From Nitrospirota bacterium (lineage in GTDB: Bacteria; Nitrospirota; Nitrospiria; Nitrospirales; Nitrospiraceae): a stretch of DNA of 64,000 nt. How positions within the stretch are numbered: the first letter of the stretch is position 1; every line of letters begins with the position of its first letter. The notes under the pieces were generated by a model. That model had not been told where the DNA came from. It made no database searches and worked only from the letters and a program-made list of their open reading frames with translations. Location of the stretch: NCBI GenBank assembly GCA_963701855.1, contig CAVPBK010000004.1, forward strand, positions 288,001 through 352,000, given 5' to 3'. Positions 1 to 64,000 of the stretch are shown piece after piece. Both the position numbers and the translations under genes were made by a program.

Positions 1-1
1 G

Positions 2-136
2 GCTTGCGCCAGCAACGAACCTAAACCTCTTCCGCAGCCGACTCCGGACCAAGTCCGGGGCCATGCGGATCGGGCGTTTGAAAAACTCAAGCAAGAAGAA
101 CAGGAACGAGCCGCCCAACCATCAGTACCACGTTAG
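2..136 (+). CDS. 3' part of a small putative lipoprotein (truncated by window edge)
   Basis: Frame 2 reads ACASNEPKPLPQPTPDQVRGHADRAFEKLKQEEQERAAQPSVPR* (TAG 134-136); lipobox-like AC at the start; converges on the MFS gene. Confidence 0.5.
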   Translation, partial: ACASNEPKPLPQPTPDQVRGHADRAFEKLKQEEQERAAQPSVPR

Positions 137-147
137 TCGCCGGAACC

Positions 148-1551
148 CTACCGAGTCGATTTTGGCAGGGTCCAGACCACAAACCGAGCAACGGGCTTCA
201 CCAGCGGCAATTCCCAAAGGAGCCGTTGTCGAGATGCTCGCTCCACTTGGCGCGCTTCATGGAAGGTGCCAAGAATGCTGGCTGAGACCAGCAGCCGCAA
301 GACGCCTGAAAGGAAGAAAACATAAGGCAAATTGGATACAGACTCGAAAACGACCCCTCCCCACTCAATACGTGCAGGAAGACGCTCTACCAGCCAACTC
401 CCCAGTAAGGCTCCCACCGACCATCCCACTGCATTGACCGTACTATATAGCGCAGTGGCTTTTGCGCGGTCCTCAGGCCTAACCGAATCGAACACATAGT
501 TCTGCAGTCCCAATGCCAAGCCGGCCCAAATGACGCCGCCTAAAAAATTGACTGCCAAAAGAAAGCCTAGATTCGTGCTCACAAGGTAGAGCATCGGCAA
601 GAATGGTACCGTAAAACCGGTGATGGACAACAAGGCTTTGTTTCCGAAGCGGTCCCCAAATTGGCCCCAGGCCTGCAAGGTGAGGAGTTGACCGAGGAGG
701 CCGGCAGCCAGCCATCCCCCGTAGCCGATATAAGACAGATGGAGATCCTGTAACATATAAAGGACGAAAAACGGGCCGGCAATTAACACAGCCGCGTGCA
801 TCAAGCCTGAGAAAAGCAGGAAACGACGGAAGTCCTTCGTCGCGCTCAGACGGAAGAAGCCGCGAAATCCTTGCTGAGCCTCCTGGTGTGCAGTCTGATG
901 CACATCTTGAACAGGGGACAAAGTCATGGCCGAGAGGATCCGAGCGCTTCCAGCCAAGGTGAAGATCAGCACGAATCCCCACCAGGCAGCGGTAGAATGT
1001 TGCCAAAGGCTCAGTACCCCTCCGGCTCCACAGAGCGCAAAGAAGCTGAGACCGGCAATGATTTTGGCTCGGCGCGCGAAATAGGCGCCCCGTTCATGCT
1101 GGTCGAGCCAATCCGCGATCAAGCTATTCCAAGCAGGCGTGGTGAAGTGAGTGCAAGCAAAATACGCGACAGCTCCACCGACGACGAGCCATGGACCCCA
1201 CTGCGGAAACAGGAGCGGCAGAAGCACAATGGGAATCCAGACGAATGCTTGCCCAACGGTGCCGGCAAAAATGAGCGCTTTGCGATCGGGGAACCATTGC
1301 AACAACTTCACGGAGGCAAGTTGGGCTCCTGTACCGATAAGCTGGGGCAATGCCGACAGCACACTTAACTGGAATGGACTTGCCTGCAGGAGCAGCGCAA
1401 ACGCTGAGAGATATTGTTCTCCGCTTCCTTGCGTGATGGCCTGGCAGGCACCATCTCGGAGGCCGTAGCGACGTCCTTGCTCGCCGGCACTCTGGGCCTG
1501 GGAATTACTTGGCACACACTCTTGCGGACGTTCAGGCCATGTCGGACGCAC
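148..1551 (-). CDS. MFS transporter
   Basis: 467 aa, about 12 hydrophobic segments, WGQFGDRFGNK motif-A-like loop. Confidence 0.85.
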   Translation of the reverse strand: MRPTWPERPQECVPSNSQAQSAGEQGRRYGLRDGACQAITQGSGEQYLSAFALLLQASPFQLSVLSALPQLIGTGAQLASVKLLQWFPDRKALIFAGTVGQAFVWIPIVLLPLLFPQWGPWLVVGGAVAYFACTHFTTPAWNSLIADWLDQHERGAYFARRAKIIAGLSFFALCGAGGVLSLWQHSTAAWWGFVLIFTLAGSARILSAMTLSPVQDVHQTAHQEAQQGFRGFFRLSATKDFRRFLLFSGLMHAAVLIAGPFFVLYMLQDLHLSYIGYGGWLAAGLLGQLLTLQAWGQFGDRFGNKALLSITGFTVPFLPMLYLVSTNLGFLLAVNFLGGVIWAGLALGLQNYVFDSVRPEDRAKATALYSTVNAVGWSVGALLGSWLVERLPARIEWGGVVFESVSNLPYVFFLSGVLRLLVSASILGTFHEARQVERASRQRLLWELPLVKPVARFVVWTLPKSTR

Positions 1552-1706
1552 AGGATCCTTTCCTGAGAGAGAGCTCTGATCGAGCGTAGCATAGACAGGG
1601 GCGTAGAGCGTACATAGATGAGCGGCTTGGTCAGTTGGTGATTGACCCCTTACTGATCTCTCGATACCATAACGAAACGAATGAACAACGGTTCATGGTA
1701 GCTATC

Positions 1707-2342
1707 ATGACAAAGGTCAGAAGGAAAGAGACGAAAACTCTATTGACAGTACTTGCCGGCCTGAGCGTTGTCATGTGTGGCTGGCAGGAAGTCGACGCGC
1801 GAGATCTGTTCTCGCCGAAGGAGCAAGCGACAACCGAAATCGATCCCACGCAAAGCCCGTCGTTCGACGAACAAAAGCAGGGTATCCCGCAATCCCTGTT
1901 TACCTGGATCAAGATGGCCAAAGGATATGATATCGAGTGGGATACGTTCGGACGGAAAGGCTGGTATACGCAAGATCCCCGGCTGAAGCCCATCGAACCA
2001 GGATCGGTATTTTCTCGGGATATTCCCGCGATCTATATTGTGTTCGAGTCAGCCCCGCTGGAAGATCCTGCCCAGTTCAGCGCACAATGGTTTCTGGAGG
2101 GGGAAAAGGGTGTCCTCTCATCCGTACCGCTCGGCAAAGATACCTTGGAAGTGCCGGGGCATGAACGCTATGGATTCCTGGAACTCAAGAAATCTGGAAA
2201 CGCCTGGGCCGTGGGGACGTATCTGGTGAAACTGTTCATCACGCCGCTTGGACAACAGTCTTTTCATGCGAGCAATCAAGTGGGTACCATGCGGTTTACT
2301 ATTGTCGAGGGTTCTGCTCCTGCAGGCATGAATCCGCGCTAG
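1707..2342 (+). CDS. Exported hypothetical protein (start uncertain, ORF open from 1635)
   Basis: Basic N-terminus plus hydrophobic signal-like segment, beta-rich C-terminus. Confidence 0.7.
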   Translation: MTKVRRKETKTLLTVLAGLSVVMCGWQEVDARDLFSPKEQATTEIDPTQSPSFDEQKQGIPQSLFTWIKMAKGYDIEWDTFGRKGWYTQDPRLKPIEPGSVFSRDIPAIYIVFESAPLEDPAQFSAQWFLEGEKGVLSSVPLGKDTLEVPGHERYGFLELKKSGNAWAVGTYLVKLFITPLGQQSFHASNQVGTMRFTIVEGSAPAGMNPR

Positions 2343-2433
2343 CCCCACGCCTTTCGTTCACATATTGGTGAGTGCGGCAGAAGCGCTCATGAATAATGCG
2401 GATGAAGCAGGGAAAAGGAGCAGAAGGAGCGGA

Positions 2434-2718
2434 ATGGGAGATCGGATCAAAGTCACGGATCAAGAGAAGCTGACATTGCTCTATGAGCGATTCAGAGACG
2501 TGTGTCTGGTCGAGAAAGAAGTCTGGAAAGAGATTTTCATGCCGCGGGAGATCACCCATGGGCCTGTCAGAACGAACATGCAAGATCGCTATGACGTGGA
2601 AATCGACGATCAAGCGATTGAAGACACACTCGATGCGAACATTCCTCGAGGCAGTCAAGCCCTGGCTGCCGCGATTCAGGAATACCGAACGCACATTTCA
2701 TTTTATCGAAAAGCCTAA
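2434..2718 (+). CDS. Hypothetical protein
   Basis: AGGAG RBS before ATG 2434; protein-like composition. Confidence 0.7.
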   Translation: MGDRIKVTDQEKLTLLYERFRDVCLVEKEVWKEIFMPREITHGPVRTNMQDRYDVEIDDQAIEDTLDANIPRGSQALAAAIQEYRTHISFYRKA

Positions 2719-2785
2719 CCCGTATTATTCATGAAAATTCTTTGCGAAAGCGTGCAGAGCGAGGCGAGACGGGCACTCGGAGACC

Positions 2786-2839
2786 GGGGACTGGCTCCTC
2801 AGACGGGGACAGGCACCAAGAAGAAGGGTGCCTGTCCCC
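2786..2839. repeat. REP-like palindrome cluster
   Basis: GGGGACAGGCACC (2805-2817) / GGTGCCTGTCCCC (2827-2839) perfect 13-bp stem; variant GGGGACTGGCTCC at 2786-2798; lies between convergent genes. Confidence 0.65.
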
Positions 2840-2934
2840 AACAGTATATCGAAGGGCTGAACGGCGAGACAGCCCGTTGCAACCATGTATCCGCGCTTAC
2901 AGCAGAAGCTTCATGAATAATGCGTGTAAGGGAT

Positions 2935-3552
2935 TTAGCGGGACGCAAGCACTCGCTCGACATCTTGCGCGATCTCAGGCGCAAACGGCTTCGTGCGGTG
3001 ATGGTATCGGGCGACGACCATTCCTGAACGATCGACTAAATACTTCTGGAAATTCCATTCCACCTCTCCGGGGAATTGGCTCTGTTCAGTCAGATATCGG
3101 TAGAGCGGATGTTTATCGTTCCCCTTGACGCTGATCTTGCTGAAAAGTGGAAACGATAGGCTGTACTTGGTGTAACAGAAAGTTTTAATCTCTGCGTTCG
3201 TCCCCGGCTCCTGCTGTCCGAAGTTGTTCGCGGGGAATGCCAAGATCTCAAAGCCCTTCTCCCGATACTGTTCATACATCTTTTCGAGGTCGGCATATTG
3301 CGGCGTATTGCCGCAGAAGCTGGCTGTGTTGACCAGCAACAGCACCTTGCCGCGGAACTGGCTCAGGGAAACCGGCTTCCCATCGATATCGTTCAGCGTA
3401 AAGTCATAGACCATGGGCGTCTGTGCTGCCATATGTATGGTCCCTTCTTGCTTTGCCTGTGCGAGGCTCGGCTCAAGCAGATCGCTCGATCCACCACCGG
3501 CAACCAATCCAATTGCAGTGAGTAAGCCTCCCACTATATGACGAATCCCCAT
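2935..3552 (-). CDS. Glutathione peroxidase-family protein (Cys type, with signal peptide)
   Basis: VNTASFCG, FPANNFGQQEPG and WNFQKYLVD motifs. Confidence 0.92.
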   Translation of the reverse strand: MGIRHIVGGLLTAIGLVAGGGSSDLLEPSLAQAKQEGTIHMAAQTPMVYDFTLNDIDGKPVSLSQFRGKVLLLVNTASFCGNTPQYADLEKMYEQYREKGFEILAFPANNFGQQEPGTNAEIKTFCYTKYSLSFPLFSKISVKGNDKHPLYRYLTEQSQFPGEVEWNFQKYLVDRSGMVVARYHHRTKPFAPEIAQDVERVLASR

Positions 3553-3566
3553 CAGGCACCTCGCGG

Positions 3567-4454
3567 TTAGAGCCTCTCCAAGGCATTAATGCGCGCTTCA
3601 ACCGGCGGATGCGTCGCAAAGAGGCGCATGAATCCCGATGAATTACCGGAGATCTTCATCGTCGCGAGCGCATCCTGTCCTGCGTACTCGACCTGTGACC
3701 GGGTCACCCATCGATCGATCGCACGAAGGGCCGAGATCATCGAGTCCTTGCCGTACACCTTGGCGGAAAAGGCATCTGCGCCATATTCACGCTGCCGCGA
3801 AAACCAGCAGATCAGGACCGAGGCCATGATACTAACGACGATCTGGATCACGATCGATATTCCAAAACCGAGCATCGCTTGATCGCGTTCTGCAAAGAAC
3901 CGGCGCACCCACATCGCGATGTAGTACACGAAGGTATTCATCAGCCCCGCCAACACGGTCGTCGCAAACATGTCTCCATTGTAGACGTGTCCCATTTCGT
4001 GGGCGAGGACGGCTCGCACTTCCTGCTCTTGTAGATTGCTCAACAATCCAGTCGAGACGGCCACCATCGAGTTGTTCTTGCTGGGGCCGGTCGCAAAAGC
4101 GTTGGGATCGGGAGACTCGTAGACCCACACCTCAGGCATCGTAATGTGAAGCCGTTGCGCAATCTCCTGGACGGTACCGTAAATGACTTGTTCGGCTTGC
4201 GACCGAGGTTGCGTGATCTGGCGGCAATCCAACATAGCCCGCGCCATCTGTTTGGAGAAGGCCAAACTGATAAAGGCGCCACCAAAGCCGAAGGCAAGAG
4301 CCCAGACTAACGAGCTGAGATCGACCAATCCTCGCAGATCGACTCCGAACATGGGAAGAACGACATTGATCAGCACCGGTACGGTGAGCGAAAGCGTCAC
4401 CATGATTAGGATATTGGCCGCCAGCAGTAGGAATATGCCTTTCATCCACTTCAT
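3567..4454 (-). CDS. htpX: Membrane zinc protease HtpX
   Basis: PNAFATG, HEMGH (HExxH), FSRQREYGAD, FATHPP. Confidence 0.93.
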   Translation of the reverse strand: MKWMKGIFLLLAANILIMVTLSLTVPVLINVVLPMFGVDLRGLVDLSSLVWALAFGFGGAFISLAFSKQMARAMLDCRQITQPRSQAEQVIYGTVQEIAQRLHITMPEVWVYESPDPNAFATGPSKNNSMVAVSTGLLSNLQEQEVRAVLAHEMGHVYNGDMFATTVLAGLMNTFVYYIAMWVRRFFAERDQAMLGFGISIVIQIVVSIMASVLICWFSRQREYGADAFSAKVYGKDSMISALRAIDRWVTRSQVEYAGQDALATMKISGNSSGFMRLFATHPPVEARINALERL

Positions 4455-4675
4455 CGAGATCCTCCTTCACGACTATGTACTCGCCTCGTCATTCGGGCGA
4501 GTCACCAATGAGAGTCATTATACTAACCGATTTCCTGAAATACATCTCAATCGAGATTGCGATGACGATGTAGGAGAGGAAATAACCCCTTTAATGCCAA
4601 GGTCAAGACGCTGGAAGTGCCTGAAACTCCTGGGCAAAGTTGACCCATTCCCGTCCTTCCTGTTAGAACTGGCTC

Positions 4676-5116
4676 ATGCAGAAGGCGTCTAGGCGATGGC
4701 TCTATATCTCGGCGATTGTCTGGTTGCTCACATCGATTGACATGACATTCGTTCATGCGGTGGAACTCTCTCCGTCCAGCCCTCCTGTGATGATCCCGAT
4801 GGCGGCAGACGGAATGCAGCGAGCTACGGTCATACTTGATAGCTACTCGTATACCCCAAACCATTTGATTGTTGAAGCTGGGAAGCCGGTTGAACTGACG
4901 TTGACCAGCGTGACGACGATTATCCCGCACAATTTCATCATCAAGGACCAATCGGGAAGCCTATCCGTCGAACAGGATGTCAGTGCCGGCAAAACGGTCA
5001 TCATTACATTTACACCGACGCAGCCTGGCATATTTCCCATCTACTGCGACAAACGGCTCTGGCCGTTGCCCAGCCATCGCGACAAAGGGATGGAAGGGAA
5101 GCTGGAAGTGCGATAG
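4676..5116 (+). CDS. Periplasmic cupredoxin-domain protein
   Basis: Signal peptide; PHNF ... YC ... H ... GMEG type-1 copper ligand pattern. Confidence 0.85.
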   Translation: MQKASRRWLYISAIVWLLTSIDMTFVHAVELSPSSPPVMIPMAADGMQRATVILDSYSYTPNHLIVEAGKPVELTLTSVTTIIPHNFIIKDQSGSLSVEQDVSAGKTVIITFTPTQPGIFPIYCDKRLWPLPSHRDKGMEGKLEVR

Positions 5117-5118
5117 AT

Positions 5119-6165
5119 GTGGCTACGAGCATAGAGACCTCCAAGCAGGACCTGCTCCGCGATCTCCTCAAGCAAGTATCTCGTCTCTTCTACACGACGC
5201 TGGTCGTAGTTCCAGCAGATGTGCGCGATCAAGTCAGCCTCGCCTACCTCTTTGCCCGTGCAGCAGACACAATTGCAGACACGGAGTTGATCGATCGTCC
5301 ACGCCGGCTGGACTTACTCGGTCAACTTAAAGCTCAGTTCGTAAGTGATCAGATCGCCTGGACTCAGGTCCGAGACATCCAGCAAGCAGTGGCACCCATC
5401 CAACAGAACTCTGCCGAGCGTATCCTGCTCGAACAGCTGGAAGATTGCTTCAAGCTCTTCCAGACCTTTTCGCCGGACGATCGCCGCCGCATACAACGGC
5501 TCATGTCCACACTGACGCAAGGCATGGAGATGGACCTCGTCGTCTTTCCCGGCACATCAGCCGTAGATCTCACGGTCCTCAAGACGCTCGACGATCTGGA
5601 CCGCTATACCTATTACGTGGCCGGCTGTGTGGGCGAGTTCTGGACAGACTTGATGTGCGCGCACCGGAAGGCGTTGGCCTCATGGAAGGTGCGGGAGATG
5701 TCGGAGGTCGGCGTGAGATTTGGAAAGGGCCTCCAGCTCACGAACATTGTAAAAGATATCGCGCACGATCTTCAGAAAGGCCGCTGCTATGTGCCGGCGC
5801 CCATGCTGGCCGAAGCCGGACTCACCGCACGGGACTTACTGGACCAGCGGAACCGTGCACGTTTTCAGCCGGTCCTGAGTAAGCTTGTCCGTATGGCGGT
5901 GGAGCATCTTGACCAAGGCTGGCTCTACGCCATGTCGATTCCACGGCATGAAACTCGTCTGCGCTTGTCCTGCATGTGGCCGATTCTTTCTGCCGGCGAA
6001 TCGCTGAAGCTCGTCATGAATTCGCCTGATCTCTTGAACCCCGCAATCAAAGTCAAAATCCCACGGAGCCAGGTCTATCAAATTATGGCCCTCACGACAG
6101 GCACCTTCGCCTGCGGATACGTGGGAACGGCCTGCTGGGGACGGTTGCGGAAGCAGATCATGTAA
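5119..6165 (+). CDS. Squalene/phytoene synthase family protein
   Basis: VSRLF, RAADTIAD, YTYYVAGCVG, GLQLTNIVKDIAHD. Confidence 0.9.
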   Translation: MATSIETSKQDLLRDLLKQVSRLFYTTLVVVPADVRDQVSLAYLFARAADTIADTELIDRPRRLDLLGQLKAQFVSDQIAWTQVRDIQQAVAPIQQNSAERILLEQLEDCFKLFQTFSPDDRRRIQRLMSTLTQGMEMDLVVFPGTSAVDLTVLKTLDDLDRYTYYVAGCVGEFWTDLMCAHRKALASWKVREMSEVGVRFGKGLQLTNIVKDIAHDLQKGRCYVPAPMLAEAGLTARDLLDQRNRARFQPVLSKLVRMAVEHLDQGWLYAMSIPRHETRLRLSCMWPILSAGESLKLVMNSPDLLNPAIKVKIPRSQVYQIMALTTGTFACGYVGTACWGRLRKQIM

Positions 6166-6254
6166 GCCGGCGGCGGAAGTAACGCCCCCACCCTTCCTGG
6201 CAGAGCATTCAAGCACGGCTTTTCGCAAACAACGGCTTTCCGCTTTGGGCCAGT

Positions 6255-6548
6255 ATGACTACGCGCCTATCCACCGGGCTGCACGTCGAAGACATCAAAA
6301 AACTCCTGGCGATACTGCAGAAGCTGGTGAATAGCGGCAATACGGTGAATACGGTGGTGGTGGAATACAACCTCGACGTCATCAAGTCAGCTAATTGGAT
6401 TGTCGACCTAGGACCTGAAGGCGAATCGACGGGCGGACACATCGTGGCAGAAGGACGACCGGAACAGGTGGCGAAGGTGGCACCCTCTTACACGGGACAA
6501 TTCCTAGCAGGCAGGCTCATACCAGCTGCTTACAACAATGATTGCTGA
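6255..6548 (+). pseudogene. uvrA: C-terminal fragment of UvrA
   Basis: [65 protein letters not shown] matches the UvrA C-terminus; only 97 aa; conserved EH changed to EY. Confidence 0.85.
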
Positions 6549-6575
6549 CACCTTTGCTCTCACCGGTGGTCGAGA

Positions 6576-6601
6576 GTGCAGGGGTCTCACGCCCCCTGCA
6601 C
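6576..6601. terminator. Hairpin between convergent uvrA fragment and DUF1566 gene
   Basis: GTGCAGGGG...CCCCTGCAC stem. Confidence 0.5.
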
Positions 6602-6634
6602 CCCAATGAGCAAATCCTTCCAATCACCGAAACC

Positions 6635-7210
6635 TCAATAAGTATCCGCATTCATCGGACCACGCACACACCAGGCGAGGTTCGTGCTGGTCACAGGTTC
6701 CTCGTCTACTAGGCCAGTATGGAAGTACACGTGCCACGCGAGAGTAGGATCCCATGCAACCGCCGTTGCCGACCAATAGGGGGCCCTCTGGACTCCGGGA
6801 AAGACGCTAAGTGGGACAAACGGCGCCAGCAACGACGGATCCTGCACGCTCTTTAACTCCACCACCGAAGGCAGCCGCCAGCCTGCTGTGCCCCCGACCA
6901 TCTTGTTTGCACAATATGAGCTTGCGGAGGTGGAGGATGCGCCGCTCCAGGGTCTGTTGTTGACATCAGGCGTCTGCTCCCACACCAGCCCCGTTTCGCG
7001 ATCCAAGACCGCTTCGTTGTTGAAATCTGCCAACACCACGAATCGTTTAGCGGATGGGATTTTGTTGCTCCACGATTTCAGGTGGGGCTGCGTCGATGGG
7101 TCAATCGTAGTCGAGTTCTCCGCACCTACTGGTGCGGTGAGAATCAGAGTGGCACCAATAACGAGAGTGCCGAGGACATAGGTGAGGTAGCTTCTTCTGC
7201 TGTGCATCAT
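6635..7210 (-). CDS. Secreted DUF1566 (Lcl C-terminal) domain protein
   Basis: Signal peptide; VLDRETGLVWEQ, YC..GWRLPSVVELKS, YWSAT, AWCVRG; AGGAG RBS before ATG 7210. Confidence 0.85.
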   Translation of the reverse strand: MMHSRRSYLTYVLGTLVIGATLILTAPVGAENSTTIDPSTQPHLKSWSNKIPSAKRFVVLADFNNEAVLDRETGLVWEQTPDVNNRPWSGASSTSASSYCANKMVGGTAGWRLPSVVELKSVQDPSLLAPFVPLSVFPGVQRAPYWSATAVAWDPTLAWHVYFHTGLVDEEPVTSTNLAWCVRGPMNADTY

Positions 7211-7393
7211 GATGGTTCTCCTGTGTGGTGGGGTGATGTAACGAGCGGTCACAGCGATGAGAGGAACGACGCTATGCTTTAACACCCAATAAAGCAATGC
7301 CGCATTAGTGGTACATGACAGAACAGCTGCATACACTCTCAAATCTCCATCGCCGCAGTGGTGCACTCGACGCGATGTCAGCCGCCATGCTCG

Positions 7394-7522
7394 TCACGAT
7401 GACATTTTCGCAGTCGAAGTCAGCGCGCTGCGAGTCGAGATTGCTTTTACCTTCTTGGATCCAACGCCCCTTGTGCAGTCAGCGAGTGAGATTACCGCTG
7501 GCCCAAGCCATAGCATCTTCAT
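7394..7522 (-). pseudogene. Small ORF with strong RBS; probably a frameshifted lipoprotein-like gene
   Basis: AAGGAGGT RBS then MKMLWLGPAVISLADCTRG...; adding one G in the GGGG run gives CTRGRWIQEGKSNLDSQRADFDCENVIV... Confidence 0.45.
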
Positions 7523-7542
7523 GCCACCTCCTTGTGGAAGCC

Positions 7543-7578
7543 AAGCTATCACTTAGATGTGACAGAATATGTCACATC
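7543..7578 (-). promoter_or_regulatory. Palindromic operator plus -10 element (candidate WYL-activated promoter 2)
   Basis: Perfect 9-bp inverted repeat GATGTGACA-N5-TGTCACATC (7556-7578); minus strand reads TGTCAC-N10-TAGCTT. Confidence 0.7.
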
Positions 7579-7687
7579 CCTTTGAGACAATGATTGGAGC
7601 AGGATTATCGAGGAGCGACAGAGGCAGGTGAGAGCTGATAAAGACCTGATGCGTTTTGCTCTTTCATCCTGGAAGTGATTCGATTTT

Positions 7688-8545
7688 TTAGATTGTCACA
7701 CGATAACGAGCTGCGAGTCTTTCGACATGAGCCTTCAGCCATGGTGGCTCAGTCTGATTGCGCCATGATTCCCAGAGTTCAGCGTATGTAAGCATCTCGA
7801 ATGAAGGCGCTATGGGCCTAATCCAGTTCCTGAAATCATCGACTTCCATGCGATGTTTTCTGAATTCTTGGATGTCAGACCAATTCATTGGTTCCCAGAA
7901 AAGGTAAAGAAGAGAGCGCTTGCTCTCCTGGAAAGTATGAAACAAACCCAACCAGTGTTTAATCAGTTGCGCGGCATCCAGATAGTGATAGCGATCTGGG
8001 TGCCGGCGTAACTCCTCTATGTAAGGGAGCCAAGATGCCGTGCGCGAGTCGTCCTTGATGTTGTCATATGCGGCCACGAATTTTGCGATCTTTGGAGTCA
8101 GGTACTCCAGGCATTTAGATTCAATTCCAAGAACCACTTGCCCTGCCGTGAGCAGAGCGTCCAGATGAGGAGGGGTTCCTTGTAGGCCTGTCGGACATTT
8201 AGCTTCGAACTTCATTGCTGCAAATCTCTCGTGTCCTTTGATGCGCAAGCTTCCGGGATCAGCTCGCCATCGTGCGAACGTGTTCACCACTAATGCTGAG
8301 GATGAACGAATGGCCGCCATTTTTTCAGGAGCCCCTTTCTGTGGCTCCATTTCCTGCCCCCCGTTCTTATAGTCCTCCTTAAACAGTGAGCAAGTGATTC
8401 CCTCTACGAGATTGGCTTCAAAGTTCTCGGCATAGAACTCACGATCGTCACCTGTGCCCACCTCATGTAGAGCATGGTCGCCTTTCAGGCGAGCAAAGTT
8501 GTCTCGAAGCCCTCGTTTACACCTGTCAAGCACAGAATTATTCAT
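7688..8545 (-). CDS. PD-(D/E)xK restriction-endonuclease-like protein (resembles PGN_0703 family)
   Basis: SSSALVVNTF, FEAKCPTG, PPHLDALL..GIESKCLE, YLDAAQLIKH, LLYLFWEP; overlaps the SurE-like stop by 8 nt. Confidence 0.7.
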   Translation of the reverse strand: MNNSVLDRCKRGLRDNFARLKGDHALHEVGTGDDREFYAENFEANLVEGITCSLFKEDYKNGGQEMEPQKGAPEKMAAIRSSSALVVNTFARWRADPGSLRIKGHERFAAMKFEAKCPTGLQGTPPHLDALLTAGQVVLGIESKCLEYLTPKIAKFVAAYDNIKDDSRTASWLPYIEELRRHPDRYHYLDAAQLIKHWLGLFHTFQESKRSLLYLFWEPMNWSDIQEFRKHRMEVDDFRNWIRPIAPSFEMLTYAELWESWRNQTEPPWLKAHVERLAARYRVTI

Positions 8546-9380
8546 AGAGTGAACCTCGGTTTGAGTCCTTCACCGCAAGGGTGACCGAATTTGACCATAC
8601 TCCATTCTTGAATCCATTTAAACAGGCATTATTCAACTCGCAAGCCCAGCGCACTGAATCGGCCGAAGTGTTCAGAGGCCTAACCAGTGGAGGGACAACA
8701 TTCAGACAGAGAGGTGACACAACGATGTACCCACGTTCAAGTTCTGTCACATCGCATCCCTCTGTCTTCCTGCTCTCAGCCTTAAATGGACGGAACCGGG
8801 AGTGATAGGCGACGGAACATACTTTCCAGCCCTTCGGATTGCTCGCTGGAAAATTGACATTCCAACACAACCCTGTCGCTCTGGGCCCATTTCTTAGGAA
8901 CGTGCGGATAAATGCGATCTTGTCATCGAGTTGCAGGCGGTACCTTTTTGAATTCATCGCCTCCTGATGATCACACTGCTGCGAGAAGGCCACCGCCGCC
9001 GTTCCGAAAAATGTCGAGGCGAGCATGGCCATCCCTACTGTCCCCGAATGAAACACATCCATTCCAATATTCTCGCCATGATTGATTCCGGTTAACACCA
9101 GATCGAAACTCCCATTTTTCAGAAATCGTTCAGGCTCCCCTAAGGCAAGATAAATCAAGTCTGCGGGTCTCGCATCACAGACATAAAAGTGAGAAGCGAC
9201 TTCCTCAACGACAAAATCATCAAGTAGTTGTGGCGTAACGGAAAGGCCCTGGCCCCCCACAGATTTCCTGGGCACAAAGGTTACGATTGTTGCATCTGGA
9301 TAGGCCGCTTCCGTTGCGGTTTGGAGTGCTTTCAACCCCTCAGAACCAGGTCCGTCATCATTTGCGATTAGAATATTCAT
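8538..9380 (-). CDS. Divergent SurE-family nucleotidase/phosphatase
   Basis: MNILIANDDG, RPADLI, TGINHGENIG..HSGTVG, WNVNFP; atypical C-terminus; no pcm/nlpD neighbours. Confidence 0.85.
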   Translation of the reverse strand: MNILIANDDGPGSEGLKALQTATEAAYPDATIVTFVPRKSVGGQGLSVTPQLLDDFVVEEVASHFYVCDARPADLIYLALGEPERFLKNGSFDLVLTGINHGENIGMDVFHSGTVGMAMLASTFFGTAAVAFSQQCDHQEAMNSKRYRLQLDDKIAFIRTFLRNGPRATGLCWNVNFPASNPKGWKVCSVAYHSRFRPFKAESRKTEGCDVTELERGYIVVSPLCLNVVPPLVRPLNTSADSVRWACELNNACLNGFKNGVWSNSVTLAVKDSNRGSLYE

Positions 9381-9420
9381 CTCGTCAGTCTCCGTGGGAT
9401 GTCTATTAGGAATGACCGGA

Positions 9421-9455
9421 AGTCTACTACCTGGGCATGACAGAATACGTCACGC
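9421..9455 (-). promoter_or_regulatory. Palindromic operator plus -10 element (candidate WYL-activated promoter 1)
   Basis: Minus strand GCGTGACGTATTCTGTCATGC, then TGTCAT-N10-TAGACT; 15/16 identical to the core of the 7556-7578 site. Confidence 0.7.
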
Positions 9456-9484
9456 TGTCTGGAAAGCCGTTAGGAGGAACACCG

Positions 9485-10495
9485 TCATACGTGGGAGTAA
9501 TGCTTGAGAGACTTCGAGAGTTGGTCGATCATAATCTTTACTAACTTAGGAGGACTGAGCACCTTCGCTTCTTTTCCCCACGACAGTACCCACCAAGCAA
9601 TCTCATCCAATCCACCGGCATGAAAGCTAACTTCCACCGATCCATTTTTGAGCTTCTTAGTGCGCTGGCTAGGATGCCACTGACGTTCTTGCATGAAATG
9701 GGTGACTTCCTTGCTGAACACAATTGTCACTTCCTGCGGTAGTTCTTCGATTAGCCCGAACTGTTGGGCATACCGATCAGTGGAGAAATAGGCGGCAGGG
9801 ATCTCAAAGCGATCTTCGGTCAATGTGACCTGTTTCATCCGGTCCACCGCAAAAAGACGCTCTTCCCCGGAGCGGTGGGAATACCCTTGCACATAGAGGC
9901 CGTGGTCGTACAGCACAAGGGCATAGGGATCAACGCGGTAGATCAATGCCTTATTTGCACCTGGTTTCTTATAAGTCAGGTCTACAGTGAGTTGTAGCAG
10001 TAGCGCAATGCGAAGCTGCCGCAGCAGATCATTCTTTTCGACGTACGCCCGCGTCCCTCGCTGAAGCGGCGCAAACACCTGGACAATTCGTTCTAGATGA
10101 TTCGCGGTTTTCGCGGGCAACGATGCCGCCACTTTCGCAATAACTGCATCCAGGTCTTGCATGAATGGCGTGTTCTTCAGATGACTGAGATTCGATCGAG
10201 CCATCTGAAGGGACATGAGTTCATATCGGGTCAGCGTGATCGGTGGGAGACCCTTGTATCCAAGCGGCAATTGCCATTGTTTTTCACCGGCATCATCCGA
10301 GGAAGTCAGTGGATGACCTTCTGCTTCAATTTCCTCTAAATCTCGACGTACCTGCCTGGAACTGACGTTGAAGTCTTGGGCAAGATCTTTGATGGTCACG
10401 CCTCGGCTGGCCAGAGTTCTCATCATGCGAGCGAGGCGATCTGCCTGAGTATAGACCCCGCTCTTGCGCCCTCTCGATTTGTGCCGGTTATCCAT
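9485..10495 (-). CDS. HTH-WYL-WCX transcriptional regulator (PafB/C, DriD-like)
   Basis: N-terminal wHTH (DLAQDFNVSSRQVRRDL), WYL (YRVDPYAL..GLYVQGY..RLFAVDRM), WCX (WWVLSWGKEAKVLSP). Confidence 0.93.
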   Translation of the reverse strand: MDNRHKSRGRKSGVYTQADRLARMMRTLASRGVTIKDLAQDFNVSSRQVRRDLEEIEAEGHPLTSSDDAGEKQWQLPLGYKGLPPITLTRYELMSLQMARSNLSHLKNTPFMQDLDAVIAKVAASLPAKTANHLERIVQVFAPLQRGTRAYVEKNDLLRQLRIALLLQLTVDLTYKKPGANKALIYRVDPYALVLYDHGLYVQGYSHRSGEERLFAVDRMKQVTLTEDRFEIPAAYFSTDRYAQQFGLIEELPQEVTIVFSKEVTHFMQERQWHPSQRTKKLKNGSVEVSFHAGGLDEIAWWVLSWGKEAKVLSPPKLVKIMIDQLSKSLKHYSHV

Positions 10496-10499
10496 CGTC

Positions 10500-11756
10500 T
10501 CAGAGTCCCGGTCTCGATTCCGCTACGACACTGAGTTCCAGCGGAGAACCGGCGCGCCTGATATCGAGTTTCAATGCCTGCCCCGCTTCGACCCGGCATA
10601 GTCGTTTGGCCTCGCGATCGGAGGTGACGGTCGCCAGGGCGATGCCGTTACAGGCGAGGACTCTATCACCTACCTTGAGGCCAGCCTTGTCAGCAGGCAG
10701 GCCGCCACGAAGTTCCCGCACGAGGTAGTATCGCGCGCCGGCTGATTCTTGTAACTCCCAATTGACGCCGATCCGTCCGGACCCGAGCAACCCGGTTTGC
10801 GATCCAAACCGAGAGAGAATGCGATTCGCAATGACGCGGGCCAAGCCTTCGGGATCGTCAGCCGTGGCGTCAGAGCCGTATCCTTCCCCGTTGAATAACA
10901 CCGCACCGCTCTCCACATCGATCATCCGTAAGGCCAGTGACACGCGGCTGTTCTGTTCTCCCTCGGTTCGCTCCCATTGTTGCACTTCACCCACCACAAT
11001 GGCCTGCGCACCGACAAGTTTCCCGACTTTCAGCACCTCGGTATCGTCAGCATGCTGCAGTTGGACAACCTGCTCCTTGAACACTTCGTCGAGTTCGGTT
11101 CGCTCGACCACATTGACGTCCAAGTCCAACATCAAGGTCGTCACCATCCCAGCCACACGCGACCCAGACCCCGGTACACCCGGCGCATCATCAAACAGCA
11201 TAACGGCCATCGTCCGGTAGCGATCGATCGTGTCACGATTGATTGGACCGGAGCCGGCCACCATCGGCTCCGGTCGTCCACGCATCCCGCCGGACCCTAG
11301 AGCGGCAGTGCCTGACGAGGCACAGGCGCGGCGCCGCTGTAGAATGGCAGCAGGTGTGCCCCAGGCGCAGAGTTCATCATTCACCAGCACGACGTGGTGT
11401 GGATATTCGCGTTCATGTTCTGCGGCAATGTTGGTGAAGGGATAGAAAATGCAGCCGCCGATCCAGATCGAGATCGGGCAGAGTGCCAACTCATAGAACC
11501 ACTGTTTGCGGGCCGTAAGGGAATACTCCCAGACCAGCAGACGGCCATCGTCACGCAACACACGATCCGGACGGCCGATCTGTTCGATCACCTCAGCCTT
11601 CGACATCGGCACAGCCAGCCGATCCAGCTTGGACTCCGACTTCACAATCGTGTAGGCAACCCCACAAGCTGTAAATGTGCTGGCCAGGCCAACGATCACG
11701 AGTGTGCGAATGAGAATGGACCACTGGTTGGAAGGAACCGTATGCTGCTTCGGCAT
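10500..11756 (-). CDS. Lipoprotein with SmpA/BamE-like, CsgG/HfaB-like and PDZ domains
   Basis: Lipobox FTAC; MSKAEVIEQIGRPD; VVERTELDEVFKEQ..VGKLVGAQAIVVGEV; PADKAGLKVGDRVL. Confidence 0.75.
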   Translation of the reverse strand: MPKQHTVPSNQWSILIRTLVIVGLASTFTACGVAYTIVKSESKLDRLAVPMSKAEVIEQIGRPDRVLRDDGRLLVWEYSLTARKQWFYELALCPISIWIGGCIFYPFTNIAAEHEREYPHHVVLVNDELCAWGTPAAILQRRRACASSGTAALGSGGMRGRPEPMVAGSGPINRDTIDRYRTMAVMLFDDAPGVPGSGSRVAGMVTTLMLDLDVNVVERTELDEVFKEQVVQLQHADDTEVLKVGKLVGAQAIVVGEVQQWERTEGEQNSRVSLALRMIDVESGAVLFNGEGYGSDATADDPEGLARVIANRILSRFGSQTGLLGSGRIGVNWELQESAGARYYLVRELRGGLPADKAGLKVGDRVLACNGIALATVTSDREAKRLCRVEAGQALKLDIRRAGSPLELSVVAESRPGL

Positions 11757-11818
11757 CGCTGCAAGCGTAACACTCTGGAAGCGAGGGCTGCAACGCAGAG
11801 AGACGGGGTGGACAGGGA

Positions 11819-12379
11819 TCAGTTCAAAGAAGGGTCGAACGGCATATCCGCATAATGGCGATAGTCGTCACCTAGGGTACTCACGATGTCTGGCCAAATA
11901 CGTGTGGGATCCTTTTCGAACACCACGCTGGGATCTGCGGGAATGGTAATCCAGGAACCCGTTTGCATTTCAGACTCCAGTTGACCTGGGCCCCATCCGG
12001 AATATCCGATATAGGCGCGAAAGGCCTCTCGCCCCTCACGGGTGGTCAATATTCGATCGACGAGGTCTGTATCACCACCGAGACAGATTCCATCGAAGAC
12101 ATGATGTGAATTCTCAGGCAGTTGGTCCAATCGATACAACATCATCACCTGGTTCGTTTGCACCGGTCCTCCGGAAAAGAGGACGTGCCGCTGGCCTTCG
12201 AGGATCGGCACTTGAGGTAAGGCCTCAGAAACCGACATCGCCGTCGGGCGATTGACAACGACACCCAGCGCACCTTCGGCCCCGTGCTCGCAGAGCAATA
12301 CGACTGTCTGCCGAAAATTCGGATCGCGCAAGGACGGCGCTGCGATGAGAAAAATGCCTTTCCCGAGTGGGGCCTTCAT
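11819..12379 (-). CDS. YqgE/AlgH (UPF0301) family protein
   Basis: DPNFRQTVVLLCEH, GGPV, GYSGWGPGQLESE. Confidence 0.92.
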   Translation of the reverse strand: MKAPLGKGIFLIAAPSLRDPNFRQTVVLLCEHGAEGALGVVVNRPTAMSVSEALPQVPILEGQRHVLFSGGPVQTNQVMMLYRLDQLPENSHHVFDGICLGGDTDLVDRILTTREGREAFRAYIGYSGWGPGQLESEMQTGSWITIPADPSVVFEKDPTRIWPDIVSTLGDDYRHYADMPFDPSLN

Positions 12380-12431
12380 GTCTCAATCCTACCGCGTGGG
12401 CCGATGACGTGCAAGCGAGACTCGCGAGATT

Positions 12432-12512
12432 GGTTGCTCTGGTTTGTTTGGTCTATTTGGTTTGTTTGGTCGAACTAGATGAACCAAATGATCAAAACAA
12501 ACCAGAACAACC
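12432..12512. repeat. Hairpin built from degenerate 9-nt tandem units
   Basis: Units such as TGGTTTGTT/TGGTCTATT followed by mirrored AACCAAATG/AACCAGAAC units. Confidence 0.7.
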
Positions 12513-12519
12513 AGCCGGA

Positions 12520-13314
12520 TTACCTATAGAGGGATTCGCGTCGATCGCGAAGTAGATCGTTGTAGCGCGTGAGAGCTTTGTTTCTCGCGTCGGCAGGATC
12601 GATCTCGACGATGCAGAGTTCTTCCTGGTCCCGCGGCGCACGATGCAGAATCGCCCCATTGGGAGCGACGATTTCACTGTTCCCAATAAACGTCAGCTGA
12701 TCTTTGCCGCCTCGCGCTTCGTTCCCTGTGCGATTACACGTAATCGCGAACACTCGATTTTCCAGGCACCGAACCGGCATGGAATCCGGGCAATTAGGCA
12801 ACACGAGGTTCGACGGGTGGCAGATGATCTCTGCTTCCTTGAGCGCCAACGTGCGAGCCGCCTCCGGATAGTACCAGTCAAAACAGATCATCACGCCGAT
12901 CTTAGCTGGTCCGATATCCCACACCTGAAATCCCGTGTCGCCTGGCGTAAAAAACAGCGTTTCCTCAAAAAATAGATGGGTCTTGCGATAACACCCAATA
13001 AACCCGGATGGGCCAACAACCACGGCGGAGTTATAGCAGGCAGAACCGGCACGTTCCGGAAGACCAGCGACGATCGTCATTCTGCGACGCTTTGCAAGGT
13101 CGATCAGCCGTTGTGTAGTCGGTCCACTCGGCACCGACTCTGACAGTCCGATGACTTCTTCCTGCGACAGGAACTGATACCCGGACGCACACAACTCAGG
13201 CAACACGATCAGATCGGCATCAGCCCGGTCGAGTGATTCCACAATCTTATCGAGATTGTGCGACACCTGGCCAAACCGTGGAGCGAACTGAAAAAACCCG
13301 ACACGCATGATCAT
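12520..13314 (-). CDS. Carbon-nitrogen hydrolase (nitrilase superfamily)
   Basis: LPEL, YRKTHL, ICFDWYYPE (E-K-C triad). Confidence 0.92.
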   Translation of the reverse strand: MIMRVGFFQFAPRFGQVSHNLDKIVESLDRADADLIVLPELCASGYQFLSQEEVIGLSESVPSGPTTQRLIDLAKRRRMTIVAGLPERAGSACYNSAVVVGPSGFIGCYRKTHLFFEETLFFTPGDTGFQVWDIGPAKIGVMICFDWYYPEAARTLALKEAEIICHPSNLVLPNCPDSMPVRCLENRVFAITCNRTGNEARGGKDQLTFIGNSEIVAPNGAILHRAPRDQEELCIVEIDPADARNKALTRYNDLLRDRRESLYR

Positions 13315-13330
13315 CTGTCCCCAGAATAAA

Positions 13331-13354
13331 ACGGGCAGGGTCGACCCTGCCCGT
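13331..13354 (-). terminator. Intrinsic terminator after smbP
   Basis: ACGGGCAGGG-TCGA-CCCTGCCCGT followed by TTTATT on the minus strand. Confidence 0.7.
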
Positions 13355-13380
13355 CCAAGAAAAATCTCTGACCGAATGGC

Positions 13381-13728
13381 TTACTTCACTTCGGACAAAT
13401 GGGTGACTGCGCCTTCGGCATGTTGGGTGGCCACATCGGCGTGACCGGCCTTGCCATGGGCAACGCATTCCTTGAGATGCGTGACCCCTTCAGCCAGATG
13501 CGGATTCTTCATATCACCAGCCATGGCATGCTTGAGTGCTTCCTCACAATGCTTCACCAGAACATCGGCATGCCCTTGTTTGCCGTGCGCCACGGCTTCT
13601 TTGGCATGTTCCAATGATTCACTCACATGCTTGTCAGCAGCAAGGGCGAATCCGCTGAAAAGCGGGAAACCAACAAGCGCGGCAACCGCCGCCACAGCTA
13701 TTACTCCACGATGGATTCTCATTTTCAT
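13381..13728 (-). CDS. smbP: Small metal-binding protein SmbP
   Basis: Signal peptide plus His-heptad repeats (EHAKEAVAHGKQGHADVLVKH..HGKAGHADVATQHAEGAVTHL). Confidence 0.85.
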   Translation of the reverse strand: MKMRIHRGVIAVAAVAALVGFPLFSGFALAADKHVSESLEHAKEAVAHGKQGHADVLVKHCEEALKHAMAGDMKNPHLAEGVTHLKECVAHGKAGHADVATQHAEGAVTHLSEVK

Positions 13729-13855
13729 GGATTCCTCCTCAATGGTTAACATTCGTTAGGCTGGCGAATGATGCACACATAACCATCTATTTTCATTATC
13801 ATTCCCACCCTCCTTCCCCCGGCGCTCATCACTTTACATGGCCACTTTTCCACTG

Positions 13856-14734
13856 TCAAGAAGGCCTTATTTGTGGATCGACGTTCAGGATGTGCTGCAA
13901 TCCCTTGGCATCTTTTTCTACCGGACAGGCAAAATCACGACTCCACTCCCACCAAGATCCAGGATAGTTTCGGACCTTTGGATACCCGGCGAGTTTGAGG
14001 ACAAAATACAGCCAAGCTGAACGAAGGCCGCCAGTGCAATAACAGATGACCTCTTGATCCTGGCTGAGATCTTTCTCGGCAAGAGTTTTGCCGATCGCCT
14101 GCAGATCTTTTACCGTGGCATTCGCGTGAAGAAATCCATTCCAAGCCAGATGAATGGCAGAGGGAATGTGCCCGGGCCGCGGTATCCCCGACATCTCTTT
14201 CCCAAGATATTCTTCGAGGCTACGCGCATCAACGATCACGGTGCCAGGATGCGGCTGCTTCACGAGATGCTTCAGTTCGTCTTTGCCTGCGATCACGGCG
14301 GTCACCGGCTTGACGACGAAGGTCCCCGGCTTAGGCGTCACGCCCCCGTGCTCGAACGGCCGTTTTTCCTGCACCCACTTAACCCACCCGCCGTCGAGAA
14401 TACGCAGACGTGTATGTCCGAGATATTCCAACATCCAGAACATGCGGCCTTCGTCCCCCCAATTGTCGAACGGATTGGAATAGATGACCACATCGCTGTC
14501 CTGACTGATGCCCAAGGCACGGATCTTTTGTTCCATGCGTCCGCGATCAGGATCGAGCAATCCCTTCGGCACGGCATTTGGATCGCTGTATTCATGCCAT
14601 GTCGAATGCACCGCCCCCGGAATATGGCCGCCGAATTCGTAGGCTGCTCGCCCTCGCACATCGAGAACCACCAGGCCAGGCTGTCCCAAGCTCTGCTGAA
14701 GCGTTTCGGTATCGATCAGCAACGCGTGTGTCAT
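13856..14734 (-). CDS. Tandem rhodanese sulfurtransferase
   Basis: GHIPGA, ILDGGW, YCTGGLRS, YPGSWWEW. Confidence 0.92.
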   Translation of the reverse strand: MTHALLIDTETLQQSLGQPGLVVLDVRGRAAYEFGGHIPGAVHSTWHEYSDPNAVPKGLLDPDRGRMEQKIRALGISQDSDVVIYSNPFDNWGDEGRMFWMLEYLGHTRLRILDGGWVKWVQEKRPFEHGGVTPKPGTFVVKPVTAVIAGKDELKHLVKQPHPGTVIVDARSLEEYLGKEMSGIPRPGHIPSAIHLAWNGFLHANATVKDLQAIGKTLAEKDLSQDQEVICYCTGGLRSAWLYFVLKLAGYPKVRNYPGSWWEWSRDFACPVEKDAKGLQHILNVDPQIRPS

Positions 14735-14807
14735 GTCGTTCCTTGTGTGGTGTGAGCTGTCAACGATCCGACCTGGACCCAACCGAGAAGAATGTTGACA
14801 GAGCCCT

Positions 14808-15752
14808 TCATGCAGCTAAGAGGGCCTGAATATGACGATCAACCGAGTCCGCCAGCGCGGTGAGATTATACCCGCCTTCGAGCGACGAGAGCATGCGTCC
14901 GCCGGCATGGCGTTTGGCAATGCCGGCCACGATGCCGGTAAGGTCCGCGTAACCATTTTCCGTCAACCCCATGCTCGCGAGTGGATCGTCCTTGTGCGCA
15001 TCGAAGCCGGCTGAGATAATGATGAATTCTGGTTTGAACGCATCGGCAGCCGGCACCAGCGATTTCTGAAAGACGTCACGATACTCCTCATCTCCTTCAC
15101 CCGCTTCCATCGGCACATTGATCGTGAACCCTTCCCCTGCTCCCCGTCCCCGCTCTGATTCTCGTCCCGTTCCCGGATAGTGCGGGTATTGATGCGTGCT
15201 GAAGAAGAGCACGGAGGGATCGTCCTCGAAACTGTGCTGCGTGCCGTTCCCATGGTGCACGTCCCAATCGACAATCAATACACGCTTAAGGCCATGCTTC
15301 TTCTGCACATAGCGCGCGGCAATCGCCACATTGTTGAAGAGACAGAAACCCATCGCGCGCCCCGCTTCAGCATGATGCCCCGGCGGCCTCACCGCACAGA
15401 ATACATGGTCCACTTGCCGGCGCAAGATCGCATCGACAGCGGCCAATGCCCCGCCAGCTGCTAAATAGGCGGCGGTCAATGAGCCGGGAGACATGGAAGT
15501 GTCAGGATCGAGCGAGACCCGCCCGCTCGCCGGCGCGTGACTCTTCAGCATCGCAAGATACGAAGATGTATGGACCTGCGTAATCCATTCGTCTTCAGCC
15601 TCTCGCGGCTCAATCTTGGTCAGCCGGGCCGCCGTACCACTCTGCTCCAGCTGCTGCATGATGGCACGCAGCCGATTGGGAGACTCTGGGTGCCCTGCCC
15701 CCATGTCATGGTCAAAATAGCGTGGATCGTAGACGAGTCCTGTTTTGCCCAT
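14808..15752 (-). CDS. Histone deacetylase-family amidohydrolase
   Basis: HPESPNRL, RPPGHHA, DWDVHHGNGTQ, SAGFDAH, LEGGY. Confidence 0.95.
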   Translation of the reverse strand: MGKTGLVYDPRYFDHDMGAGHPESPNRLRAIMQQLEQSGTAARLTKIEPREAEDEWITQVHTSSYLAMLKSHAPASGRVSLDPDTSMSPGSLTAAYLAAGGALAAVDAILRRQVDHVFCAVRPPGHHAEAGRAMGFCLFNNVAIAARYVQKKHGLKRVLIVDWDVHHGNGTQHSFEDDPSVLFFSTHQYPHYPGTGRESERGRGAGEGFTINVPMEAGEGDEEYRDVFQKSLVPAADAFKPEFIIISAGFDAHKDDPLASMGLTENGYADLTGIVAGIAKRHAGGRMLSSLEGGYNLTALADSVDRHIQALLAA

Positions 15753-15775
15753 AAATGCTCCAGCTCACTTGCCTA

Positions 15776-15899
15776 GCAGGACGCTCAAAATGGTTGCCCT
15801 GCGAAGCCGCAGCGAGCGAGATGTCAAGGCATTCTTTTCAGTACGTTGAGGCGTTGAGCGACTCGAGAACAACGCTGGCAGACTTTTTCAGCGTCCTGC
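15776..15899. mobile_element. MITE-like element
   Basis: Terminal inverted repeats GCAGGACGCTCAAAA / TTTTTCAGCGTCCTGC; body similar to 53201-53367. Confidence 0.7.
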
Positions 15900-15978
15900 C
15901 GAATTCAGATTAGCATGCAAGAAAGACCATAGACAACGAGCGCGCCCACTGTTATCGTCTATCGAACTGGAGAAAGAG

Positions 15979-16296
15979 ATGCAAAATCGACGAATCGAAC
16001 CGCTCAAGAAAGTCCTGACGATCGATCCGAACGACGAGGTGGCCTGGTTTGGTCTCGGGAAGGCCTACATGGAAGATGCGAACTTCGAAGAAGCAGCCAA
16101 GGCCCTGCAGCAATGCATCACAGTGAAGCCCACCTACTCAGCCGCCTACTATGCCTGGGCCCAATCACTGCACAAGCTGGGTCGAATCGACGAGTGCCGA
16201 ACCGTCTGCACCACCGGCATCGATGTCTCCACAAAAAACGGTGACGCGATGGTGACGAAGAATTTCGAACTCCTCAAAAGCTCGCTGCCTACTTAA
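15979..16296 (+). CDS. Small TPR protein
   Basis: DPNDEVAWFGLGKAY, SAAYYAWAQSL. Confidence 0.8.
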   Translation: MQNRRIEPLKKVLTIDPNDEVAWFGLGKAYMEDANFEEAAKALQQCITVKPTYSAAYYAWAQSLHKLGRIDECRTVCTTGIDVSTKNGDAMVTKNFELLKSSLPT

Positions 16297-16397
16297 GAAC
16301 TGACACTTCACTGATCGGCCCCAGCGAAACGAGGTAGGGATCTAATCTGTCCAGTCATGCCTTTCTCGCATGTCTCGCGCTTCACGAACGACGTTCG

Positions 16398-16736
16398 TTA
16401 GACCGGCTCCGCTCCTTTGTCATCGTCATCGTCATCAGCTGTAAGACCGAGGACTTCCGGCTGGCGCTTGGCGATTTCTTCGTACACTTCATCGAACCAG
16501 CGGCTCGCGCAGCCGAGGATCTCCCTGACCAACGGTTCCGTTTGACCCGTTCGCTTGATAGTCCATTGGCAGACATATTCCAACAGCACGTTCCGCTCAA
16601 AACGCTCCGACGATTGAGTGGCCAACAAAGTCATTTCACTCAGCCCCGTCTTGAGAATCTCGGCCACTGTGTCCCGCCCATAAGACGTACTGGCTGTGAC
16701 ATATTGGACTGCCCGGTTGAGTTCTTGATCGGTCAT
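16398..16736 (-). CDS. Hypothetical protein with acidic tail
   Basis: 112 aa, GGGG RBS-like sequence, divergent from pepF. Confidence 0.65.
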   Translation of the reverse strand: MTDQELNRAVQYVTASTSYGRDTVAEILKTGLSEMTLLATQSSERFERNVLLEYVCQWTIKRTGQTEPLVREILGCASRWFDEVYEEIAKRQPEVLGLTADDDDDDKGAEPV

Positions 16737-16907
16737 GAAGTTTCCCCGTTACGCTTCGCGCATCATACCGAAAATGCCACCGCAGATGGAAGATTCTCCC
16801 GGAGCTAGTGAAAAACTCTGCGACCTCATTGACGGGAATGGTATGATCATGGCCGGACAAGGCCAGCCTGCATGATGCATGAGGGCGAGACGAAGGAGAT
16901 ATGACTT

Positions 16908-18731
16908 ATGCCCGTGAAGACCAACCGAAGCATTTCGACCCGACGCAACGCCTCCTCCGCTAAGCGACAGAAACTCACCAATTCGGAACACTGGGACCTC
17001 TCCCACTTGGCAGAGAAACCAGTTGAGCGGTTCGAGACCCTGCTGGGAGAGATCGAATTCAAGGTGGCTCAATTTGAATCTGCGCGTACACAGCTCAGTC
17101 CGACCATGGCAACTTCCATCTTCCACTCACTACTGACGCTCAGCGAAGACATCGTGGCTGCGTCGTCCCGGCTCAGCGCCTATGCCTACCTCTGGTTCTC
17201 CGAAAACACCAAAGACCTCGCCGCTCGTTCGTTTAAAACTAAGGTCGAGGAGCGGCTCACAACACTCCAGAACCGATTGGTGTTTTTCGACCTGTGGTGG
17301 CAGAGCGTCGACGAAAACAATGCGCGCCGGCTCATGACCGGAACCGGCACGCTCCGATATCACCTCGAAACCATCCGACGATTTCAGCCTCACACGCTGT
17401 CTGAACCGGAAGAAAAGATCGTCAATATTAAGAACATCACAGGTCGTAGCGCAGTTCATTCGCTCTACGACGTCGTGACGAACGCCTTGCCGTTCACGCT
17501 CACCGTCAACGGCAAGCGGAAGACGATGACGCGTGAGGAACTGACGTCCTATCTCCGCCATGCGCAAGGACGGCTGCGTGAGGCCGCTTATCGCGAACTA
17601 TATCGCGTCTATGCCGATCAACACGATCTGCTGGGTGAAATTTACAAGACCTTGGTCAACGACTGGAAAGCGGAGAATCTCCAACTGCGCCGGTTCGCCT
17701 CCCCGATTGCCACCCGCAACCTCGGAAACGACATTCCAGATGAAGCCGTGGCCTCCCTCTTAAAAGTCTGTCAGAAAAATGCGGGCATCTTTCAGCATTA
17801 CTTCCGCATCAAGGCTCGCCTTTGCAAGATCAAGCCGATGAGCCGCTATCACATCTATGCACCGCATCGCACAGCACAGAAATCCTATCGCTATCAAGAT
17901 GCCGTCCGAATGGTGCTGGAGGCCTATCGAGGATTCTCTCCGCAATTAGCTGACTTGGCAGAACGAGTAGTTCATGAACGCCATATCGATGCGCGAACGA
18001 GGCCAGGAAAAATCGGGGGAGCCTATTGTTACAGCGTCGTCCCCAAAATGACCCCCTACGTTCTGCTGAACTTCACCGGCGAGGCACGCGATATCGCGAC
18101 GATGGCCCATGAGCTCGGTCATGCCGTCCACGGCATGCTGGCAGCGAAACATTCCATGTTTACCTTCCATTCCACCCTCCCGCTGGCGGAAACAGCGTCA
18201 GTGTTCGGAGAACGAATCCTATCCGATGCCCTCATGAACCAGGAACGAGACAAGAAGGTGAGACAGGGACTCCTGCTCAACCAACTGGATGACATCTACG
18301 CCACGGTCCTCCGGCAAGCCTATTTCGTCCAATTTGAGAATCAGGCCCATGAAATGATCGCCCAGGGCGCAACCGTGAAGGATCTGGCTAAAACCTATCT
18401 TGCCGAGGTGCGGCAACAGTTTGGAAAAGGAATCAAGGTCCCGGATGAGTTCCAATGGGAATGGCTGACCATTCCACACATCTTTGCCAGCCCTTTCTAT
18501 TGTTACGCCTATAGTTTCGGCAACTTATTGGTCCTGGCCCTCTACCAGATGTATCAGAAAGAAGGGGTATCGTTCGTGCCCAAATATCTGGATCTGCTGA
18601 GTACCGGCGGGTCAGAGTCACCGCAGACGATTCTCGCTAAAGTCGGAGTCGATATGGCGTCTGAAGATTTTTGGCAATCGGGGTTCGATACGATCCGTGA
18701 GATGGTCGATCAGCTAGAGCATACACTGTAG
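16908..18731 (+). CDS. pepF: M3B oligoendopeptidase F
   Basis: WDLS, GKIGGAYC, HELGHAVH, AETASVF, FYCYAYSFG. Confidence 0.92.
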   Translation: MPVKTNRSISTRRNASSAKRQKLTNSEHWDLSHLAEKPVERFETLLGEIEFKVAQFESARTQLSPTMATSIFHSLLTLSEDIVAASSRLSAYAYLWFSENTKDLAARSFKTKVEERLTTLQNRLVFFDLWWQSVDENNARRLMTGTGTLRYHLETIRRFQPHTLSEPEEKIVNIKNITGRSAVHSLYDVVTNALPFTLTVNGKRKTMTREELTSYLRHAQGRLREAAYRELYRVYADQHDLLGEIYKTLVNDWKAENLQLRRFASPIATRNLGNDIPDEAVASLLKVCQKNAGIFQHYFRIKARLCKIKPMSRYHIYAPHRTAQKSYRYQDAVRMVLEAYRGFSPQLADLAERVVHERHIDARTRPGKIGGAYCYSVVPKMTPYVLLNFTGEARDIATMAHELGHAVHGMLAAKHSMFTFHSTLPLAETASVFGERILSDALMNQERDKKVRQGLLLNQLDDIYATVLRQAYFVQFENQAHEMIAQGATVKDLAKTYLAEVRQQFGKGIKVPDEFQWEWLTIPHIFASPFYCYAYSFGNLLVLALYQMYQKEGVSFVPKYLDLLSTGGSESPQTILAKVGVDMASEDFWQSGFDTIREMVDQLEHTL

Positions 18732-18770
18732 AGCCGAGCCACCCTGCCCCCTGCACCTGCTACGCCCCAC

Positions 18771-18823
18771 TTGACAGATGGAAAGGGCGGGAGTATATTT
18801 ACATCAGTTGATAACAGTTATCA
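18771..18823 (+). promoter_or_regulatory. Sigma70 promoter with Fur box
   Basis: TTGACA(18771)-N17-TATATT(18794); perfect 7-1-7 TGATAAC-A-GTTATCA at 18809-18823. Confidence 0.8.
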
Positions 18824-18865
18824 TAATCGTTTCAGTCGAGTGAGACACGGCTCGACGATACGGGA

Positions 18866-19081
18866 ATGCAGCCCATGTATCTTTGCCTTTGCAAGGGAAT
18901 TACTGAATCAGATGTCCGTGAAGCAGGACAAGCCGGTATTGTCATGCCCTGCCAACTCAAGGCGAAGTTCGGATTGAAAGACGCAGGATGCTGCGGTCGC
19001 TGCTCAAAGAATATTCAAGAGTTTGCGCAAGTCGCAATGAGTGTCCACCAAACGCCCTCCCCCAACAGCGTGCGGAGCTAA
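18866..19081 (+). CDS. bfd: Bacterioferritin-associated ferredoxin (BFD-like 2Fe-2S)
   Basis: MYLCLCKGITESDVR...CCGRC; Fur box upstream. Confidence 0.85.
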   Translation: MQPMYLCLCKGITESDVREAGQAGIVMPCQLKAKFGLKDAGCCGRCSKNIQEFAQVAMSVHQTPSPNSVRS

Positions 19082-19288
19082 TCAGAGCTAAATCTTTCTC
19101 CCCAATCTGCCCTCCCTGCAAGACTACTTCAACACAGATCCACCCGCCCTTGATGAGGACAATCTCGCCTCTTCACGCGTGCAGAAATGGCGCCACACTG
19201 ACTAGTGGAGAGTTGAAAACTAATTTCGACCTAGAGTGATACTGGTCTGGAGGAAGTTCCTGTCGGCCCCAGCAGGGCCAGCAGCCTG

Positions 19289-19924
19289 TTAGTGGGAAGT
19301 GCCTCGCTGCATCATCACCGCGACTTCAGCCACACGCCGGCCCAATGCCTTGGCCTCGGCCAACTCCTTATTGTCGATACCGGGACTGTCGCCTTCTGTG
19401 GTGGCAGATGCGCCGAAGGCCCCACCACCACTGACGACGATCATCTGATTCCCCAGCATCGCGGCAAGGATCGTCAACATCGTCACTTCCTTTCCGCTCG
19501 ACACCTGACCACCGGTGGCGAAGGCTGCGCCGATCTTGTTCTTCATCTTGAAGTCTGGGAATACACCGAATTTAAACTGCCAGTTGTCGAAGAAGGTTTT
19601 CACCTCGCCCGACATGTTCGACCAGTAGACCGGCGAGCCGACCACGACTGCATCGGCGGAGAACAAATCGTCTGCCGTCACCTTGCTCACTCGTTTCAAG
19701 ATCGCCTCGGTGCCGGAAATGCTCTTCACGCCATCGACCACCGCTTCAGCCATGCGTTCCGTATTGCCGGAGAGCGAATGGTAGGTCACGAGCACCTTCA
19801 CCAGCGGGGGAGGCTCGTCGGCGAAGGCCTCACCGAAGCCGATACCCGGCGCCAAAAGAATGGTACACAGAAAAAGGAAACTAATGATGCGGAATCGCGA
19901 TCTGAAGGTGTGAGAGAAAAACAT
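19289..19924 (-). CDS. WrbA/flavodoxin-like NAD(P)H oxidoreductase with signal peptide
   Basis: YHSLSGNTERMA, GSPVYWSNM, GAAFATGG. Confidence 0.88.
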   Translation of the reverse strand: MFFSHTFRSRFRIISFLFLCTILLAPGIGFGEAFADEPPPLVKVLVTYHSLSGNTERMAEAVVDGVKSISGTEAILKRVSKVTADDLFSADAVVVGSPVYWSNMSGEVKTFFDNWQFKFGVFPDFKMKNKIGAAFATGGQVSSGKEVTMLTILAAMLGNQMIVVSGGGAFGASATTEGDSPGIDNKELAEAKALGRRVAEVAVMMQRGTSH

Positions 19925-19968
19925 CGGCTCACAGAGGGAGGGAGATGGCGTACAGGGTTAGCACCGGC

Positions 19969-20154
19969 TCAACGACGGACAATTTCCTCTTCCATCCGTT
20001 CTTCAACGGAGACTTCCGTCAACGTTCCTCGATAGTCGCACTTGTGACAACGAACCCGCCATTCCTCAATCCACTTTTCTTGCACGTACGACTGCCGGCA
20101 CTTCGGACACACAAATACACCTTTGACATAATGCACTTTTCGCGTCTCTTTCAT
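19969..20154 (-). CDS. Small zinc-ribbon protein
   Basis: GGAG RBS; CPKC...CHKC. Confidence 0.6.
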   Translation of the reverse strand: MKETRKVHYVKGVFVCPKCRQSYVQEKWIEEWRVRCHKCDYRGTLTEVSVEERMEEEIVRR

Positions 20155-20301
20155 ATACCCACTCCTTGCTTGTGCCGGTCGAGGATGGCACAGGCAACCG
20201 CGCGATTGCAAGATATTCTCAACCAGTCTCGCCGACGATCTCATGCCACCCTACGCTCCCTCCGGCTTGACTCGTCTCCAGTGTGCCGATAGGATGCCGC
20301 C

Positions 20302-20769
20302 GTGCAACGACGCCGACCACTTACGACTTTCTTCATCCTCCTCTTCTCGTTCCCCTGCTATACCATGGCGGGAAATGATCCGTCCATGCCAGGGCTGATC
20401 CCGATTGCCCTCCCTGGAGGAGCAATCATTCACGCGGAGTTGGCCAACACTCCTCAGAAACGAGCAGAAGGATTGATGTACCGCGAACAATTAGCCCCAG
20501 ACCGCGGCATGCTCTTTACGTTCGCGCAGGCAGAGGCCTGGGTATTCTGGATGAAAAACACCAAGATTCCGCTCGATCTCATCTGGATCAACGAAAAAAA
20601 GCAGATCATCCATATGGAGCAGCGCGTTCCAATCTGCACGAGAACGGACGACAGCTGCCCACAATATCGGCCAAACGAGGGCGCGCTCTATGTCTTGGAA
20701 CTGGCAGGCGGTCGAGCTGAGAGTTTGAAATTACAGCGGGGATCGAAACTTCAGTTCCAAATCCCGTAG
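20302..20769 (+). CDS. DUF192 family protein
   Basis: GLMYR..GMLF..FWMKNTKIPLDLIWI..YVLEL. Confidence 0.9.
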   Translation: MQRRRPLTTFFILLFSFPCYTMAGNDPSMPGLIPIALPGGAIIHAELANTPQKRAEGLMYREQLAPDRGMLFTFAQAEAWVFWMKNTKIPLDLIWINEKKQIIHMEQRVPICTRTDDSCPQYRPNEGALYVLELAGGRAESLKLQRGSKLQFQIP

Positions 20770-20903
20770 CAGGCGAAATGGGTTGCTCTGGTTCATCTGA
20801 TTTGTTGTATTCATTTGGTTAGTCTCGTTCAACCAAATAAACCAGACAGACTGAACAGACCAAATGAATAAAACAGGCTGGCGGACGTTTCAGCATCCTG
20901 CTA
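20767..20903. mobile_element. MITE-like element carrying a 9-nt repeat hairpin
   Basis: TAGCAGG ... GCTGGCGGACGTTTCAGCATCCTGCTA ends; interior begins GGTTGCTCTGGTT as at 12432. Confidence 0.65.
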
Positions 20904-23081
20904 AGCCCGTTCCTGCCAGGCCCGCATCCGCCTTGCCGTAATCACCCCGTCCACACGTTCAACAGCTTCGAGCACTTGCTCGAGATGGTGGGTGTTTGAC
21001 ACTTCCACGACAAAATCCAGCACAGCTTTCTGATCCTCCCGCGTCGTTATCTCTGCACGACTGATGTTGGCATGGCATTCCGCAATCGCGGAAGACACGT
21101 TCGCCAACACCCCGGTCTTATCGACAGCGACAATGGACATTTTGACCGAGTGCGTGCTGGGTGTGGCAGCGTCCCATTCCACTTCCACCAGCCGTTCCTT
21201 GTCGTAGTCCAGCGCCTCAAGGTTCGGGCAATCGACGGCATGGATTGTCAGCCCGCGACCACGAGTAATATACCCGAGGATGCGGTCGCCAGGCACAGGA
21301 TGACAACAGCGCGACAGCTGCATCAGCAGATCCCGAGACCCTTTGACCTGTACGCCGGTGCCATCGCTCTTCCCACTTATCGCTTTGCGCGCGGCTGGAC
21401 GTTCCTGTGCCGGCGCCGGAGTTCCGGATGACGGAGCTGTGAGTTTGCCGATGACCTGTGACGTCGCCATGCGGCCGAACCCTACCGCTGCAGCCAATTC
21501 GTCGGTGCTGTCGAATCCCAACCGACGAGCAGCGTCTAACAGCTCCGCCGATTTGAGCATCCGGGCCGGCGCCATCCCCTGACGGCGGAACTCCGACTCC
21601 AGCAAGCGACGACCGATCTCGATACTCCGTTTCTGCTCTTCGAGCTTAATCCAGTGTTTGATCTTGGTCTTCGCGCGCGAGGTACGGACAAACTTCAACC
21701 AGTCCTTGTGCGGCGATTGCGTGGGAGACGTCAGAATTTCGACCATATCTCCGCTGGCGAGTTGATACTTGAGCGGCACAATCTTCCCGTCCACCTTGGC
21801 CCCGACACAGTGGTCTCCGACCTGAGTGTGAATCGCGAAGGCAAAATCGACGGGCGTCGATCCTCTCGGCAGCTCTTTCACAATCCCTTTGGGGGTGAAC
21901 ACATAGACGACATCGTGAAAAAGGTCGAGCTTCACCGAATCCATGAACTGCCGATTGTCCGTCAAATCTTCATGCCATTCGATGAACTGATGGAGCCAGC
22001 CGAAAGCCTTGCTGTCACGATCTGCAACCTGTCCCTGTTCTTTATACTTCCAATGCGCGGCAATACCGTGCTCAGCGATACGATGCATGTCCTCCGTGCG
22101 GATTTGGAATTCGACATGCTCCCCTTTCGGACCCACCACCGTCGTATGCAAAGACTGATAGAGATTGGACTTTGGAATCGCGATATAGTCCTTGAAACGC
22201 CCGGGCACGGGCCGCCAGACCGAGTGGATCACCCCGAGCACGGCATAGCAGTTCATCTTGGTATCGGTCACGATCCGTAGCGCGGTCAGGTCGTAGACCT
22301 CTTCGAACGTAATCGACTGCTTATCCATCTTTTGGTAAATACCGTAGAGGTGTTTGGGCCGACCGTAGACTTGTCCTGCCAGTCCGTTCTCCTGCATAGC
22401 CTTATGCACAAGTTGACGGACTTCATCGATGTACTGCTGCCGATCCTCGTCCCGTTTCGCCACACGCACACGCAATGTCTCGTAGACCTCAGGCTTGAGG
22501 TGCTTGAGACAGAGATCCTCCAGCTCATTTTTGATCCACCCGATTCCAAGGCGATTCGCCAGCGGCGCATAAATCTCCAGCGTTTCCTGTGCGATTTCCT
22601 GCCGCTTGGCCGCGCCGAGATGTTCCAAAGTGCGCATGTTGTGCAGCCGGTCGGCCAGTTTGATGAGGACGACCCGGATATCGTCCGCCATCGATAGCAC
22701 CATCTTGCGGAAGTTCTCCGCCTGTTTTTCTTCATAGCTCCGAAACGTGATCTTGCCGATCTTGGTCACCCCATCGACCAGATGCACGACGTCCTTCCCG
22801 AACTCTCTTTCGAGTTCGTCAGGCGTGGCAACCGTATCTTCCAGAGTGTCGTGCAGCAACGCTGCGACGATGGCGACGGCATCAGCTTTGAGCGATGTTA
22901 GGACTCCTGCGACGGCGATGGGATGTTGAAGGTAGGGTTCTCCGGATCGGCGAAGCTGCCCTTGATGCGCTTTCGCAGAAAACTCGTAGGCTTTGCGGAC
23001 GAGGCCAAGGTCGGTATCGGCAGCATAGCTTCTGATTCGATCCAGTAGCTGGTCGAGATCTGTGACGGTTTGGTACACCAT
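20901..23081 (-). CDS. spoT: Bifunctional (p)ppGpp synthetase/hydrolase RelA/SpoT
   Basis: SGEPY, LLHDTLED (HD), KLADRLHNMRTL, YQSLHT, TGS and ACT domains. Confidence 0.95.
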   Translation of the reverse strand: MVYQTVTDLDQLLDRIRSYAADTDLGLVRKAYEFSAKAHQGQLRRSGEPYLQHPIAVAGVLTSLKADAVAIVAALLHDTLEDTVATPDELEREFGKDVVHLVDGVTKIGKITFRSYEEKQAENFRKMVLSMADDIRVVLIKLADRLHNMRTLEHLGAAKRQEIAQETLEIYAPLANRLGIGWIKNELEDLCLKHLKPEVYETLRVRVAKRDEDRQQYIDEVRQLVHKAMQENGLAGQVYGRPKHLYGIYQKMDKQSITFEEVYDLTALRIVTDTKMNCYAVLGVIHSVWRPVPGRFKDYIAIPKSNLYQSLHTTVVGPKGEHVEFQIRTEDMHRIAEHGIAAHWKYKEQGQVADRDSKAFGWLHQFIEWHEDLTDNRQFMDSVKLDLFHDVVYVFTPKGIVKELPRGSTPVDFAFAIHTQVGDHCVGAKVDGKIVPLKYQLASGDMVEILTSPTQSPHKDWLKFVRTSRAKTKIKHWIKLEEQKRSIEIGRRLLESEFRRQGMAPARMLKSAELLDAARRLGFDSTDELAAAVGFGRMATSQVIGKLTAPSSGTPAPAQERPAARKAISGKSDGTGVQVKGSRDLLMQLSRCCHPVPGDRILGYITRGRGLTIHAVDCPNLEALDYDKERLVEVEWDAATPSTHSVKMSIVAVDKTGVLANVSSAIAECHANISRAEITTREDQKAVLDFVVEVSNTHHLEQVLEAVERVDGVITARRMRAWQERA

Positions 23082-23096
23082 GGTGCACTCACTTAC

Positions 23097-24794
23097 TTAC
23101 TCACTCACACTCGCTCGGACATCGCGAATCCTAAGCTGAATTCGGTCACGGCCGTTCCAATGGTTCAGTTCCGGCGTGAAGGCCAGGTCAACCGGAGCGC
23201 GAGACGGAATGCCACGCTCCAACAACGATTTCATGCCGAATCCAATACTATCGAACGGCAGCGATGTCCCTTGCCGCACGGTCATTTTCAGATGCTTCTC
23301 GCCGACCGTGCGTGAATCCATGACTTCGAGACGAGTCACCGCAAACGTAGGCTCCGGATTACCCTCGCCGAATGGATGCAGCGAGCCGATCTCCTGGATC
23401 AACTGCAAATTCACTTCGTCCAGGCGCACTTCGGCATCGACGTTCAACGTCGGAACCTTGCCGCCGCCATGGGTCCACCCGGCTACCACTTCTGAGAATC
23501 TGGCGCGAAACTCGTCAATCCGAGACTCTTGAATCGTCACACCCGCGGCGCTCGGATGCCCACCGAAAGCCTCCAACAGCTCCCGACAGGAAGCCAGCCC
23601 TTGATAGAGGTCGAACCCGCCGGTCGTCCGTGCTGAGCCTTTAGCTATGCCCTGCTCATTGATCGCCATCACAATCGCCGGGCGCTGAAACCTGTCGACC
23701 AAGCGCGCTGCGACGATACCGACCACTCCAAGATGCCACTGTCGGGAGGCTAGTATGAGCGCAGGCGGCACGTCTCGGTCCTTCAATGACGCCAGCGCCT
23801 CCGTCATAATATCCACTTCGATGCGCTGCCGCTCCCGATTCAATTGCTCAAGCCTGTCTGCCAATCGCTGCGCTTCGGCCGGATCGTCAGTCGTCAGCAA
23901 CCGCACACCCAGCAGAGCGTCGTCCAATCGCCCTGCAGCATTGATCCGCGGCGCCAGCTTGTAGGCGATCGTTTCCGCCGTGCAATCCTGCTTCACCCCC
24001 GCCACCTGCTTCAGCGCTCGAACTCCGCAACGCGCGCCACGCGATAGCTGAACTAGTCCTTCGCGCACAAAGCTCCGATTCTCATCGTGCAAGGGAACGA
24101 CGTCGGCAACCGTTGCCAATGCCACAAGATCGAGCAACGACTCCAGCGGCACCCCGGCAACCCCGTAGCGGAGCTGGTAGGCCTGCGCCACTTTGTACGC
24201 CAGCGCTGCGGAACAGAGCCCGTGAAATGGGTAGAGAGCGCCGACCCGATGGGGGTTGAGCACTGCCACAGCCGGAGGCATGTCCTCATCAGTCTGGTGA
24301 TGGTCCGTCACCACCACATCCATACCGAGACTCGCCGCTAATGCGATTTCTTTATGCGAGGTCGTGCCGCAATCGGACGTTACCAGCAGCGAAATACCTG
24401 CGTCATGCAAGCGCTGCACAGCGCCGAGGTTGAGTCCATAGCCTTCGCGGAGACGATGCGGGACATAAGCCCGAACCCGTGCGCCCAAGCCTCCGAAGAA
24501 CGACAGGTAGACACTGGTCGCCGAAATCCCATCGACATCATAGTCGCCATAAAAACAGATCGGTTCCTGAGTCGTGACGGCGCGATGCAACCGTTCGACT
24601 GCCTGGTCCATATCGGGAATCAAAAACGGATCGTGCGGTGTCTGCAACGACATCCATGTCGTCGCTTCATCCGGCGTGGTCACGCCACGGGCCAAAAACA
24701 ACGAGGCGGTGGCAGAAGAAATCGAGAGGGCCTGGGCCAATGAAGCCCGCTGAGTCAGATTGACATCACGGAAGACCCAGAGCTTGGACTTCAT
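23097..24794 (-). CDS. recJ: ssDNA exonuclease RecJ
   Basis: YGDYDVDG, SDCG, TDHH, TVADVVPL, PRINAAGR, GGHPSAAG. Confidence 0.96.
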   Translation of the reverse strand: MKSKLWVFRDVNLTQRASLAQALSISSATASLFLARGVTTPDEATTWMSLQTPHDPFLIPDMDQAVERLHRAVTTQEPICFYGDYDVDGISATSVYLSFFGGLGARVRAYVPHRLREGYGLNLGAVQRLHDAGISLLVTSDCGTTSHKEIALAASLGMDVVVTDHHQTDEDMPPAVAVLNPHRVGALYPFHGLCSAALAYKVAQAYQLRYGVAGVPLESLLDLVALATVADVVPLHDENRSFVREGLVQLSRGARCGVRALKQVAGVKQDCTAETIAYKLAPRINAAGRLDDALLGVRLLTTDDPAEAQRLADRLEQLNRERQRIEVDIMTEALASLKDRDVPPALILASRQWHLGVVGIVAARLVDRFQRPAIVMAINEQGIAKGSARTTGGFDLYQGLASCRELLEAFGGHPSAAGVTIQESRIDEFRARFSEVVAGWTHGGGKVPTLNVDAEVRLDEVNLQLIQEIGSLHPFGEGNPEPTFAVTRLEVMDSRTVGEKHLKMTVRQGTSLPFDSIGFGMKSLLERGIPSRAPVDLAFTPELNHWNGRDRIQLRIRDVRASVSE

Positions 24795-24842
24795 GAGGGC
24801 CTCTTGAATGATTCAGAGTCTAACTATCTGAGAATTAAAGGG

Positions 24843-24871
24843 ATACTAGCCGCTCATCCCTGCGTTGTCAA
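24843..24871 (-). promoter_or_regulatory. Sigma70 promoter of recJ-spoT
   Basis: Minus strand TTGACA-N17-TAGTAT. Confidence 0.65.
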
Positions 24872-24979
24872 ACCGAGGAACGTGGCATTGCGCGGTGACG
24901 GACGGAGGTCGGGCACTGATTACCGGAGTGCGATGAGGAGGAAGGATAAGAAGAACGTAGGCCTACCTGACTATCGGCG

Positions 24980-25177
24980 CTACTCTCCCCCCTTTTGCAC
25001 GTAGTTCTTGACGAATTCTTCTGCGTTCGTTTCGAGCACGTCATCGATTTCATCGACCAGCTTATCGATGTCTTCTTTCATCTTCTTGCCGGCTTCAATG
25101 ACCTTGGGATTGGCCTTGACCTCTTCCTTCCCCTGAGGCTCCCGCCTGGGTTCCTGCTTGCGCTCTTGTTTCTCCAT
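24980..25177 (-). CDS. pup: Prokaryotic ubiquitin-like protein Pup (Glu-terminated)
   Basis: DKLVDEIDDVLETNAEEFVKNYVQKGGE C-terminus; GGAGGT RBS. Confidence 0.92.
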   Translation of the reverse strand: MEKQERKQEPRREPQGKEEVKANPKVIEAGKKMKEDIDKLVDEIDDVLETNAEEFVKNYVQKGGE

Positions 25178-25367
25178 CCGAGCACCTCCCGTGATTCAGG
25201 GAAACTCTCGTGGGTCAGCCACCAGCATGACCCCGTACAATCACCTTACTCCACGATTCTTTTAACCGTCAAGACAAGCGAAAAACGTGAAGCGGCGTAA
25301 GTCTTTAGCGATCAGCCGTCAGCCATTAGCACGAAGCCGAAAGCTGATCACTTCTATACTTGTGCCG

Positions 25368-27419
25368 TCATACAAGCAGCGAGACAATCAAGAGCGCTAC
25401 AATGTTGATAACCTTGATCATCGGATTGATCGCCGGACCAGCCGTATCCTTATAGGGATCGCCGACTGTGTCGCCTGTTACCGCCGCCTTGTGGGTGTCT
25501 GTCCCCTTCTTACCCTGCTCTTCAATATACTTCTTGGCGTTATCCCAAGCGCCGCCGCCGCTCGTCATCGAAATGGCGACGAACAAACCGGTGACAATAC
25601 TGCCGACAAGCATGCCGCCCAATGCCTGCGGTCCCAAGATCACACCGACCACAATCGGCGAGATGACCGGAATCAATCCCGGCACCATCATCTTCTTGAT
25701 CGCCGCCTGCGTCACAATATCCACGCAAGTTCCATATTCCGGCTTGCCAGTTCCCTCCATGATTCCCTTGATCGTCCGGAACTGCCTGCGTACTTCTTCC
25801 ACCACAAGACCGGCTGCCTCTCCCACCGCTTTCATACAGAGGGCTCCAAAAATAAACGGCAGCATCCCGCCCAAGAAGAGTCCGACTAGGACGGAAGGAT
25901 TGGAAAGATCGAACGTGCTCGCGCCGCTCCCTTTTGCCACCTCACGCGCATATTCGGCAAAGAGCACCACCGCCGCGAGACCAGCTGACCCGATCGCATA
26001 GCCCTTGGTCACCGCTTTCGTCGTATTCCCGACTGCATCCAATGGATCGGTGATGTCCCGCACCTCTTTGCCAAGGTGGGCCATCTCCGCAATACCGCCT
26101 GCGTTATCTGTGATCGGACCGAACGCATCGATCGCCACCACGATACCGGCCATCGACAGCATCGACACCGCCGCAACCGCCACGCCGTACAAGCCGCCCG
26201 ATGCCGCACCACCGCAGATCCAATAGCTCCCAAGAATCGCTGCCCCGATCACCACCACTGGCCAGGCTGTTGCCTCCATCCCAACCGCCAGTCCAGCGAT
26301 GATGTTGGTCGCATGGCCTGTTTCACTGGCCTTGGCAATAGCCTTCACCGGCTTATAACTCTTGGACGTGTAGTAATCGGTAATAAAGACAAGCGCGAGG
26401 GTCACAGCCAAGCCGATCAAGGCCGCAAGGTAATAGCTCACCCCGCTCACGCCACCCACGCCATCCATGATCGTGGTCGTCACGGGGAAAAAGGCCACCG
26501 CGGCAATGCCGCCCGCCACAAATAAACCCTTGTAGAGCGCCGTCATGATCTCGCCGCCCTGGCCCACCTTCACAAAGAAAATACCGATGATCGTCGCGAA
26601 GATCGTGACGCCACCGAGGGCGAGCGGATACAGAACCGGGGCGCTGGCTCCCTTGAATAGCGTAAAAGCCAAGACCATCGCCGCCACCGTCGTCACCGCA
26701 TAGGTCTCAAAAAGGTCCGCTGCCATACCGGCACAATCACCGACATTGTCACCCACGTTGTCCGCAATAACGGCCGGGTTGCGAGGATCGTCTTCCGGAA
26801 TCCCCGCTTCGACTTTCCCGACGAGGTCTGCGCCGACGTCGGCCGCTTTTGTATAGATACCGCCACCCACACGGGCAAACACCGAAATCAAACTGCCGCC
26901 GAACCCAAGACTCAGCAAGGCATGGATGGCTTTCTCCTGGCCAGCAAACTGCGAGGCCAGCGTATAGAAGATAGTGATGGCCAGCAAGCCCAAGCCAATT
27001 AACAAGAGCCCCGTCACCGCTCCGCCACGGAACGCCACGGTCAGCGCGGCATTCATCCCATTATGGGCAGCCTGAGCCGTCCGCACGTTCGCGCGCACCG
27101 CGATCACCATGCCCACATACCCGGCCAGCGACGATGCGCCTGCGCCGATCAAAAATCCGACTGCGGTCAATAAGCCGAACTTATCGGAGACAGCCCCCGC
27201 TCCCCACAACAAAGCGAATAACACGGCGGCTACGATGCCGACGGTCTTGTATTGGCGATTCAGGTAAGCACTCGCACCTTCCTGGATAGCCTTTGCAATA
27301 TCCTGCATCTTCGGATTGCCGGCATCGAGCTTGAACACCCACATGGCCAGGTACAAGCCATAGGCAATGCCGGTCACCGCCGCTGCCAACGCAAACATAA
27401 TGATGACTGAGTCGCTCAC
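25368..27419 (-). CDS. hppA: Membrane-bound proton-translocating pyrophosphatase, K+-independent type
   Basis: [26 protein letters not shown] (Lys determinant), [14 protein letters not shown]. Confidence 0.95.
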
Positions 27420-27593
27420 AGTACTCTCCTCCCAGTGAATTCAAGAGCTCTTTATGTCACACGGTTTCCTATGGCTTCAACCCATCAAAAGTACGTGTGG
27501 GGGGGAAACCGCGGGATGGTGCAGGCTTAGTCTTGCAGCTAACTGCCTGAAAAGTTTTGCCATTCTATACGGGTGAGCGGAAGGGATCAAGGT

Positions 27594-27775
27594 GAAAAAA
27601 GGGAGAGGGATGGAGCCTGATGATCTTCTGTGCTCGCGCAACGCGCGGCCTCAGAAGGCCCTCGCTCGGGCTATTGACACGTCTCGGCGTGCCCGTGGGC
27701 GGGCGGGTGAGAAAGTTGCGCGCAGTGGAACACCCATCAACCCCCATCCCTGGGGGAAGAAGCCGGGCAGGAGGT
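27594..27775. repeat. Dispersed MITE-family repeat at the left edge of the R-M island
   Basis: CTGATGATCTTCTGTGCTCGCGCAACGCGCGG is the reverse complement of the module at 56467-56527 and 57153-57213. Confidence 0.7.
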
Positions 27776-27782
27776 GAGGCAC

Positions 27783-28307
27783 CTACAACTGCTCGACGAC
27801 TTCGCGCATTGCTTTGTCCGGCCAGATCCATGTTTTGTGGACGGTGCAGGGCCGGTCATTAAGCCATAGGGACGTCTTAATGGGGTCCAACTCCATGACA
27901 TTGGCCGTCTCCCGTAAAAGGCCGAATTGGAGATCCCCCACAACCCCGTTCATGGATGCCAGCACCGATCGATCGGTATTTCGATCCATCTGCAACGATC
28001 CAAGCGTGAGACCAGCGCGGGCAATGTGATGGTGCGACAGCCCTTGCGCCTGCAGCACAGCCAGAAACAGATCGCGGTGCCACCGCCCCAGTTCGGCAAG
28101 TTGCAGTGCGCGCAGACCGGGAAGAAACAGCACGTAGCGGGTGGCATCGTGGCAAAAGAGTACGCATTGGCGACAGTCGAGGGTAAGAAGATGGGCGTGC
28201 CAACTACTCAGCGGAGCCGACTGGCTATCACGTTTAGCCCCTGCATCAGGCAGATTGATGGCGGAGGGAATCCGCGCAGCTAACTTCTGAGTGCAATGGA
28301 GAGTCAA
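27783..28307 (-). CDS. Hypothetical protein (DUF6933-like)
   Basis: LHCTQKL..WHAHL..CVLFCHDATRY..TDRSVLASMN. Confidence 0.65.
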   Translation of the reverse strand: MTLHCTQKLAARIPSAINLPDAGAKRDSQSAPLSSWHAHLLTLDCRQCVLFCHDATRYVLFLPGLRALQLAELGRWHRDLFLAVLQAQGLSHHHIARAGLTLGSLQMDRNTDRSVLASMNGVVGDLQFGLLRETANVMELDPIKTSLWLNDRPCTVHKTWIWPDKAMREVVEQL

Positions 28308-28382
28308 GGATACCCAGCAACAGTTTCACATATTTAGGTCAGCAGCTTTCAGGCAAACAAAACCATGCGGCGCGTCAGCGGC

Positions 28383-29087
28383 TTAGAGATCCATCGCCGC
28401 ACCGTTTTTCTTCAGCCATTCTTTTCGCTCATGGTAGTCAGGCATCACCTTGTCAATCTCATTCCAGAACGCCTGGGTGTGGTCCATGCGGCGAACGTGA
28501 CAGAGTTCATGCACCACGATATAGTCAATAATTGTTGGCGGAGCCATCATGCACTTCCAATGAAAGGCGAGGTTGCCTTTTGGTGAGCAAGAAGCCCAGC
28601 GATGACCAAGTTCCCGTACATCGATTTCGCAAGGTATAACGCCGACCTTTGGCGCGTAATAGTGTACTCGTTGGGTGATGCGCTCATGGCCGCGCTCGAT
28701 GAAGTAATCACGAAACGCGGATTTTGCGGCGGCGACTTCACCCCGGTCCACCAAATCTCGGCGCAAGCAGAAGCGTCCATTTCTTAGCAACAACGGCTCA
28801 TCCTGGTCTGCGACCAGAGAAAGCCGATAGGAACGTCCGAGATAGAGAAATCCCTCCCCGCTGCGATACTCGCGCAAGACCCGAGTGGCGTTGAGATCAC
28901 GCCACTCCGCAAGCGTTTTGTAGATCCAGTACCGCTTCGACTGGATGATATTCTCAATGTGCTCATCAGGGAGCTCAGCCGGCGCGCGTACGATCACCCG
29001 TCCATCCCGTTCGACCACAATATCTGCCGTCGTACGGCGGCTGCGTACAACTCCATACGAGATGCCTGGATCACGCGATGCTTTCAT
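28383..29087 (-). CDS. YgjP/DUF45 (M48) metallohydrolase, type I R-M associated
   Basis: RWASCS, IDYIVVHELCH, HTQAFW; 4-nt overlap with hsdR. Confidence 0.9.
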   Translation of the reverse strand: MKASRDPGISYGVVRSRRTTADIVVERDGRVIVRAPAELPDEHIENIIQSKRYWIYKTLAEWRDLNATRVLREYRSGEGFLYLGRSYRLSLVADQDEPLLLRNGRFCLRRDLVDRGEVAAAKSAFRDYFIERGHERITQRVHYYAPKVGVIPCEIDVRELGHRWASCSPKGNLAFHWKCMMAPPTIIDYIVVHELCHVRRMDHTQAFWNEIDKVMPDYHERKEWLKKNGAAMDL

Positions 29088-32000
29088 TTCGTCAGCTCCT
29101 CGTGGCGCTTCTCCGCAAGCTTGATGATCTCGACAGCGATTCGTTCGTGCAGGTCGGTGAGCTGCGGAATGTTGGCGAGAAGAATCTCGGTGTCGATGTT
29201 GCCTCGCAGTCTCTTGACTTCAATCGGTTTCTTCCAGAAGTCGATGATCCCGATCGAATTTTGAAGGAGCTCCACAATGCGCAGCATTAATTCCTTCAAT
29301 CGTTGCCGGTCCTGGGAGGGCACATCGCCTTGATCGAAGGCCAGTTGCGTCACGTAATCATAGAACGTCGTCGCTTCCTTGGTCAGCCCTTCGATGGCTT
29401 CCGTGCGCCCTGCTATCGCTTCGGCTCGAAGCTGCTCGTAGCCCTCCGCCAAGGCCTCCCAGTTATCTCTGTGCTCCTGAATGAGTTTTTCCAATTTATC
29501 ACTCAGGCGCTTATAGAAAGCCGGGTCCTCGTCGAAGTGCACTGTGCAATGCTTACGAAGGGCGTGCTCCATCTCGCTAGCTTTGGCCTCGGGATCGCCA
29601 CCGGCGTGCTTTCGTACGTTGGCCATAAAATCAGCAGAGAGCAGTTCAATAGGAGGAATCTTTGGGTTGATGCCGAGGTCAATGAGGTGCTCATTGATAA
29701 GCGCCTTCACCTTGGCGCCAGCATCGGCGAGATCGAGCGAATCGTCCTTGTAGCGCTCCTTCACCATGCGCAAAAGATACCCGAAGCGCCGGGCCGGGCC
29801 TCGATATGAATGTCCCGATTCGTGCGGCAGAATAAGGTTCAAGCTCTGGAGAAACTTCTTCAGATAGACTTCAAAATCCGCTCGGCGCTTGATGTCCTTC
29901 ATGGCGCCAACTGCCGTATGCACCACGGCAACCTCTGCAGCCGGTGTTGTCAGTGTCCCCGTCACAAACGCTTCGATCTCCGTGACTCCGGCTGAACGGA
30001 AGTGTTGCAAGAGCCGCTGGTATCGCTCTTCAAGGATCGGCACTTCCGTGAGCAGATTCTTCAGCCCCTGCTGAATGTCCTGCGCGTCTTCCTCGGCATA
30101 GATGGACAAGGCGTGGGTCAGGTGATTGGCCAGCCCGATATAGTCCACGATGAAACCACGGGACTTGCCCTTCGCCACACGATTCACCCGGGCGATAGCT
30201 TGCAGAAGATTGTGCTCGCGCAAACGCTTATCGATATACATGACCTGTTCAACCGGCGCGTCGAAGCCGGTCAGCAGCATGTCGCAGACAATCAGAAAGG
30301 CGATGCCCGTGAGGTCCTTATCCGGATCATCGAGGTCAAAGGGTTTGCAGAAGTTCTCCACCGCATTCCAGCGCTTCGCCTCCTTGCGGGCCTCCGTGAT
30401 GACCGCAAGTTCATTGGTCGCGTCGGATGACACGACCACCACCGCCTTCAGGAACGCGATACGCCGGATCACGTCTATATTGGGCGTAGGTCTCCGCTTC
30501 TCCCGGTCCAGCCGTTCGGCAAGCGCTGCGCGTATGAATTTTTGATACCGGAGGGCCGCCAGCTTGGAGTGGCATACCACCTGTGCCTTGAAGCCGTCAG
30601 GCAGGATGTTGTCGATATAATGGTCCACTAAATCCCGGGCAATGGCCTCGATGCGCTTTTCTGCTTCAAGGATGTCGCCGCTCGCGCCGTACTTTTTCTT
30701 GATAGCCAGCAATTCTTCCTCCGTGCGCTCCTTGAACAGGTCTTCAAATTTCTGGTCGAAGGCGTGCTTATCCTTGAGTGCGGTGTCCGCAGTGCGGCCT
30801 TCGTAGAGAATCTGAAGCGTCGCGCGGTCATTGACCGCGTCCATCAGCTTGTAGGTATCGATATACTCCCCAAACCGTTTCACCGTTCGCTTCGTACCAT
30901 GCTGCTCGGTAATAAGGGGCGTCCCGGTGAAGGCGATCCTGGTCGCGTTTGGGAAGGCCTCGAATAGGTTGTCACCGAGATCCGAGCTTTGCGTGCGGTG
31001 CGCCTCATCGATCATCAAGAGAATGCGCTCCGACCGGTTCACGATGCCAAAGGTTTCCGCCGCCGGTGGTTTGCCATAATGCGCAAGCGTCTCGGCCACC
31101 ATCAGCGGCAATTCCTCCGTCCGCTCCATGAACTTGTGGACCATCACCATATTCACATCGGAGGCGTCGGTGCTCAGATGTTCCCGGAGTTGGGCAGTAC
31201 TGGCGATGCTGTTCACCTTGCCACCGATCAGGCGAGCGGTAGCGGAAAGCTGCTCTTCGAGGTCGATCCGGTCGTTGACCATCACAATCTTAAAGTCGGC
31301 CAGATCGGCAGAGGCGCGCAACATCCGGGCGACGAACACCATCGTGAGCGATTTGCCGGATCCTTGCGTATGCCAGACCACACCGGATCGCTCCTCCGCC
31401 GTTTTCCCCATGCGCAGCCGTTCGACAATGCGGCAGGCCGCGCGGTATTGCTGGTACCGGCAAACGACTTTTACGCGTTTGCCGTCGTCCGTATCCATGA
31501 ACACCGTGCAGGTGCGCAGCAGATCGAGCAATGTGTCTGGAGCGAGTAGGCCCTGAATCATCTTTTCCTGCTCACGTTCGATCCCAAGCGGCGGCTTGTA
31601 GGAGCGCCGCCCTTCAGGCCAGATGTCTTTCCAGGCATGAAAATGCTCATGACCGGAGGTAATCGTGCCAAATTCTGCTTTCTCCCCACAGGTCCGCACC
31701 AGAAGCACGTTGGAATAGAACAGGCGCGGTTCACCTTCGCGCAATCCAGCGGCAGTCGTCTCCGGACGCGCATTCCTGTAGCGGAGCAATTGCTCGAAGG
31801 CAGCATGCAGCGGGTTGGCGGTATTGGGATCGCCGATCTTCGCCTCGACCACCACCAATGGAATGCCGTTCACAAAGAGGACGATGTCGGGGATGATGCA
31901 GCTCTTTACGCAGCCTGGCGTATCGATGCGGAATTGGTTGATAGCGTGAAACACGTTCCGCTCCGGGTGGGCAAAGTCGATCAACTGCACCACCGGGTCA

Positions 32001-32338
32001 GCCTCCCCGGTGAGTTCATTCACATCCACTTGCGCCTTAAAGAAGAGCGCCTGCACCGCCTCGTTCGCTTCCAGCAACGTACGGCTGGGCTGGCGTACAA
32101 TTTGGTCGCGCAGATCATCGAGCTGGCGGTCAGTCAGCCAGGCCCGACCATCGGAAGTGAGATTGAGCGAGCGGACCGACGTGCGAAATACCTCCGGCAG
32201 CAGCCACTCGCGGAAGGTCCCGCGCAAACTGGCGGCAGGGTCCGATGGAATCAGACCGTGCCCCTGGTCGATGACCGTCCAGCCCAGCGTCGCGAGCTGG
32301 TCGAGGAACGGCTTTTCAACGTGGAAGTATTCAGACAT
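29084..32338 (-). CDS. hsdR: Type I restriction enzyme R subunit
   Basis: PDIVLFVNGIPLVVVEAK, WHTQGSGKS, DEAHRTQ, FTGTP, MLLTGFDAP, QAIARVNR. Confidence 0.96.
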   Translation of the reverse strand: MSEYFHVEKPFLDQLATLGWTVIDQGHGLIPSDPAASLRGTFREWLLPEVFRTSVRSLNLTSDGRAWLTDRQLDDLRDQIVRQPSRTLLEANEAVQALFFKAQVDVNELTGEADPVVQLIDFAHPERNVFHAINQFRIDTPGCVKSCIIPDIVLFVNGIPLVVVEAKIGDPNTANPLHAAFEQLLRYRNARPETTAAGLREGEPRLFYSNVLLVRTCGEKAEFGTITSGHEHFHAWKDIWPEGRRSYKPPLGIEREQEKMIQGLLAPDTLLDLLRTCTVFMDTDDGKRVKVVCRYQQYRAACRIVERLRMGKTAEERSGVVWHTQGSGKSLTMVFVARMLRASADLADFKIVMVNDRIDLEEQLSATARLIGGKVNSIASTAQLREHLSTDASDVNMVMVHKFMERTEELPLMVAETLAHYGKPPAAETFGIVNRSERILLMIDEAHRTQSSDLGDNLFEAFPNATRIAFTGTPLITEQHGTKRTVKRFGEYIDTYKLMDAVNDRATLQILYEGRTADTALKDKHAFDQKFEDLFKERTEEELLAIKKKYGASGDILEAEKRIEAIARDLVDHYIDNILPDGFKAQVVCHSKLAALRYQKFIRAALAERLDREKRRPTPNIDVIRRIAFLKAVVVVSSDATNELAVITEARKEAKRWNAVENFCKPFDLDDPDKDLTGIAFLIVCDMLLTGFDAPVEQVMYIDKRLREHNLLQAIARVNRVAKGKSRGFIVDYIGLANHLTHALSIYAEEDAQDIQQGLKNLLTEVPILEERYQRLLQHFRSAGVTEIEAFVTGTLTTPAAEVAVVHTAVGAMKDIKRRADFEVYLKKFLQSLNLILPHESGHSYRGPARRFGYLLRMVKERYKDDSLDLADAGAKVKALINEHLIDLGINPKIPPIELLSADFMANVRKHAGGDPEAKASEMEHALRKHCTVHFDEDPAFYKRLSDKLEKLIQEHRDNWEALAEGYEQLRAEAIAGRTEAIEGLTKEATTFYDYVTQLAFDQGDVPSQDRQRLKELMLRIVELLQNSIGIIDFWKKPIEVKRLRGNIDTEILLANIPQLTDLHERIAVEIIKLAEKRHEELTK

Positions 32339-32342
32339 CGAG

Positions 32343-33257
32343 TTATCCGTACAGCACACGCCGCAGACGTGCGAGCGCCTGCTCACGTTTGGCAGGCGCC
32401 ATGCGCCGGACATTCTGCAATTTCCACTGAGCCGCCGGCAAATCAGCGACACCCGCCAGATTTAAGAGCCCCCAATCAGGCTCACCGCCTTTGAAGCTCA
32501 ATAGAAACTGACGCTGACGCTCAGTCAGCTTGGTCCGAATGAGAGAAATCATGGTTTCACGCGTCTGTTCCAGCTCGCTCACCGTGACCGGCTCCAGTGC
32601 CATACCATGGAATTGTTCCTCAAAGATGGTTGCAAGCGGCTGCCGGCTTGGCGCCAGCATGTCGGCAAGGGATCGGTCGCTGCTGAGCAGGTAGACGACA
32701 AAAACTTCCAGCAGCCCATCGTTGATGCCCTCATGTTCCAGCAACAGTTGCACATCGAACAGATCGCGCGGATGTTGTCGATCGAGCGCCGCGCAGAGCT
32801 TGCCCGCATAGAGATCATCCAGATGGACGACCGGCACCTCGATAAAGCCGAACTGTGCTTCCACCGCCGGGCTGACGCCTCGCATGGCCGGCTCGCGCAC
32901 ACATCCACGCAACACAGGAGAGACCTCAATCTTCACTCGTGCGCGGCCACGCCATGCGACAAGTTTTATAATCTGTCCCTCGGCACTCGTGCGTTCTACG
33001 CGAACACCTTTTGATTGTCCTTCGATGGAAGATGCGATTCGTTCTAGTGCTGCGCCGACTTCGGCCAGGCTGGTCGCCCGATCCTGCACCGGCACATAGG
33101 TGAGATCGATGTCCACCGACAAGCGCGGCAAATCGCGCACGAACAGATTGATCGCCGTCCCGCCCTTCAGGGCGAAGCAGCGCTCCTTCGCCACGAGCGG
33201 CAACACATCCAGCAAGAGCACGACTTGTGGGCGATACGGATTATCCTCGCCTAACAC
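32343..33257 (-). CDS. abiEii: AbiEii-type nucleotidyltransferase toxin (type IV TA)
   Basis: LKGGTAINLF..RLSVDIDL, YAGKLCAALDRQHPRDLFD. Confidence 0.9.
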   Translation of the reverse strand: MLGEDNPYRPQVVLLLDVLPLVAKERCFALKGGTAINLFVRDLPRLSVDIDLTYVPVQDRATSLAEVGAALERIASSIEGQSKGVRVERTSAEGQIIKLVAWRGRARVKIEVSPVLRGCVREPAMRGVSPAVEAQFGFIEVPVVHLDDLYAGKLCAALDRQHPRDLFDVQLLLEHEGINDGLLEVFVVYLLSSDRSLADMLAPSRQPLATIFEEQFHGMALEPVTVSELEQTRETMISLIRTKLTERQRQFLLSFKGGEPDWGLLNLAGVADLPAAQWKLQNVRRMAPAKREQALARLRRVLYG

Positions 33258-34056
33258 TGAACTGCTCCGGGACGGTGATCGAGAAGCGCACATCCAGTCG
33301 TCCGCCGCGCGTCACCTGCCGTTTGCCCTGTCCAAGCGTGACACGGTTGATCTTCAGTTTGCGACTCCACGGCGCATCTTGGCGCGTCGTTAGAAAGAGA
33401 AACAGGCGTTTTACTTTAATGCTGGTACATCCTTCCAGTAATTGCTGCACCAGCGCGGGCCTGAGGGCAGACAAGCCTTCAAACAACTCCGCCGCATGCG
33501 TGAACCCGGCAGGTGTGTCATCCACCAGGCTCAGCACTTCCAGAATCGCCCGCTCCGGCGAAGACGCAGTCACCGTCCAGTCGCGCACACGAGTCGACAG
33601 ATGTGCCAAGCCTTCGCCCACGACGACTGCATGGAAGAGCTGTTGACGATGGAAGACGAACTGCTGCGAGAGAGAGATGGCCAAAACCCAGGCCGGGAGA
33701 CGTGTGAATCCTCTCCCATGGTTCCAGAGATGGATGCGCGACTCTCCTCCCAGCGGCAGGTAGTGGGCCAGACCATGAAGGTTCAGCGCTGAGAGCCCAC
33801 CCACATGGATGGGCTGTTGCGCCAGCCGCTGGAGAGCCAGCACGACTCCCTGCCAGTCAACCGGCAGAGCAGCATGGCGCGCATAGGCGCCATGAGCCAA
33901 GGCAATGAGCCAGCCGCTCGCCACATATTTGCGGACTAGTTGTGGGGATATCCCTCGCTTTAACAACCAGGCGCTCGGGACAACCACCCCTTCCGGCAGG
34001 TCCTTGAGTAGATGATTCAACAGCCGGTTCGGGACCGCTCTCTTTTGTATACCCAT
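33241..34056 (-). CDS. abiEi: AbiEi-type antitoxin/regulator (type IV TA)
   Basis: LPEGVVVPSAWL..YVASGWL, SSPERAILEVL, LLEGCTSIKVKRLFL. Confidence 0.88.
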   Translation of the reverse strand: MGIQKRAVPNRLLNHLLKDLPEGVVVPSAWLLKRGISPQLVRKYVASGWLIALAHGAYARHAALPVDWQGVVLALQRLAQQPIHVGGLSALNLHGLAHYLPLGGESRIHLWNHGRGFTRLPAWVLAISLSQQFVFHRQQLFHAVVVGEGLAHLSTRVRDWTVTASSPERAILEVLSLVDDTPAGFTHAAELFEGLSALRPALVQQLLEGCTSIKVKRLFLFLTTRQDAPWSRKLKINRVTLGQGKRQVTRGGRLDVRFSITVPEQFSVRRG

Positions 34057-34129
34057 GGTGTATCTATTGCCAAAACCGCAAACCAACGCCCTGTTCAAAA
34101 CTCAGGCAGTTTACAATTTTACGGAATAG

Positions 34130-34175
34130 TAAACCTGTGGTTTATAAATGTCTACTTTTGTAAACCAACGGTTTA
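34130..34175. promoter_or_regulatory. Twin inverted repeats, probable AbiEi operators
   Basis: TAAACC-N3-GGTTTA at 34130-34144 and 34161-34175, 31 bp apart, in an AT-rich gap upstream of abiEi. Confidence 0.7.
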
Positions 34176-34238
34176 GAAACAAACCCATTTGCAGGGCCTG
34201 TGTCTGCAAAGAAGCCATCTCATAAACCAGGGGTGAGG

Positions 34239-35536
34239 CTAGGTACTGGCCGGTTCGGCCACATTCACGCGCACGCGGCCGGTCAGGAGATCGTGCATGA
34301 GGCCGTACTTTTGTTTCTGAAGTTTTTGGCGCTGTGCCTCGCAACTCTCTATTGCTGCGTCTTGGGTTTCGTATATCTCAGAAATTCGTGACCGCTCACG
34401 TTCCCTAGGCCAGAGAATTAGCAACGGACGCAGATCTTCAAGGTTGATATTCCTTTGCGCTGTCTGAGGAGCGCGGGCCGCCAGCCACGTTTTTCTCCGC
34501 CGAATACTGAGCTCGATGAACCGCACATTTTCTTGCGCCTTTGGCTGAACCCCCACAAGGCTGTCGGGTGCGCACATCGGGATACCAATGATGCAGGTGT
34601 CGGCAATATTTGCCGCGATTGTGACCATGATTGTGCCAGGCGGAAACAGACGGCTCACTGACAATCCCTTTTCATTCAGTGTCTGCGAGTAGCTACTGAG
34701 CGTTCGACCTCCAGAAAGTGCCACATCGCCGGTTTGTATGAATGGATATTGCCCACCGTAGAATCGAGAGTCATTTCGGGGACGGATGGTGAACTTTCCG
34801 CGGCTGACATCAGCTACGGAATCGAGCCGTTGAATCTCCCACTCCTTCGGAATCCAGCCGAGGGGGGATTCTTTGTAAGAGGTGGGGGGCTTGGGTGCGC
34901 GTGGGGCGAAGGTGGCCGTCTGGGGTGACGCCACGAGTAAAGAGGTCGTGCATCAGCCCCGCCTTGATCTGCTGATACTTCGCAATCAACGCCTCCGTCT
35001 GCTCAATCGCCTCGTCCACCGTCGAAAGGATTTCGGCGATCCGGCGCTGCTGCAGACGTCTGCAGGGAATGCAAGACGCTTGACGACTCTTGAACAGAGA
35101 TTGGTAGTTGAACCGCTGCGAGTCCGTTGATCCGAACATATCAAAATCATTCGGCTTATTGCAAGATGCTTCGACTAGAGAACGGAATACGAATGTTCGC
35201 TCAGGCATTCGCTTGATTAGGCACGAAGAACGCAAAATGCAGTGCTGCATGTCAATCCTGCTTCAGCGCAGATTGCCGAATGCATCCAATTGCCATTCTC
35301 CATGATTAGGACGTAACTTCGCGACATCAACACGTCACCTTCGTGTAAAACGCGTACTGCTGACGCTTCCGCGAGGCAATCGGTACATGTACTCGCATCT
35401 GAGCCCGACCATCCGCTGCATCGAGAGTCAGCCATGCATCTCGAACCTGCGATTCGTCATCTGCGAGCCATGCCGCTGGATCGAATCGCCGCATTGACGT
35501 CGTCGCCAATTCCGGTTATCGACCAGCTTCACTCAT
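34239..35536 (-). pseudogene. hsdS: Type I R-M specificity subunit, frameshifted as given
   Basis: QQRRIAEILSTVDEAIEQTEALIAKYQQIKAGLMHDLFTRG, KESPLGWIPKEW and GLMHDLLTGRVRV fall in different frames; ATG 35536 overlaps the hsdM stop. Confidence 0.85.
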
Positions 35537-37994
35537 ACCCCAACTCCACCAGAAATGTTTTCAGCTTCGCCGCTTCGGTGTCACGTTTGGCTTCGATGGC
35601 CTTGGCGGTGACAGCATATTTCTGCGTGTAAGTTTTCCAACGCAGCGAGGCAGGCTCGTTGGTCCGCGCGGAGATAGCCTTCATAGGTTTGAATGAGCAA
35701 TCGGTGCAAGCGGTCGAGGATCACGCGGCGGGCTTCGTCTCGGTCGATCTTTTCCCTGGCGGCAGCAACCAGTTCTTCCTTCTTCTTTTCCGTCGCGCGG
35801 AGGTCGGCCTTCAATTGCCGTTCCTCGTCCTCTAGCGCCTTGTGGCGGAGCTAGCCGTTTCTCAGCCGCTTCGGCACGCGCTAAGAACCCGGACTGGTCT
35901 CGCTTTTCTTTCTTTGCCAGCTTGGCCTGGGCCTTGGCTTCCTTGAGTTCAGCCTTGAGGGCCTTCACATCGCTGCCGGGTAACACACCAGTATCGTCGC
36001 TGTCTTCGTAGTCCTCTTCGTCGGCAGCAGCAAAGAGGGCGGACAGTTCGACCAGACGCAGACGCTTCTGCTTCCATCTCAGCGAGGAGTTCAGGGAACT
36101 GGCTCTGAAGAATGTCGTCGTCGGGAATCAGCTCAGGTCCCCAGCCGCTGAAGGCGATGGATTTGAACTCCGGCTTGAATAACTCAAAGTAGCTGGCCAG
36201 CGCGCCACGAATCTGATGCTCAGTCAGGAGGGTCTGTTTGCCAAACGTGGCTGCGATACTGACCAACAGTTGACGGCGGAGTTCATAGACATTGCCTCGC
36301 TTGCCGTTCTTCGGTGCGAGGGCTTCGATGAGCGGGAGGTGCTCTTTCCACCACAACTCCAATTTCTCTACGAAACCGGCATGGGCCTTGGCGACCCCAG
36401 GATCGCTCTTGACCAGTTCCGCGAGGGCACGGCGCTCAGTCACGACAGGCGCAAAGTCCGAGTACGTGTTGTCCTTGCTTCGTTGCACGAACACGCGTTC
36501 GCGCAAGCCTGCATAGTTTTTCCAAAAGTGGTTTAGTGAGTCGATCTCCACCACTGGCACGCCGCCGTGCAAATGGGCGCGCACGTCGTGCGGCTCAGGC
36601 GGAGGGGCATTGTCCACATAGCGCCGGATATTGCAGTTATAGTCTTCGGCAGCTATCTCACTCACTGGTACTAGTCTGGCGTAGCCCTCGACGTTCTTCC
36701 GCTCACGATAAGCATGGATGATTTTCGAGATGTCCTCCGGGCGGAGGAAGTTTTGTGCCTTTCCCTCGCGGTATTCCCGGTCGGCGTTGATGAAGAAGAC
36801 ATGCTTTCGTGCGGCTGCATCCTTTTTGTTCATCACCAACACACAGGCCGGAATGCCCGTGCCATAGAACAGTCCGGCGGGCAGGCCGATGACCGCATCC
36901 AGCCAGCCACGCTCAATGAAATGTTTGCGCGCTTCTCGTTCCTCGCCGCCCCGAAACAGCACACCGTGAGGCATGATGGTGGCCATCTTTCCGTCGGCCT
37001 TGAGCACGGCCAGCATGTGCTGGACGAACATGAGATCGGCTTTCTTCCCCTTCTCCGGCATCCACACGGCAAAACGGCCTGGATATTCGATGTCCTTCTT
37101 GATGTAGTTCTGGCTGAATGGCGGATTGGCGAGGACTCGGTCGTAGCGTTTGAGTTCGTTGCTCTCGGCCTTATGTTGAGGTCGGCGGATGGTATCCTCC
37201 TGGCGAATATCGGCGTCGGAAATCCCATGGAGGAGCATGTTCATTTTGCAGATGGACCAGGTGGTGCCGATACTCTCCTGACCAAAGAACGACACATCCT
37301 TGGGGTTCCCACCGCACTCACGGATATAATCGCGCGTCTGAATCAGCATGCCGCCTGAGCCGCAAGTGGGATCGTAGATGCTCATGTGCGGCTGAGGATC
37401 GACGATTTCCACAAGTGTGCGCACCACATCCGCCGGCGTGTAGAACTCGCCCGCTTTCTTGCCTGCTGAGTCGGCAAAGAATTTGATGAGGTATTCGTAC
37501 GCCGCCCCCAACAGATCGGGAAACTCAAAATTCTCATCCCGCAGCGGAATCTTCTCGAAATTCTGCACGAAGTTGGCGAGCGTGTCGTCGTCGAGCGTGC
37601 GCTGCCCGATCTTGCGGTTGAAGTTGATATGTTTGAGCACATCTTGCAGCGCATCGACATTGGCATCTTCAAGCGCTTCGAGCGCTTTGTTGAGGCCGCT
37701 TCCGACATTGGTCTTGAGATGGCGGATTTTCGACCAGTGCGCCCTCTCAGGGACGAAGAAGGTGTATTTGTCGGGGTTGGCAAGTTGAGCAGCAATCTGC
37801 TTTTCAGACATCCCTCTCGTCTTGAGGTCTTTGGCAAGCTGCTCACGCTCCTGATCGAAGAGATCGCTCATCCGTTTCAGGAAGAGCATGCCGAAGATGT
37901 ATTCTTTATATTCAGACGCATCCATGTTCCCGCGCAAATCGTCGCACGCGCGGAACAGGAGACCAGAGAGCTGGCTGAGGGTGAGTTTGCTCAT
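35529..37994 (-). CDS. hsdM: Type I R-M methyltransferase; 3' end broken by three single-base insertions
   Basis: [22 protein letters not shown]-terminus continues across frames to ..FLVELGYE* at 35529. Confidence 0.92.
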
Positions 37995-38122
37995 ACCACG
38001 AGACCTTACTTGCGCCTAGGGACAATGAAAGCGATTGCGGCTTGCTCGGGGCACTGTTTGGAGGGCAAGAATACCCTTTCCACCCTAGGATTGCATCTTG
38101 CCTAGAAAGGAAGCACAGCTCG

Positions 38123-38174
38123 TGGCACGAAATCTGCGCCCTGGTTTGCGGTTCAAAAAGAGACTTGCTATAGT
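38123..38174 (+). promoter_or_regulatory. Candidate sigma54 and sigma70 promoters
   Basis: TGGCAC-N5-CTGC at 38123-38137; TTGCGG-N17-TATAGT ending at 38174. Confidence 0.4.
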
Positions 38175-38185
38175 GCGCGGCGGAG

Positions 38186-38446
38186 GTGGCCGTGGGCGTG
38201 GCGCCGGATTATATTTTGGTGGAGGGACAGACGTTCAGCAAGGCGAAGCTGTCGCTCGACAACCACGTCTACAAGAACTGTGCGATCGATGACTGCGACA
38301 TCTATTTTAGCGGTGGGCAATACGAGTTGCTCGACACCCACATTACGAATTCACGCCTCATCCTCAACCACCCGGCCAAGGGCATGTACAACGCCGTTCA
38401 GATCTTCAAGATGAAGTCTCCAGGCTCCAGCATCATCTGCGAATAG
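38186..38446 (+). CDS. Small hypothetical beta-rich protein
   Basis: GGAGG upstream; 86 aa with protein-like composition. Confidence 0.65.
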   Translation: MAVGVAPDYILVEGQTFSKAKLSLDNHVYKNCAIDDCDIYFSGGQYELLDTHITNSRLILNHPAKGMYNAVQIFKMKSPGSSIICE

Positions 38447-38450
38447 TAGC

Positions 38451-38562
38451 TATTAAAAAGCCTGCAGATTCGCTCTCGCATCGTTCAGACTCTCAACGTA
38501 CCGCAAGGGTACGACTCGAGCCTTCACTCGCTGCGGCCTCGGTGAACAGGCTTTTTGAACAC
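38451..38562. mobile_element. MITE-like element (inverted relative to 15776 and 53201)
   Basis: CTCTCAACGTACC..CTCGCTGCGGCCT..TTTTTGAACACCC is the reverse complement of the GGCCGCAGCGAG..GTACGTTGAG module. Confidence 0.6.
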
Positions 38563-38605
38563 CCTTCACAAAGCGTATCTCGCGAACAACGGGATGCGAG
38601 CGACG

Positions 38606-39853
38606 CTACTTCGTGACCGAGATATTCTCCACGTACTTGACGATCTCGATCGGCTGGAAGACCGGGTCTTGCGATCCTTTGGAGGACTCGGCTTCGACAC
38701 GCTGTAGGAATGGGGCAGGGCCGGTGATCGGCGCATAGTTGAGGATCAACTCAATATCGAATGTCTTGGTATCTTTCGGCGTGGGGAAGGTAAAGGTCTC
38801 GACCCGCAGTTCTTCCGGCTTAAGAACCGTATCCTCAAGAACCTTGACCGCTTCAAAGTCGAAGCTCGTTTTCTGGCCCTTGGCATCCTGATAGACTCGC
38901 CCATAGACCCGCTTGTCGGTAAAGACGGTCTTCAGATTCTTTCCCTTGATATCCAGATCCAGCACCACCGTCGCCCAGGCCGGATGTGTGGCGGGCAAAT
39001 TATGTGGAACGAGACTCTGCACCTTCACCGTAACCGTCGTTTTCTCACCCTCGATTTTTGCTTTGACATCCAGCTTGGCTGCTTCTTGGCGAAGCGTGCC
39101 GATTCGACCGGGAAAGGTATGGTTGGCCGTTTTCCGTTTCTTCTCCCCGTTGGCCGACTCGCCGACCTGCTCAGGCATGTGGCAGGTCTGGCACTCTTTG
39201 CCGGACTTCACAGCCTTGCTCTGATCCCAGTTACCCAGCAGATCGTTCGTCTTGCCTAAGGCGTCAACGGATGGGACCGACTGGTGGCAATTGAGGCAGA
39301 GATCGGACTTTTGAAACAGCCCAAGCTCCATCGATTGGTGTGCCCGGTTCTGAACAGAATCCTTATACGGTCCATAGACCATCTTGCTCTCGAGTTCGTA
39401 CTTGGGCTCCGGCGGCTGTTTTGTCCGATCGACCTGCTTGATCAAATGGCATTGCGCGCAGGCCACCCCGTCCAACGACGGGTCACCGGCCTTGGTCTGA
39501 TTGATAAAGAGCTGGACTTGATTGGGAAATTCGCGCACGTGCGGCGCATGGCAGCGAAAGCACTGGGCTTTGTCTTTCCCTCCCGGGGAAGACAAAAAGA
39601 CATCGAGCGAGGCGCGAAAGGCCGGGGAATGGATCGAGCGCGAGAGCGGAGAGGTTTCCCACTCTTCAAACACGCGCTCATGGCAACGTTTGCACTTGCT
39701 GGAAGTCGAAAAAATCTGTTCGATGGTGCCTTGCGACAGGCCTAGTTCTTCCCCGAACGCGCCACGATCGAGCCAAGGAGCGAGAAACAACGCAACCGCC
39801 ACGATCGCCGCGCCAATTCCGGTCTTCACAGGGATCGAATCTCGCACCATCAT
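38606..39853 (-). CDS. Pentaheme c-type cytochrome (c554-like)
   Basis: Signal peptide; CKRCH, CFRCH, CAQCH, CLNCH, CQTCH. Confidence 0.9.
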   Translation of the reverse strand: MMVRDSIPVKTGIGAAIVAVALFLAPWLDRGAFGEELGLSQGTIEQIFSTSSKCKRCHERVFEEWETSPLSRSIHSPAFRASLDVFLSSPGGKDKAQCFRCHAPHVREFPNQVQLFINQTKAGDPSLDGVACAQCHLIKQVDRTKQPPEPKYELESKMVYGPYKDSVQNRAHQSMELGLFQKSDLCLNCHQSVPSVDALGKTNDLLGNWDQSKAVKSGKECQTCHMPEQVGESANGEKKRKTANHTFPGRIGTLRQEAAKLDVKAKIEGEKTTVTVKVQSLVPHNLPATHPAWATVVLDLDIKGKNLKTVFTDKRVYGRVYQDAKGQKTSFDFEAVKVLEDTVLKPEELRVETFTFPTPKDTKTFDIELILNYAPITGPAPFLQRVEAESSKGSQDPVFQPIEIVKYVENISVTK

Positions 39854-39879
39854 CCCATCCTTCGCTTCAAGAACAGCAT

Positions 39880-40091
39880 GCAGGACGCTCAAAAAGGCCT
39901 GCCTTCTCACCCACCCTACCCTAGCCCGCCGATACGCGCTTTGTCCCAAGCAAGACCGCAGCGAACTATTACTTTACAAGGGGTGAGTTGGGATAATCCC
40001 AACTGCGCGCGTCCAACGAGGGCTTTCTCAAATCGCGCGTTGCGCGAGCACGGGGATCGTCCCAGTACCCTCACTCCTTTTTCAGCTCCTG
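39880..40091. mobile_element. Composite MITE-like element between the two cytochrome genes
   Basis: GCAGGACGCTCAAAAA ... TTTTTCAGCTCCTG ends; contains the CGCGCGTTGCGCGAGCAC module. Confidence 0.7.
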
Positions 40092-41399
40092 TCAGAGTGT
40101 TTTGGCCCGATACGTCAACAGCCGTAGCTGCGTATACTCATCGAAAATCTTTTTTGCGCTCTCCCGCTCTTTATCGGTCGCCAAGGTCGCCAGATATTTT
40201 TCTTTGAGTGCCGGTTCGGGCGTCGGAATCAACGCATAGTTCAGCACTGCTTCAATCGATGCGGCAGCCGATCCGGACGGGATCGCAAGGGAGAAGGGGA
40301 CTTTTCGCGTATGGCCCCCCTTGATGAAGGGATCGGGAATTGGACCCCGGAGAATTTTGTCGTAGGGCAAACCAAACTGCTTGGTCTCTTCCTTCAGCAC
40401 CTTGCCCTGCGCATCCTTGGCGGTCATAGTCAGATAAAACTGCGTGAGCACGGGGTCACCGTCAGGAAAGCTGTGAGGGAGACTGCCGATCCTTACCAGC
40501 GCCGTCCCCTCCACTGCAGAAGCAGACTTGGCAGTCTCAAGATCCACGCGGGGCATCCATTCGGCCTGTACGTTGCGATTCTTGATGATCGCGCCGGGAA
40601 CCACCACGCCGCGAAACCAGTGCCGGCCGATTGCGCGGGTCATGGCGCCGCGCTTCGAAGTGGAACTGCCGGTCGATGGTTCCATGTGGCAGTCTTGACA
40701 AATTGTCCCCTGCAAGATCTCACCCGCAAGATCTCTCTGCGTCACATCTTTCACTTTATCGAAATGGCAAGAAGCGCAATAGTTCGCGCCACGGAACACT
40801 TCAGATTGCGTAGCAGGATGAACGAGGTTTTCCTCCGGATTCGCATAGGGCCCATAGATCATCTTGCCTGGCTCAATCTTGAACGAGGGTGGAGAGTCGG
40901 CAGTCTGCTCAGTCTGCTTGATCAGATGGCAAGAGGCGCAGCCGATGCCCTCCACCTGCGGCTTGCCGGACAACACCTGAGCCACAATCTTGTCGGCATG
41001 TTGCGGGAACACGGTAGTTGACGGAACATGACAAGCGAGACAGCGGCGGCGCTCGTCTGCCGTCGGATCAGTCTGCAGCCAGACGCCCAAGACCGTGCGG
41101 AATACCAGAGACTCCAGCGACGTACCATGCAAGAGCGCCGCATCAACCCGGCCGAAGGCCTTGAGGTCAGGCGTCTGTTCGCGCGCACCTTTCCACTCTT
41201 CATAGTGCCGATCGTGGCATTGCTTGCAATCCTCCGATCGAATGAAGATCTTTTCGATTTCAGCCATCCAGTCGGCCTGAGCTTCTGCCTTCTGCGCGAT
41301 GGCGAGGCCATGATATAGGCCGATGATACCGACAATGAGCAAGAAGAAGACACCTGCGGCAATGTGCTGTGCATATGTGCTGCGTCGTAACATCGTCAA
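40092..41399 (-). CDS. Pentaheme c-type cytochrome (c554-like)
   Basis: N-terminal TM/signal; CKQCH, CLACH, CASCH, CASCH, CQDCH. Confidence 0.9.
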   Translation of the reverse strand: MTMLRRSTYAQHIAAGVFFLLIVGIIGLYHGLAIAQKAEAQADWMAEIEKIFIRSEDCKQCHDRHYEEWKGAREQTPDLKAFGRVDAALLHGTSLESLVFRTVLGVWLQTDPTADERRRCLACHVPSTTVFPQHADKIVAQVLSGKPQVEGIGCASCHLIKQTEQTADSPPSFKIEPGKMIYGPYANPEENLVHPATQSEVFRGANYCASCHFDKVKDVTQRDLAGEILQGTICQDCHMEPSTGSSTSKRGAMTRAIGRHWFRGVVVPGAIIKNRNVQAEWMPRVDLETAKSASAVEGTALVRIGSLPHSFPDGDPVLTQFYLTMTAKDAQGKVLKEETKQFGLPYDKILRGPIPDPFIKGGHTRKVPFSLAIPSGSAAASIEAVLNYALIPTPEPALKEKYLATLATDKERESAKKIFDEYTQLRLLTYRAKTL

Positions 41400-41881
41400 T
41401 CCCGCTTACACCCGACGAAATGGAAATTCACCCCCCACCCGACCGGATCGCCAGGGTCGGCCGGCTCATAGGTGCCGACAGTAAAATTACAGGCTTTCAT
41501 CCCGTGCTTGATCGCTCGCCCAAACTCAATCATGTTTCTGATCTCAGTCTTGTCGATTTCCTTGATGATGGATCGGACCTTGATGCCGGCGTTGTCGGCG
41601 CGCGAGCTTCCAATCACTTCGAACACCGCGACGCCCTGTGCTCGTTCGAGTTTCAATTCTTTCTTGATATCCTCGTCTACGTCTCCGACGATCACACCGA
41701 ATTCTTCACCCAATCGCCCGGCTTCATCCACGGTCATCGGCTCCTGATTCGCCGCACTCACCGGCGCCGTCGCGAAACCGGCCGGAACTCCCATACACAA
41801 GCTGACCCACAAGACAAAGGCCCTTCCACTCCGAAGGGCCTTTGTCTGATCACTGACTGAACTGATTCGAGCACCTTCCAA
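41396..41881 (-). CDS. Exported single-PDZ protein
   Basis: Signal peptide; GVAVFEVIGSSRADNAGIKVRSIIKEID. Confidence 0.75.
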   Translation of the reverse strand: MEGARISSVSDQTKALRSGRAFVLWVSLCMGVPAGFATAPVSAANQEPMTVDEAGRLGEEFGVIVGDVDEDIKKELKLERAQGVAVFEVIGSSRADNAGIKVRSIIKEIDKTEIRNMIEFGRAIKHGMKACNFTVGTYEPADPGDPVGWGVNFHFVGCKRD

Positions 41882-41969
41882 TGTTGTGCCTCTCTACAAC
41901 CATCCCGCCAAAAAATTTAACGGGCTGCTGGAAGAGTTTACCGCTGCAGCACAACAGAAGCACTCTCCC

Positions 41970-42180
41970 GCAAGATGCTCAAAAGATTCGTCCAACAAGG
42001 CCGCAGGCGAATCGAAACCGGAGGAGGTACCGACCGCACTTCGTGGAGCCGTTCGTCCGTATAATTGCTCTTGGCGAACGGAAAACCCCCTTCAACACTT
42101 CCGACCTCCGAGAATTTCAATCCGAACGTTGAGGATTTCAATGAGTCGAGAACGAAGTTAACGGACTTTTTCAGCGCCCA
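41970..42180. mobile_element. MITE-like element
   Basis: GCAAGATGCTCAAAAG..CAAGGCCGCAG..AACGTTGAG..GAGAAC..GACTTTTTCAGCG. Confidence 0.6.
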
Positions 42181-42181
42181 A

Positions 42182-43042
42182 CTAAAGCTTTGCGACCGGG
42201 TCGATGATGAGCTGAAACCAGGGCGCGACGGCTTTCTGTCCGTTCCGCTCTTTATTCTCCCCGTTCCACACGGCAAACGACACGGTTTGTACCCGGCCAG
42301 GGATCAGCTTGGCTTCGTTCTCTTGCTCTTCACTCACCAAGGATCTGCGCATGACGACATGCCACACTCCATCTTTCCATGCAGCCTTCCCCTGAACACG
42401 GCCCTGCTTCTCTTTGGTCGTCAGAGTACTAAATCCCCCGCCGATGAGATCCTCGACAGAAGAGGCCCGGCGTGGAATGACTTCGAACGTCCGCACACCG
42501 TCGCGGGCCTTCTCAGAAGGCTTGGCGGCTCGACGATCGATATCGCTCTGCCAGTCGGCCTTCCAATGCCAGATGTTGATGTAGTGATCGAGTTGGCCCA
42601 TGCAGAAGAACGCGGGAGCATCGCCGAGCGGGAGTCCGATTGCCACGCCGTCACGAAAGGTTCCTGGAGTCAGGCGGTCGTTCTTCGTGTTGTCCTGCCA
42701 TTCAAGCAGAAAGGCAATTTCGGCGCCGTTGTGGAGCGATCGCACCGTCAAGGCTCGCGCGGTCGGCTCCGGCCAGACCGGTCTGGTAATGACCTGTCCG
42801 CTCAATGGAAGCGTCATCGGCGAGACCTTAGCCCAGGCGTCATCCTCAGGCTCCGCCGGCAACGGCCCCTCGACGAGACGCGCGCGAATAATCATCCCCT
42901 CGGAACTGACCAGGGGCACACCGAACCCTACTAAAACACCGGCCACAACCAAAATGAAGAGGAACAGGAGAAATACCGGGCGGGAAGATATCTTCGTCGT
43001 CGTACGCACTATGCAAAGCCCTCGGGTGACCGGCGCGAGCAC
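42182..43042 (-). CDS. EbdC/NxrC-like heme-b protein (DMSO reductase type II gamma subunit family), copy 2
   Basis: LPLSGQVIT, FRDGVAI, FFCMGQ, INIWHWKA, VEDLIGGGFSTLT, FAVWNGENKERNGQK (Met/Lys ligands). Confidence 0.88.
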   Translation of the reverse strand: MLAPVTRGLCIVRTTTKISSRPVFLLFLFILVVAGVLVGFGVPLVSSEGMIIRARLVEGPLPAEPEDDAWAKVSPMTLPLSGQVITRPVWPEPTARALTVRSLHNGAEIAFLLEWQDNTKNDRLTPGTFRDGVAIGLPLGDAPAFFCMGQLDHYINIWHWKADWQSDIDRRAAKPSEKARDGVRTFEVIPRRASSVEDLIGGGFSTLTTKEKQGRVQGKAAWKDGVWHVVMRRSLVSEEQENEAKLIPGRVQTVSFAVWNGENKERNGQKAVAPWFQLIIDPVAKL

Positions 43043-43104
43043 ATCGCGATGGGCTCAGAATACCACACAGTCCGAGCAAGACCAATCCGACTGCAGGCGA
43101 ATTG

Positions 43105-44358
43105 CTACAAGAGTTTTACACGGCGAATTTTGTTTTCGCCCCGTTCGCAGATGTAGAGATAGCCCTGGGTGTCCAGTGAAAGTCCGACCGGAGAGTTGAC
43201 GACAGCTTCCACTCCGAGGAGTCCGTCCCCATGTTTCACCGTTCCAGCCGACTCTTTCGCCACGAAACGAGCTGCGCCGCAGCCACCCATATTCTTGTCT
43301 TCGTAGCCGCTGTCACCGTTGCCTGCCACCGTCGTGATCAAGCCGGTTGCAACTTCTACCTTACGCACGCGATGATTCATCGTATCGGAGATGTAGAGAT
43401 TGTCCTGTCGATCGACCACCACAGCTTCCGGCGCATGAAGCATGGCTCTGATCGCCGGCTTGTCGTCACCGTCGTAGCCGTACCGGCACACGCCGGCTAC
43501 AGTCGAGATGACGCCGCTGCGGTGATCGATACTACGGACGCGGTTACTGCCTTTGTCGACGAAAATAATATCGCCTTTCCCGTTCACCGTGATCCCAACG
43601 ACATCGTAGATGCGGGCTTCGAGCGCGGGCTTTCCATCGTCGAGATACATCGACATGTCCAGTCCGTCTGAACAGACCGGCATAAGCCAGCCATGATCAT
43701 CGCTGAAGTCGATGCCGATGGCATCGCCGGAGAGTACCACCAGATTCCGCGCCACGAGCGGCTGTTCACGGGCCTCGTCCTCTGCCGTCCAAGTCCCGGC
43801 GACGGTCGTCACCATGCCTGTCAGAGGATCGTAGCGACGGATTCGGTGCGCCTGGGTGTCGGCAATGTACATCACATCGTTGGGATCGAAAGCGATGGCG
43901 GCCGGCCAGGTGAGATTGACCTCAAGGGCCGGACCATCTCCATTGAACCCATGCTGCCCGGTGCCAATGATCGTAGTGATGATGCCGGTCTCATGGTTCA
44001 CTTTCCTGATGCGGTTACTGCCGGAATCGCAGATGTAGAGATCATTGCGGGAGTCGAATGCGACGTCGAGCGGTAGATAGAGCCCGGCTTCCCCACAGAG
44101 GCCTTCGTCTCCGCTATAGCAGGTTTCGCCGATACCGGCAAAATTATGAAGCGTGCCTTCCCGAAGATTGACCCGCCGGATACGATCGGACCCGGACTCG
44201 GCAAAGTAGAACCAGGTCTCGTCCTTGTCGAGGGCGGCATGATGCGGCAGTGGAATCCCGGACTTAACCGCCCGTTTTCCATCTCCGGTGCTCCGGGCCT
44301 TGCCGTTGCCTGCGAAGGTCTCGATATAGCCGGTCGCGAGCTGAAGCTCAACTTCCAT
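43105..44358 (-). CDS. NHL-repeat beta-propeller protein
   Basis: Repeated LYIxDxxxxRIRKV..G.ITTVAG units. Confidence 0.88.
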   Translation of the reverse strand: MEVELQLATGYIETFAGNGKARSTGDGKRAVKSGIPLPHHAALDKDETWFYFAESGSDRIRRVNLREGTLHNFAGIGETCYSGDEGLCGEAGLYLPLDVAFDSRNDLYICDSGSNRIRKVNHETGIITTIIGTGQHGFNGDGPALEVNLTWPAAIAFDPNDVMYIADTQAHRIRRYDPLTGMVTTVAGTWTAEDEAREQPLVARNLVVLSGDAIGIDFSDDHGWLMPVCSDGLDMSMYLDDGKPALEARIYDVVGITVNGKGDIIFVDKGSNRVRSIDHRSGVISTVAGVCRYGYDGDDKPAIRAMLHAPEAVVVDRQDNLYISDTMNHRVRKVEVATGLITTVAGNGDSGYEDKNMGGCGAARFVAKESAGTVKHGDGLLGVEAVVNSPVGLSLDTQGYLYICERGENKIRRVKLL

Positions 44359-44383
44359 ATGCCTATGGCCCTATCCCGGCTGG

Positions 44384-44665
44384 TTAGCCGCGTGAAGCTG
44401 AATGAACCGGCGAGGCCGTCTGTTCCACGGGAATCGATGCTTGCACCGTGGGTTGCGGAATCGCTTGCTGCGGAGCGTCGGCCATGTTCTGCTGGGCCGC
44501 TTGGGCTTCGGCTTCAATCGCGTCCGCCTCATGCACGGACTTTTTGAAGCCTTTAATCGCCTTGCCGATCCCCTCTCCCAGCTGCGGCAATTTTCCCGCG
44601 CCGAAGATGACGAGCACGATGACAAGAATCAGGATCAACTCTGTAATACCAAGACTCCCAAACAT
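44384..44665 (-). CDS. tatA: Twin-arginine translocase subunit TatA
   Basis: [37 protein letters not shown]. Confidence 0.95.
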
Positions 44666-44694
44666 GGTGTGTTCCTCCCGTATGGTTGGGGCAA

Positions 44695-45504
44695 TCAGGA
44701 TGCGCTACTGTCTTTCGCTCGTTTGGAAAACCGGTCTTTCAACCGCTTCCTGGCCTGCTCGGCCTGTTCGAACATCTTCGCCTTATCATAGACACTGATC
44801 AAGTTGTAATAGGCCAGCGGCTCTTCTGGGTTCTGCTCGACGGCCTCTTCCATGACCTTGATGGCGAGATCCACCTTCTTGTGGTTCAACGCCAGTTCCA
44901 TTAACTTGAAACTGCCCTCCAGATGCTTTGGGTCCAATTCGAGCGTGCGGATGTAGCATTGAATGGCCATATCGATTGTATTGTAGTCCGAAACTTGGGG
45001 ATTATCGAGTTCGACATAGACCCCAGCGAGATTGTACCAAGCCATGGGATCGTCCGGTGTAATCTCCACCAGGCGCTCGTAATACCCCTTGGATTCCATG
45101 AACTTCTTTTTGTCGGCATAGACCCGCCCAAGATTGAAGAGCGCCAGGACATCGTGGGGGAATACGTCGAGCGCATGCTTGAATTCGGTTTCCGCTTCAT
45201 CTGTCATAGCCTTCGTCGCGTAGATCGTACCCAAGTTCGAATAGTACATCGCGAGAGACCGATTCATCTCTGCGCGGAGCCCTTCCGCCATTTCAATCGA
45301 CTTCTTGACCTCCACAAGCGCGTCATCCATCCGGCCTTTGCTGAAATAGAGCTCGCCTAAACGGCAGCGGGCCTGGAAATCGTCAGGCTCGATCGCCAAG
45401 AGTTTTTCAATCTCGGCGATTTCTTCGTCGGGACTCAGCGGCTGATCGCCAGGATCGACAATGGTCTGGCTTTGATCAGGAACAGAAGCGATTGGTTCGT
45501 TCAT
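44695..45504 (-). CDS. TPR-repeat protein
   Basis: Multiple YxNLG/YNLA TPR motifs; start placed at MNEPIAS. Confidence 0.85.
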
Positions 45505-45526
45505 ACGATTTCCTGTAGCAATAAAG

Positions 45527-46660
45527 TTAGATGTGTCCGCCCGCCAATGAATCCGGTGTGCCGACCATGGGAGCGTTCGTTGCAGACGCCGATTCCGCCG
45601 CATTACGCCGTTGTCGATCCATGGTTAAGAGCATCGTGCCGAGCACCACCATGAGCGTCAGATTGGAATACAGAAGCGCATACCCCGCGATAAACATCAA
45701 TCCAAGACCATACCCGGCAAGCCGCCCCATATTGAGTAACTTAATAACCGTGTACGACCAGCACAACAGGCCTGTCAGGTAAAACGCAAACGGGAGAAAA
45801 AATGTGTAACCCATGCCGAACTGAAAGATCCATCCGATGCCATCTGCCGCCTTACGAATGTTACTGGCCATCCCAGCGTCATACCGATGGAGCAGATAAT
45901 CTAAGAACAGCATCACCGTAAACACGGATACGGAGGTCGCCCAAAACAAGATGGCGCGTCGACGTTGCCGTTGATTGCGCGTCCGAAACGAGACGCCCTG
46001 TCCATAGGCCCACATCACCAGGATGCTGGATAAGACCAAGAGCCCTTCACCTCCACGATGCGCCTCGTATACAAACGGCGGGGCCTGCACAGTTCCGATA
46101 AAACTATAGATGGTGGACATGATCTGATAATACAACCAGCCCCCAACTCCAAGGAGATAGGTAATGCCCATGGCGCGATGCGACCATTCGGTGTGGGTGG
46201 AGAGGTACTCCATCATCAGGCAGATCAACGCGACCAGCGCCACGAGGTTATAAATAGCCGACCCCAGAAAGGCCGGTGGAACCAACAAAAATCCCACCGT
46301 GAGAAGCAACAGGAGCGCGACACAAGGAATGACGATCCTGTTCGATCCCACAAACCCACGATTGGCCATTCGATTGATGCCTGCCACACTGAGGGCAAGA
46401 AACAGCAGAATCGCCACGACATTGAGCAGCCACTGCCCGATCTGCGTCAAAACCGTGAAGGTTGGGATAATCCATTCATGCTCCTGGGCCAGCTTGCTCA
46501 AATGCATCCCTAATCGCGACACAAGCCGATACAGGATTAATTCCGAGAAGGAAACGAGCAGGACGAGCTTGATCGTGTACCGAAACAGCAGGGATTGATC
46601 ACTGAGCTTCCCCGTAATCCGGTCGATGGTGGGATTCGTCGTAGCCATCACTCTGTACAC
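45527..46660 (-). CDS. Polytopic membrane protein of unknown function
   Basis: About 9-10 hydrophobic segments. Confidence 0.8.
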   Translation of the reverse strand: MYRVMATTNPTIDRITGKLSDQSLLFRYTIKLVLLVSFSELILYRLVSRLGMHLSKLAQEHEWIIPTFTVLTQIGQWLLNVVAILLFLALSVAGINRMANRGFVGSNRIVIPCVALLLLLTVGFLLVPPAFLGSAIYNLVALVALICLMMEYLSTHTEWSHRAMGITYLLGVGGWLYYQIMSTIYSFIGTVQAPPFVYEAHRGGEGLLVLSSILVMWAYGQGVSFRTRNQRQRRRAILFWATSVSVFTVMLFLDYLLHRYDAGMASNIRKAADGIGWIFQFGMGYTFFLPFAFYLTGLLCWSYTVIKLLNMGRLAGYGLGLMFIAGYALLYSNLTLMVVLGTMLLTMDRQRRNAAESASATNAPMVGTPDSLAGGHI

Positions 46661-46728
46661 CCTCGCGGAGAATACGAATTACACCGATTCGAGAACAGTC
46701 AGGGACTCCGTCGCACGAAACAGGCGCA

Positions 46729-48525
46729 TTACAACCCAGCCGGCTGCGGTTCGCGCACTTCCCGGGCCTTGGCCCGTGCGATATACAGCAGTCCGTCGGC
46801 CATCGAGTAGTTGAACGGCAACTCGCACACAACTTCGCTGACTTTTTCGTAGACATGCTGATACAGGCGCTCCGCTTCGTCCGGTGTCATGCCTTCCGAC
46901 ACCTCATAGAAGAAGCCCAGGCTCAAATCCTCCGCCGACGGGCGCATGATCCGTCTGATTCCATAACTGCCGGGGTCGCTCATGATCGGCGCTTCTTTTT
47001 CCAAATCAAAGAGGCACGGCTGACAAGAGAACCCATACAATCCATGCAGCCGCTCGTTCTCCACGATAAAATTCATCGTCTCCCTGGCCTCTTCTTCCTT
47101 CTCGGTTGGGAACCCCACAATGATGTAGCAATGCAACGCAATCCCCAGATCAATGCAATCGTCGGCAATACGACGCACCCATTCCTGCTTGATCCCCTTC
47201 TTCATGAAGTCCATCACCCGCTGATTGAACGACTCCAATCCGAACACGATCTTCAGACACCCGGCATCCCGCATCGACGCCAGAAGTTCACGGGTGAGAT
47301 GCTTCTCGAAGCGCATCTCACAGGTCCATTTGATATCCAACTTCTTGTCAATGATCTGCTGGCACAACCGTTTAGCCGGTGAGAGGGCCACGCACTCGTC
47401 GGTGAAGAAGAACCGCTGAGCTCCATACCGCTGCTTGAGCCATGCCAATTCCTCGACCGTCCGTCCCGGTTCTTTCTGTCTGAAGTTCTGATGATCCAGC
47501 GTGAGGGCACAGAACGCACAGTCCTTGTAATAGCAGCCTCGTGAAAACTGCACAGGCAGCACTGGCTCCGGCGACAAATACAATCCGAGCGGGAAACCGT
47601 CGTAGTTGGGAGCCGGAAGCTGATTGATATTTTCAGAATAAAACGGCTGGTTAATCGTAATCTTTCCGTTCTGGCGATAGATCAGATTCGGAACTTTGCT
47701 GAAATCTTTTTTCCCATCCAATTGATTGACGAGTTCGAGCAACGCGGTCTCGCCCTCGAACACGATGATATCGTCGGTCAGATCGAAGAGACTCGGGCAA
47801 CGGCGCACATTATCGACCAATCTGGTGAAGATGCTGCCGCCGATGGTCAGATGGATGTTGGGAGCGGTTTCCTTAATCAAACGACAGAGTGTCAGACCGG
47901 GGATAATCTGCGAGGTCGCCGTAATCGACACGCCAATCAAGTCCGGCTGGTTGTCGACAATCGACTGTACGAAGTGCTCACGAAAGAACCGGATGTAGGG
48001 GTTCTGGGCTTCATCCCTGATGATCTTCATCAGATCTTTAGATGAATAGATGGAACAGTTGCCGAACTGATTGTCGACGACCGTCAGTCGGGTCGGGAAA
48101 TAGAGGGTGGAGATCACCTCCAGCCATTTGTCGATGAGAAAAAGACCTTCCTTATAGGATTCGAGATCGTAGAAGCCCTCCCCGCGGAGAGTCTCCTTGG
48201 CCGGTTCGATCCGATCGATGAGATAGGGAAAGCGGTCCAGCGACTCCACCACTCTCGCCAAATGCTCAGCACTTCCCGGTCCAGTTTCTCCAATTCGCTC
48301 CCGCTCAAGCGTGTGCTGTTTATCGACCAACTCTTGATAGAGCGCCGCCCCATAGGAGTGGGTGACTACCTTATCTAAGAGTTCGATCCCAAGATCGCGC
48401 TGGGAAACGTTAGTGACGCCGCCCTGAGCCAAAAACCCCGTCAACGAGGGGAGGCTCAGATAGGGCTGTGACGGATGCCACGTTGGAGGAAAGAGCAGTG
48501 AAACTTTCATGCCGATCATCTCCAA
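46729..48525 (-). CDS. B12-binding-domain radical SAM protein
   Basis: PYLSLPSL, PDLIGVS..HLTIGG, SRGCYYKDCAFC, FGLES, IVGFPTE. Confidence 0.9.
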   Translation of the reverse strand: MEMIGMKVSLLFPPTWHPSQPYLSLPSLTGFLAQGGVTNVSQRDLGIELLDKVVTHSYGAALYQELVDKQHTLERERIGETGPGSAEHLARVVESLDRFPYLIDRIEPAKETLRGEGFYDLESYKEGLFLIDKWLEVISTLYFPTRLTVVDNQFGNCSIYSSKDLMKIIRDEAQNPYIRFFREHFVQSIVDNQPDLIGVSITATSQIIPGLTLCRLIKETAPNIHLTIGGSIFTRLVDNVRRCPSLFDLTDDIIVFEGETALLELVNQLDGKKDFSKVPNLIYRQNGKITINQPFYSENINQLPAPNYDGFPLGLYLSPEPVLPVQFSRGCYYKDCAFCALTLDHQNFRQKEPGRTVEELAWLKQRYGAQRFFFTDECVALSPAKRLCQQIIDKKLDIKWTCEMRFEKHLTRELLASMRDAGCLKIVFGLESFNQRVMDFMKKGIKQEWVRRIADDCIDLGIALHCYIIVGFPTEKEEEARETMNFIVENERLHGLYGFSCQPCLFDLEKEAPIMSDPGSYGIRRIMRPSAEDLSLGFFYEVSEGMTPDEAERLYQHVYEKVSEVVCELPFNYSMADGLLYIARAKAREVREPQPAGL

Positions 48526-48674
48526 CTTGTCGGAAAATAAGTTGAAATATCATTAAATTCAGACTATTTTTATACACTCCGGTCTCGGCCAAATGCAACC
48601 CTCAGAGGCCTCACTTCCTCCACCTCCCGCCTGCCCTCATTTTATCTGTTTAACGGCCTTCCTATAGACATGCC

Positions 48675-48908
48675 TTGGCATACAGAACAAATTTTGATTA
48701 TATTTTGCCATCACTTGAGGAAAGGGAAAATGCCTATGACACTATACGGAAAATCATTGGAGCCAAGTCGAAAGATGAGGTGACCGAGTTCGTTCGTGCG
48801 CTTCCCGCATCGAGTATCATGCAGTGGAAAGTGACGCCGCTCGAGATCTTTGCTCACCGAGCCGACATCGAAAAGAAGGTGGTGCAGGGACTCCGCGCGC
48901 AGAAATAG
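48675..48908 (+). CDS. Possible small hypothetical protein or gene remnant
   Basis: 77-aa TTG-start ORF; C-terminal half looks protein-like. Confidence 0.3.
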   Translation: MAYRTNFDYILPSLEERENAYDTIRKIIGAKSKDEVTEFVRALPASSIMQWKVTPLEIFAHRADIEKKVVQGLRAQK

Positions 48909-49011
48909 TTCAACTCGCCAATCCGGATCGCATCAGATCTGCACGCCTCGTACGCAGTCACAGCGAATGGCACTTGCGCATAGCCACCATAAATCATGCT
49001 GGCAAACAAAT

Positions 49012-49054
49012 GAGAAAACCCCAGTCCGGCCTGATGCCGGACTGGGGTTTTCTC
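49012..49054. terminator. Strong hairpin terminator downstream of nxrC
   Basis: GAGAAAACCCCAGTCCGGC-CTGAT-GCCGGACTGGGGTTTTCTC, perfect 19-bp stem. Confidence 0.85.
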
Positions 49055-49076
49055 GTTACGCTATCGCTCTTCCCTG

Positions 49077-50027
49077 CTACAGCTTCAGAGTAAACCAGGT
49101 GGAGAGAGCCTTCATGCCGTTCCGTTCAATATTGTTACCGTCCCACACTGCAAAGGCGATGGGCACGGACATTCCTGCCTTGAACTGGGTATCGTTGGCA
49201 TCACCGGTTTCCAACGTGCGCTTCACCACCACGCGCCAGGTTGGACCAGTGTATCCACCACCCTTGATGGAACCAGAAGGTTCCCACACACCGTTTCCGA
49301 TAACATCCTGATGCGCTTGCGTCGTGAGGGTGCTGAAGCCATTGGCATTCAGATCCTCAACCGAACTCACGCGCAGCGTCGGATCGGACATGATGTTGCC
49401 AGACCAAATGCCAGGATTAAAGGGCCCAAGGCTCCGGCCGATCCGGTCTGGATAGGTCACGCCGCCCGCTGGCTCTTCGAAATAGTAGTCCCAGAAAATG
49501 CCTGGATATTGGTCGTCCACGTCCCAGATGCCTGCGCTATCCTTACCGATGTCCTTCTGCCACTCCGCGTTCCATCGCCAGATGTTGGTGGTGCCGCCTG
49601 ACTGACCCATGCACTGGAAGGGTGGCGCGCCAGCCAAGTTGACTGGGAACATGATCGCCGCCTGATCCCGGAAGTCCTGGGGACCGATAGTCGTATCGTT
49701 CTTGGTCTGATCGATCCACTCTATGCGCAAACCGATCTCTTTGCCGTTGGTCATAGCTTTCACGAACACCGACTTCACCGAAATATTCGGGTGCATCGGC
49801 GTGGTGATCAGTTGCCCGCTCAATGGTACAATCACTCCAGGCACACCCTCCCAGACCGGGTTCGCGCCATCCATCGGGATCGCTCCCTTGACCATCTTCG
49901 CCGGGATCGTCACTGGCTGGCTGACCGCCAACGGAACCTGCCCGATCGTCAGCATCACGCCCACGATCAACGCAGTGAGAAGAACGCCGAGCACCACACG
50001 CTTGCTGTGTGTCTGCACTACGCTCAT
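49077..50027 (-). CDS. nxrC: Putative nitrite oxidoreductase gamma subunit (EbdC-like heme-b protein)
   Basis: Signal/TM; VPLSGQLIT, FRDQAAIMFP, FQCMGQ, NIWRWNAEWQ, FAVWDGNNIERNGMK; adjacent TorD-family chaperone. Confidence 0.8.
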   Translation of the reverse strand: MSVVQTHSKRVVLGVLLTALIVGVMLTIGQVPLAVSQPVTIPAKMVKGAIPMDGANPVWEGVPGVIVPLSGQLITTPMHPNISVKSVFVKAMTNGKEIGLRIEWIDQTKNDTTIGPQDFRDQAAIMFPVNLAGAPPFQCMGQSGGTTNIWRWNAEWQKDIGKDSAGIWDVDDQYPGIFWDYYFEEPAGGVTYPDRIGRSLGPFNPGIWSGNIMSDPTLRVSSVEDLNANGFSTLTTQAHQDVIGNGVWEPSGSIKGGGYTGPTWRVVVKRTLETGDANDTQFKAGMSVPIAFAVWDGNNIERNGMKALSTWFTLKL

Positions 50028-50076
50028 AAGATATCCCTCCTCTCGATTAAAAGTACACTCACGTTCATGCCAACGA

Positions 50077-50190
50077 TCAATGCGGATTAGTCAGTATAGT
50101 AAAGAGGGCCAAAAGCACACCCGCGACCACCGACGCGATAAGAATACCGATTCTTACGCGGTTGTTCGCCGGCTTCTCTTCTTTTGTCAT
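50077..50190 (-). CDS. 37-aa single-TM microprotein (not in ORF track)
   Basis: GAGGA RBS, ATG 50190: MTKEEKPANNRVRIGILIASVVAGVLLALFTILTNPH*. Confidence 0.7.
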   Translation of the reverse strand: MTKEEKPANNRVRIGILIASVVAGVLLALFTILTNPH

Positions 50191-50286
50191 AGGATATTCC
50201 TCTTCTCTACTGAAGAAATCAAGAGTGTTGGCCTAAGATCACTCCCGACAACTTCACAAAGAATCTTTCATGAACATCGTCGACGG

Positions 50287-51258
50287 CTAGGCAGTTCCGA
50301 CCGGCCCCTCCGCCTCTTTGTCTTTGCCCTGATCCTTCTTGTCCAAGAACGACTCTGCGCCGACTTCGTTCAGCAACAGACTCAGCTCGTTCCCCTGATC
50401 CTGCGCACCGCACTCATACGTCTGGCCTTCCGGTGAACTGAAGGTCGCGGGACGATAATCGGTTTCCGAGTAGGGCTGAGGAACGACGCCGAGAAACGCG
50501 ACTTCGAAATCCATCCACTCTGCCATCAAGTCCGCCACGTGTTTATAGAAACCTGTCCCGGCTTTCTTGACCAACATCCGGCAAAACAGCGGAACCCACC
50601 GCCCGATATGATTCTTGACAAACTTTTTCTGCGCATCCAGGACGATTTCAGTCTTGTCCGCTCCATCGTGACAGCGGGAATAGGATTCTTTGTAGGCCAA
50701 GAAATGCATAAACTCGAATTCAACGCTCAAATGATCCAGTCGCTCATGGATATCCTTGGATAGTTCCACCCCGAATGCGCGATAGAATCCAGCGATATCG
50801 CCCATGACTTGCGATTGAGCAAATACGTGATCGTTTCCAAAAAGCGTTTCGTAGGGAGGGCAATCGAGCGTGATGACATTACTGAAGACTCGGCGATGCT
50901 CGGCCTGCAGATCACTGAGTTGCCAATTGACACATTCCGACGCGACCACTTTCTCAATCTGATCGAACTGTTTGCGCAGCAACACCAGCTTGAGCTTGGC
51001 CCGTTCACCACCGATGCCGTCGAGCGCCTTGTCCAAGGCATCAAGTGCCGCCCGCCCATCCTCGACGAACTCTCCGCATTGCAGGTAATCGTGAAATTCG
51101 TCGTCTTCCGGATAAAGCTGGCTCCAGGAGACAAGGAGATAGAGCTTACTGCGGTTGAGGGCACGTTCGACTGCGGGTGAATCCTTGATGGCCATCGAAG
51201 CTGGAATGACCCCGGCCACGGCTTGAGAATTTGTTTGCACCGGCTGTTTGCTCGTCAT
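50287..51258 (-). CDS. TorD/DmsD-family molybdoenzyme chaperone (NXR maturation)
   Basis: CPPYETLF, DIAGFYRAFG, ERLDHLSVEFEFM, FVKNHIGRW. Confidence 0.9.
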   Translation of the reverse strand: MTSKQPVQTNSQAVAGVIPASMAIKDSPAVERALNRSKLYLLVSWSQLYPEDDEFHDYLQCGEFVEDGRAALDALDKALDGIGGERAKLKLVLLRKQFDQIEKVVASECVNWQLSDLQAEHRRVFSNVITLDCPPYETLFGNDHVFAQSQVMGDIAGFYRAFGVELSKDIHERLDHLSVEFEFMHFLAYKESYSRCHDGADKTEIVLDAQKKFVKNHIGRWVPLFCRMLVKKAGTGFYKHVADLMAEWMDFEVAFLGVVPQPYSETDYRPATFSSPEGQTYECGAQDQGNELSLLLNEVGAESFLDKKDQGKDKEAEGPVGTA

Positions 51259-51341
51259 GCGAGTCGGCTCCTCGCTTGACCCTTTTGCCCACAGAAATTT
51301 TTCGAGCCTAAGAGGTCAAGATTTTGGCACAAAACATTCGT

Positions 51342-51370
51342 ATGGTAGGTATCGGACGTGAGGTTGTCAA
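51342..51370 (-). promoter_or_regulatory. Sigma70 promoter of the chaperone-microprotein-nxrC unit
   Basis: Minus strand TTGACA-N17-TACCAT. Confidence 0.7.
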
Positions 51371-51486
51371 GCACGATCTTTTCTTTCGAAGAATATATTC
51401 TAAACATTTGATTTGTCAGATTATTCCTTTCGCGATACCCAGAATTTTCTGAACTTCATTTTTGCCTTCAGGCCTGCGCTTGTGGA

Positions 51487-52095
51487 TTACGAAAGCGGCT
51501 GTGCCAATAATCTATAGGGCGTGACTCGAATAGCCACCCGATCATTCACTGTCCGGCACACTTGTTCGCACAGCCCACAGCCGACGCAACGTTCAGCCGC
51601 CACCACAAGCCGCTGCGTGCCAAAATCCATCGAGAGGGCATCCGTGGGACATTTCGACGCGCAGGCATGGCACCCCTGCCCCGCCGTGCAGACTCGGTGC
51701 GAGACAGACGCGAGACCCATTCGTATCTGCCCGCGCCCTTCGATAGGAAGCAACGCCTCGGTGGCACAGGCCGCAATGCAGGGCACATCCTCGCAGAGAT
51801 AGCACGGCGTGTGATCCGCAAAAATCACCGGCGTCCCGTTCTGCGGATGAAACGTAATCGACCCGTATGGACAGACCTTGCCACAATCGCCGCATTGGGT
51901 GCATCGCTCTAAAAACAACGTCTCCTCGACAGCGCCTGGAGGACGCAACCAATCCGTCCGCACTGGCGGTGGAGCCGGTTGGTCCGGCGGGGCATGTTGA
52001 TGCTTGGAAAATTCTTGCGCCGCTTTGGCAACGGAAACGACAGAGTCCTTGAGGAAATCGCGGCGTCCATATGTCGGATCGGTGGCCACAATCAT
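51487..52095 (-). CDS. NapG/MauM-like multi-4Fe-4S ferredoxin
   Basis: RRDFLK, LRPPGA, CTQCGDCGKVCP, CYLCEDVPCIAAC, CHACASKCP, CVGCGLCEQVC. Confidence 0.88.
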   Translation of the reverse strand: MIVATDPTYGRRDFLKDSVVSVAKAAQEFSKHQHAPPDQPAPPPVRTDWLRPPGAVEETLFLERCTQCGDCGKVCPYGSITFHPQNGTPVIFADHTPCYLCEDVPCIAACATEALLPIEGRGQIRMGLASVSHRVCTAGQGCHACASKCPTDALSMDFGTQRLVVAAERCVGCGLCEQVCRTVNDRVAIRVTPYRLLAQPLS

Positions 52096-52101
52096 ACACC
52101 A

Positions 52102-53100
52102 TTACACGACGCCGTCGGCACGCAGCTTGTAGACCTCGACACAGCGGTCGCAGGCCCCAAATTCGATATCCCAGCCAGGGTGATTCTCGCGGATGAAATC
52201 GAGCACATAGGGCTCGAGTTTGTTGCCCATATCCTCAATCCACGAATAGGTCGGAAACCGGCACAGGGGGCAGGGAAATCCCGGCATCAACATGATTTTA
52301 TTTTCTGTTTCCGGAACCTCGCCTCCCTCGACATCTACGGCACGGTCCATCACTCGCAAGGTGTCCGACGCCATTTCGATCAATTCCGAGTGGGTAAAGA
52401 AACTCGTCTGCCACAACCCCTCAAACACCGACTTTAATTGTGGCGCGGGAATCTTGCGGTACCAGGAACGAAACTCTTTGAACCGGTCTTCTTTCCTGAG
52501 CATCGGCTCTTTGCCTGCAACAGCCAGCCGGCTGTCCACAGTGAGGCTCCACAAGACTCGATAGCGTTGAAGAATGAGAGTTTCCTCGCCGGGATTTTGC
52601 CCGACCTTGGTATCGGGATCGTACCCAAAGACCGGATCCAGCATATCCGAGATATGCAACAACTCATGGCGGCAATAGCGTGTAAGGGCAGGATCGTAGA
52701 ATCGCCGTGGTATGAGCTTGATCCCGACGCCTCTCAACCCCTTTTCCTCGAACTCGCGAGCCAGCTCGTGCTCGACGGATCCCCACTTCCTGAGAATATC
52801 GACGCCCTCCTGATCTTCCTTGAGCACCCCCTTGACGAGCACAATGCCGACTCGTTCTTTGAGCAATGGATATTCGTTGAAAGCATCGCGGATGATATCG
52901 GAAAACCCCCAGGTCCCGAACATGTACTGGTAGAGCTTCTTAAACTCACTCTCACGATCATCGAGCGTAAACTTCTCGTAGATCGGGTCGGCGAGTTCAT
53001 GGAACTCTTTATAATAGGTGGGGTCGCCTTCCCGCTCCGTTTTTTCGACGAACGAGTCGATGACCTCTTGCAGCAATGCGGGCTGAAAACGAAGTTCCAT
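52102..53100 (-). CDS. Hypothetical protein with HExxH and C-terminal Cys pairs
   Basis: RHELLH; CPLC...CDRC. Confidence 0.8.
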   Translation of the reverse strand: MELRFQPALLQEVIDSFVEKTEREGDPTYYKEFHELADPIYEKFTLDDRESEFKKLYQYMFGTWGFSDIIRDAFNEYPLLKERVGIVLVKGVLKEDQEGVDILRKWGSVEHELAREFEEKGLRGVGIKLIPRRFYDPALTRYCRHELLHISDMLDPVFGYDPDTKVGQNPGEETLILQRYRVLWSLTVDSRLAVAGKEPMLRKEDRFKEFRSWYRKIPAPQLKSVFEGLWQTSFFTHSELIEMASDTLRVMDRAVDVEGGEVPETENKIMLMPGFPCPLCRFPTYSWIEDMGNKLEPYVLDFIRENHPGWDIEFGACDRCVEVYKLRADGVV

Positions 53101-53200
53101 AACAATCCTTTGGGCGCACGCTAGCAAGCTGCGGAAAACCTCGGTTTATACCCAATACTCTGTTGGAATCTTGAAGATGGTGACGATGTCACAATAGCCA

Positions 53201-53367
53201 CAGGATGCTCAAAATGGCCAAACTTCTCACCCGCCCAACCCTGGCGCGCCAAGACGCGCTCCGTCCCAAGCAAGGCCGCAGCGAGCGAAGAGGCGAGGCA
53301 TACGCTTCGGTACGTTGAGCCTCTGAGCGACGCGAGAACGCCGCTGGCGGACATTTTCAGCATCCTG
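53201..53367. mobile_element. MITE-like element
   Basis: CAGGATGCTCAAAA / TTTTCAGCATCCTG terminal inverted repeats, followed by CTAG. Confidence 0.75.
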
Positions 53368-53500
53368 CTAGGAGGCTGCCTTGACTTGATGACAAAGCTT
53401 CTCTTACGATCACCCCACGCTGAGCGGAATTATACTGGCGCGAATAGACGGTTTGCAATCAAGCCGCGCCACTCTGTTCTAGTCGTAAGGATTATTGAAC

Positions 53501-54610
53501 ATGGCCGATCACACTATTTCCCAACTCGCCCCTACTCCCCCCCCACTCATACCATCACCGCCGGGAGCGGGCGCCGCACCAGTCGATTTTCTCGAGTATT
53601 GGAAGACAGGGGCGCGGGAACTGACCACGTATCGCGGCCATTCACATGGGGTCTGGTCGGTGGCCTTCACACCAGACGGGTTAACCCTTGCCAGCGGGGG
53701 AGCCGACCGGCTTGTCCGCCTATGGGATATTGAAACCGGACGCCTCCTGCGCTCACTCAGGGGGCATACGGCGGACATCCGATCCATTGTCTTCACGCCA
53801 GACGGCCAAACGTTGGCCACTGCCAGCGAGGATCGGACCATCCGGCTGTGGAATCCGACCACCGGCGAATCGAAGAAGCTTCTCTTCACACGTTATGACC
53901 ACAACGTCGTCAGCCTCTCCCTCTCGCCCGACGGCCTCATGTTGGCGCGAGGCAGCCACAACAAAGACATCAAGATCTGGGAAGTCACCACTGGCACTGA
54001 ACTCATGACTCTTCTCGGCAAAGACCAATACGACCACAACTGGTCTGTCTGTGTTGCCTTTTCGCCGGATGGAGTCCATCTCGCCAGTGGAATGGATATC
54101 GGCAAGATCAAGCTGTGGGAGGTCTTACCTAGCGGAGAGGAAAAAATTCTGCACAACGGCCACTGGAAACAGCACGAGGATGATACCAGTGAAACCCGCG
54201 GCTACTTCATCGAAGACGACGGTGGATTCCAAAAGCCGATGAGCTATTGGATCGGCGCAATAGCCTTTACCCCAGATGCCAAACTGCTCATTACCGGGAG
54301 CCGAGACGAGACGATCAAGCTGTTCGACATGCCTCAGATGGCAGAACAACGGACGTTGAAGGGCCATACAGCCTGGGTGCGAGCGCTCGCCGTCACAGCG
54401 GACAGCAAGGTGCTCATCAGCGCCGGCGATGACGCGACGATTCGGTTTTGGGATCTCTCGAACGGCCGCTGTTTCAGAACCATCAAGGCCCATGCCGCAG
54501 CTATTCGCGGCATTACCCTGTCACCGGACGGCATGAAACTGGCCAGTGCCTCGTGGGATCGGACAGTGAAGCTGTGGGAAGGCGGACCGGAACCTCAAGC
54601 AGAATGCTGA
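53501..54610 (+). CDS. WD40-repeat protein
   Basis: Repeated GH...VAFTPDG..LASG..D.T.RLW units. Confidence 0.92.
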   Translation: MADHTISQLAPTPPPLIPSPPGAGAAPVDFLEYWKTGARELTTYRGHSHGVWSVAFTPDGLTLASGGADRLVRLWDIETGRLLRSLRGHTADIRSIVFTPDGQTLATASEDRTIRLWNPTTGESKKLLFTRYDHNVVSLSLSPDGLMLARGSHNKDIKIWEVTTGTELMTLLGKDQYDHNWSVCVAFSPDGVHLASGMDIGKIKLWEVLPSGEEKILHNGHWKQHEDDTSETRGYFIEDDGGFQKPMSYWIGAIAFTPDAKLLITGSRDETIKLFDMPQMAEQRTLKGHTAWVRALAVTADSKVLISAGDDATIRFWDLSNGRCFRTIKAHAAAIRGITLSPDGMKLASASWDRTVKLWEGGPEPQAEC

Positions 54611-54690
54611 AAAATGAGGCGGGGTAGCTGGGACGAACACATGCTCGCGCAACGTGCGGCTTGAAAAAGCCCTCGTTGGACACGCGCAGT
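54599..54690. repeat. MITE-family fragment starting at the WD40 stop codon
   Basis: GCAGAATGCTGAAAAA then TGCTCGCGCAACGTGCGG..CCCTCGTTGGACACGCGCAG. Confidence 0.6.
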
Positions 54691-54885
54691 CAAGAAGTAA
54701 ACCGTGCCGTCCTAGAGGAAAGGGCAAAAAAATTCACTCGCTTCTGCCATTAACGCTTTGGCCTGGTCAGCGTTGTACGACACAACACCTACCCTGTCCC
54801 GTGCGCCTCAAAAAGCAACCATTCTTGTCTCGCTGTCGGAAATCCCCGTTGCATTTTTGAGCACATCGGTCTATACAAGCAACTC

Positions 54886-55155
54886 ATGAATGCCGAGCAG
54901 ATGGAAGAGATCAAACGCCATTTTGGCGTGGTTGCCGAAGCGCTCAGAGGCGACATCCGCCAGATCGCAGAAGGTCACGCCATTATTCGGCATGAGTTGC
55001 AAGAGCACCGTGGGGAAATTCGTGACGAGTTCAAAGAAATGCGAGCCCTCTTGCGGCTCTCATTTTCCCAACTCGATCAGCGTATCCACACTCTCGAAAC
55101 AGACATTTCTGTTCTGAAAACCCGTATGGATCGCCTCGAAACCAGCCGCATCTAA
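54886..55155 (+). CDS. Small coiled-coil hypothetical protein
   Basis: KRHFGVVAEALRGDIRQIAEG plus heptad repeats. Confidence 0.7.
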   Translation: MNAEQMEEIKRHFGVVAEALRGDIRQIAEGHAIIRHELQEHRGEIRDEFKEMRALLRLSFSQLDQRIHTLETDISVLKTRMDRLETSRI

Positions 55156-55517
55156 TTCCTACAGACCCCATTCAATCAATCCGCCGCACACGCGCTGTCG
55201 AGACCAATCAGAAAAGTAAAATATCACTATTCCCTTCTCCATGATGGGAACGGAACTCGGAGACGAAGCGGAGGTGCGGTGGCAGAGCCGTTCGCTCCAA
55301 CACCTCACGAAACGGCCCTTTCGGACTATGCCAGGCGGAATCCTTCAGAAGTTTCTTCCTCGCCTACCACTCCTCCACACAGAGTCAGCCGTATCTACCG
55401 TGTAGTCGTATCGCTGCCGAGACATTGCGCAGCACGTCTGAAACTCAGAATGTCCCACTTTTTCTTTCTCTTGCATCATCGACAATGGAGAATGCCCCTG
55501 TTTCTCCCCGACCCATT

Positions 55518-56435
55518 TTATTTCGCTGATGCTTTTTCACCAATTAACACCTTTAGCAACGCTTCACGCTCACTCTTGGGCAGGACATAATCAAATGTCG
55601 TAGGAGGCAACAAATACTCTTCTCGAAAGTGTTCTTCTAGCGTCTTAAAGCAACTCTTTGGAATCAGTTCGACCAGAGGCTCAACTGCGGTGAGTAAACC
55701 TCCTCTCGCGTTCTCGCCCGTAACTCCGTAAGCCTTGCGTGAATAGAAGTATCCGGCCACGTGGTCAGGAAGCAGCAATAGCGGCTCTTCCTGTTCGGTG
55801 GTGATAGAGACCTTGAAGTGTGGCTCAACCCTCGTGGCTTGAACCGTCTGGGGCAAATCTCCTTCTAGTCCCTCGAATACATTCTGGCAAACCTTTTGAT
55901 TCGCTTCCCCCTGGATGTCTGAGTCGAAGACTGCTTTCACCTTTATGCGCTGCACCGACCCATCGTTTCGAGGAAGCCAGTGGGAGTGGCGTCCCAAGTA
56001 CACACCCAGCAGGTCAGCACTGGCCAGTCCAAATTGATAGAGCTTGAACGTGTTCATTGGTTTCGCATATGGTGCGGCCTCTTGAGCATTTTTCACACAC
56101 TTCTCGTAGAGCTGATTTCCGTCCTCAAAATAGCGATCCCACTCAGGTGTATTCTTCCAGATTATTCGTACTATCCAGAAGAGCTGTCGCTTCGCGAGGA
56201 GCCGAAAGATCGCTCTAGCTGCTTCGTGACTCGCTTCGCTCTTCGACCACTTCACTAGGCTGCCTTTAGTTACGATCAGAAGGCTTTCTCGAACCTCGTC
56301 AACAGCCTTCGCCACTATCGCAACGGCTGAAAACACAATTGGCGTTTCTTTGGAGTGAGAATATCTACCTGCTGCGTCCAAAAAAAACGTCAAATTTGGA
56401 AACGGTGGTCTCATAGTGCACACAACCATAGGCAA
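55518..56435 (-). CDS. Hypothetical protein, DUF3800/RNase H-like pattern
   Basis: N-terminal FFLDAAG, central VFDS, C-terminal LLLLPDHVAGYF; visibly more AT-rich than flanks. Confidence 0.55.
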   Translation of the reverse strand: MPMVVCTMRPPFPNLTFFLDAAGRYSHSKETPIVFSAVAIVAKAVDEVRESLLIVTKGSLVKWSKSEASHEAARAIFRLLAKRQLFWIVRIIWKNTPEWDRYFEDGNQLYEKCVKNAQEAAPYAKPMNTFKLYQFGLASADLLGVYLGRHSHWLPRNDGSVQRIKVKAVFDSDIQGEANQKVCQNVFEGLEGDLPQTVQATRVEPHFKVSITTEQEEPLLLLPDHVAGYFYSRKAYGVTGENARGGLLTAVEPLVELIPKSCFKTLEEHFREEYLLPPTTFDYVLPKSEREALLKVLIGEKASAK

Positions 56436-56466
56436 AGAAACAGGAACATTCTACGTTTTCATCACG

Positions 56467-56527
56467 TGCGCGCGTCCAACGAGGGGAGTCCGCGACCGCG
56501 CGTTGCGCGAGCACAGAAGATCATCAG
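56467..56527. repeat. 61-bp direct repeat, copy 1
   Basis: 60/61 identical to 57153-57213. Confidence 0.9.
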
Positions 56528-56624
56528 GCTCCATCCCCTCCTCTGCTCTGCGAGCAAGAAGGGCACCAGGCCACTCCCCCCATCCTTTGCCCCACATCCT
56601 GGTGGCAGTTGAAGCCACTTTATC

Positions 56625-56846
56625 TTACGAGCCGATTTGGTAGATGGCAGGTCGGTAACGAGGCTTTGGGATAGGTTTGCGGGCCGTGCGAGCTGCTTCC
56701 AGCCAGACTTTCTTGGCCAGTTGTGCCTGCTTCAAAGCATCGGTCGGAGTTTTCCCGAAGGCAGAACAGGCGTCCAGATCGGGAATATCCGCGATATAGC
56801 CCTTGTCCGCGTCGCTATAGAAGATGTTGATGTGATAATTCTTCAT
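56625..56846 (-). CDS. hicB: HicB-family antitoxin
   Basis: YIADIPDLDACSAFGKTPTDAL..WLEAA..PIPKP. Confidence 0.88.
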   Translation of the reverse strand: MKNYHINIFYSDADKGYIADIPDLDACSAFGKTPTDALKQAQLAKKVWLEAARTARKPIPKPRYRPAIYQIGS

Positions 56847-56851
56847 GGTTC

Positions 56852-56941
56852 CTACTCGCCGTCCATACCTTTCCACCCTTCGGTGAATTGAAGGTTCTTG
56901 GAACCGGTGAGGGCTTTCGCGAGGAGCTTTCGCTTATTCAT
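56852..56941 (-). pseudogene. hicA: Internally deleted HicA-like toxin
   Basis: MNKRKLLAKALTGSKNLQFTE then an early stop (29 aa); VERY tail in another frame; no GSH motif. Confidence 0.6.
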
Positions 56942-57152
56942 TCGCACGCGTCCAACAAGGATCTTCCGAATTCCTTATGCCGCGCTTAGAGGGAGTGGCC
57001 GAGGCTACCTTTACTGCGCACAACATTTTCACCCGCCCAAACCCCGAGCGCGCCCAGACGCGCTCTTGTCCCAGGCGAGCACCACCCATCTAATTGACCC
57101 TTCCAAGCTTGCTCATTCTCGCTTCAGGGATGGGGGCTGATTGATCTTCCAC

Positions 57153-57213
57153 TGCGCGCGTTCAACGAGGGGAGTCCGCGACCGCGCGTTGCGCGAGCAC
57201 AGAAGATCATCAG
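57153..57213. repeat. 61-bp direct repeat, copy 2 (overlaps the response regulator stop)
   Basis: 60/61 identical to 56467-56527. Confidence 0.9.
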
Positions 57214-58652
57214 CCCTCATCCTCCGCCTCTTCTCTCGCCGATGGAATCCCGTAGCGCTTGCACTTTTCCCACAGAGCCTTGCGTGACAAACCGAGTATC
57301 TTCGCACCGGTTGTGCGGCTGCCTTCCACTCGCTCCAACACCGACAGGATATAGTCTTTCTCGAACTGTTCCCTCGCCGTCGCCAGCGAGGTCAGCGGAC
57401 GTGCTTCACGCATCTGCCCTGTCAGCCCTTCGCTACAGAATCCACACGATTCTTGTGGCTGCCCACCCGTATAGGGGCAGGGCTGGAACCCGCACAGATC
57501 AGACGGCTGGACCGCTTCACGATCCCGCCCCAGCGCCACCGCACGCTCGACCATGTTCTCCAACTCCCGCACGTTCCCCGGAAAGGAATAGCGCATGAAG
57601 AGCTCACGCGACTGGGAGGAAAATCCTTTCAACGTCTTATTCATCTTGCCGGAACACGTCTTCAGCATGTGGTCTGCGATGATCATGATGTCGTCCTGCC
57701 GTTGACGCAATGGGGGGATTACGATATGCACGACGTTGAGCCGATAAAATAGATCCTCTCGAAACCGCCCCAAGGAGACTTCTTTTCGAAGATCCTTTTG
57801 GGTGGCACAGACCAGGCGCACATCGACATCGATCCTGTCGTTTCCCCCGACACGCTCAAACTGCCGTTCCTGGAGTACCCGCAATAATTTCACTTGGACG
57901 ACCGGTGAGATTTCTCCGATTTCATCGAGGAACAACGTGCCCCGATGGGCCAGCTCGAACCGCCCGCGCCTCTGCCGCAGCGCCCCTGTGAAGGCCCCCT
58001 TCTCATGACCGAAGAGTTCCGCTTCCAATAAGGTTTCCGGAAGCGCCGCACAGCTGACTTTGATCAGGGGATAGTGGCTGCGGGGGCTGTTCTGATGGAT
58101 GGCATTGGCGACCAATTCCTTGCCGGTTCCACTTTCTCCAAAAATCAGCGTCGTCGAATCGGTTCCCGCCACTAGCTTGATCTTCTCGAGCACAGCCCGC
58201 ATTTGGTTGTTCGCCCCGAGAATGCCCCCAAAACTGAACTTGTCTTCCAACACCGCTTTGAGATCTTGATTTTCGCGACGCAAGGTTACAACGCGGCCCA
58301 CCCGCTCGACGATCAACAACAATTCGTCCATCTGGAACGGCTTCGTGATGTAATCAAAAGCGCCGAGCTTCATTGCCCCGACCGCCGTTTCCACCGATCC
58401 ATGGGCGGTAATCACCACGATCTCCGTGTGAGGCGACTGCGCTTTGGCCGCTGTGAGCACCATAATCCCGTCCGCGCCTGGCAGCCGCAGATCGGTGATC
58501 ACCAGATCGAATGGTCGTTGGCGGATGGCGTCGATCCCTTCTGTCCCGGATGCCGCCGCTTCGATATCATGGCCGACCGTCTCCAACGCATCGACCATCG
58601 ACAGCCGCATCAGCGGTTCATCATCGACCAGTAAAATCTTGAGCCCTTTCAT
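57210..58652 (-). CDS. Sigma54-dependent response regulator (NtrC family)
   Basis: REC domain, GESGTGKE, GAFTGA, FREDLFYRLNV, Fis-type HTH. Confidence 0.95.
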   Translation of the reverse strand: MKGLKILLVDDEPLMRLSMVDALETVGHDIEAAASGTEGIDAIRQRPFDLVITDLRLPGADGIMVLTAAKAQSPHTEIVVITAHGSVETAVGAMKLGAFDYITKPFQMDELLLIVERVGRVVTLRRENQDLKAVLEDKFSFGGILGANNQMRAVLEKIKLVAGTDSTTLIFGESGTGKELVANAIHQNSPRSHYPLIKVSCAALPETLLEAELFGHEKGAFTGALRQRRGRFELAHRGTLFLDEIGEISPVVQVKLLRVLQERQFERVGGNDRIDVDVRLVCATQKDLRKEVSLGRFREDLFYRLNVVHIVIPPLRQRQDDIMIIADHMLKTCSGKMNKTLKGFSSQSRELFMRYSFPGNVRELENMVERAVALGRDREAVQPSDLCGFQPCPYTGGQPQESCGFCSEGLTGQMREARPLTSLATAREQFEKDYILSVLERVEGSRTTGAKILGLSRKALWEKCKRYGIPSAREEAEDEG

Positions 58653-61600
58653 GATACCCGCTCCATCAACGAACGTTCCCGGGAAACAGGCAGGCAGAGG
58701 GTAAAGGTCGTCCCTCTCCCGACTTCGCTGTCTACCAGGATCTTTCCTCCGTGGCGCTCGACGATGCCCAGACTGACCGACAGGCCGAGTCCGGTTCCTT
58801 CGCCTTCGCTCTTAGTCGTAAAGAACGGATCGAAAATCCTCGGCAGGATCGCCGGCGGAATGCCCGATCCCGTATCGCGCACTTCGATCAGACAGATTCC
58901 TTCAGCCACGGACGTTCGGATCGTCAGCACTCCTCCGTCTTTCATCGCTTGCACCGCATTCAATACCAGATTCATGAGCACCTGCTCCATCATATGGCGA
59001 TCAACCATAACATTCGGCAGCCCTTGACCGAATCCCGTTTCCAGCATGATGTGGTTCGGGGCAAGGAGATGCGTCGTCAAGACCAACACCCGATCCACGA
59101 CGTGATTGATGTCCGTCAGGGCAAATTCCGGCTCATGCTGCTGAGAGAAATCGAGGAGCTGCCGAACGATCTTCTGTACGCGTCGCACCCCATCTTCCAT
59201 CGACGACCAATACTCCTCTTGCCGGCTCGGCGACAACGCCCCCTTCCGCAAGTTGTAGAGACAGTTGAGGATGCCCCCCAGGGGATTGTTGATCTCGTGC
59301 GCGACCCCTGCTGCCAGCTTTCCGACCGAAGCCAGTTTCTCCGAGTTCCTGATCTGCTGCTCCAATTTTTTGGTCTCCGTCATGTCGCGCGCAATGCCCA
59401 GCACGCCAAGGATCGCTCCCTCGACCCCATGCAGTGGTGAGACACTCACCATCACAGCCCTTGGCTCCCCTGTGCGAGTCACCACTTCGACCTCATAGAC
59501 CTGCTTCGCACCGATATCCAAGGTGCTCTTGAGACGCTTCCCGCGATGACGCTTGGAGAGAAGGGCGAGGTAGGGGCGCCCGAGCAGATCGTCTTTCCGG
59601 TACCCCCATGCTTCAATCTTGCTGTTGACATAGGTGAACCGCTGCTCGGTATCGAGGGTATAGATGACATCGTTGGCGTTCTCGAGCAGATTTTCGAGAT
59701 ACTGCGTGGTCTCTTCAATTTCCCGCGTGCGCTCTCGTACCTTACCCTCCAACTCTTCTCGGTATGTCTCCAGCTGCCGTTCGAGCCGCTTCCGGTCAGT
59801 AATATCCCGTAACTGCACCATCACCAATAGTTGGTCGGCCACTCCGACAGGAATCAAGTTCATTTCGACCGGCATGTCCAGTCCTCCGGCATGACGCACC
59901 ATGATCTCCTGGGTAGACACTTTCCGTTGTCCGGAAATGACGTCGCTCAGCCATCCGCGCAACGGATCGTGATAACCGGAAAGAATGACTTCGAGCAGAC
60001 TGCGGCCGACCACGGACGCCTCTGCATACCCCAGCGCTTGCTCCTCACGTTTGTTGACGGCGACGATCATGCCCTTCGAATCCACCATAAACACCGAATC
60101 TGCCACCAAGTCGAACAACGCCTTGTACCGCGCCTGCGAGGCTACGAGCTGTTGCGTTCGCTCCGACACGGCCTGTTCAAGCGTTGCCGTGTATTCTTGC
60201 AGATGTTGCTCAAGCCGGCGGCGTTCGGTCACGTCGCGCACAAACGCGCGCGAGTGAACCAACCCGCCACGCTCTTGATCCATCAGCGCCGTGGCATGGA
60301 TCTCCACATCGATCGGGTGACCATCTTTGGCCAGAAACACCGTCTCCATCGAACTGCGACCTTGCGCCACCAATCGTTCCAAATATTGCAATACGAATGG
60401 CTCCTGGCCACGCGGCACAAGGTCCCAGAGCCGCATCGCCAGCATCTCATTGAGCGTGTACTTCAGCTTTTCGAGCCCCATCTTGTTCACATGGACGAAT
60501 CGGCCGCTCCGGTTCAATTGATAGATCATCTCAGGAGAGTGCTCGATCAGATCGCGGTACTTTTCTTCCAGGCGGCGCACATCCACCACGCGTTGTTCGA
60601 TCTGCGCAAACGACCGTTGTAAATTCTCTGCCATCTGATTGAACGCATCGGCGAGCCCTTCGATTTCATCGCCGGTCTTCAGTTCCAGCCGCCGGTCCAA
60701 TCGCCCGCTTCCGATTTCGCGCACCCCGTCGTGTAACAACTGAATGGGCCGGGCGATCCGGCGTGCGACGACCACCCCAGTCCCCCACAGCACGGCGAGC
60801 ACGAGCAACCCATAGAGCAGCACTTTCGCCACGAGTTCAGCGAGCGGCGCATAGGTCTCCTGGGGATCCTGCCGCACCACAGTAATCCACTGATGTCCTC
60901 CGAGGCTCCCCTGAGCCAAGCTCTCGCCGAATCGGACCGGAGCGAATCCGATCAAGGCATTCTGGCCTCCATGCGAATCGTCTGCGGCAACGGTCCAGCC
61001 GGCTTCCAGCCCGCCGAGAGCGCCGATGAATTCAGGCCGCACCGTATGCGCTTCCGGGGCCAGGATCGGACAGATCACGGGAACACCATCGGAACTGAAC
61101 AACATCGCGTGACCGGTCGCCCCAATCGCCACCTCGGCAATGGCATGAAAAATCGTGTCTCGACGCAACAGAATGGTGACCGTTCCAATCACCGTCTCTT
61201 TTGTATCGTCAAAAATTGGTGCCGCCACCACGACCACATGAGTCCCGAACGCGGGATCGAAAACAATCTCGCTCACATAGCCCCTGGAACTTCCCCCCTT
61301 CATCACCGCTTGCCACCATAGTGTCTTCCCGTAAAAATACTCCACTTGTGGAATGGAGCTGACCACCAGCGCTCCCTGCTGATCGGTCACCAGTATCCCG
61401 ACATAGTCCGATTTGCGGATATCGTGCCACCGGATGAGGTAGTTCGTGACAATGCGATTGATGAAGAGGGGAAATTCGCTTTGTTTGCCCCGCTGACGCC
61501 ACCGCTGCTGCCAATCCTTGATCATGCCCTGGATGCTCCGCGCATCCTTTCCCTCATACGTGCGGTTGGCTTCGGTCACAGCGGTGTGGAGAAAGGGGGT

Positions 61601-61828
61601 TGTGGCGAGCTGCTGGGCCTCGTTCATCCCACGGCTAACCTGCATCTCGATGCGGCGAGCGGCTTCAACGGCGGCTTCCTTAAAGTTGGAGCCGGTCACT
61701 TCTCGAAGCGCACGCCGCTCCTCGACGTAGATGAGCACAAGCAGAATGGTCAGGGGTAGGAGTCCGACCAGTACGATCGCCGCGATGATCTTGCGCTGGA
61801 GATTGTGAGACCGACTCCAGAATGTCAT
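58649..61828 (-). CDS. Cache/HAMP/multi-PAS sensor histidine kinase
   Basis: 2 TM, HAMP, three PAS, AHEINNPL, NLVLNA, DPFFTTK, GTGLGL; 4-nt overlap with the regulator. Confidence 0.93.
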   Translation of the reverse strand: MTFWSRSHNLQRKIIAAIVLVGLLPLTILLVLIYVEERRALREVTGSNFKEAAVEAARRIEMQVSRGMNEAQQLATTPFLHTAVTEANRTYEGKDARSIQGMIKDWQQRWRQRGKQSEFPLFINRIVTNYLIRWHDIRKSDYVGILVTDQQGALVVSSIPQVEYFYGKTLWWQAVMKGGSSRGYVSEIVFDPAFGTHVVVVAAPIFDDTKETVIGTVTILLRRDTIFHAIAEVAIGATGHAMLFSSDGVPVICPILAPEAHTVRPEFIGALGGLEAGWTVAADDSHGGQNALIGFAPVRFGESLAQGSLGGHQWITVVRQDPQETYAPLAELVAKVLLYGLLVLAVLWGTGVVVARRIARPIQLLHDGVREIGSGRLDRRLELKTGDEIEGLADAFNQMAENLQRSFAQIEQRVVDVRRLEEKYRDLIEHSPEMIYQLNRSGRFVHVNKMGLEKLKYTLNEMLAMRLWDLVPRGQEPFVLQYLERLVAQGRSSMETVFLAKDGHPIDVEIHATALMDQERGGLVHSRAFVRDVTERRRLEQHLQEYTATLEQAVSERTQQLVASQARYKALFDLVADSVFMVDSKGMIVAVNKREEQALGYAEASVVGRSLLEVILSGYHDPLRGWLSDVISGQRKVSTQEIMVRHAGGLDMPVEMNLIPVGVADQLLVMVQLRDITDRKRLERQLETYREELEGKVRERTREIEETTQYLENLLENANDVIYTLDTEQRFTYVNSKIEAWGYRKDDLLGRPYLALLSKRHRGKRLKSTLDIGAKQVYEVEVVTRTGEPRAVMVSVSPLHGVEGAILGVLGIARDMTETKKLEQQIRNSEKLASVGKLAAGVAHEINNPLGGILNCLYNLRKGALSPSRQEEYWSSMEDGVRRVQKIVRQLLDFSQQHEPEFALTDINHVVDRVLVLTTHLLAPNHIMLETGFGQGLPNVMVDRHMMEQVLMNLVLNAVQAMKDGGVLTIRTSVAEGICLIEVRDTGSGIPPAILPRIFDPFFTTKSEGEGTGLGLSVSLGIVERHGGKILVDSEVGRGTTFTLCLPVSRERSLMERVS

Positions 61829-61957
61829 GGGTATGCCCCATCTCGCTATTGACGCGGGACTCGCGAGACTTGCAAGAAAAGCGGGACGGGTCGGAAGTTT
61901 CATCTTCGCGAGTCGCGCCCTTCACGCACGTCTCGCTTCTCGCGCCTGTGATTCCGG

Positions 61958-62875
61958 CTAGCTCCGCTTCAAGAGCCGCCCGGACCCTCCCGGCCAGAGC
62001 AACAGCAACGGACTCGCGACGAAGACAGACGAATAGGTCCCGAAGATCACGCCCCACAACAGGGCAAGCGAGAAATCGTGCAAGACCTCTCCGCCGGCCA
62101 ACGCCAGAGGAATCAGCACCAACACGACTGTCAAACTCGTAACGATCGTGCGGCTCAAGACTTGGTTGACCGCATTGTTGATGATCGTCTCTTCGCTCTC
62201 TCGTCGCCGCATCCGAAGATTTTCCCTGATCCGGTCGAATACGACGACCGTATCCGTCATGGAGTAGCCGGCTAATGTCAGCAATGCCGTCACGACGAGC
62301 AGGGTAATTTCTTTATCCAGAATATAAAAGGCACCTAACACCGCCAACACGTCATGAAAGGTCGCCAACGCCGCGGCGATACCAAAGCGAAGCTCGAACC
62401 GCGCCGCCACGTAGATAATGATCCCGGCAAAGGAAATGAGGATCGCAATGAGAGCATCTCCTTGAAGTTTCTGCCCGATAGTCGGCCCGATTTCCGTGCT
62501 GGAATCGATCACGAAATGGTTCGAGGAAAATTCCTTCGTAAAGACCGCCACGACCCGATCGGCGACCTTCTCCTCGATGGTCGTCGAAGCCTTCAGGCGG
62601 ATCAGGAGCTTGTTCTCCTGGCCAAATTCTTGCAACTCGGCGTTGCCCAGGCCGTTCGCCTCCAAGATTTTCCTCGCTTCGTCTATCCGGATCGGTTGGT
62701 CGAACTTCAACTGCACCGCGGTCCCACCCGAGAAATCGATGCCGAGGTTTGCCGCCCCTCTGCCAATCTGAATGAGCGCCACAAGTCCCAGCACCACCAT
62801 AATGCCGGAAAACATAAAGGCCCAGCGGCGCTGCCCCATGAAATCGATCGTAGTTTTTCCGAGAATCTCCAACAT
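61958..62875 (-). CDS. secF: Protein translocase subunit SecF
   Basis: LGIDFSGGT, HDV, GYSMTDTVVVFDRIRE. Confidence 0.95.
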   Translation of the reverse strand: MLEILGKTTIDFMGQRRWAFMFSGIMVVLGLVALIQIGRGAANLGIDFSGGTAVQLKFDQPIRIDEARKILEANGLGNAELQEFGQENKLLIRLKASTTIEEKVADRVVAVFTKEFSSNHFVIDSSTEIGPTIGQKLQGDALIAILISFAGIIIYVAARFELRFGIAAALATFHDVLAVLGAFYILDKEITLLVVTALLTLAGYSMTDTVVVFDRIRENLRMRRRESEETIINNAVNQVLSRTIVTSLTVVLVLIPLALAGGEVLHDFSLALLWGVIFGTYSSVFVASPLLLLWPGGSGRLLKRS

Positions 62876-62890
62876 GCTGGCTCCTTCGAA

Positions 62891-64000
62891 CTAGATGCTT
62901 AACTGTTCCACTTTGCGTCGTTGATTCAAGAGGTCGAAGATGACCTTGGTGCCGATCAGGGCCGTAAACAGATTGATCCCGATTCCGAGACAGAGGGTCA
63001 CGGCGAATCCTTTGATCGGTCCTGTGCCGAAGAGGAACAGCGCCACCCCCGTGATGAGGGTGGTCACGTGAGAGTCGACAATCGTCAGCAGCGCCTTGTC
63101 ATATCCTCCGTCCACCGCCAGCCGAACGGCTTTGCCCGATCGCAACTCTTCGCGAATACGCTCGAAAATCAGGACGTTCGAGTCGACGCCCATCCCGATC
63201 GTGAGCACGATCCCGGCGATCCCCGGCAAGGTCAGCGTTGCGTTCAGCGCAGAAAGGGCTCCGACCAAACACAACAGATTGAGCACCAGCGCAAAGTCCG
63301 CAATCACCCCGGACATCCGGTAATACACGATCATGAAAATGACTACCATGGCGCCGGCAAACAGTGTGGCCTGCACACCTTTCTCGATCGAATCCTTCCC
63401 CAGCGACGGCCCGACCGTGAGGTCTTGAATGATCTTGAGCGGAGCCGGCAAGGCGCCGGCCCGGAGCACGATAGCCAAATCATTGGCCTCTTGCATGGAA
63501 AAGCTCCCGGTGATTTGCGCGCGTCCTCCGGTAATGCGGTCCTGAATCACCGGCGCTGAATAGATTGTGTTATCGAGTACGACTGCCATGCGCTTCTTGA
63601 TATTGTCGCCCGTAATCCGTTCGAATTCCCGGCCGCCCTTCCCGTCAAATGTGATCGACACATAGGGATCGTTGAATTGACCGATCGAGACCCGTGCATC
63701 GCTCAACACATCGCCGGTCAACATGACCCGTTTTTTTACGAGATAGGGAATGCGATATTCACGGCCGGTGTCTTTTTCAACTCCCCGCTCGAAGAGGATC
63801 TGATCGCCTTCCGGCAGTTTTCCCTCCACCTGCTTCAGCACATCTACTTCTTTATCTTTCGGAATACGGGCAGGCAGATCGAGCTTCGGCTGATTGTCCT
63901 CATCGAGCATCTTAAACTCGAGCAACGCTGTTTCCTTGATCAGATCCCTGGCGCGCTTGGGCTCTTTGACACCGGGCAGCTGCACGACGATCTGCTTCAA
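62891..64000 (-). CDS. secD: Protein translocase subunit SecD (5' truncated by window)
   Basis: [40 protein letters not shown]. Confidence 0.95.

Follow-up and report, generated by a model that had tools for sequence, protein, structure and literature searches.

A predicted WYL-regulated SurE and REase-ARP cassette with a DriD-like promoter pattern in a Nitrospirota genome

In this study, we describe a minus-strand trio of genes within positions 7543..10495 of a 64-kb stretch of Nitrospirota DNA (hereafter the window). According to its open reading frames (ORFs) and Pfam, the trio consists of an HTH-WYL-WCX regulator, a divergent SurE paralogue (SurE2) and a nuclease of family PF22558 (REase-ARP). 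A conserved hybrid promoter is predicted to drive SurE2 and REase-ARP as a translationally coupled operon. We read the trio as an inducible cassette of two DNA-targeting enzymes controlled by a WYL activator of DriD type, an interpretation of sequence that may equally well prove right or wrong. The locus is a variant, with SurE and without ARG, of conflict modules predicted before, and not a wholly new system. The initial annotation, which knew of no named system with this composition, overlooked this prediction: Iyer, Burroughs, Anantharaman and Aravind (2022; PMC9503650, section 3.8) predicted WYL- or Nudix-regulated systems of ARG, phosphatase and REase. The gene layout proved to be as annotated, a regulator, a palindrome and two ORFs overlapping by 8 nt (8538-8545). 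The features are as follows.

5119-6165: squalene/phytoene-synthase gene, island flank
6166..10499: accessory island of about 4.3 kb, no strand assigned, between the squalene/phytoene-synthase and CsgG/PDZ lipoprotein genes
6255..6548, plus strand: 3' remnant of a uvrA-like gene, complete at the same position in relatives
6635..7366, minus strand: secreted protein with Lcl_C (DUF1566) domain, inside the island
7324..7522, minus strand: decayed copy of a gene for a 74-75-aa lipoprotein, in three frames with two in-frame stops
7543..7575, minus strand: predicted operator-promoter 2, GTGACATATTCTGTCAC (7575-7559), 10 nt, TAGCTT (7548-7543)
7688..8545, minus strand: REase-ARP (PF22558, PGN_0703-like) PD-(D/E)xK nuclease, 285 aa, overlapping SurE2 by 8 nt
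8538..9380, minus strand: SurE2, divergent SurE-family phosphatase/nucleotidase paralogue, 280 aa, Pfam PF01975
9421..9453, minus strand: predicted operator-promoter 1, GTGACGTATTCTGTCAT (9453-9437), 10 nt, TAGACT (9426-9421)
9485..10495, minus strand: HTH_11-WYL-WCX transcription factor, DriD-like, 336 aa, by Pfam
10500-11756: CsgG/PDZ lipoprotein gene, island flank

In 4 of 12 relatives of the same genus (G414, G408, G422 and G410), the squalene/phytoene-synthase and CsgG-like genes directly adjoin each other without the island. In 7 of the 12 a uvrA-like gene lies directly beside the CsgG-like gene, and in one (G116) a WYL orthologue with different cargo occupies the island site. G+C is 0.47-0.52 across 7501-10000 as compared to 0.53-0.60 in the flanks, which agrees with the earlier description of the genes as visibly AT-richer. 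Being absent from the closest relatives and AT-richer, the island carrying the WYL regulator is, by the evidence of its sequence, horizontally acquired. The uvrA remnant is 74-82% identical to the C-terminus of the full gene in G204, G132, G415, G402, G177, G417, G411 and G116, and the 929-aa uvrA-like gene in L194 shows UvrA domains. The gene for the Lcl_C protein (Pfam Lcl_C 1e-20) is missing from the corresponding locus of relatives. The decayed lipoprotein gene was recovered by tblastn in three pieces (7522-7466, 7469-7392 and 7392-7324), and its region has 72% DNA identity to L234 over 262 nt; in G273 and G325 an intact copy comes first among the cargo genes. A small ORF at 7552..7394, considered as a new component, was dropped, since it belongs to the decayed lipoprotein gene by tblastn.

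The regulator matches HTH_11, WYL and WCX of Pfam with E-values of 8e-9, 3e-15 and 5e-17, respectively. Its closest solved chains are DriD entries (9pfq and 8tp8, E 4e-21 over residues 17-328); PafC and PafBC match more weakly (E 5e-5 and 1e-4), and no BrxR or CapW chain was found at E<=1e-3 among the solved matches. Both in architecture (wHTH, WYL and WCX) and in sequence relationship the protein is thus of DriD type. Orthologues with 45-87% identity are found in other Nitrospiraceae. The gene starts 4 nt past its upstream neighbour, with no divergent or autoregulated layout.

Operator-promoter 1 is located in the gap from the WYL stop codon to the start of SurE2, and its -10 element ends 40 nt 5' of the SurE2 ATG; operator-promoter 2 is homologous to the promoter found 3' of the WYL orthologue in both G273 and G325. 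Chance would give 0.18 occurrences of the 15-mer TGACRTATTCTGTCA in the window, as compared to two observed, and without mismatch it is found at those two places only in the whole 4.3-Mb genome. An operator with one mismatch on another contig (C12) was treated as chance, having no TAnnnT at +10 and no obvious gene downstream. The promoter pattern, GTGAC-N7-GTCAC followed by 10 nt and TAnnnT without any -35 element, is conserved after Nitrospiraceae WYL orthologues whatever gene comes next. At 15 of 16 perfect sites (11 loci) TAnnnT stands exactly 10 nt downstream, and the intervening 10 nt are variable. The strict motif is present <=200 nt past 10 of 17 WYL orthologue or paralogue genes, with degenerate copies past 7 more. 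Complete promoters number three in the window's genome, all of them beside regulator genes, and 1-4 in each of five other genomes; controls with the reversed pattern gave 0. The palindromic promoter noticed at the outset is therefore real, being rare in the genome and keeping its fixed spacing in orthologous loci. In G643, SurE2 and REase-ARP are convergent, each with its own promoter copy (2 of only 4 there), and in G459 the promoter stands ahead of SurE2 alone, near a WYL orthologue of 56% identity. No such operator was found upstream of the PTPase-REase pairs L004 and L005 or upstream of SurE2 in G213 and G452. That WYL controls the pair, as initially proposed, is supported by the conserved predicted operator-promoter, which follows WYL orthologues and, in every case of linkage between SurE2 and REase-ARP, stands ahead of them.

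The core GAC-N7-GTC is common to the operator described here and to the DriD site, ATACGAC(X)7GTCGTAT. Its right half and spacing, tGTCac(N10)tA(N3)T, equal the PafBC consensus tGTCgg(N10)tA(N3)T. As in DriD promoters, which were compared by description, GAC-N7-GTC lies at a fixed distance from the -10 element and no -35 element is present. Because of this core, the PafBC-like spacing and DriD as closest solved homologue, an ssDNA-sensing activator is favoured over a BrxR/CapW-type repressor as the predicted function of the regulator, and the earlier suggestion of ssDNA- or damage-inducible expression fits the same operator core and promoter geometry. Were the regulator a BrxR/CapW-type repressor, it would occupy the palindrome, block an extended -10 promoter and come off when it senses phage-derived nucleic acid, thereby derepressing an anti-phage nuclease-phosphatase pair. 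The operator spans the -35/spacer region, a placement which suits a repressor equally well, and several promoters have TGn ahead of the -10 element and might therefore fire without an activator. Moreover, WYL models of PADLOC match the regulator. The WYL regulators of phage defence described so far are repressors and those of genotoxic stress activators, as stated in PMC10693628, and negative regulation is also what Iyer et al. propose (PMC9503650). Still, we consider a repressor unlikely: the gap to the -10 element is strictly 10 nt despite its variable sequence, as with the stereospecific activators DriD and PafBC, the closest solved homologue is an activator, no BrxR or CapW chain reaches the threshold given above, and the gene is not arranged divergently or for autoregulation.

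SurE2 belongs to the SurE family (PF01975, 108 bits, cut-off 22.1), and a profile of 28 members of its clade matches 15 solved SurE sequences, the best being 1ilv (5e-28). The motifs ANDDG, GINHGENIG and HSGTV are readable in the translation, so that the N-terminal DD, GxNxGxN and SGTV of the SurE catalytic and metal-binding site are all present. The 28 sequences show no or next to no variation at D8, D9, N100, N104, S112, G113, T114 and V115; the motifs first reported as intact in one protein are thus kept across the clade. The position of T. maritima Ser39 aligns with Gly in SurE2. By the housekeeping equivalog models (TIGR00087, NF0014xx) SurE2 is not classified as such, as it falls below the cut-off of all 13 NCBIfam SurE models (108.9 versus 233; TIGR00087, 101.8 versus 135.1). 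A separate canonical surE, with 212-213 bits on Pfam and 28% identity to SurE2, is encoded elsewhere in the genome, and in a quick tree a branch with SH-aLRT 97 sets SurE2 apart. Both checks were foreseen in the initial annotation, and the surE of this locus is a second, divergent and horizontally acquired copy. SurE2 is present in 4 of 370 other Nitrospiraceae genomes; G213 and G452 have it without nuclease or operator. Its role is likely non-housekeeping. In the phage database SurE2 has 8 matches of 27-32%, apparently ordinary SurE. A metagenome scan with the SurE2 alignment found canonical SurE loci only (27-40% identity) and gave no SurE2 context, because the motifs used are common to all SurE proteins.

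The nuclease matches REase-ARP (PF22558) with 75 bits, the cut-off being 27, over residues 56-281 of 285, and all 120 nuclease homologues among the matches listed carry this family. Its catalytic residues D129, E142 and K144 are invariant in 23 aligned sequences. Nearest to its AlphaFold model (pLDDT 92.8) are PDB chains of N.BspD6I, NucS, Can2, McrC and FokI, with middling Z-scores of 5.0-7.1; almost all top PDB neighbours (Z <=7.1) are PD-(D/E)xK nucleases. Foldseek of the model against PDB gave no match at E<=1e-3, the sequence profile found no solved relative at E<=1, and NCBIfam had no match at E<=0.01. PGN_0703 is the name given by two sources to homologues 41-43% identical to the nuclease, and the PF22558 match with the invariant D129, E142 and K144 bears out its initial label as a PGN_0703-like restriction-fold nuclease. 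PF22558 was found in 0 of 14 control genomes, Caulobacter among them; thus, BapE is not a PF22558 member. A single weak match (26.7%) to REase-ARP was found in the phage database.

Neighbourhoods of REase-ARP in 66 scanned loci include Mrr, R-M, Wadjet-like, TIR and toxin-antitoxin genes and 16 prophage head modules. Among the cargo behind other WYL orthologues are DnaG-like primases and a protein with a weak HhH-GPD match, and sister-locus cargo includes Mrr_cat, GmrSD_N and PDDEXK_4 nucleases. As DriD, PafBC and SiwR all govern damage responses and dnaG is DriD-regulated, such primase-like cargo, the HhH-GPD match and the neighbouring uvrA-like gene, whole or as a remnant, at the island in several genomes would suit a DNA-repair module, in which lesions are incised or trimmed by the nuclease and SurE2 takes away blocking 3'-phosphates or damaged nucleotides within a small SOS-independent regulon of DriD/SiwR type. 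We regard this as quite unlikely, since the cassette is rare, patchy, AT-richer and replaceable, unlike core repair, and both the prophage, R-M, Mrr and Wadjet-like surroundings of REase-ARP relatives and the nucleases among the sister cargo speak against it.

The Pfam name of PF22558, 'REase associating with ARP', refers to an association with ARG and rhodanese-phosphatase, and we infer that Pfam's REase-ARP is the REase described in PMC9503650. Relatives of the nuclease lie directly after an ADP-ribosylglycohydrolase (L009), directly after a DSP-PTPase in Nitrospira (L004, L005) and near cpYpsA SLOG and WYL (L045). Together with the WYL/Nudix regulator, phosphatase and REase combination reported in PMC9503650, this would agree with a reduced ADP-ribose-countering system as conceived by Iyer et al. 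(2022): WYL would sense ADP-ribose derivatives, SurE2 would process breakdown phosphates after viral ADP-ribosylation and the nuclease would be a second-line effector. We hold this to be improbable. Neither ARG nor rhodanese-phosphatase is encoded in the window, ORFs and Pfam reveal no ARG, Macro, NADAR or Nudix gene in the island, and tblastn with the L009 ARG as query found nothing in the window, so that the core gene of ARG systems is missing. SurE is not among the phosphatases of PMC9503650, being mentioned neither in its main text nor in the accessible part of its supplement, and the nearest characterised relatives of the regulator bind ssDNA.

The pair is not widespread. The two enzymes are linked in other Nitrospiraceae, as in G643, but rarely: across bacteria, SurE2 was found at 1 of 80 REase-ARP loci, and a WYL gene nearby in only 1 of 80. 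In PADLOC-DB 2.0 the regulator matches WYL models, though generic ones only, and 0 families match SurE2 and 0 REase-ARP, so that neither enzyme has a model there. Defence, depletion of the nucleotide pool and end processing, as proposed initially, are putative roles. A 686-nt contig of another sample spans the SurE2/REase junction, 7 SurE2/REase protein pairs have longest contigs equal in size, and in one pair from NCBI the locus tags are two genes apart. At L006 a 77-aa ORF lies between REase and SurE2; it matches nothing in Pfam, and the window has no equivalent of it. A close WYL orthologue is lacking in G643, where the best reaches 30% identity. All linked cases come from a single bacterial family and may originate from one or two events. 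In the sequencing runs all shares were <=0.22 and contigs short; RNA-library pieces map on REase, SurE2 and WYL, with DNA carry-over possible. Complex prediction of SurE2 with REase-ARP scored 0.00, no answer either way, and nothing in the phage database indicates that cultured phages carry the pair. That the genes are neighbours by mere chance, an ordinary copy of surE, a restriction-like orphan and a regulator unrelated to either, is hardly credible: most REase-ARP genes do lack SurE or WYL, and SurE2 stands alone in G213 and G452, but one and the same rare promoter stands ahead of both genes in two distinct layouts, the two reading frames share 8 nt and a canonical surE is present elsewhere.

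In the preferred reading, an inducible cassette under a DriD-type activator, the WYL domain would sense ssDNA or a related nucleic-acid fragment arising from DNA damage or phage replication. The regulator dimer would then occupy the palindrome, which spans about -39 to -23, and recruit RNA polymerase. The nuclease might cut phage DNA, or the cell's own DNA in a suicide-like response. SurE2 would fill the phosphatase role held in sister loci by a PTP- or rhodanese-type phosphatase; it might strip terminal phosphates from DNA ends, or from released nucleotides or ADP-ribose-derived products, so that breaks are not resealed or nucleotides not reused. Known SurE enzymes have mononucleotides and polyphosphate as substrates and are not known to act on DNA ends. 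The cassette, with its own promoter copy, appears to have been inserted between the regulator and the former lipoprotein cargo, since decayed. Only tentatively do we go further and suggest that Nitrospiraceae exchange cassettes at DriD-type promoter copies, one per cargo, and that SurE2 and REase-ARP form an ssDNA-triggered anti-phage or suicide system, with SurE2 acting on DNA ends or nuclease products instead of serving as a housekeeping nucleotidase.

The locus joins two separate lines of research, that on WYL damage-response activators (DriD, PafBC, SiwR), studied so far in two phyla, and that on predicted conflict modules of phosphatase and REase, of which we found no experimental test in the literature. 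Nor did we find a description of the composition WYL, SurE and REase there. It offers a compact three-gene case with a defined predicted operator. In Nitrospirota, a hybrid promoter in the style of DriD and PafBC is kept before varying nucleases, primase-like proteins and phosphatases. This bears on how bacteria wire the sensing of damage or infection to effectors, and on how effectors are swapped.

With the ARG-centred systems, as described in PMC9503650, the locus has in common a one-component regulator with WYL domain, a phosphatase in tight coupling and a REase effector that evolves rapidly. Regulator, phosphatase and REase are thus all present, although SurE is outside the phosphatases listed there (rhodanese-phosphatase, calcineurin-like, HD or HAD); the defining ARG is missing, as are chaperone and ARPP genes. 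DriD, the WYL activator of an SOS-independent damage response in Caulobacter crescentus, shares the HTH-WYL-WCX build and is the best solved match. Its site is likewise a pseudo-palindrome with GAC-N7-GTC core, overlapping the missing -35 element at a fixed distance from the -10 element, and its regulon comprises an endonuclease gene (bapE) and dnaG, as compared to nuclease cargo here and DnaG-like cargo of orthologues. Outer half-site bases (ATACGAC versus GTGAC here), phylum and cargo families differ, and the window's genome has only three sites. The likeness to DriD is known from sequence, and ssDNA would be the ligand here by analogy. PafBC of mycobacteria has the same spacing from GTC to the -10 element and promoters without -35, whereas it acts as a heterodimer on about 150 target genes and its sequence similarity is weak. 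SiwR, a homodimeric WYL activator, controls a single adjacent operon, with a 19-bp imperfect palindrome between -35 and -10 and ssDNA as ligand (PMC10693628); unlike the regulator described here, it controls DinB-superfamily genes. BrxR and CapW (BREX, CBASS) also stand beside conflict-type effector operons with a palindromic operator in the promoter, but are repressors according to PMC10693628 and no sequence relatives at E<=1e-3, and BREX and CBASS genes are absent here. Housekeeping SurE (5'/3'-nucleotidase, e.g. T. maritima 1ilv) has the same fold family and the DD, GxNxGxN and SGTV motifs as SurE2, which in contrast is only 28% identical, forms a separate branch, and is rare, horizontally distributed and placed behind a predicted WYL promoter.

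We show that the WYL regulator gene, the divergent SurE-family gene SurE2 and the nuclease gene REase-ARP form a real, coherent module. All three genes are co-directional. The features of the locus are as follows.

10495..9485, minus strand: WYL regulator, 336 aa, with HTH_11, WYL and WCX domains
9453-9421: promoter 1, GTGACGTATTCTGTCAT-N10-TAGACT; after the WYL stop and ahead of the SurE2 start
9380..8538, minus strand: SurE2, 280 aa, SurE family PF01975, 108 bits
8545..7688, minus strand: REase-ARP, 285 aa, Pfam PF22558 'Restriction Endonuclease associating with ARP', 75 bits
7575-7543: promoter 2, GTGACATATTCTGTCAC-N10-TAGCTT; 112 nt past the nuclease stop
6255-6548: 3' remnant of a uvrA-like gene, 97 aa, all that the window keeps of it

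The initial annotation had described a WYL gene, a SurE gene and a nuclease gene overlapping the latter by 8 nt, in AT-richer DNA. This is borne out by the ORFs, the Pfam matches, the motifs and the G+C content, which is 0.47-0.52 over the module genes versus 0.53-0.60 in the adjacent DNA. By sequence, both enzymes evidently have intact catalytic motifs: NDDG, GINHGENIG and HSGTV are kept in SurE2 (translation and clade alignment), and D129, E142 and K144 of REase-ARP are invariant among 23 aligned homologues. The predicted structure of REase-ARP is confident (pLDDT 92.8), and the solved chains nearest to it are almost all PD-(D/E)xK nucleases, but with Z of at most 7.1. No PADLOC model matches SurE2 or REase-ARP.

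A dedicated operator-promoter, GTGAC-N7-GTCAC-N10-TAnnnT, is evidently tied to the WYL clade of the regulator. A strict palindrome lies no more than 200 nt past the WYL gene in 10 of 17 orthologue or paralogue loci, and the other seven carry degenerate copies. TAnnnT stands exactly 10 nt downstream in 15/16 perfect sites (11 loci), the intervening 10 nt vary, and no -35 hexamer is evident in these promoters. Beyond promoters 1 and 2, the 4.3-Mb genome holds no further mismatch-free copy of the 15-mer operator core. The whole promoter pattern occurs three times in this genome, as promoter 1 (counted by eye, its last operator base being off pattern), as promoter 2 and, on a different contig, behind a WYL paralogue. 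This paralogue (contig C6, about 1213058-1213790; L247, L249) is 47% identical over residues 113-334; its gene precedes GCGACCTATTCTGTCGC-N10-TAGGTT and an AAA ATPase gene and forms with them another small unit of this design. A one-mismatch operator after a TPR gene (contig C12, 86869-86883; L169:1501-1515) has no -10 where the conserved spacing would put it and probably arose by chance. The GTGAC-N7-GTCAC type of operator seems to serve a more distant WYL clade as well: in comparison genome G177 (L233:6756-8802), a second WYL gene, 30% identical, precedes two such sites and a DSP-PTPase gene. The encoded DSP-PTPase is 42-45% identical to the PTPases whose genes share an operon with REase-ARP at loci L004 and L005.

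Concerning the type of regulator, a sequence search of solved chains gave DriD as the best match (E 4e-21); PafC and PafBC matched only weakly, and BrxR and CapW did not match at E<=1e-3. DriD is activated by ssDNA and binds ATACGAC(X)7GTCGTAT, a site that overlaps the position of the missing -35 and keeps a fixed distance to the -10; its targets include didA, the endonuclease gene bapE, recJ and dnaG (PMC13004042). The core GAC-N7-GTC is common to this site and the window operator. The PafBC motif, tGTCgg(N10)tA(N3)T, has a '-26 element' in place of the -35 (PMC8635444), and the right half-site of the window promoter has exactly this spacing to the -10. SiwR, a WYL homodimer, activates a single operon next to its own gene, from a 19-bp palindrome that lies between -35 and -10 (PMC10693628). 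The geometry of the operator-promoter, taken alone, would also suit a repressor. Since DriD is the best solved match and the operator geometry resembles that of DriD, PafBC and SiwR, we read the regulator as probably a local DriD/SiwR-like activator, and repression as the less likely mode.

The initial annotation had called for a check on a separate canonical surE, and one is indeed present on another contig of the genome (212-213 bits, PF01975), its product being 28% identical to SurE2. SurE2 scores under the cut-off of every NCBIfam SurE equivalog. Its clade comprises about 68 database proteins, separated from ordinary SurE by a sharp score gap. In a quick tree (115 rows) the branch that sets this clade apart has an SH-aLRT of 97, a value that is descriptive only, since the group was delimited by score. 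SurE2 is present in 1/400 other Nitrospirota genomes sampled, and in 4/370 other genomes of the family and 0/84 of the same genus.

Comparison of the locus among relatives indicates that the island (6166..10499) was acquired. The flanking CsgG/PDZ gene is present in 35 of 40 relatives, and 12 of the same genus were fetched for locus comparison. It directly adjoins the squalene/phytoene-synthase gene in four of these 12, versus a spacing of 4.3 kb in the window, and abuts a uvrA-like gene in seven. This uvrA-like paralogue, which bounds the hotspot, has 929 aa in G116 (L194:5555-8344) and is missing from four close relatives. One of the 12, G116, has a 56% identical WYL orthologue, also 4 nt from the CsgG-like gene and followed by a DnaG-like primase gene; orthologues at the same place in G273, G395 and G325 likewise carry cargo other than that of the window. 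Behind the WYL orthologues, the most frequent cargo encodes a protein of roughly 430 aa that combines a DnaG zinc ribbon with a DNAG_N core (L194:2953-4239, L236:5663-6949, L238:4181-5491 and 8209-9516, L239:9429-10715, L241:4090-5388). Its N-terminus resembles a Tat signal (MLNRRAFIQ...; weak TAT_signal match, in L236), an odd, export-like leader for a primase-like protein.

In G325 and G273 the WYL orthologue is followed by a promoter and a first cargo gene, encoding a lipoprotein of 74-75 aa, to which promoter 2 and the DNA after it (7575-7324) are 72% identical. The window copy of this gene is broken, in three frames with two stops. From this match we infer that the promoter-SurE2-REase unit was inserted between the regulator and its former promoter; the lipoprotein gene, the earlier cargo, apparently decayed afterwards. 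The insert is bracketed by promoters 1 and 2, and no integrase gene lies at the locus. Downstream of the decayed gene, the island also carries a gene for a secreted Lcl_C (DUF1566) protein (6635-7366).

SurE2 and REase-ARP are, as their promoters indicate, under shared control. A 686-nt contig from another sample crosses the SurE2/REase-ARP junction at about 93% identity. In G643 (L006/L253), the genes for SurE2 and a 354-aa REase-ARP run towards each other, a small ORF separating them, beside Wadjet-like and Fic genes, and each has its own upstream GTGAC-N7-GTCAC-N10-TAnnnT; this genome has only four such promoters, and none for the reversed-pattern control. In G459, SurE2 likewise follows the promoter, and a 56% identical WYL orthologue lies 1.9 kb away. 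Between the two (L255:7786-9342) lie two toxin-antitoxin-like pairs, DUF433 with DUF5615/PIN-like and Phd/YefM with an unknown ORF. Within each of seven SurE2/REase protein pairs the longest contigs are equal in size, and in one NCBI pair the locus tags are two genes apart. Other evidence speaks against a tight bond in general: in G213 and G452 SurE2 stands alone with no operator found, G643 has no close WYL orthologue, SurE2 and a WYL gene are each near REase-ARP in only 1/80 loci across bacteria, and every linked case belongs to one family. The initial annotation overstated the generality of the pair.

Neighbours of REase-ARP were surveyed in 66 of the 80 loci, the nuclease ORF having been missed by the gene caller in the other 14; 197 ORFs of at least 100 aa each were scanned. 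Sixteen loci lie within prophage head modules. Head modules of this sort, prophage or GTA-like, house the gene in many Alphaproteobacteria, Rhodobacterales among them (L026, L032, L033, L036, L044, L046, L055, L057, L059-L061, L068, L075, L076, L080, L083); there it is flanked by the major capsid protein E gene on one side and by DUF6441 or head-tail attachment genes on the other, and it often has the opposite orientation. Other loci adjoin Mrr, an R-M system, Wadjet-like genes, TIR or toxin-antitoxin genes. A phosphatase or an ADP-ribose-processing protein is encoded beside REase-ARP in six loci: L004 and L005, the two closest Nitrospira loci (DSP-PTPase), L006 (SurE), L009 (ADP-ribosylglycohydrolase, ARG), L027 (calcineurin-like phosphoesterase) and L045 (cpYpsA SLOG).

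In the mechanism we propose, the WYL regulator, like its relatives, would sense ssDNA and activate the SurE2/REase-ARP promoter. REase-ARP, judged by its context, may cut DNA upon damage or infection, and SurE2 may fill the phosphatase role held by PTP-type enzymes in sister loci, acting on DNA ends, released nucleotides or ADP-ribose products. The SurE2 substrate is the weakest step. The initial reading of the locus was right in part: WYL control fits the conserved promoter, acquisition fits the rarity and the island, and a damage or ssDNA logic fits the DriD match. Its novelty was overstated, since Iyer et al. 2022 (PMC9503650) had predicted such modules. The phosphatase and ADP-ribose-processing neighbours of REase-ARP agree with the systems in section 3.8 of that paper, and PF22558 is presumably its REase; SurE is absent from the main text and from the part of the supplement that was covered. 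As the neighbours follow this scheme and SurE goes unmentioned in those parts, we regard the window locus as a variant that lacks ARG and uses a phosphatase family new to these systems. The kind of module is already predicted, and so far predicted only.

Follow-up and report, generated by a model that had tools for sequence, protein, structure and literature searches.

The closest described relative of the regulator considered here is DriD of Caulobacter. In the available part of PMC10853764, Arg37 and Arg41 of DriD recognise G2 and the G across from C4 in the box CGAC-N7-GTCG, a three-helix bundle is said to distinguish homodimeric WYL activators, and the box is placed upstream of the regulator's own gene in 68 of 69 alpha-proteobacterial DriD homologues. 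DriD promoters are described in the accessible sections of PMC13004042 as lacking a -35 element and as having a constant spacing between box and -10; the box-to-(-10) distance used here is our own reading of the probe sequences printed there, and the text of those sections gives no explicit distance from box to transcription start site (TSS). A second group of WYL regulators, represented by CapW and BrxR, carries RWHVR at the WYL position, according to the portion of PMC11662680 at hand.

We analysed a 64,000-nucleotide stretch of DNA (the window) from a Nitrospirota bacterium (GenBank assembly GCA_963701855.1, contig CAVPBK010000004.1, positions 288,001 to 352,000), in which two promoters resembling those of mycobacterial PafBC had been predicted next to a gene for a WYL protein. 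Soils, waters and treatment plants have their main nitrite oxidisers among the Nitrospirota, a group that is difficult to cultivate and lacks routine genetic tools; knowledge of its promoters and regulators is therefore scarce.

Both sites lie on the minus strand, site 1 at 9455-9421 (GCGTGACGTATTCTGTCATGCCCAGGTAGTAGACT) and site 2 at 7578-7543 (GATGTGACATATTCTGTCACATCTAAGTGATAGCTT), and their letters read as the original prediction had quoted them. Operator 1 (9437..9453, minus strand; GTGACGTATTCTGTCAT) has one mismatch to the palindrome, and operator 2 (7559..7575, minus strand; GTGACATATTCTGTCAC) is a perfect 7+7 palindrome, ATGTGAC/GTCACAT. The operators take the form GTGAC-N7-GTCAC and have an AT-rich centre, RTATTCT. 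At sites 1 and 2 alike, a gap of exactly 10 nt separates the palindrome from a TAnnnT hexamer, namely TAGACT for promoter 1 (9421..9426, minus strand) and TAGCTT for promoter 2 (7543..7548, minus strand), and a consensus scan found no canonical -35 element or sigma-70-like promoter at either site; the spacing and the missing -35 had both been predicted. The proposed PafBC-like geometry also holds, as operator-N10-TAnnnT equals the tGTCgg(N10)tA(N3)T given in the available part of PMC8635444. The hexamer of site 2 is preceded by TGA, making it an extended -10, and that of site 1 has no TG at -15/-14. Judged by geometry, transcription would start at about 9414 from promoter 1 and at about 7536 from promoter 2. 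Promoter 1 leads to the ATG of a SurE-like gene at 9380 and promoter 2 to an ATG at 7522 that has a strong AAGGAGG but opens a decayed reading frame. The claim that each site stands just upstream of a start codon thus fits site 1, but at site 2 the start codon opens a decayed gene.

These sites are rare by several measures. In the window, GTGAC-N7-GTCA has three matches at two places (0.49 expected; three or more in 1 of 100 shuffles), and a search for the 17-mer with up to three mismatches returned the same two places (0.27 expected; three matches reached in 0 of 100 shuffles). Genome-wide, the loose palindrome is frequent (54 matches, compared with 22 in the reversed control), and the other places containing TATTCTGTCA are coding sequence or repeats, with no phasing to a -10. 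The pattern TTCTGTCA[CT]-N10-TAnnnT occurs in the whole genome at sites 1 and 2 only (0 in the control). A matrix of the full 33-nt site, built with the genome's own three sites included, scored three places at 43.8, 40.5 and 35.8 and the next best at 12.3; shuffled genomes gave a mean of 1.7 matches above 12 and none above 18. Elsewhere in the 4.3-Mb genome, the shared core plus -10 has a single related site, GCGAC-N7-GTCGC-N10-TAGGTT, beside a decayed WYL paralogue on C6. We rejected a genome-wide regulon because the matrix scan gave nothing beyond the three local sites, and the genome shows no excess of the bare half-motif TGTCA[CT]-N10-TAnnnT (20 matches versus 28 in the control). On these same counts the genome has no PafBC-like regulon.

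The two palindrome-plus-promoter sites are confirmed as real and as conserved in Nitrospira-like relatives. Downstream of orthologous WYL genes in these relatives, TAnnnT follows exactly 10 nt after the palindrome in 16 of 16 cases, where the palindromes were picked with up to two mismatches and blind to what came after them; this count overstates the independent support because the orthologous sites share descent. The motif is thus kept next to orthologous WYL genes, its absence having been named beforehand as grounds for refuting the idea. The sequence of the 10-nt spacer itself varies between the relatives' sites, and GAC-N7-GTC is kept in every operator. A site with three mismatches (L027) has the same 10-nt spacing, and phasing to the -10 hexamer is also present at loci without an insertion. 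The exact composite pattern has 13 occurrences in 5 genomes and none in the reversed control. Across the site tables, which leave out L041, TG stands at -15/-14 in 16 of 19, site 1 being among the three without it. The operator stands after the regulator gene rather than in the regulator's own promoter, and a search of the 250 nt preceding each of 29 WYL genes found no TATTCTGTC-like match (up to one mismatch).

We consider it extremely improbable that the palindromes work as hairpins in RNA, terminating or attenuating the upstream genes, or that the match arose by chance. Both sites do come directly after a stop codon, and site 2 folds as a 10-bp hairpin (-19.3 kcal/mol, z -2.3), but the palindrome of site 1 does not fold (z -0.49) and neither place has a T-run or terminator-like site, so the hairpin or terminator reading was rejected. 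Chance is excluded by the shuffles, the genome scan, the matrix, the phasing in relatives and the control for the composite pattern.

The gene next to site 1 (9485..10495, minus strand) encodes a DriD-like HTH-WYL-WCX regulator of 336 aa and starts 4 nt past the stop of an upstream CsgG/PDZ lipoprotein gene. Pfam places HTH_11, WYL and WCX in one chain, in agreement with the earlier description of a single WYL regulator; the one other WYL match in the genome is a remnant lacking an HTH. Among solved structures the closest match is DriD (8tp8/9pfq; E 4e-21 over residues 17-328), PafC matches at E 4.7e-5, and no CapW or BrxR chain appears among the solved relatives at E 1e-3. The predicted fold gives TM 0.73/0.75 to DNA-bound DriD (8tp8_B), compared with 0.33-0.39 to PafBC and 0.26-0.31 to CapW and BrxR. 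The modelled chain runs in the order winged HTH (wHTH), three-helix bundle (helices 90-102, 110-125 and 128-140), WYL and WCX. R47 and R51, which align with R37 and R41 of DriD, are invariant in 23 of 23 sequences, and residues 199-203 read GLYVQ where CapW and BrxR have RWHVR. The regulator is a predicted homodimer: the dimer model scored 0.58 against 0.01 for the best of three controls, with at least 93% of contacts common to runs and a partner pLDDT of at least 76. This mark is reached by 20 of 30 solved one-chain pairs and by one of 23 proteins whose solved structure is a single chain; DriD dimers have been solved, so the pass, and with it the support for the homodimer that had been proposed, may reflect likeness to DriD alone. 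In the pocket that binds single-stranded DNA (ssDNA) in DriD, the counterparts of Y192 and R204 (Y201 and R213) never vary and four positions are changed in the orthogroup (W206 to F215, R207 to A216, Y240 to Ile and R288 to Asp), as mapped by eye on alignments with the DriD set Y168, R176/R178, Y192, R204, R207, Y240 and R288. The regulator keeps just some of DriD's ssDNA contacts, so its ligand may or may not be ssDNA.

On this evidence, the regulator is probably a DriD-type homodimeric transcription factor, and likely an activator, working at palindrome-phased promoters; we infer activation rather than repression, as we do the binding, the ligand, the TSSs and the role of the cargo. Arg47 and Arg51 in its two winged-HTH domains would read the GAC-N7-GTC core of the 17-bp palindrome. 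This palindrome would lie at about -39 to -23, with the promoter-proximal half-site 10 nt upstream of TAnnnT and no -35. A ligand in the WYL/WCX pocket, which by homology may be ssDNA from damage or phage replication, would free the HTH domains and let the dimer bind the operator, and the bound dimer could then help to assemble RNA polymerase with the housekeeping sigma factor. Action would be local, with promoter 1 driving an inserted SurE-like nucleotidase and a stand-alone PD-(D/E)xK nuclease, and promoter 2 being the ancestral target, now facing a decayed gene for a small lipoprotein. The original prediction of a homodimeric WYL activator with PafBC-like geometry was largely right, but DriD is the proper comparator and there is no genome-wide regulon. 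Sigma adaptation, the proposed mode of action, fits poorly with a protein far closer to DriD, whose mechanism differs in the available account (PMC13004042), and such an activator is not new in Gram-negative lineages, where DriD (Caulobacter) and DdaA (Moraxellaceae) were already known, as the accessible part of PMC12392091 indicates.

An extended -10 can free a promoter from the need for a -35. With this element at 16 of the 19 sites, it is also plausible, though on balance unlikely, that the WYL protein is a CapW/BrxR-like repressor sitting over the -35 region of constitutive promoters of the extended -10 type, from which a ligand would release it to de-repress potentially toxic cargo. The TG at -15/-14 could stand in for a -35, cargo genes in this genome and in relatives are of a defence type (nuclease, cas3-cas5, toxin-antitoxin pair), and defence-linked WYL regulators have so far mostly been ssDNA-sensing repressors, by the account in the available text of PMC11662680. 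Against this, the regulator is much nearer in sequence and fold to the activator DriD than to CapW or BrxR, it is missing their RWHVR motif, and it has no operator before its own gene. Simple occlusion needs no strict 10-nt phasing, yet the phasing is kept across divergent spacers, and site 1 does without the TG. A WYL activator may also serve such cargo, since DdaA drives CRISPR-Cas and restriction-modification genes in the sections of PMC12392091 at hand.

Between the two operators lies a pair of genes for which we favour activation from promoter 1. The first (8538..9380, minus strand) encodes a divergent SurE-like nucleotidase of 280 aa (Pfam SurE, 6.7e-31) and would be the first gene driven by promoter 1. 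Its protein scores 108.9 bits, under all NCBIfam SurE equivalog cut-offs (135-436), and a housekeeping SurE (213 bits) is encoded elsewhere in the genome, on C6. The second (7688..8545, minus strand), which overlaps the SurE-like stop by 8 nt and is the sole copy in the genome, encodes a 285-aa protein with the PD-(D/E)xK nuclease fold of the REase-ARP/PGN_0703 family (Pfam PF22558, 9.8e-21). Its D129, E142 and K144 are invariant in an alignment of 24 sequences; a literature search for the term 'REase-ARP' found nothing. Promoter 2 is followed by the decayed small lipoprotein gene (7300..7522, minus strand; 3' end approximate), which is spread over three frames and interrupted by a stop, as established by three-frame translation against the L043 and L044 proteins and by blastn (72% over 262 nt). 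In the two closest relatives, intact homologues of 74-75 aa come after the operator.

Homology breakpoints show an insertion of the SurE-like and REase-ARP pair, bounded by the two operator copies. Homology to the relatives' WYL 3' flank stops at 9438, inside operator 1, and restarts exactly at 7575, from where it runs into the lipoprotein gene. The inserted segment (7576..9436, minus strand) comprises the spacer and -10 of promoter 1, both genes and a 112-nt 3' flank, and SurE-like and REase homologues are absent from all 5 of the 5 syntenic or orthologous loci. The insertion is recent. By the same comparison, operator 2 is the ancestral operator of the locus and site 2 the ancestral promoter. 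Cargo behind the operator differs among close relatives and includes cas3-cas5 (G279), HD hydrolases, DnaG-like paralogues (primases) and a toxin-antitoxin pair. This variation, together with the exact bounding of the insertion by two copies of the 17-mer, would also fit a repeat that is chiefly a recombination or insertion site (attachment-like or a target duplication) with an incidental likeness to a promoter. We hold that to be very unlikely: no integrase or transposase homologue was found among the ORFs listed beside the insertion, the palindrome matches the regulator's DNA-reading residues, and it is always phased to a -10, even where nothing has been inserted. Recombination at the repeat is in any case compatible with a regulatory role, and secondary to it.

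The two cargo genes do not recur together as a conserved system. A single-protein locus search gave no conserved SurE and REase-ARP pair, and an alignment-based search, which kept 80 loci from 347 relatives, found a SurE-like gene near 1 of 80 and a WYL gene near 1 of 80. Elsewhere, the neighbours of REase-ARP genes are mixed (Mrr nucleases, a methylase, integrases, transposases and a phage capsid) among 25 loci with full flanks taken in list order, covering 50 of 88 ORFs. A known defence system was likewise rejected, as PADLOC matched the WYL protein only and neither cargo gene. In one metatranscriptome run, 9% of sampled words were present, and 16 short contigs showed 90-99% likeness over parts of the three genes of the locus; these contigs come from relatives and are too short to inform on starts, strand or expression.

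The regulator and its sites do not reveal a new mechanism. They add a phylum to the range of DriD-type WYL regulators and supply a precise, testable promoter-operator rule (GTGAC-N7-GTCAC, 10 nt, TAnnnT) with a named regulator; the rule singles out a few target genes in each of several genomes, among them a CRISPR-Cas operon of one relative. More tentatively, and rather less likely than not, the 17-bp operator with its phased -10 might serve in Nitrospirota as a portable socket, in which cassettes for defence or DNA metabolism carrying their own copy are swapped by operator recombination behind a constitutive DriD-like sensor. If so, new cargo would be wired at once to a damage or phage signal, and the 10-nt rule, being common to PafBC, DriD and two Nitrospirota WYL families, would hold for WYL activators in general.

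Compared with known systems, the locus is most like DriD, its best match in sequence and fold, with which it shares the order of wHTH, three-helix bundle, WYL and WCX, two base-reading arginines and a palindromic box with a GAC-N7-GTC core, an AT-rich centre and the CGXC-N7-GXCG spacing. Promoters without a -35 and a fixed distance from box to -10 are common to both as far as the available DriD text goes, and the driD promoter probe printed in the accessible part of PMC13004042 (ACGACCGTTTCTGTCGC) contains TTCTGTC, as do the sites here. DnaG links the two as well, its gene being a target in Caulobacter in the source text at hand and DnaG-like paralogues being putative targets in the relatives here. 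The differences are that identity is about 23%, that the half-site is TGAC here and CGAC in DriD, with Arg50 in place of DriD Glu40, and that the box follows the regulator gene, whereas the DriD box lies in its own promoter. Moreover, most sites here have an extended -10, several ssDNA-contact residues are changed, and this genome has three local sites with no recA-type targets seen.

PafBC of mycobacteria, in the portion of its literature available, shares a GTC-containing element, 10 nt, TAnnnT and the lack of a -35, and two arginines read the GTC triplet there too. Its motif is found here as TGTCAT-N10-TAGACT and TGTCAC-N10-TAGCTT, but inside a full palindrome like the DriD box, whereas PafBC engages a non-palindromic -26 element with one HTH. 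A heterodimer or fusion of PafB and PafC, PafBC acts by sigma adaptation and controls about 150 genes including recA; the regulator here is a single gene with three sites. CapW and BrxR resemble the regulator here in their HTH-WYL-WCX order, in having a palindromic site and in their defence cargo, but are repressors with RWHVR, autoregulated and encoded upstream of their own operon.

The two remaining systems are likened by description. SiwR of Mycobacterium smegmatis is, in the available text of PMC10693628, a homodimeric local WYL activator of adjacent genes, with an imperfect palindrome, between the -35 and -10 positions, in the short spacer that separates its gene from a two-gene cargo operon; it is actinobacterial and its cargo is of the DinB superfamily. 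DdaA of Moraxellaceae, in the accessible part of PMC12392091, is a homodimeric WYL activator in Gram-negatives that serves DNA-damage and anti-phage genes through the motif CGWCA-N5-TGWCG, which has the same core spacing as the operator here. DdaA differs in having a genome-wide regulon in place of SOS and a motif about 50 bp upstream of the TSS in that text; it drives CRISPR-Cas and restriction genes, and the composite promoter here precedes cas3-cas5 in one relative. Overall, the same 10-nt phasing recurs across three separately studied systems.

The two composite sites lie on the minus strand, each directly behind a gene. The row opens with a CsgG/PDZ lipoprotein gene (11756-10500) and, 4 nt past it, the gene for the 336-aa HTH-WYL-WCX regulator (10495-9485). 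Next come operator 1 (9453-9437, GTGACGTATTCTGTCAT) and, 10 nt past it, the -10 hexamer TAGACT (9426-9421), followed by a SurE-like gene (9380-8538) and a gene of the Pfam family REase-ARP (8545-7688) that overlap by 8 nt. Operator 2 (7575-7559, GTGACATATTCTGTCAC, with perfect 7-bp arms) and its hexamer TAGCTT (7548-7543), again 10 nt further on, precede an ATG at 7522 with a strong AAGGAGG before it; a secreted Lcl_C-domain protein is encoded at 6635-7366, also on the minus strand, downstream of a decayed lipoprotein gene. Reading the sequence back recovered both sites exactly as originally quoted, and a consensus scan found neither a sigma-70-type -35/-10 pair nor a terminator-like element at either. 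The SurE-like protein scores 108.9 bits, under every NCBIfam SurE cut-off, and is a divergent second copy, the housekeeping SurE being encoded on another contig. The D...ExK residues, invariant over 24 family members, are present in the REase-ARP protein.

At up to three mismatches, the operator 17-mer occurs in two places in the window against 0.27 expected, a number reached in 0 of 100 shuffles, and no further match was found there. Across the organism's own genome (4.30 Mb, 15 contigs) matches to the loose palindrome GTGAC-N7-GTCA are frequent (54 versus 22 in the reversed control) and by themselves would mean little; the pattern TTCTGTCA[CT]-N10-TAnnnT finds only sites 1 and 2, with 0 in the control. 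A 33-position matrix, in which the three own sites were included, gives three places at 43.8, 40.5 and 35.8, with the next best at 12.3, the level of shuffled genomes. A broad response of the proposed PafBC-like kind is not seen: only these three matrix sites occur, and the PafBC-like half-motif TGTCA[CT]-N10-TAnnnT is not enriched (20 versus 28 in the control). Separately, ATTCTGTCA[CT] occurs 27 times in this genome versus 2 in the reversed control; most copies are unconnected to WYL sites, some lying within paralogous coding sequence (C6:34907, C6:1151859) or long inverted repeats (C3:34221/34418, C6:1464018/1464082), and the excess as a whole is without explanation. An orphan operator-like sequence with two mismatches, GCGACGTATTCTGTCAC, is intergenic at G000:C12:86868-86884 and has no TAnnnT at N10; it has TATTCTGTCAY-N-TAGTACG in common with an intra-ORF sequence at C4:3976-4002.

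The third site accompanies the only further WYL match in the genome, on contig C6. This is a remnant of a decayed second module (L009 5331-7757, equal to G000:C6:1212330-1214756), in which a broken, frameshifted asparaginase gene runs in frame with a WYL-WCX part that is 47% identical to the window protein and lacks the HTH. Directly after the remnant's stop codon stands an intact operator, GCGACCTATTCTGTCGC, followed by 10 nt and TAGGTT; the operator-N10-hexamer geometry is therefore repeated at an independent locus. The AAA-ATPase gene behind this site encodes 311 aa, shorter than in relatives (422 aa in L046).

Relatives of the window protein were found at E ≤ 1e-20 in 93 of 401 genomes of the phylum, its own genome counted, and fall into two tiers: an orthogroup (45–87% identical) and another WYL family (about 30%). 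Of 18 orthogroup loci (L013-L029 and L032, among which L013 belongs to the window), 16 carry a palindrome with two mismatches or fewer no further than 450 nt behind the WYL gene. These palindromes were collected without selecting for what comes behind them, and TAnnnT follows after exactly 10 nt in 16 of 16, though the 10-nt spacers vary. The motif is thus present next to orthologous WYL genes, as the original prediction required. L027 has a three-mismatch palindrome with equal spacing; at L028, where the WYL gene carries an in-frame stop, no palindrome was found after the gene. Eight of nine loci sampled from the ~30% family (L041 left out) show a perfect GTGAC-N7-GTCAC after the gene, with TAnnnT at N10 in three and near-matches in four. 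Counts of the exact composite pattern in five whole genomes are 1, 4, 0, 3 and 5, against none in the reversed control. Because the sites share descent, the counts overstate independence; even so, the spacing is clearly conserved while the spacers themselves vary.

Further features of the ~30% family were observed. At L036, L037, L040 and L042 the first perfect palindrome, of GTGACCTCGGATGTCAC type, sits at the WYL stop codon (first 60 nt); this kind is often seen in the family and has no -10 hexamer behind it, and a second palindrome about 100 nt past it has the N10 hexamer. Locus L045 (8153-13802, G177:C7) holds two WYL genes, one per family, on opposite strands with 3.7 kb between them; each has its own operator subtype (centre ATATTCT versus CTTATCT or CCTGGAT).

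By sequence, the best solved relative of the regulator is DriD of Caulobacter (8tp8, 9pfq series; E 4e-21, residues 17-328), compared with E 4.7e-5 for PafC; no CapW or BrxR chain was found at E 1e-3 among solved structures. A model built from 23 sequences (mean pLDDT 76.9) comprises a wHTH, a three-helix bundle, WYL and WCX, and superimposes on DNA-bound DriD with TM 0.73/0.75, versus 0.33–0.39 for PafBC and ~0.3 for CapW and BrxR. PMC10853764 and PMC13004042 describe DriD as a homodimer that binds ATACGAC(N7)GTCGTAT; its Arg37 and Arg41 read a conserved G together with the G opposite C4, and its Glu40 contacts C1. The aligned window residues are Arg47, Arg51 and Arg50, respectively. Arg47 and Arg51 are invariant in 23 of 23 sequences from both WYL families, and GAC-N7-GTC is kept in every operator. 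Residue 50 (regulator alignment A2) differs by clade: R or Y goes with GTGAC/GTCAC operators, and H, seen in L026, L027 and L029, goes with operators ending in GTCGC, a hint that residue and operator may co-vary. Of the residues by which DriD contacts ssDNA, Tyr192 and Arg204 have invariant counterparts here, and Arg207, Tyr240 and Arg288 have been replaced. A predicted homodimer is supported by modelling (score 0.58 versus 0.01 for the best of three controls; contacts ≥93% shared between runs; pLDDT ≥76). Of 30 solved pairs of one chain, 20 come up to this mark, as does 1 of 23 proteins with a single-chain structure. The modelled interface involves the WCX and helical bundle; because DriD dimers are already solved, the model shows likeness rather than independent proof.

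According to PMC13004042, DriD-regulated promoters are without a -35, the box standing at a single fixed distance from the -10 and covering the would-be -35 place; by our own reading of the probes printed in the DriD paper, CAATCT (driD promoter), CAAGGT (didA) and CAAGCC (bapE) lie 10 nt past the box. PafBC inserts between sigma region 4 and DNA at tGTCgg(N10)tA(N3)T (PMC8635444). The N10 spacing is therefore compatible with both systems, but the protein, palindrome and predicted dimer fit DriD. Repression by the WYL protein of extended -10 promoters is the main rival, and we consider it improbable: TG at -15/-14 in 16 of 19 matrix sites (counted by reading the site list; site 1 is among the three without) and the defence-type cargo speak for it, whereas the regulator is distant from CapW and BrxR, lacks their RWHVR motif (PMC11662680), has no autoregulatory site and shows strict phasing. 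The regulator is probably a DriD-like activator. This retains the regulator type, predicted dimer and geometry of the original prediction and replaces PafBC with DriD as comparator; sigma adaptation is probably not the mechanism.

CsgG/PDZ-WYL synteny is common to three relatives, and the SurE-like, REase-ARP and Lcl_C genes occur in none of five relatives' loci compared. Homology between window and relatives runs through the WYL 3' end to 9438, stopping inside operator 1, and restarts at 7575, where operator 2 begins, carrying on into the lipoprotein gene with 72% identity. The 1.86 kb between these breakpoints is therefore an insertion with an operator copy at either end, and promoter 2 is the ancestral promoter. 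The lipoprotein gene behind it is decayed (pieces in three frames and a stop), assembly errors being possible in this metagenome-type assembly.

Genes behind the operator vary among close relatives: a 74–75-aa lipoprotein in the two closest (regulators 87% and 79% identical), a DnaG-like primase paralogue, or an AAA ATPase then a DUF2779 protein. In multi-site genomes, downstream genes include cas3-cas5, two DnaG-like genes, HD_4 hydrolases, vWA proteins and a DUF4258/MqsA-like pair. At L130 (G279:C1:4059000-4063100) the composite operator and promoter stand 36 nt ahead of cas3 (HD and helicase), then cas5, which suggests that a type I CRISPR-Cas operon of this relative is under WYL control. 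REase-ARP genes elsewhere are without a fixed partner (a SurE-like gene nearby in 1 of 80 loci, a WYL gene in 1 of 80), and neighbours sampled at 25 loci are of defence-island and mobile-element type. The single locus that has both, in another Nitrospira-like genome (L050 3652-5968), shows the REase-ARP and SurE-like genes in convergent orientation, the SurE-like protein 51% identical to the window's. Its arrangement is telling: each gene has its own perfect GTGAC-N7-GTCAC, then N10 and TAnnnT, and no WYL gene was found with the window protein as query (tblastn, E 1e-4) in 4 kb either side of the REase gene.

WYL activators of such design are already known from Actinobacteria (PafBC, SiwR), Alphaproteobacteria (DriD) and Moraxellaceae (DdaA); with DriD and DdaA, the idea has precedents in Gram-negatives. 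A literature search for Nitrospir* with 'WYL domain' returned no paper with both terms in title or abstract. Thus a known kind of regulator is extended to a further phylum. SiwR is a local regulator with its palindrome between -35 and -10 ahead of adjacent genes (PMC10693628), and the genes driven by DdaA include CRISPR-Cas and restriction genes (PMC12392091). The present system differs in having its box after the regulator gene, an extended -10 at most sites, a TGAC half-site paired with Arg50, a very small, local regulon and a cargo insertion bordered by operator copies.
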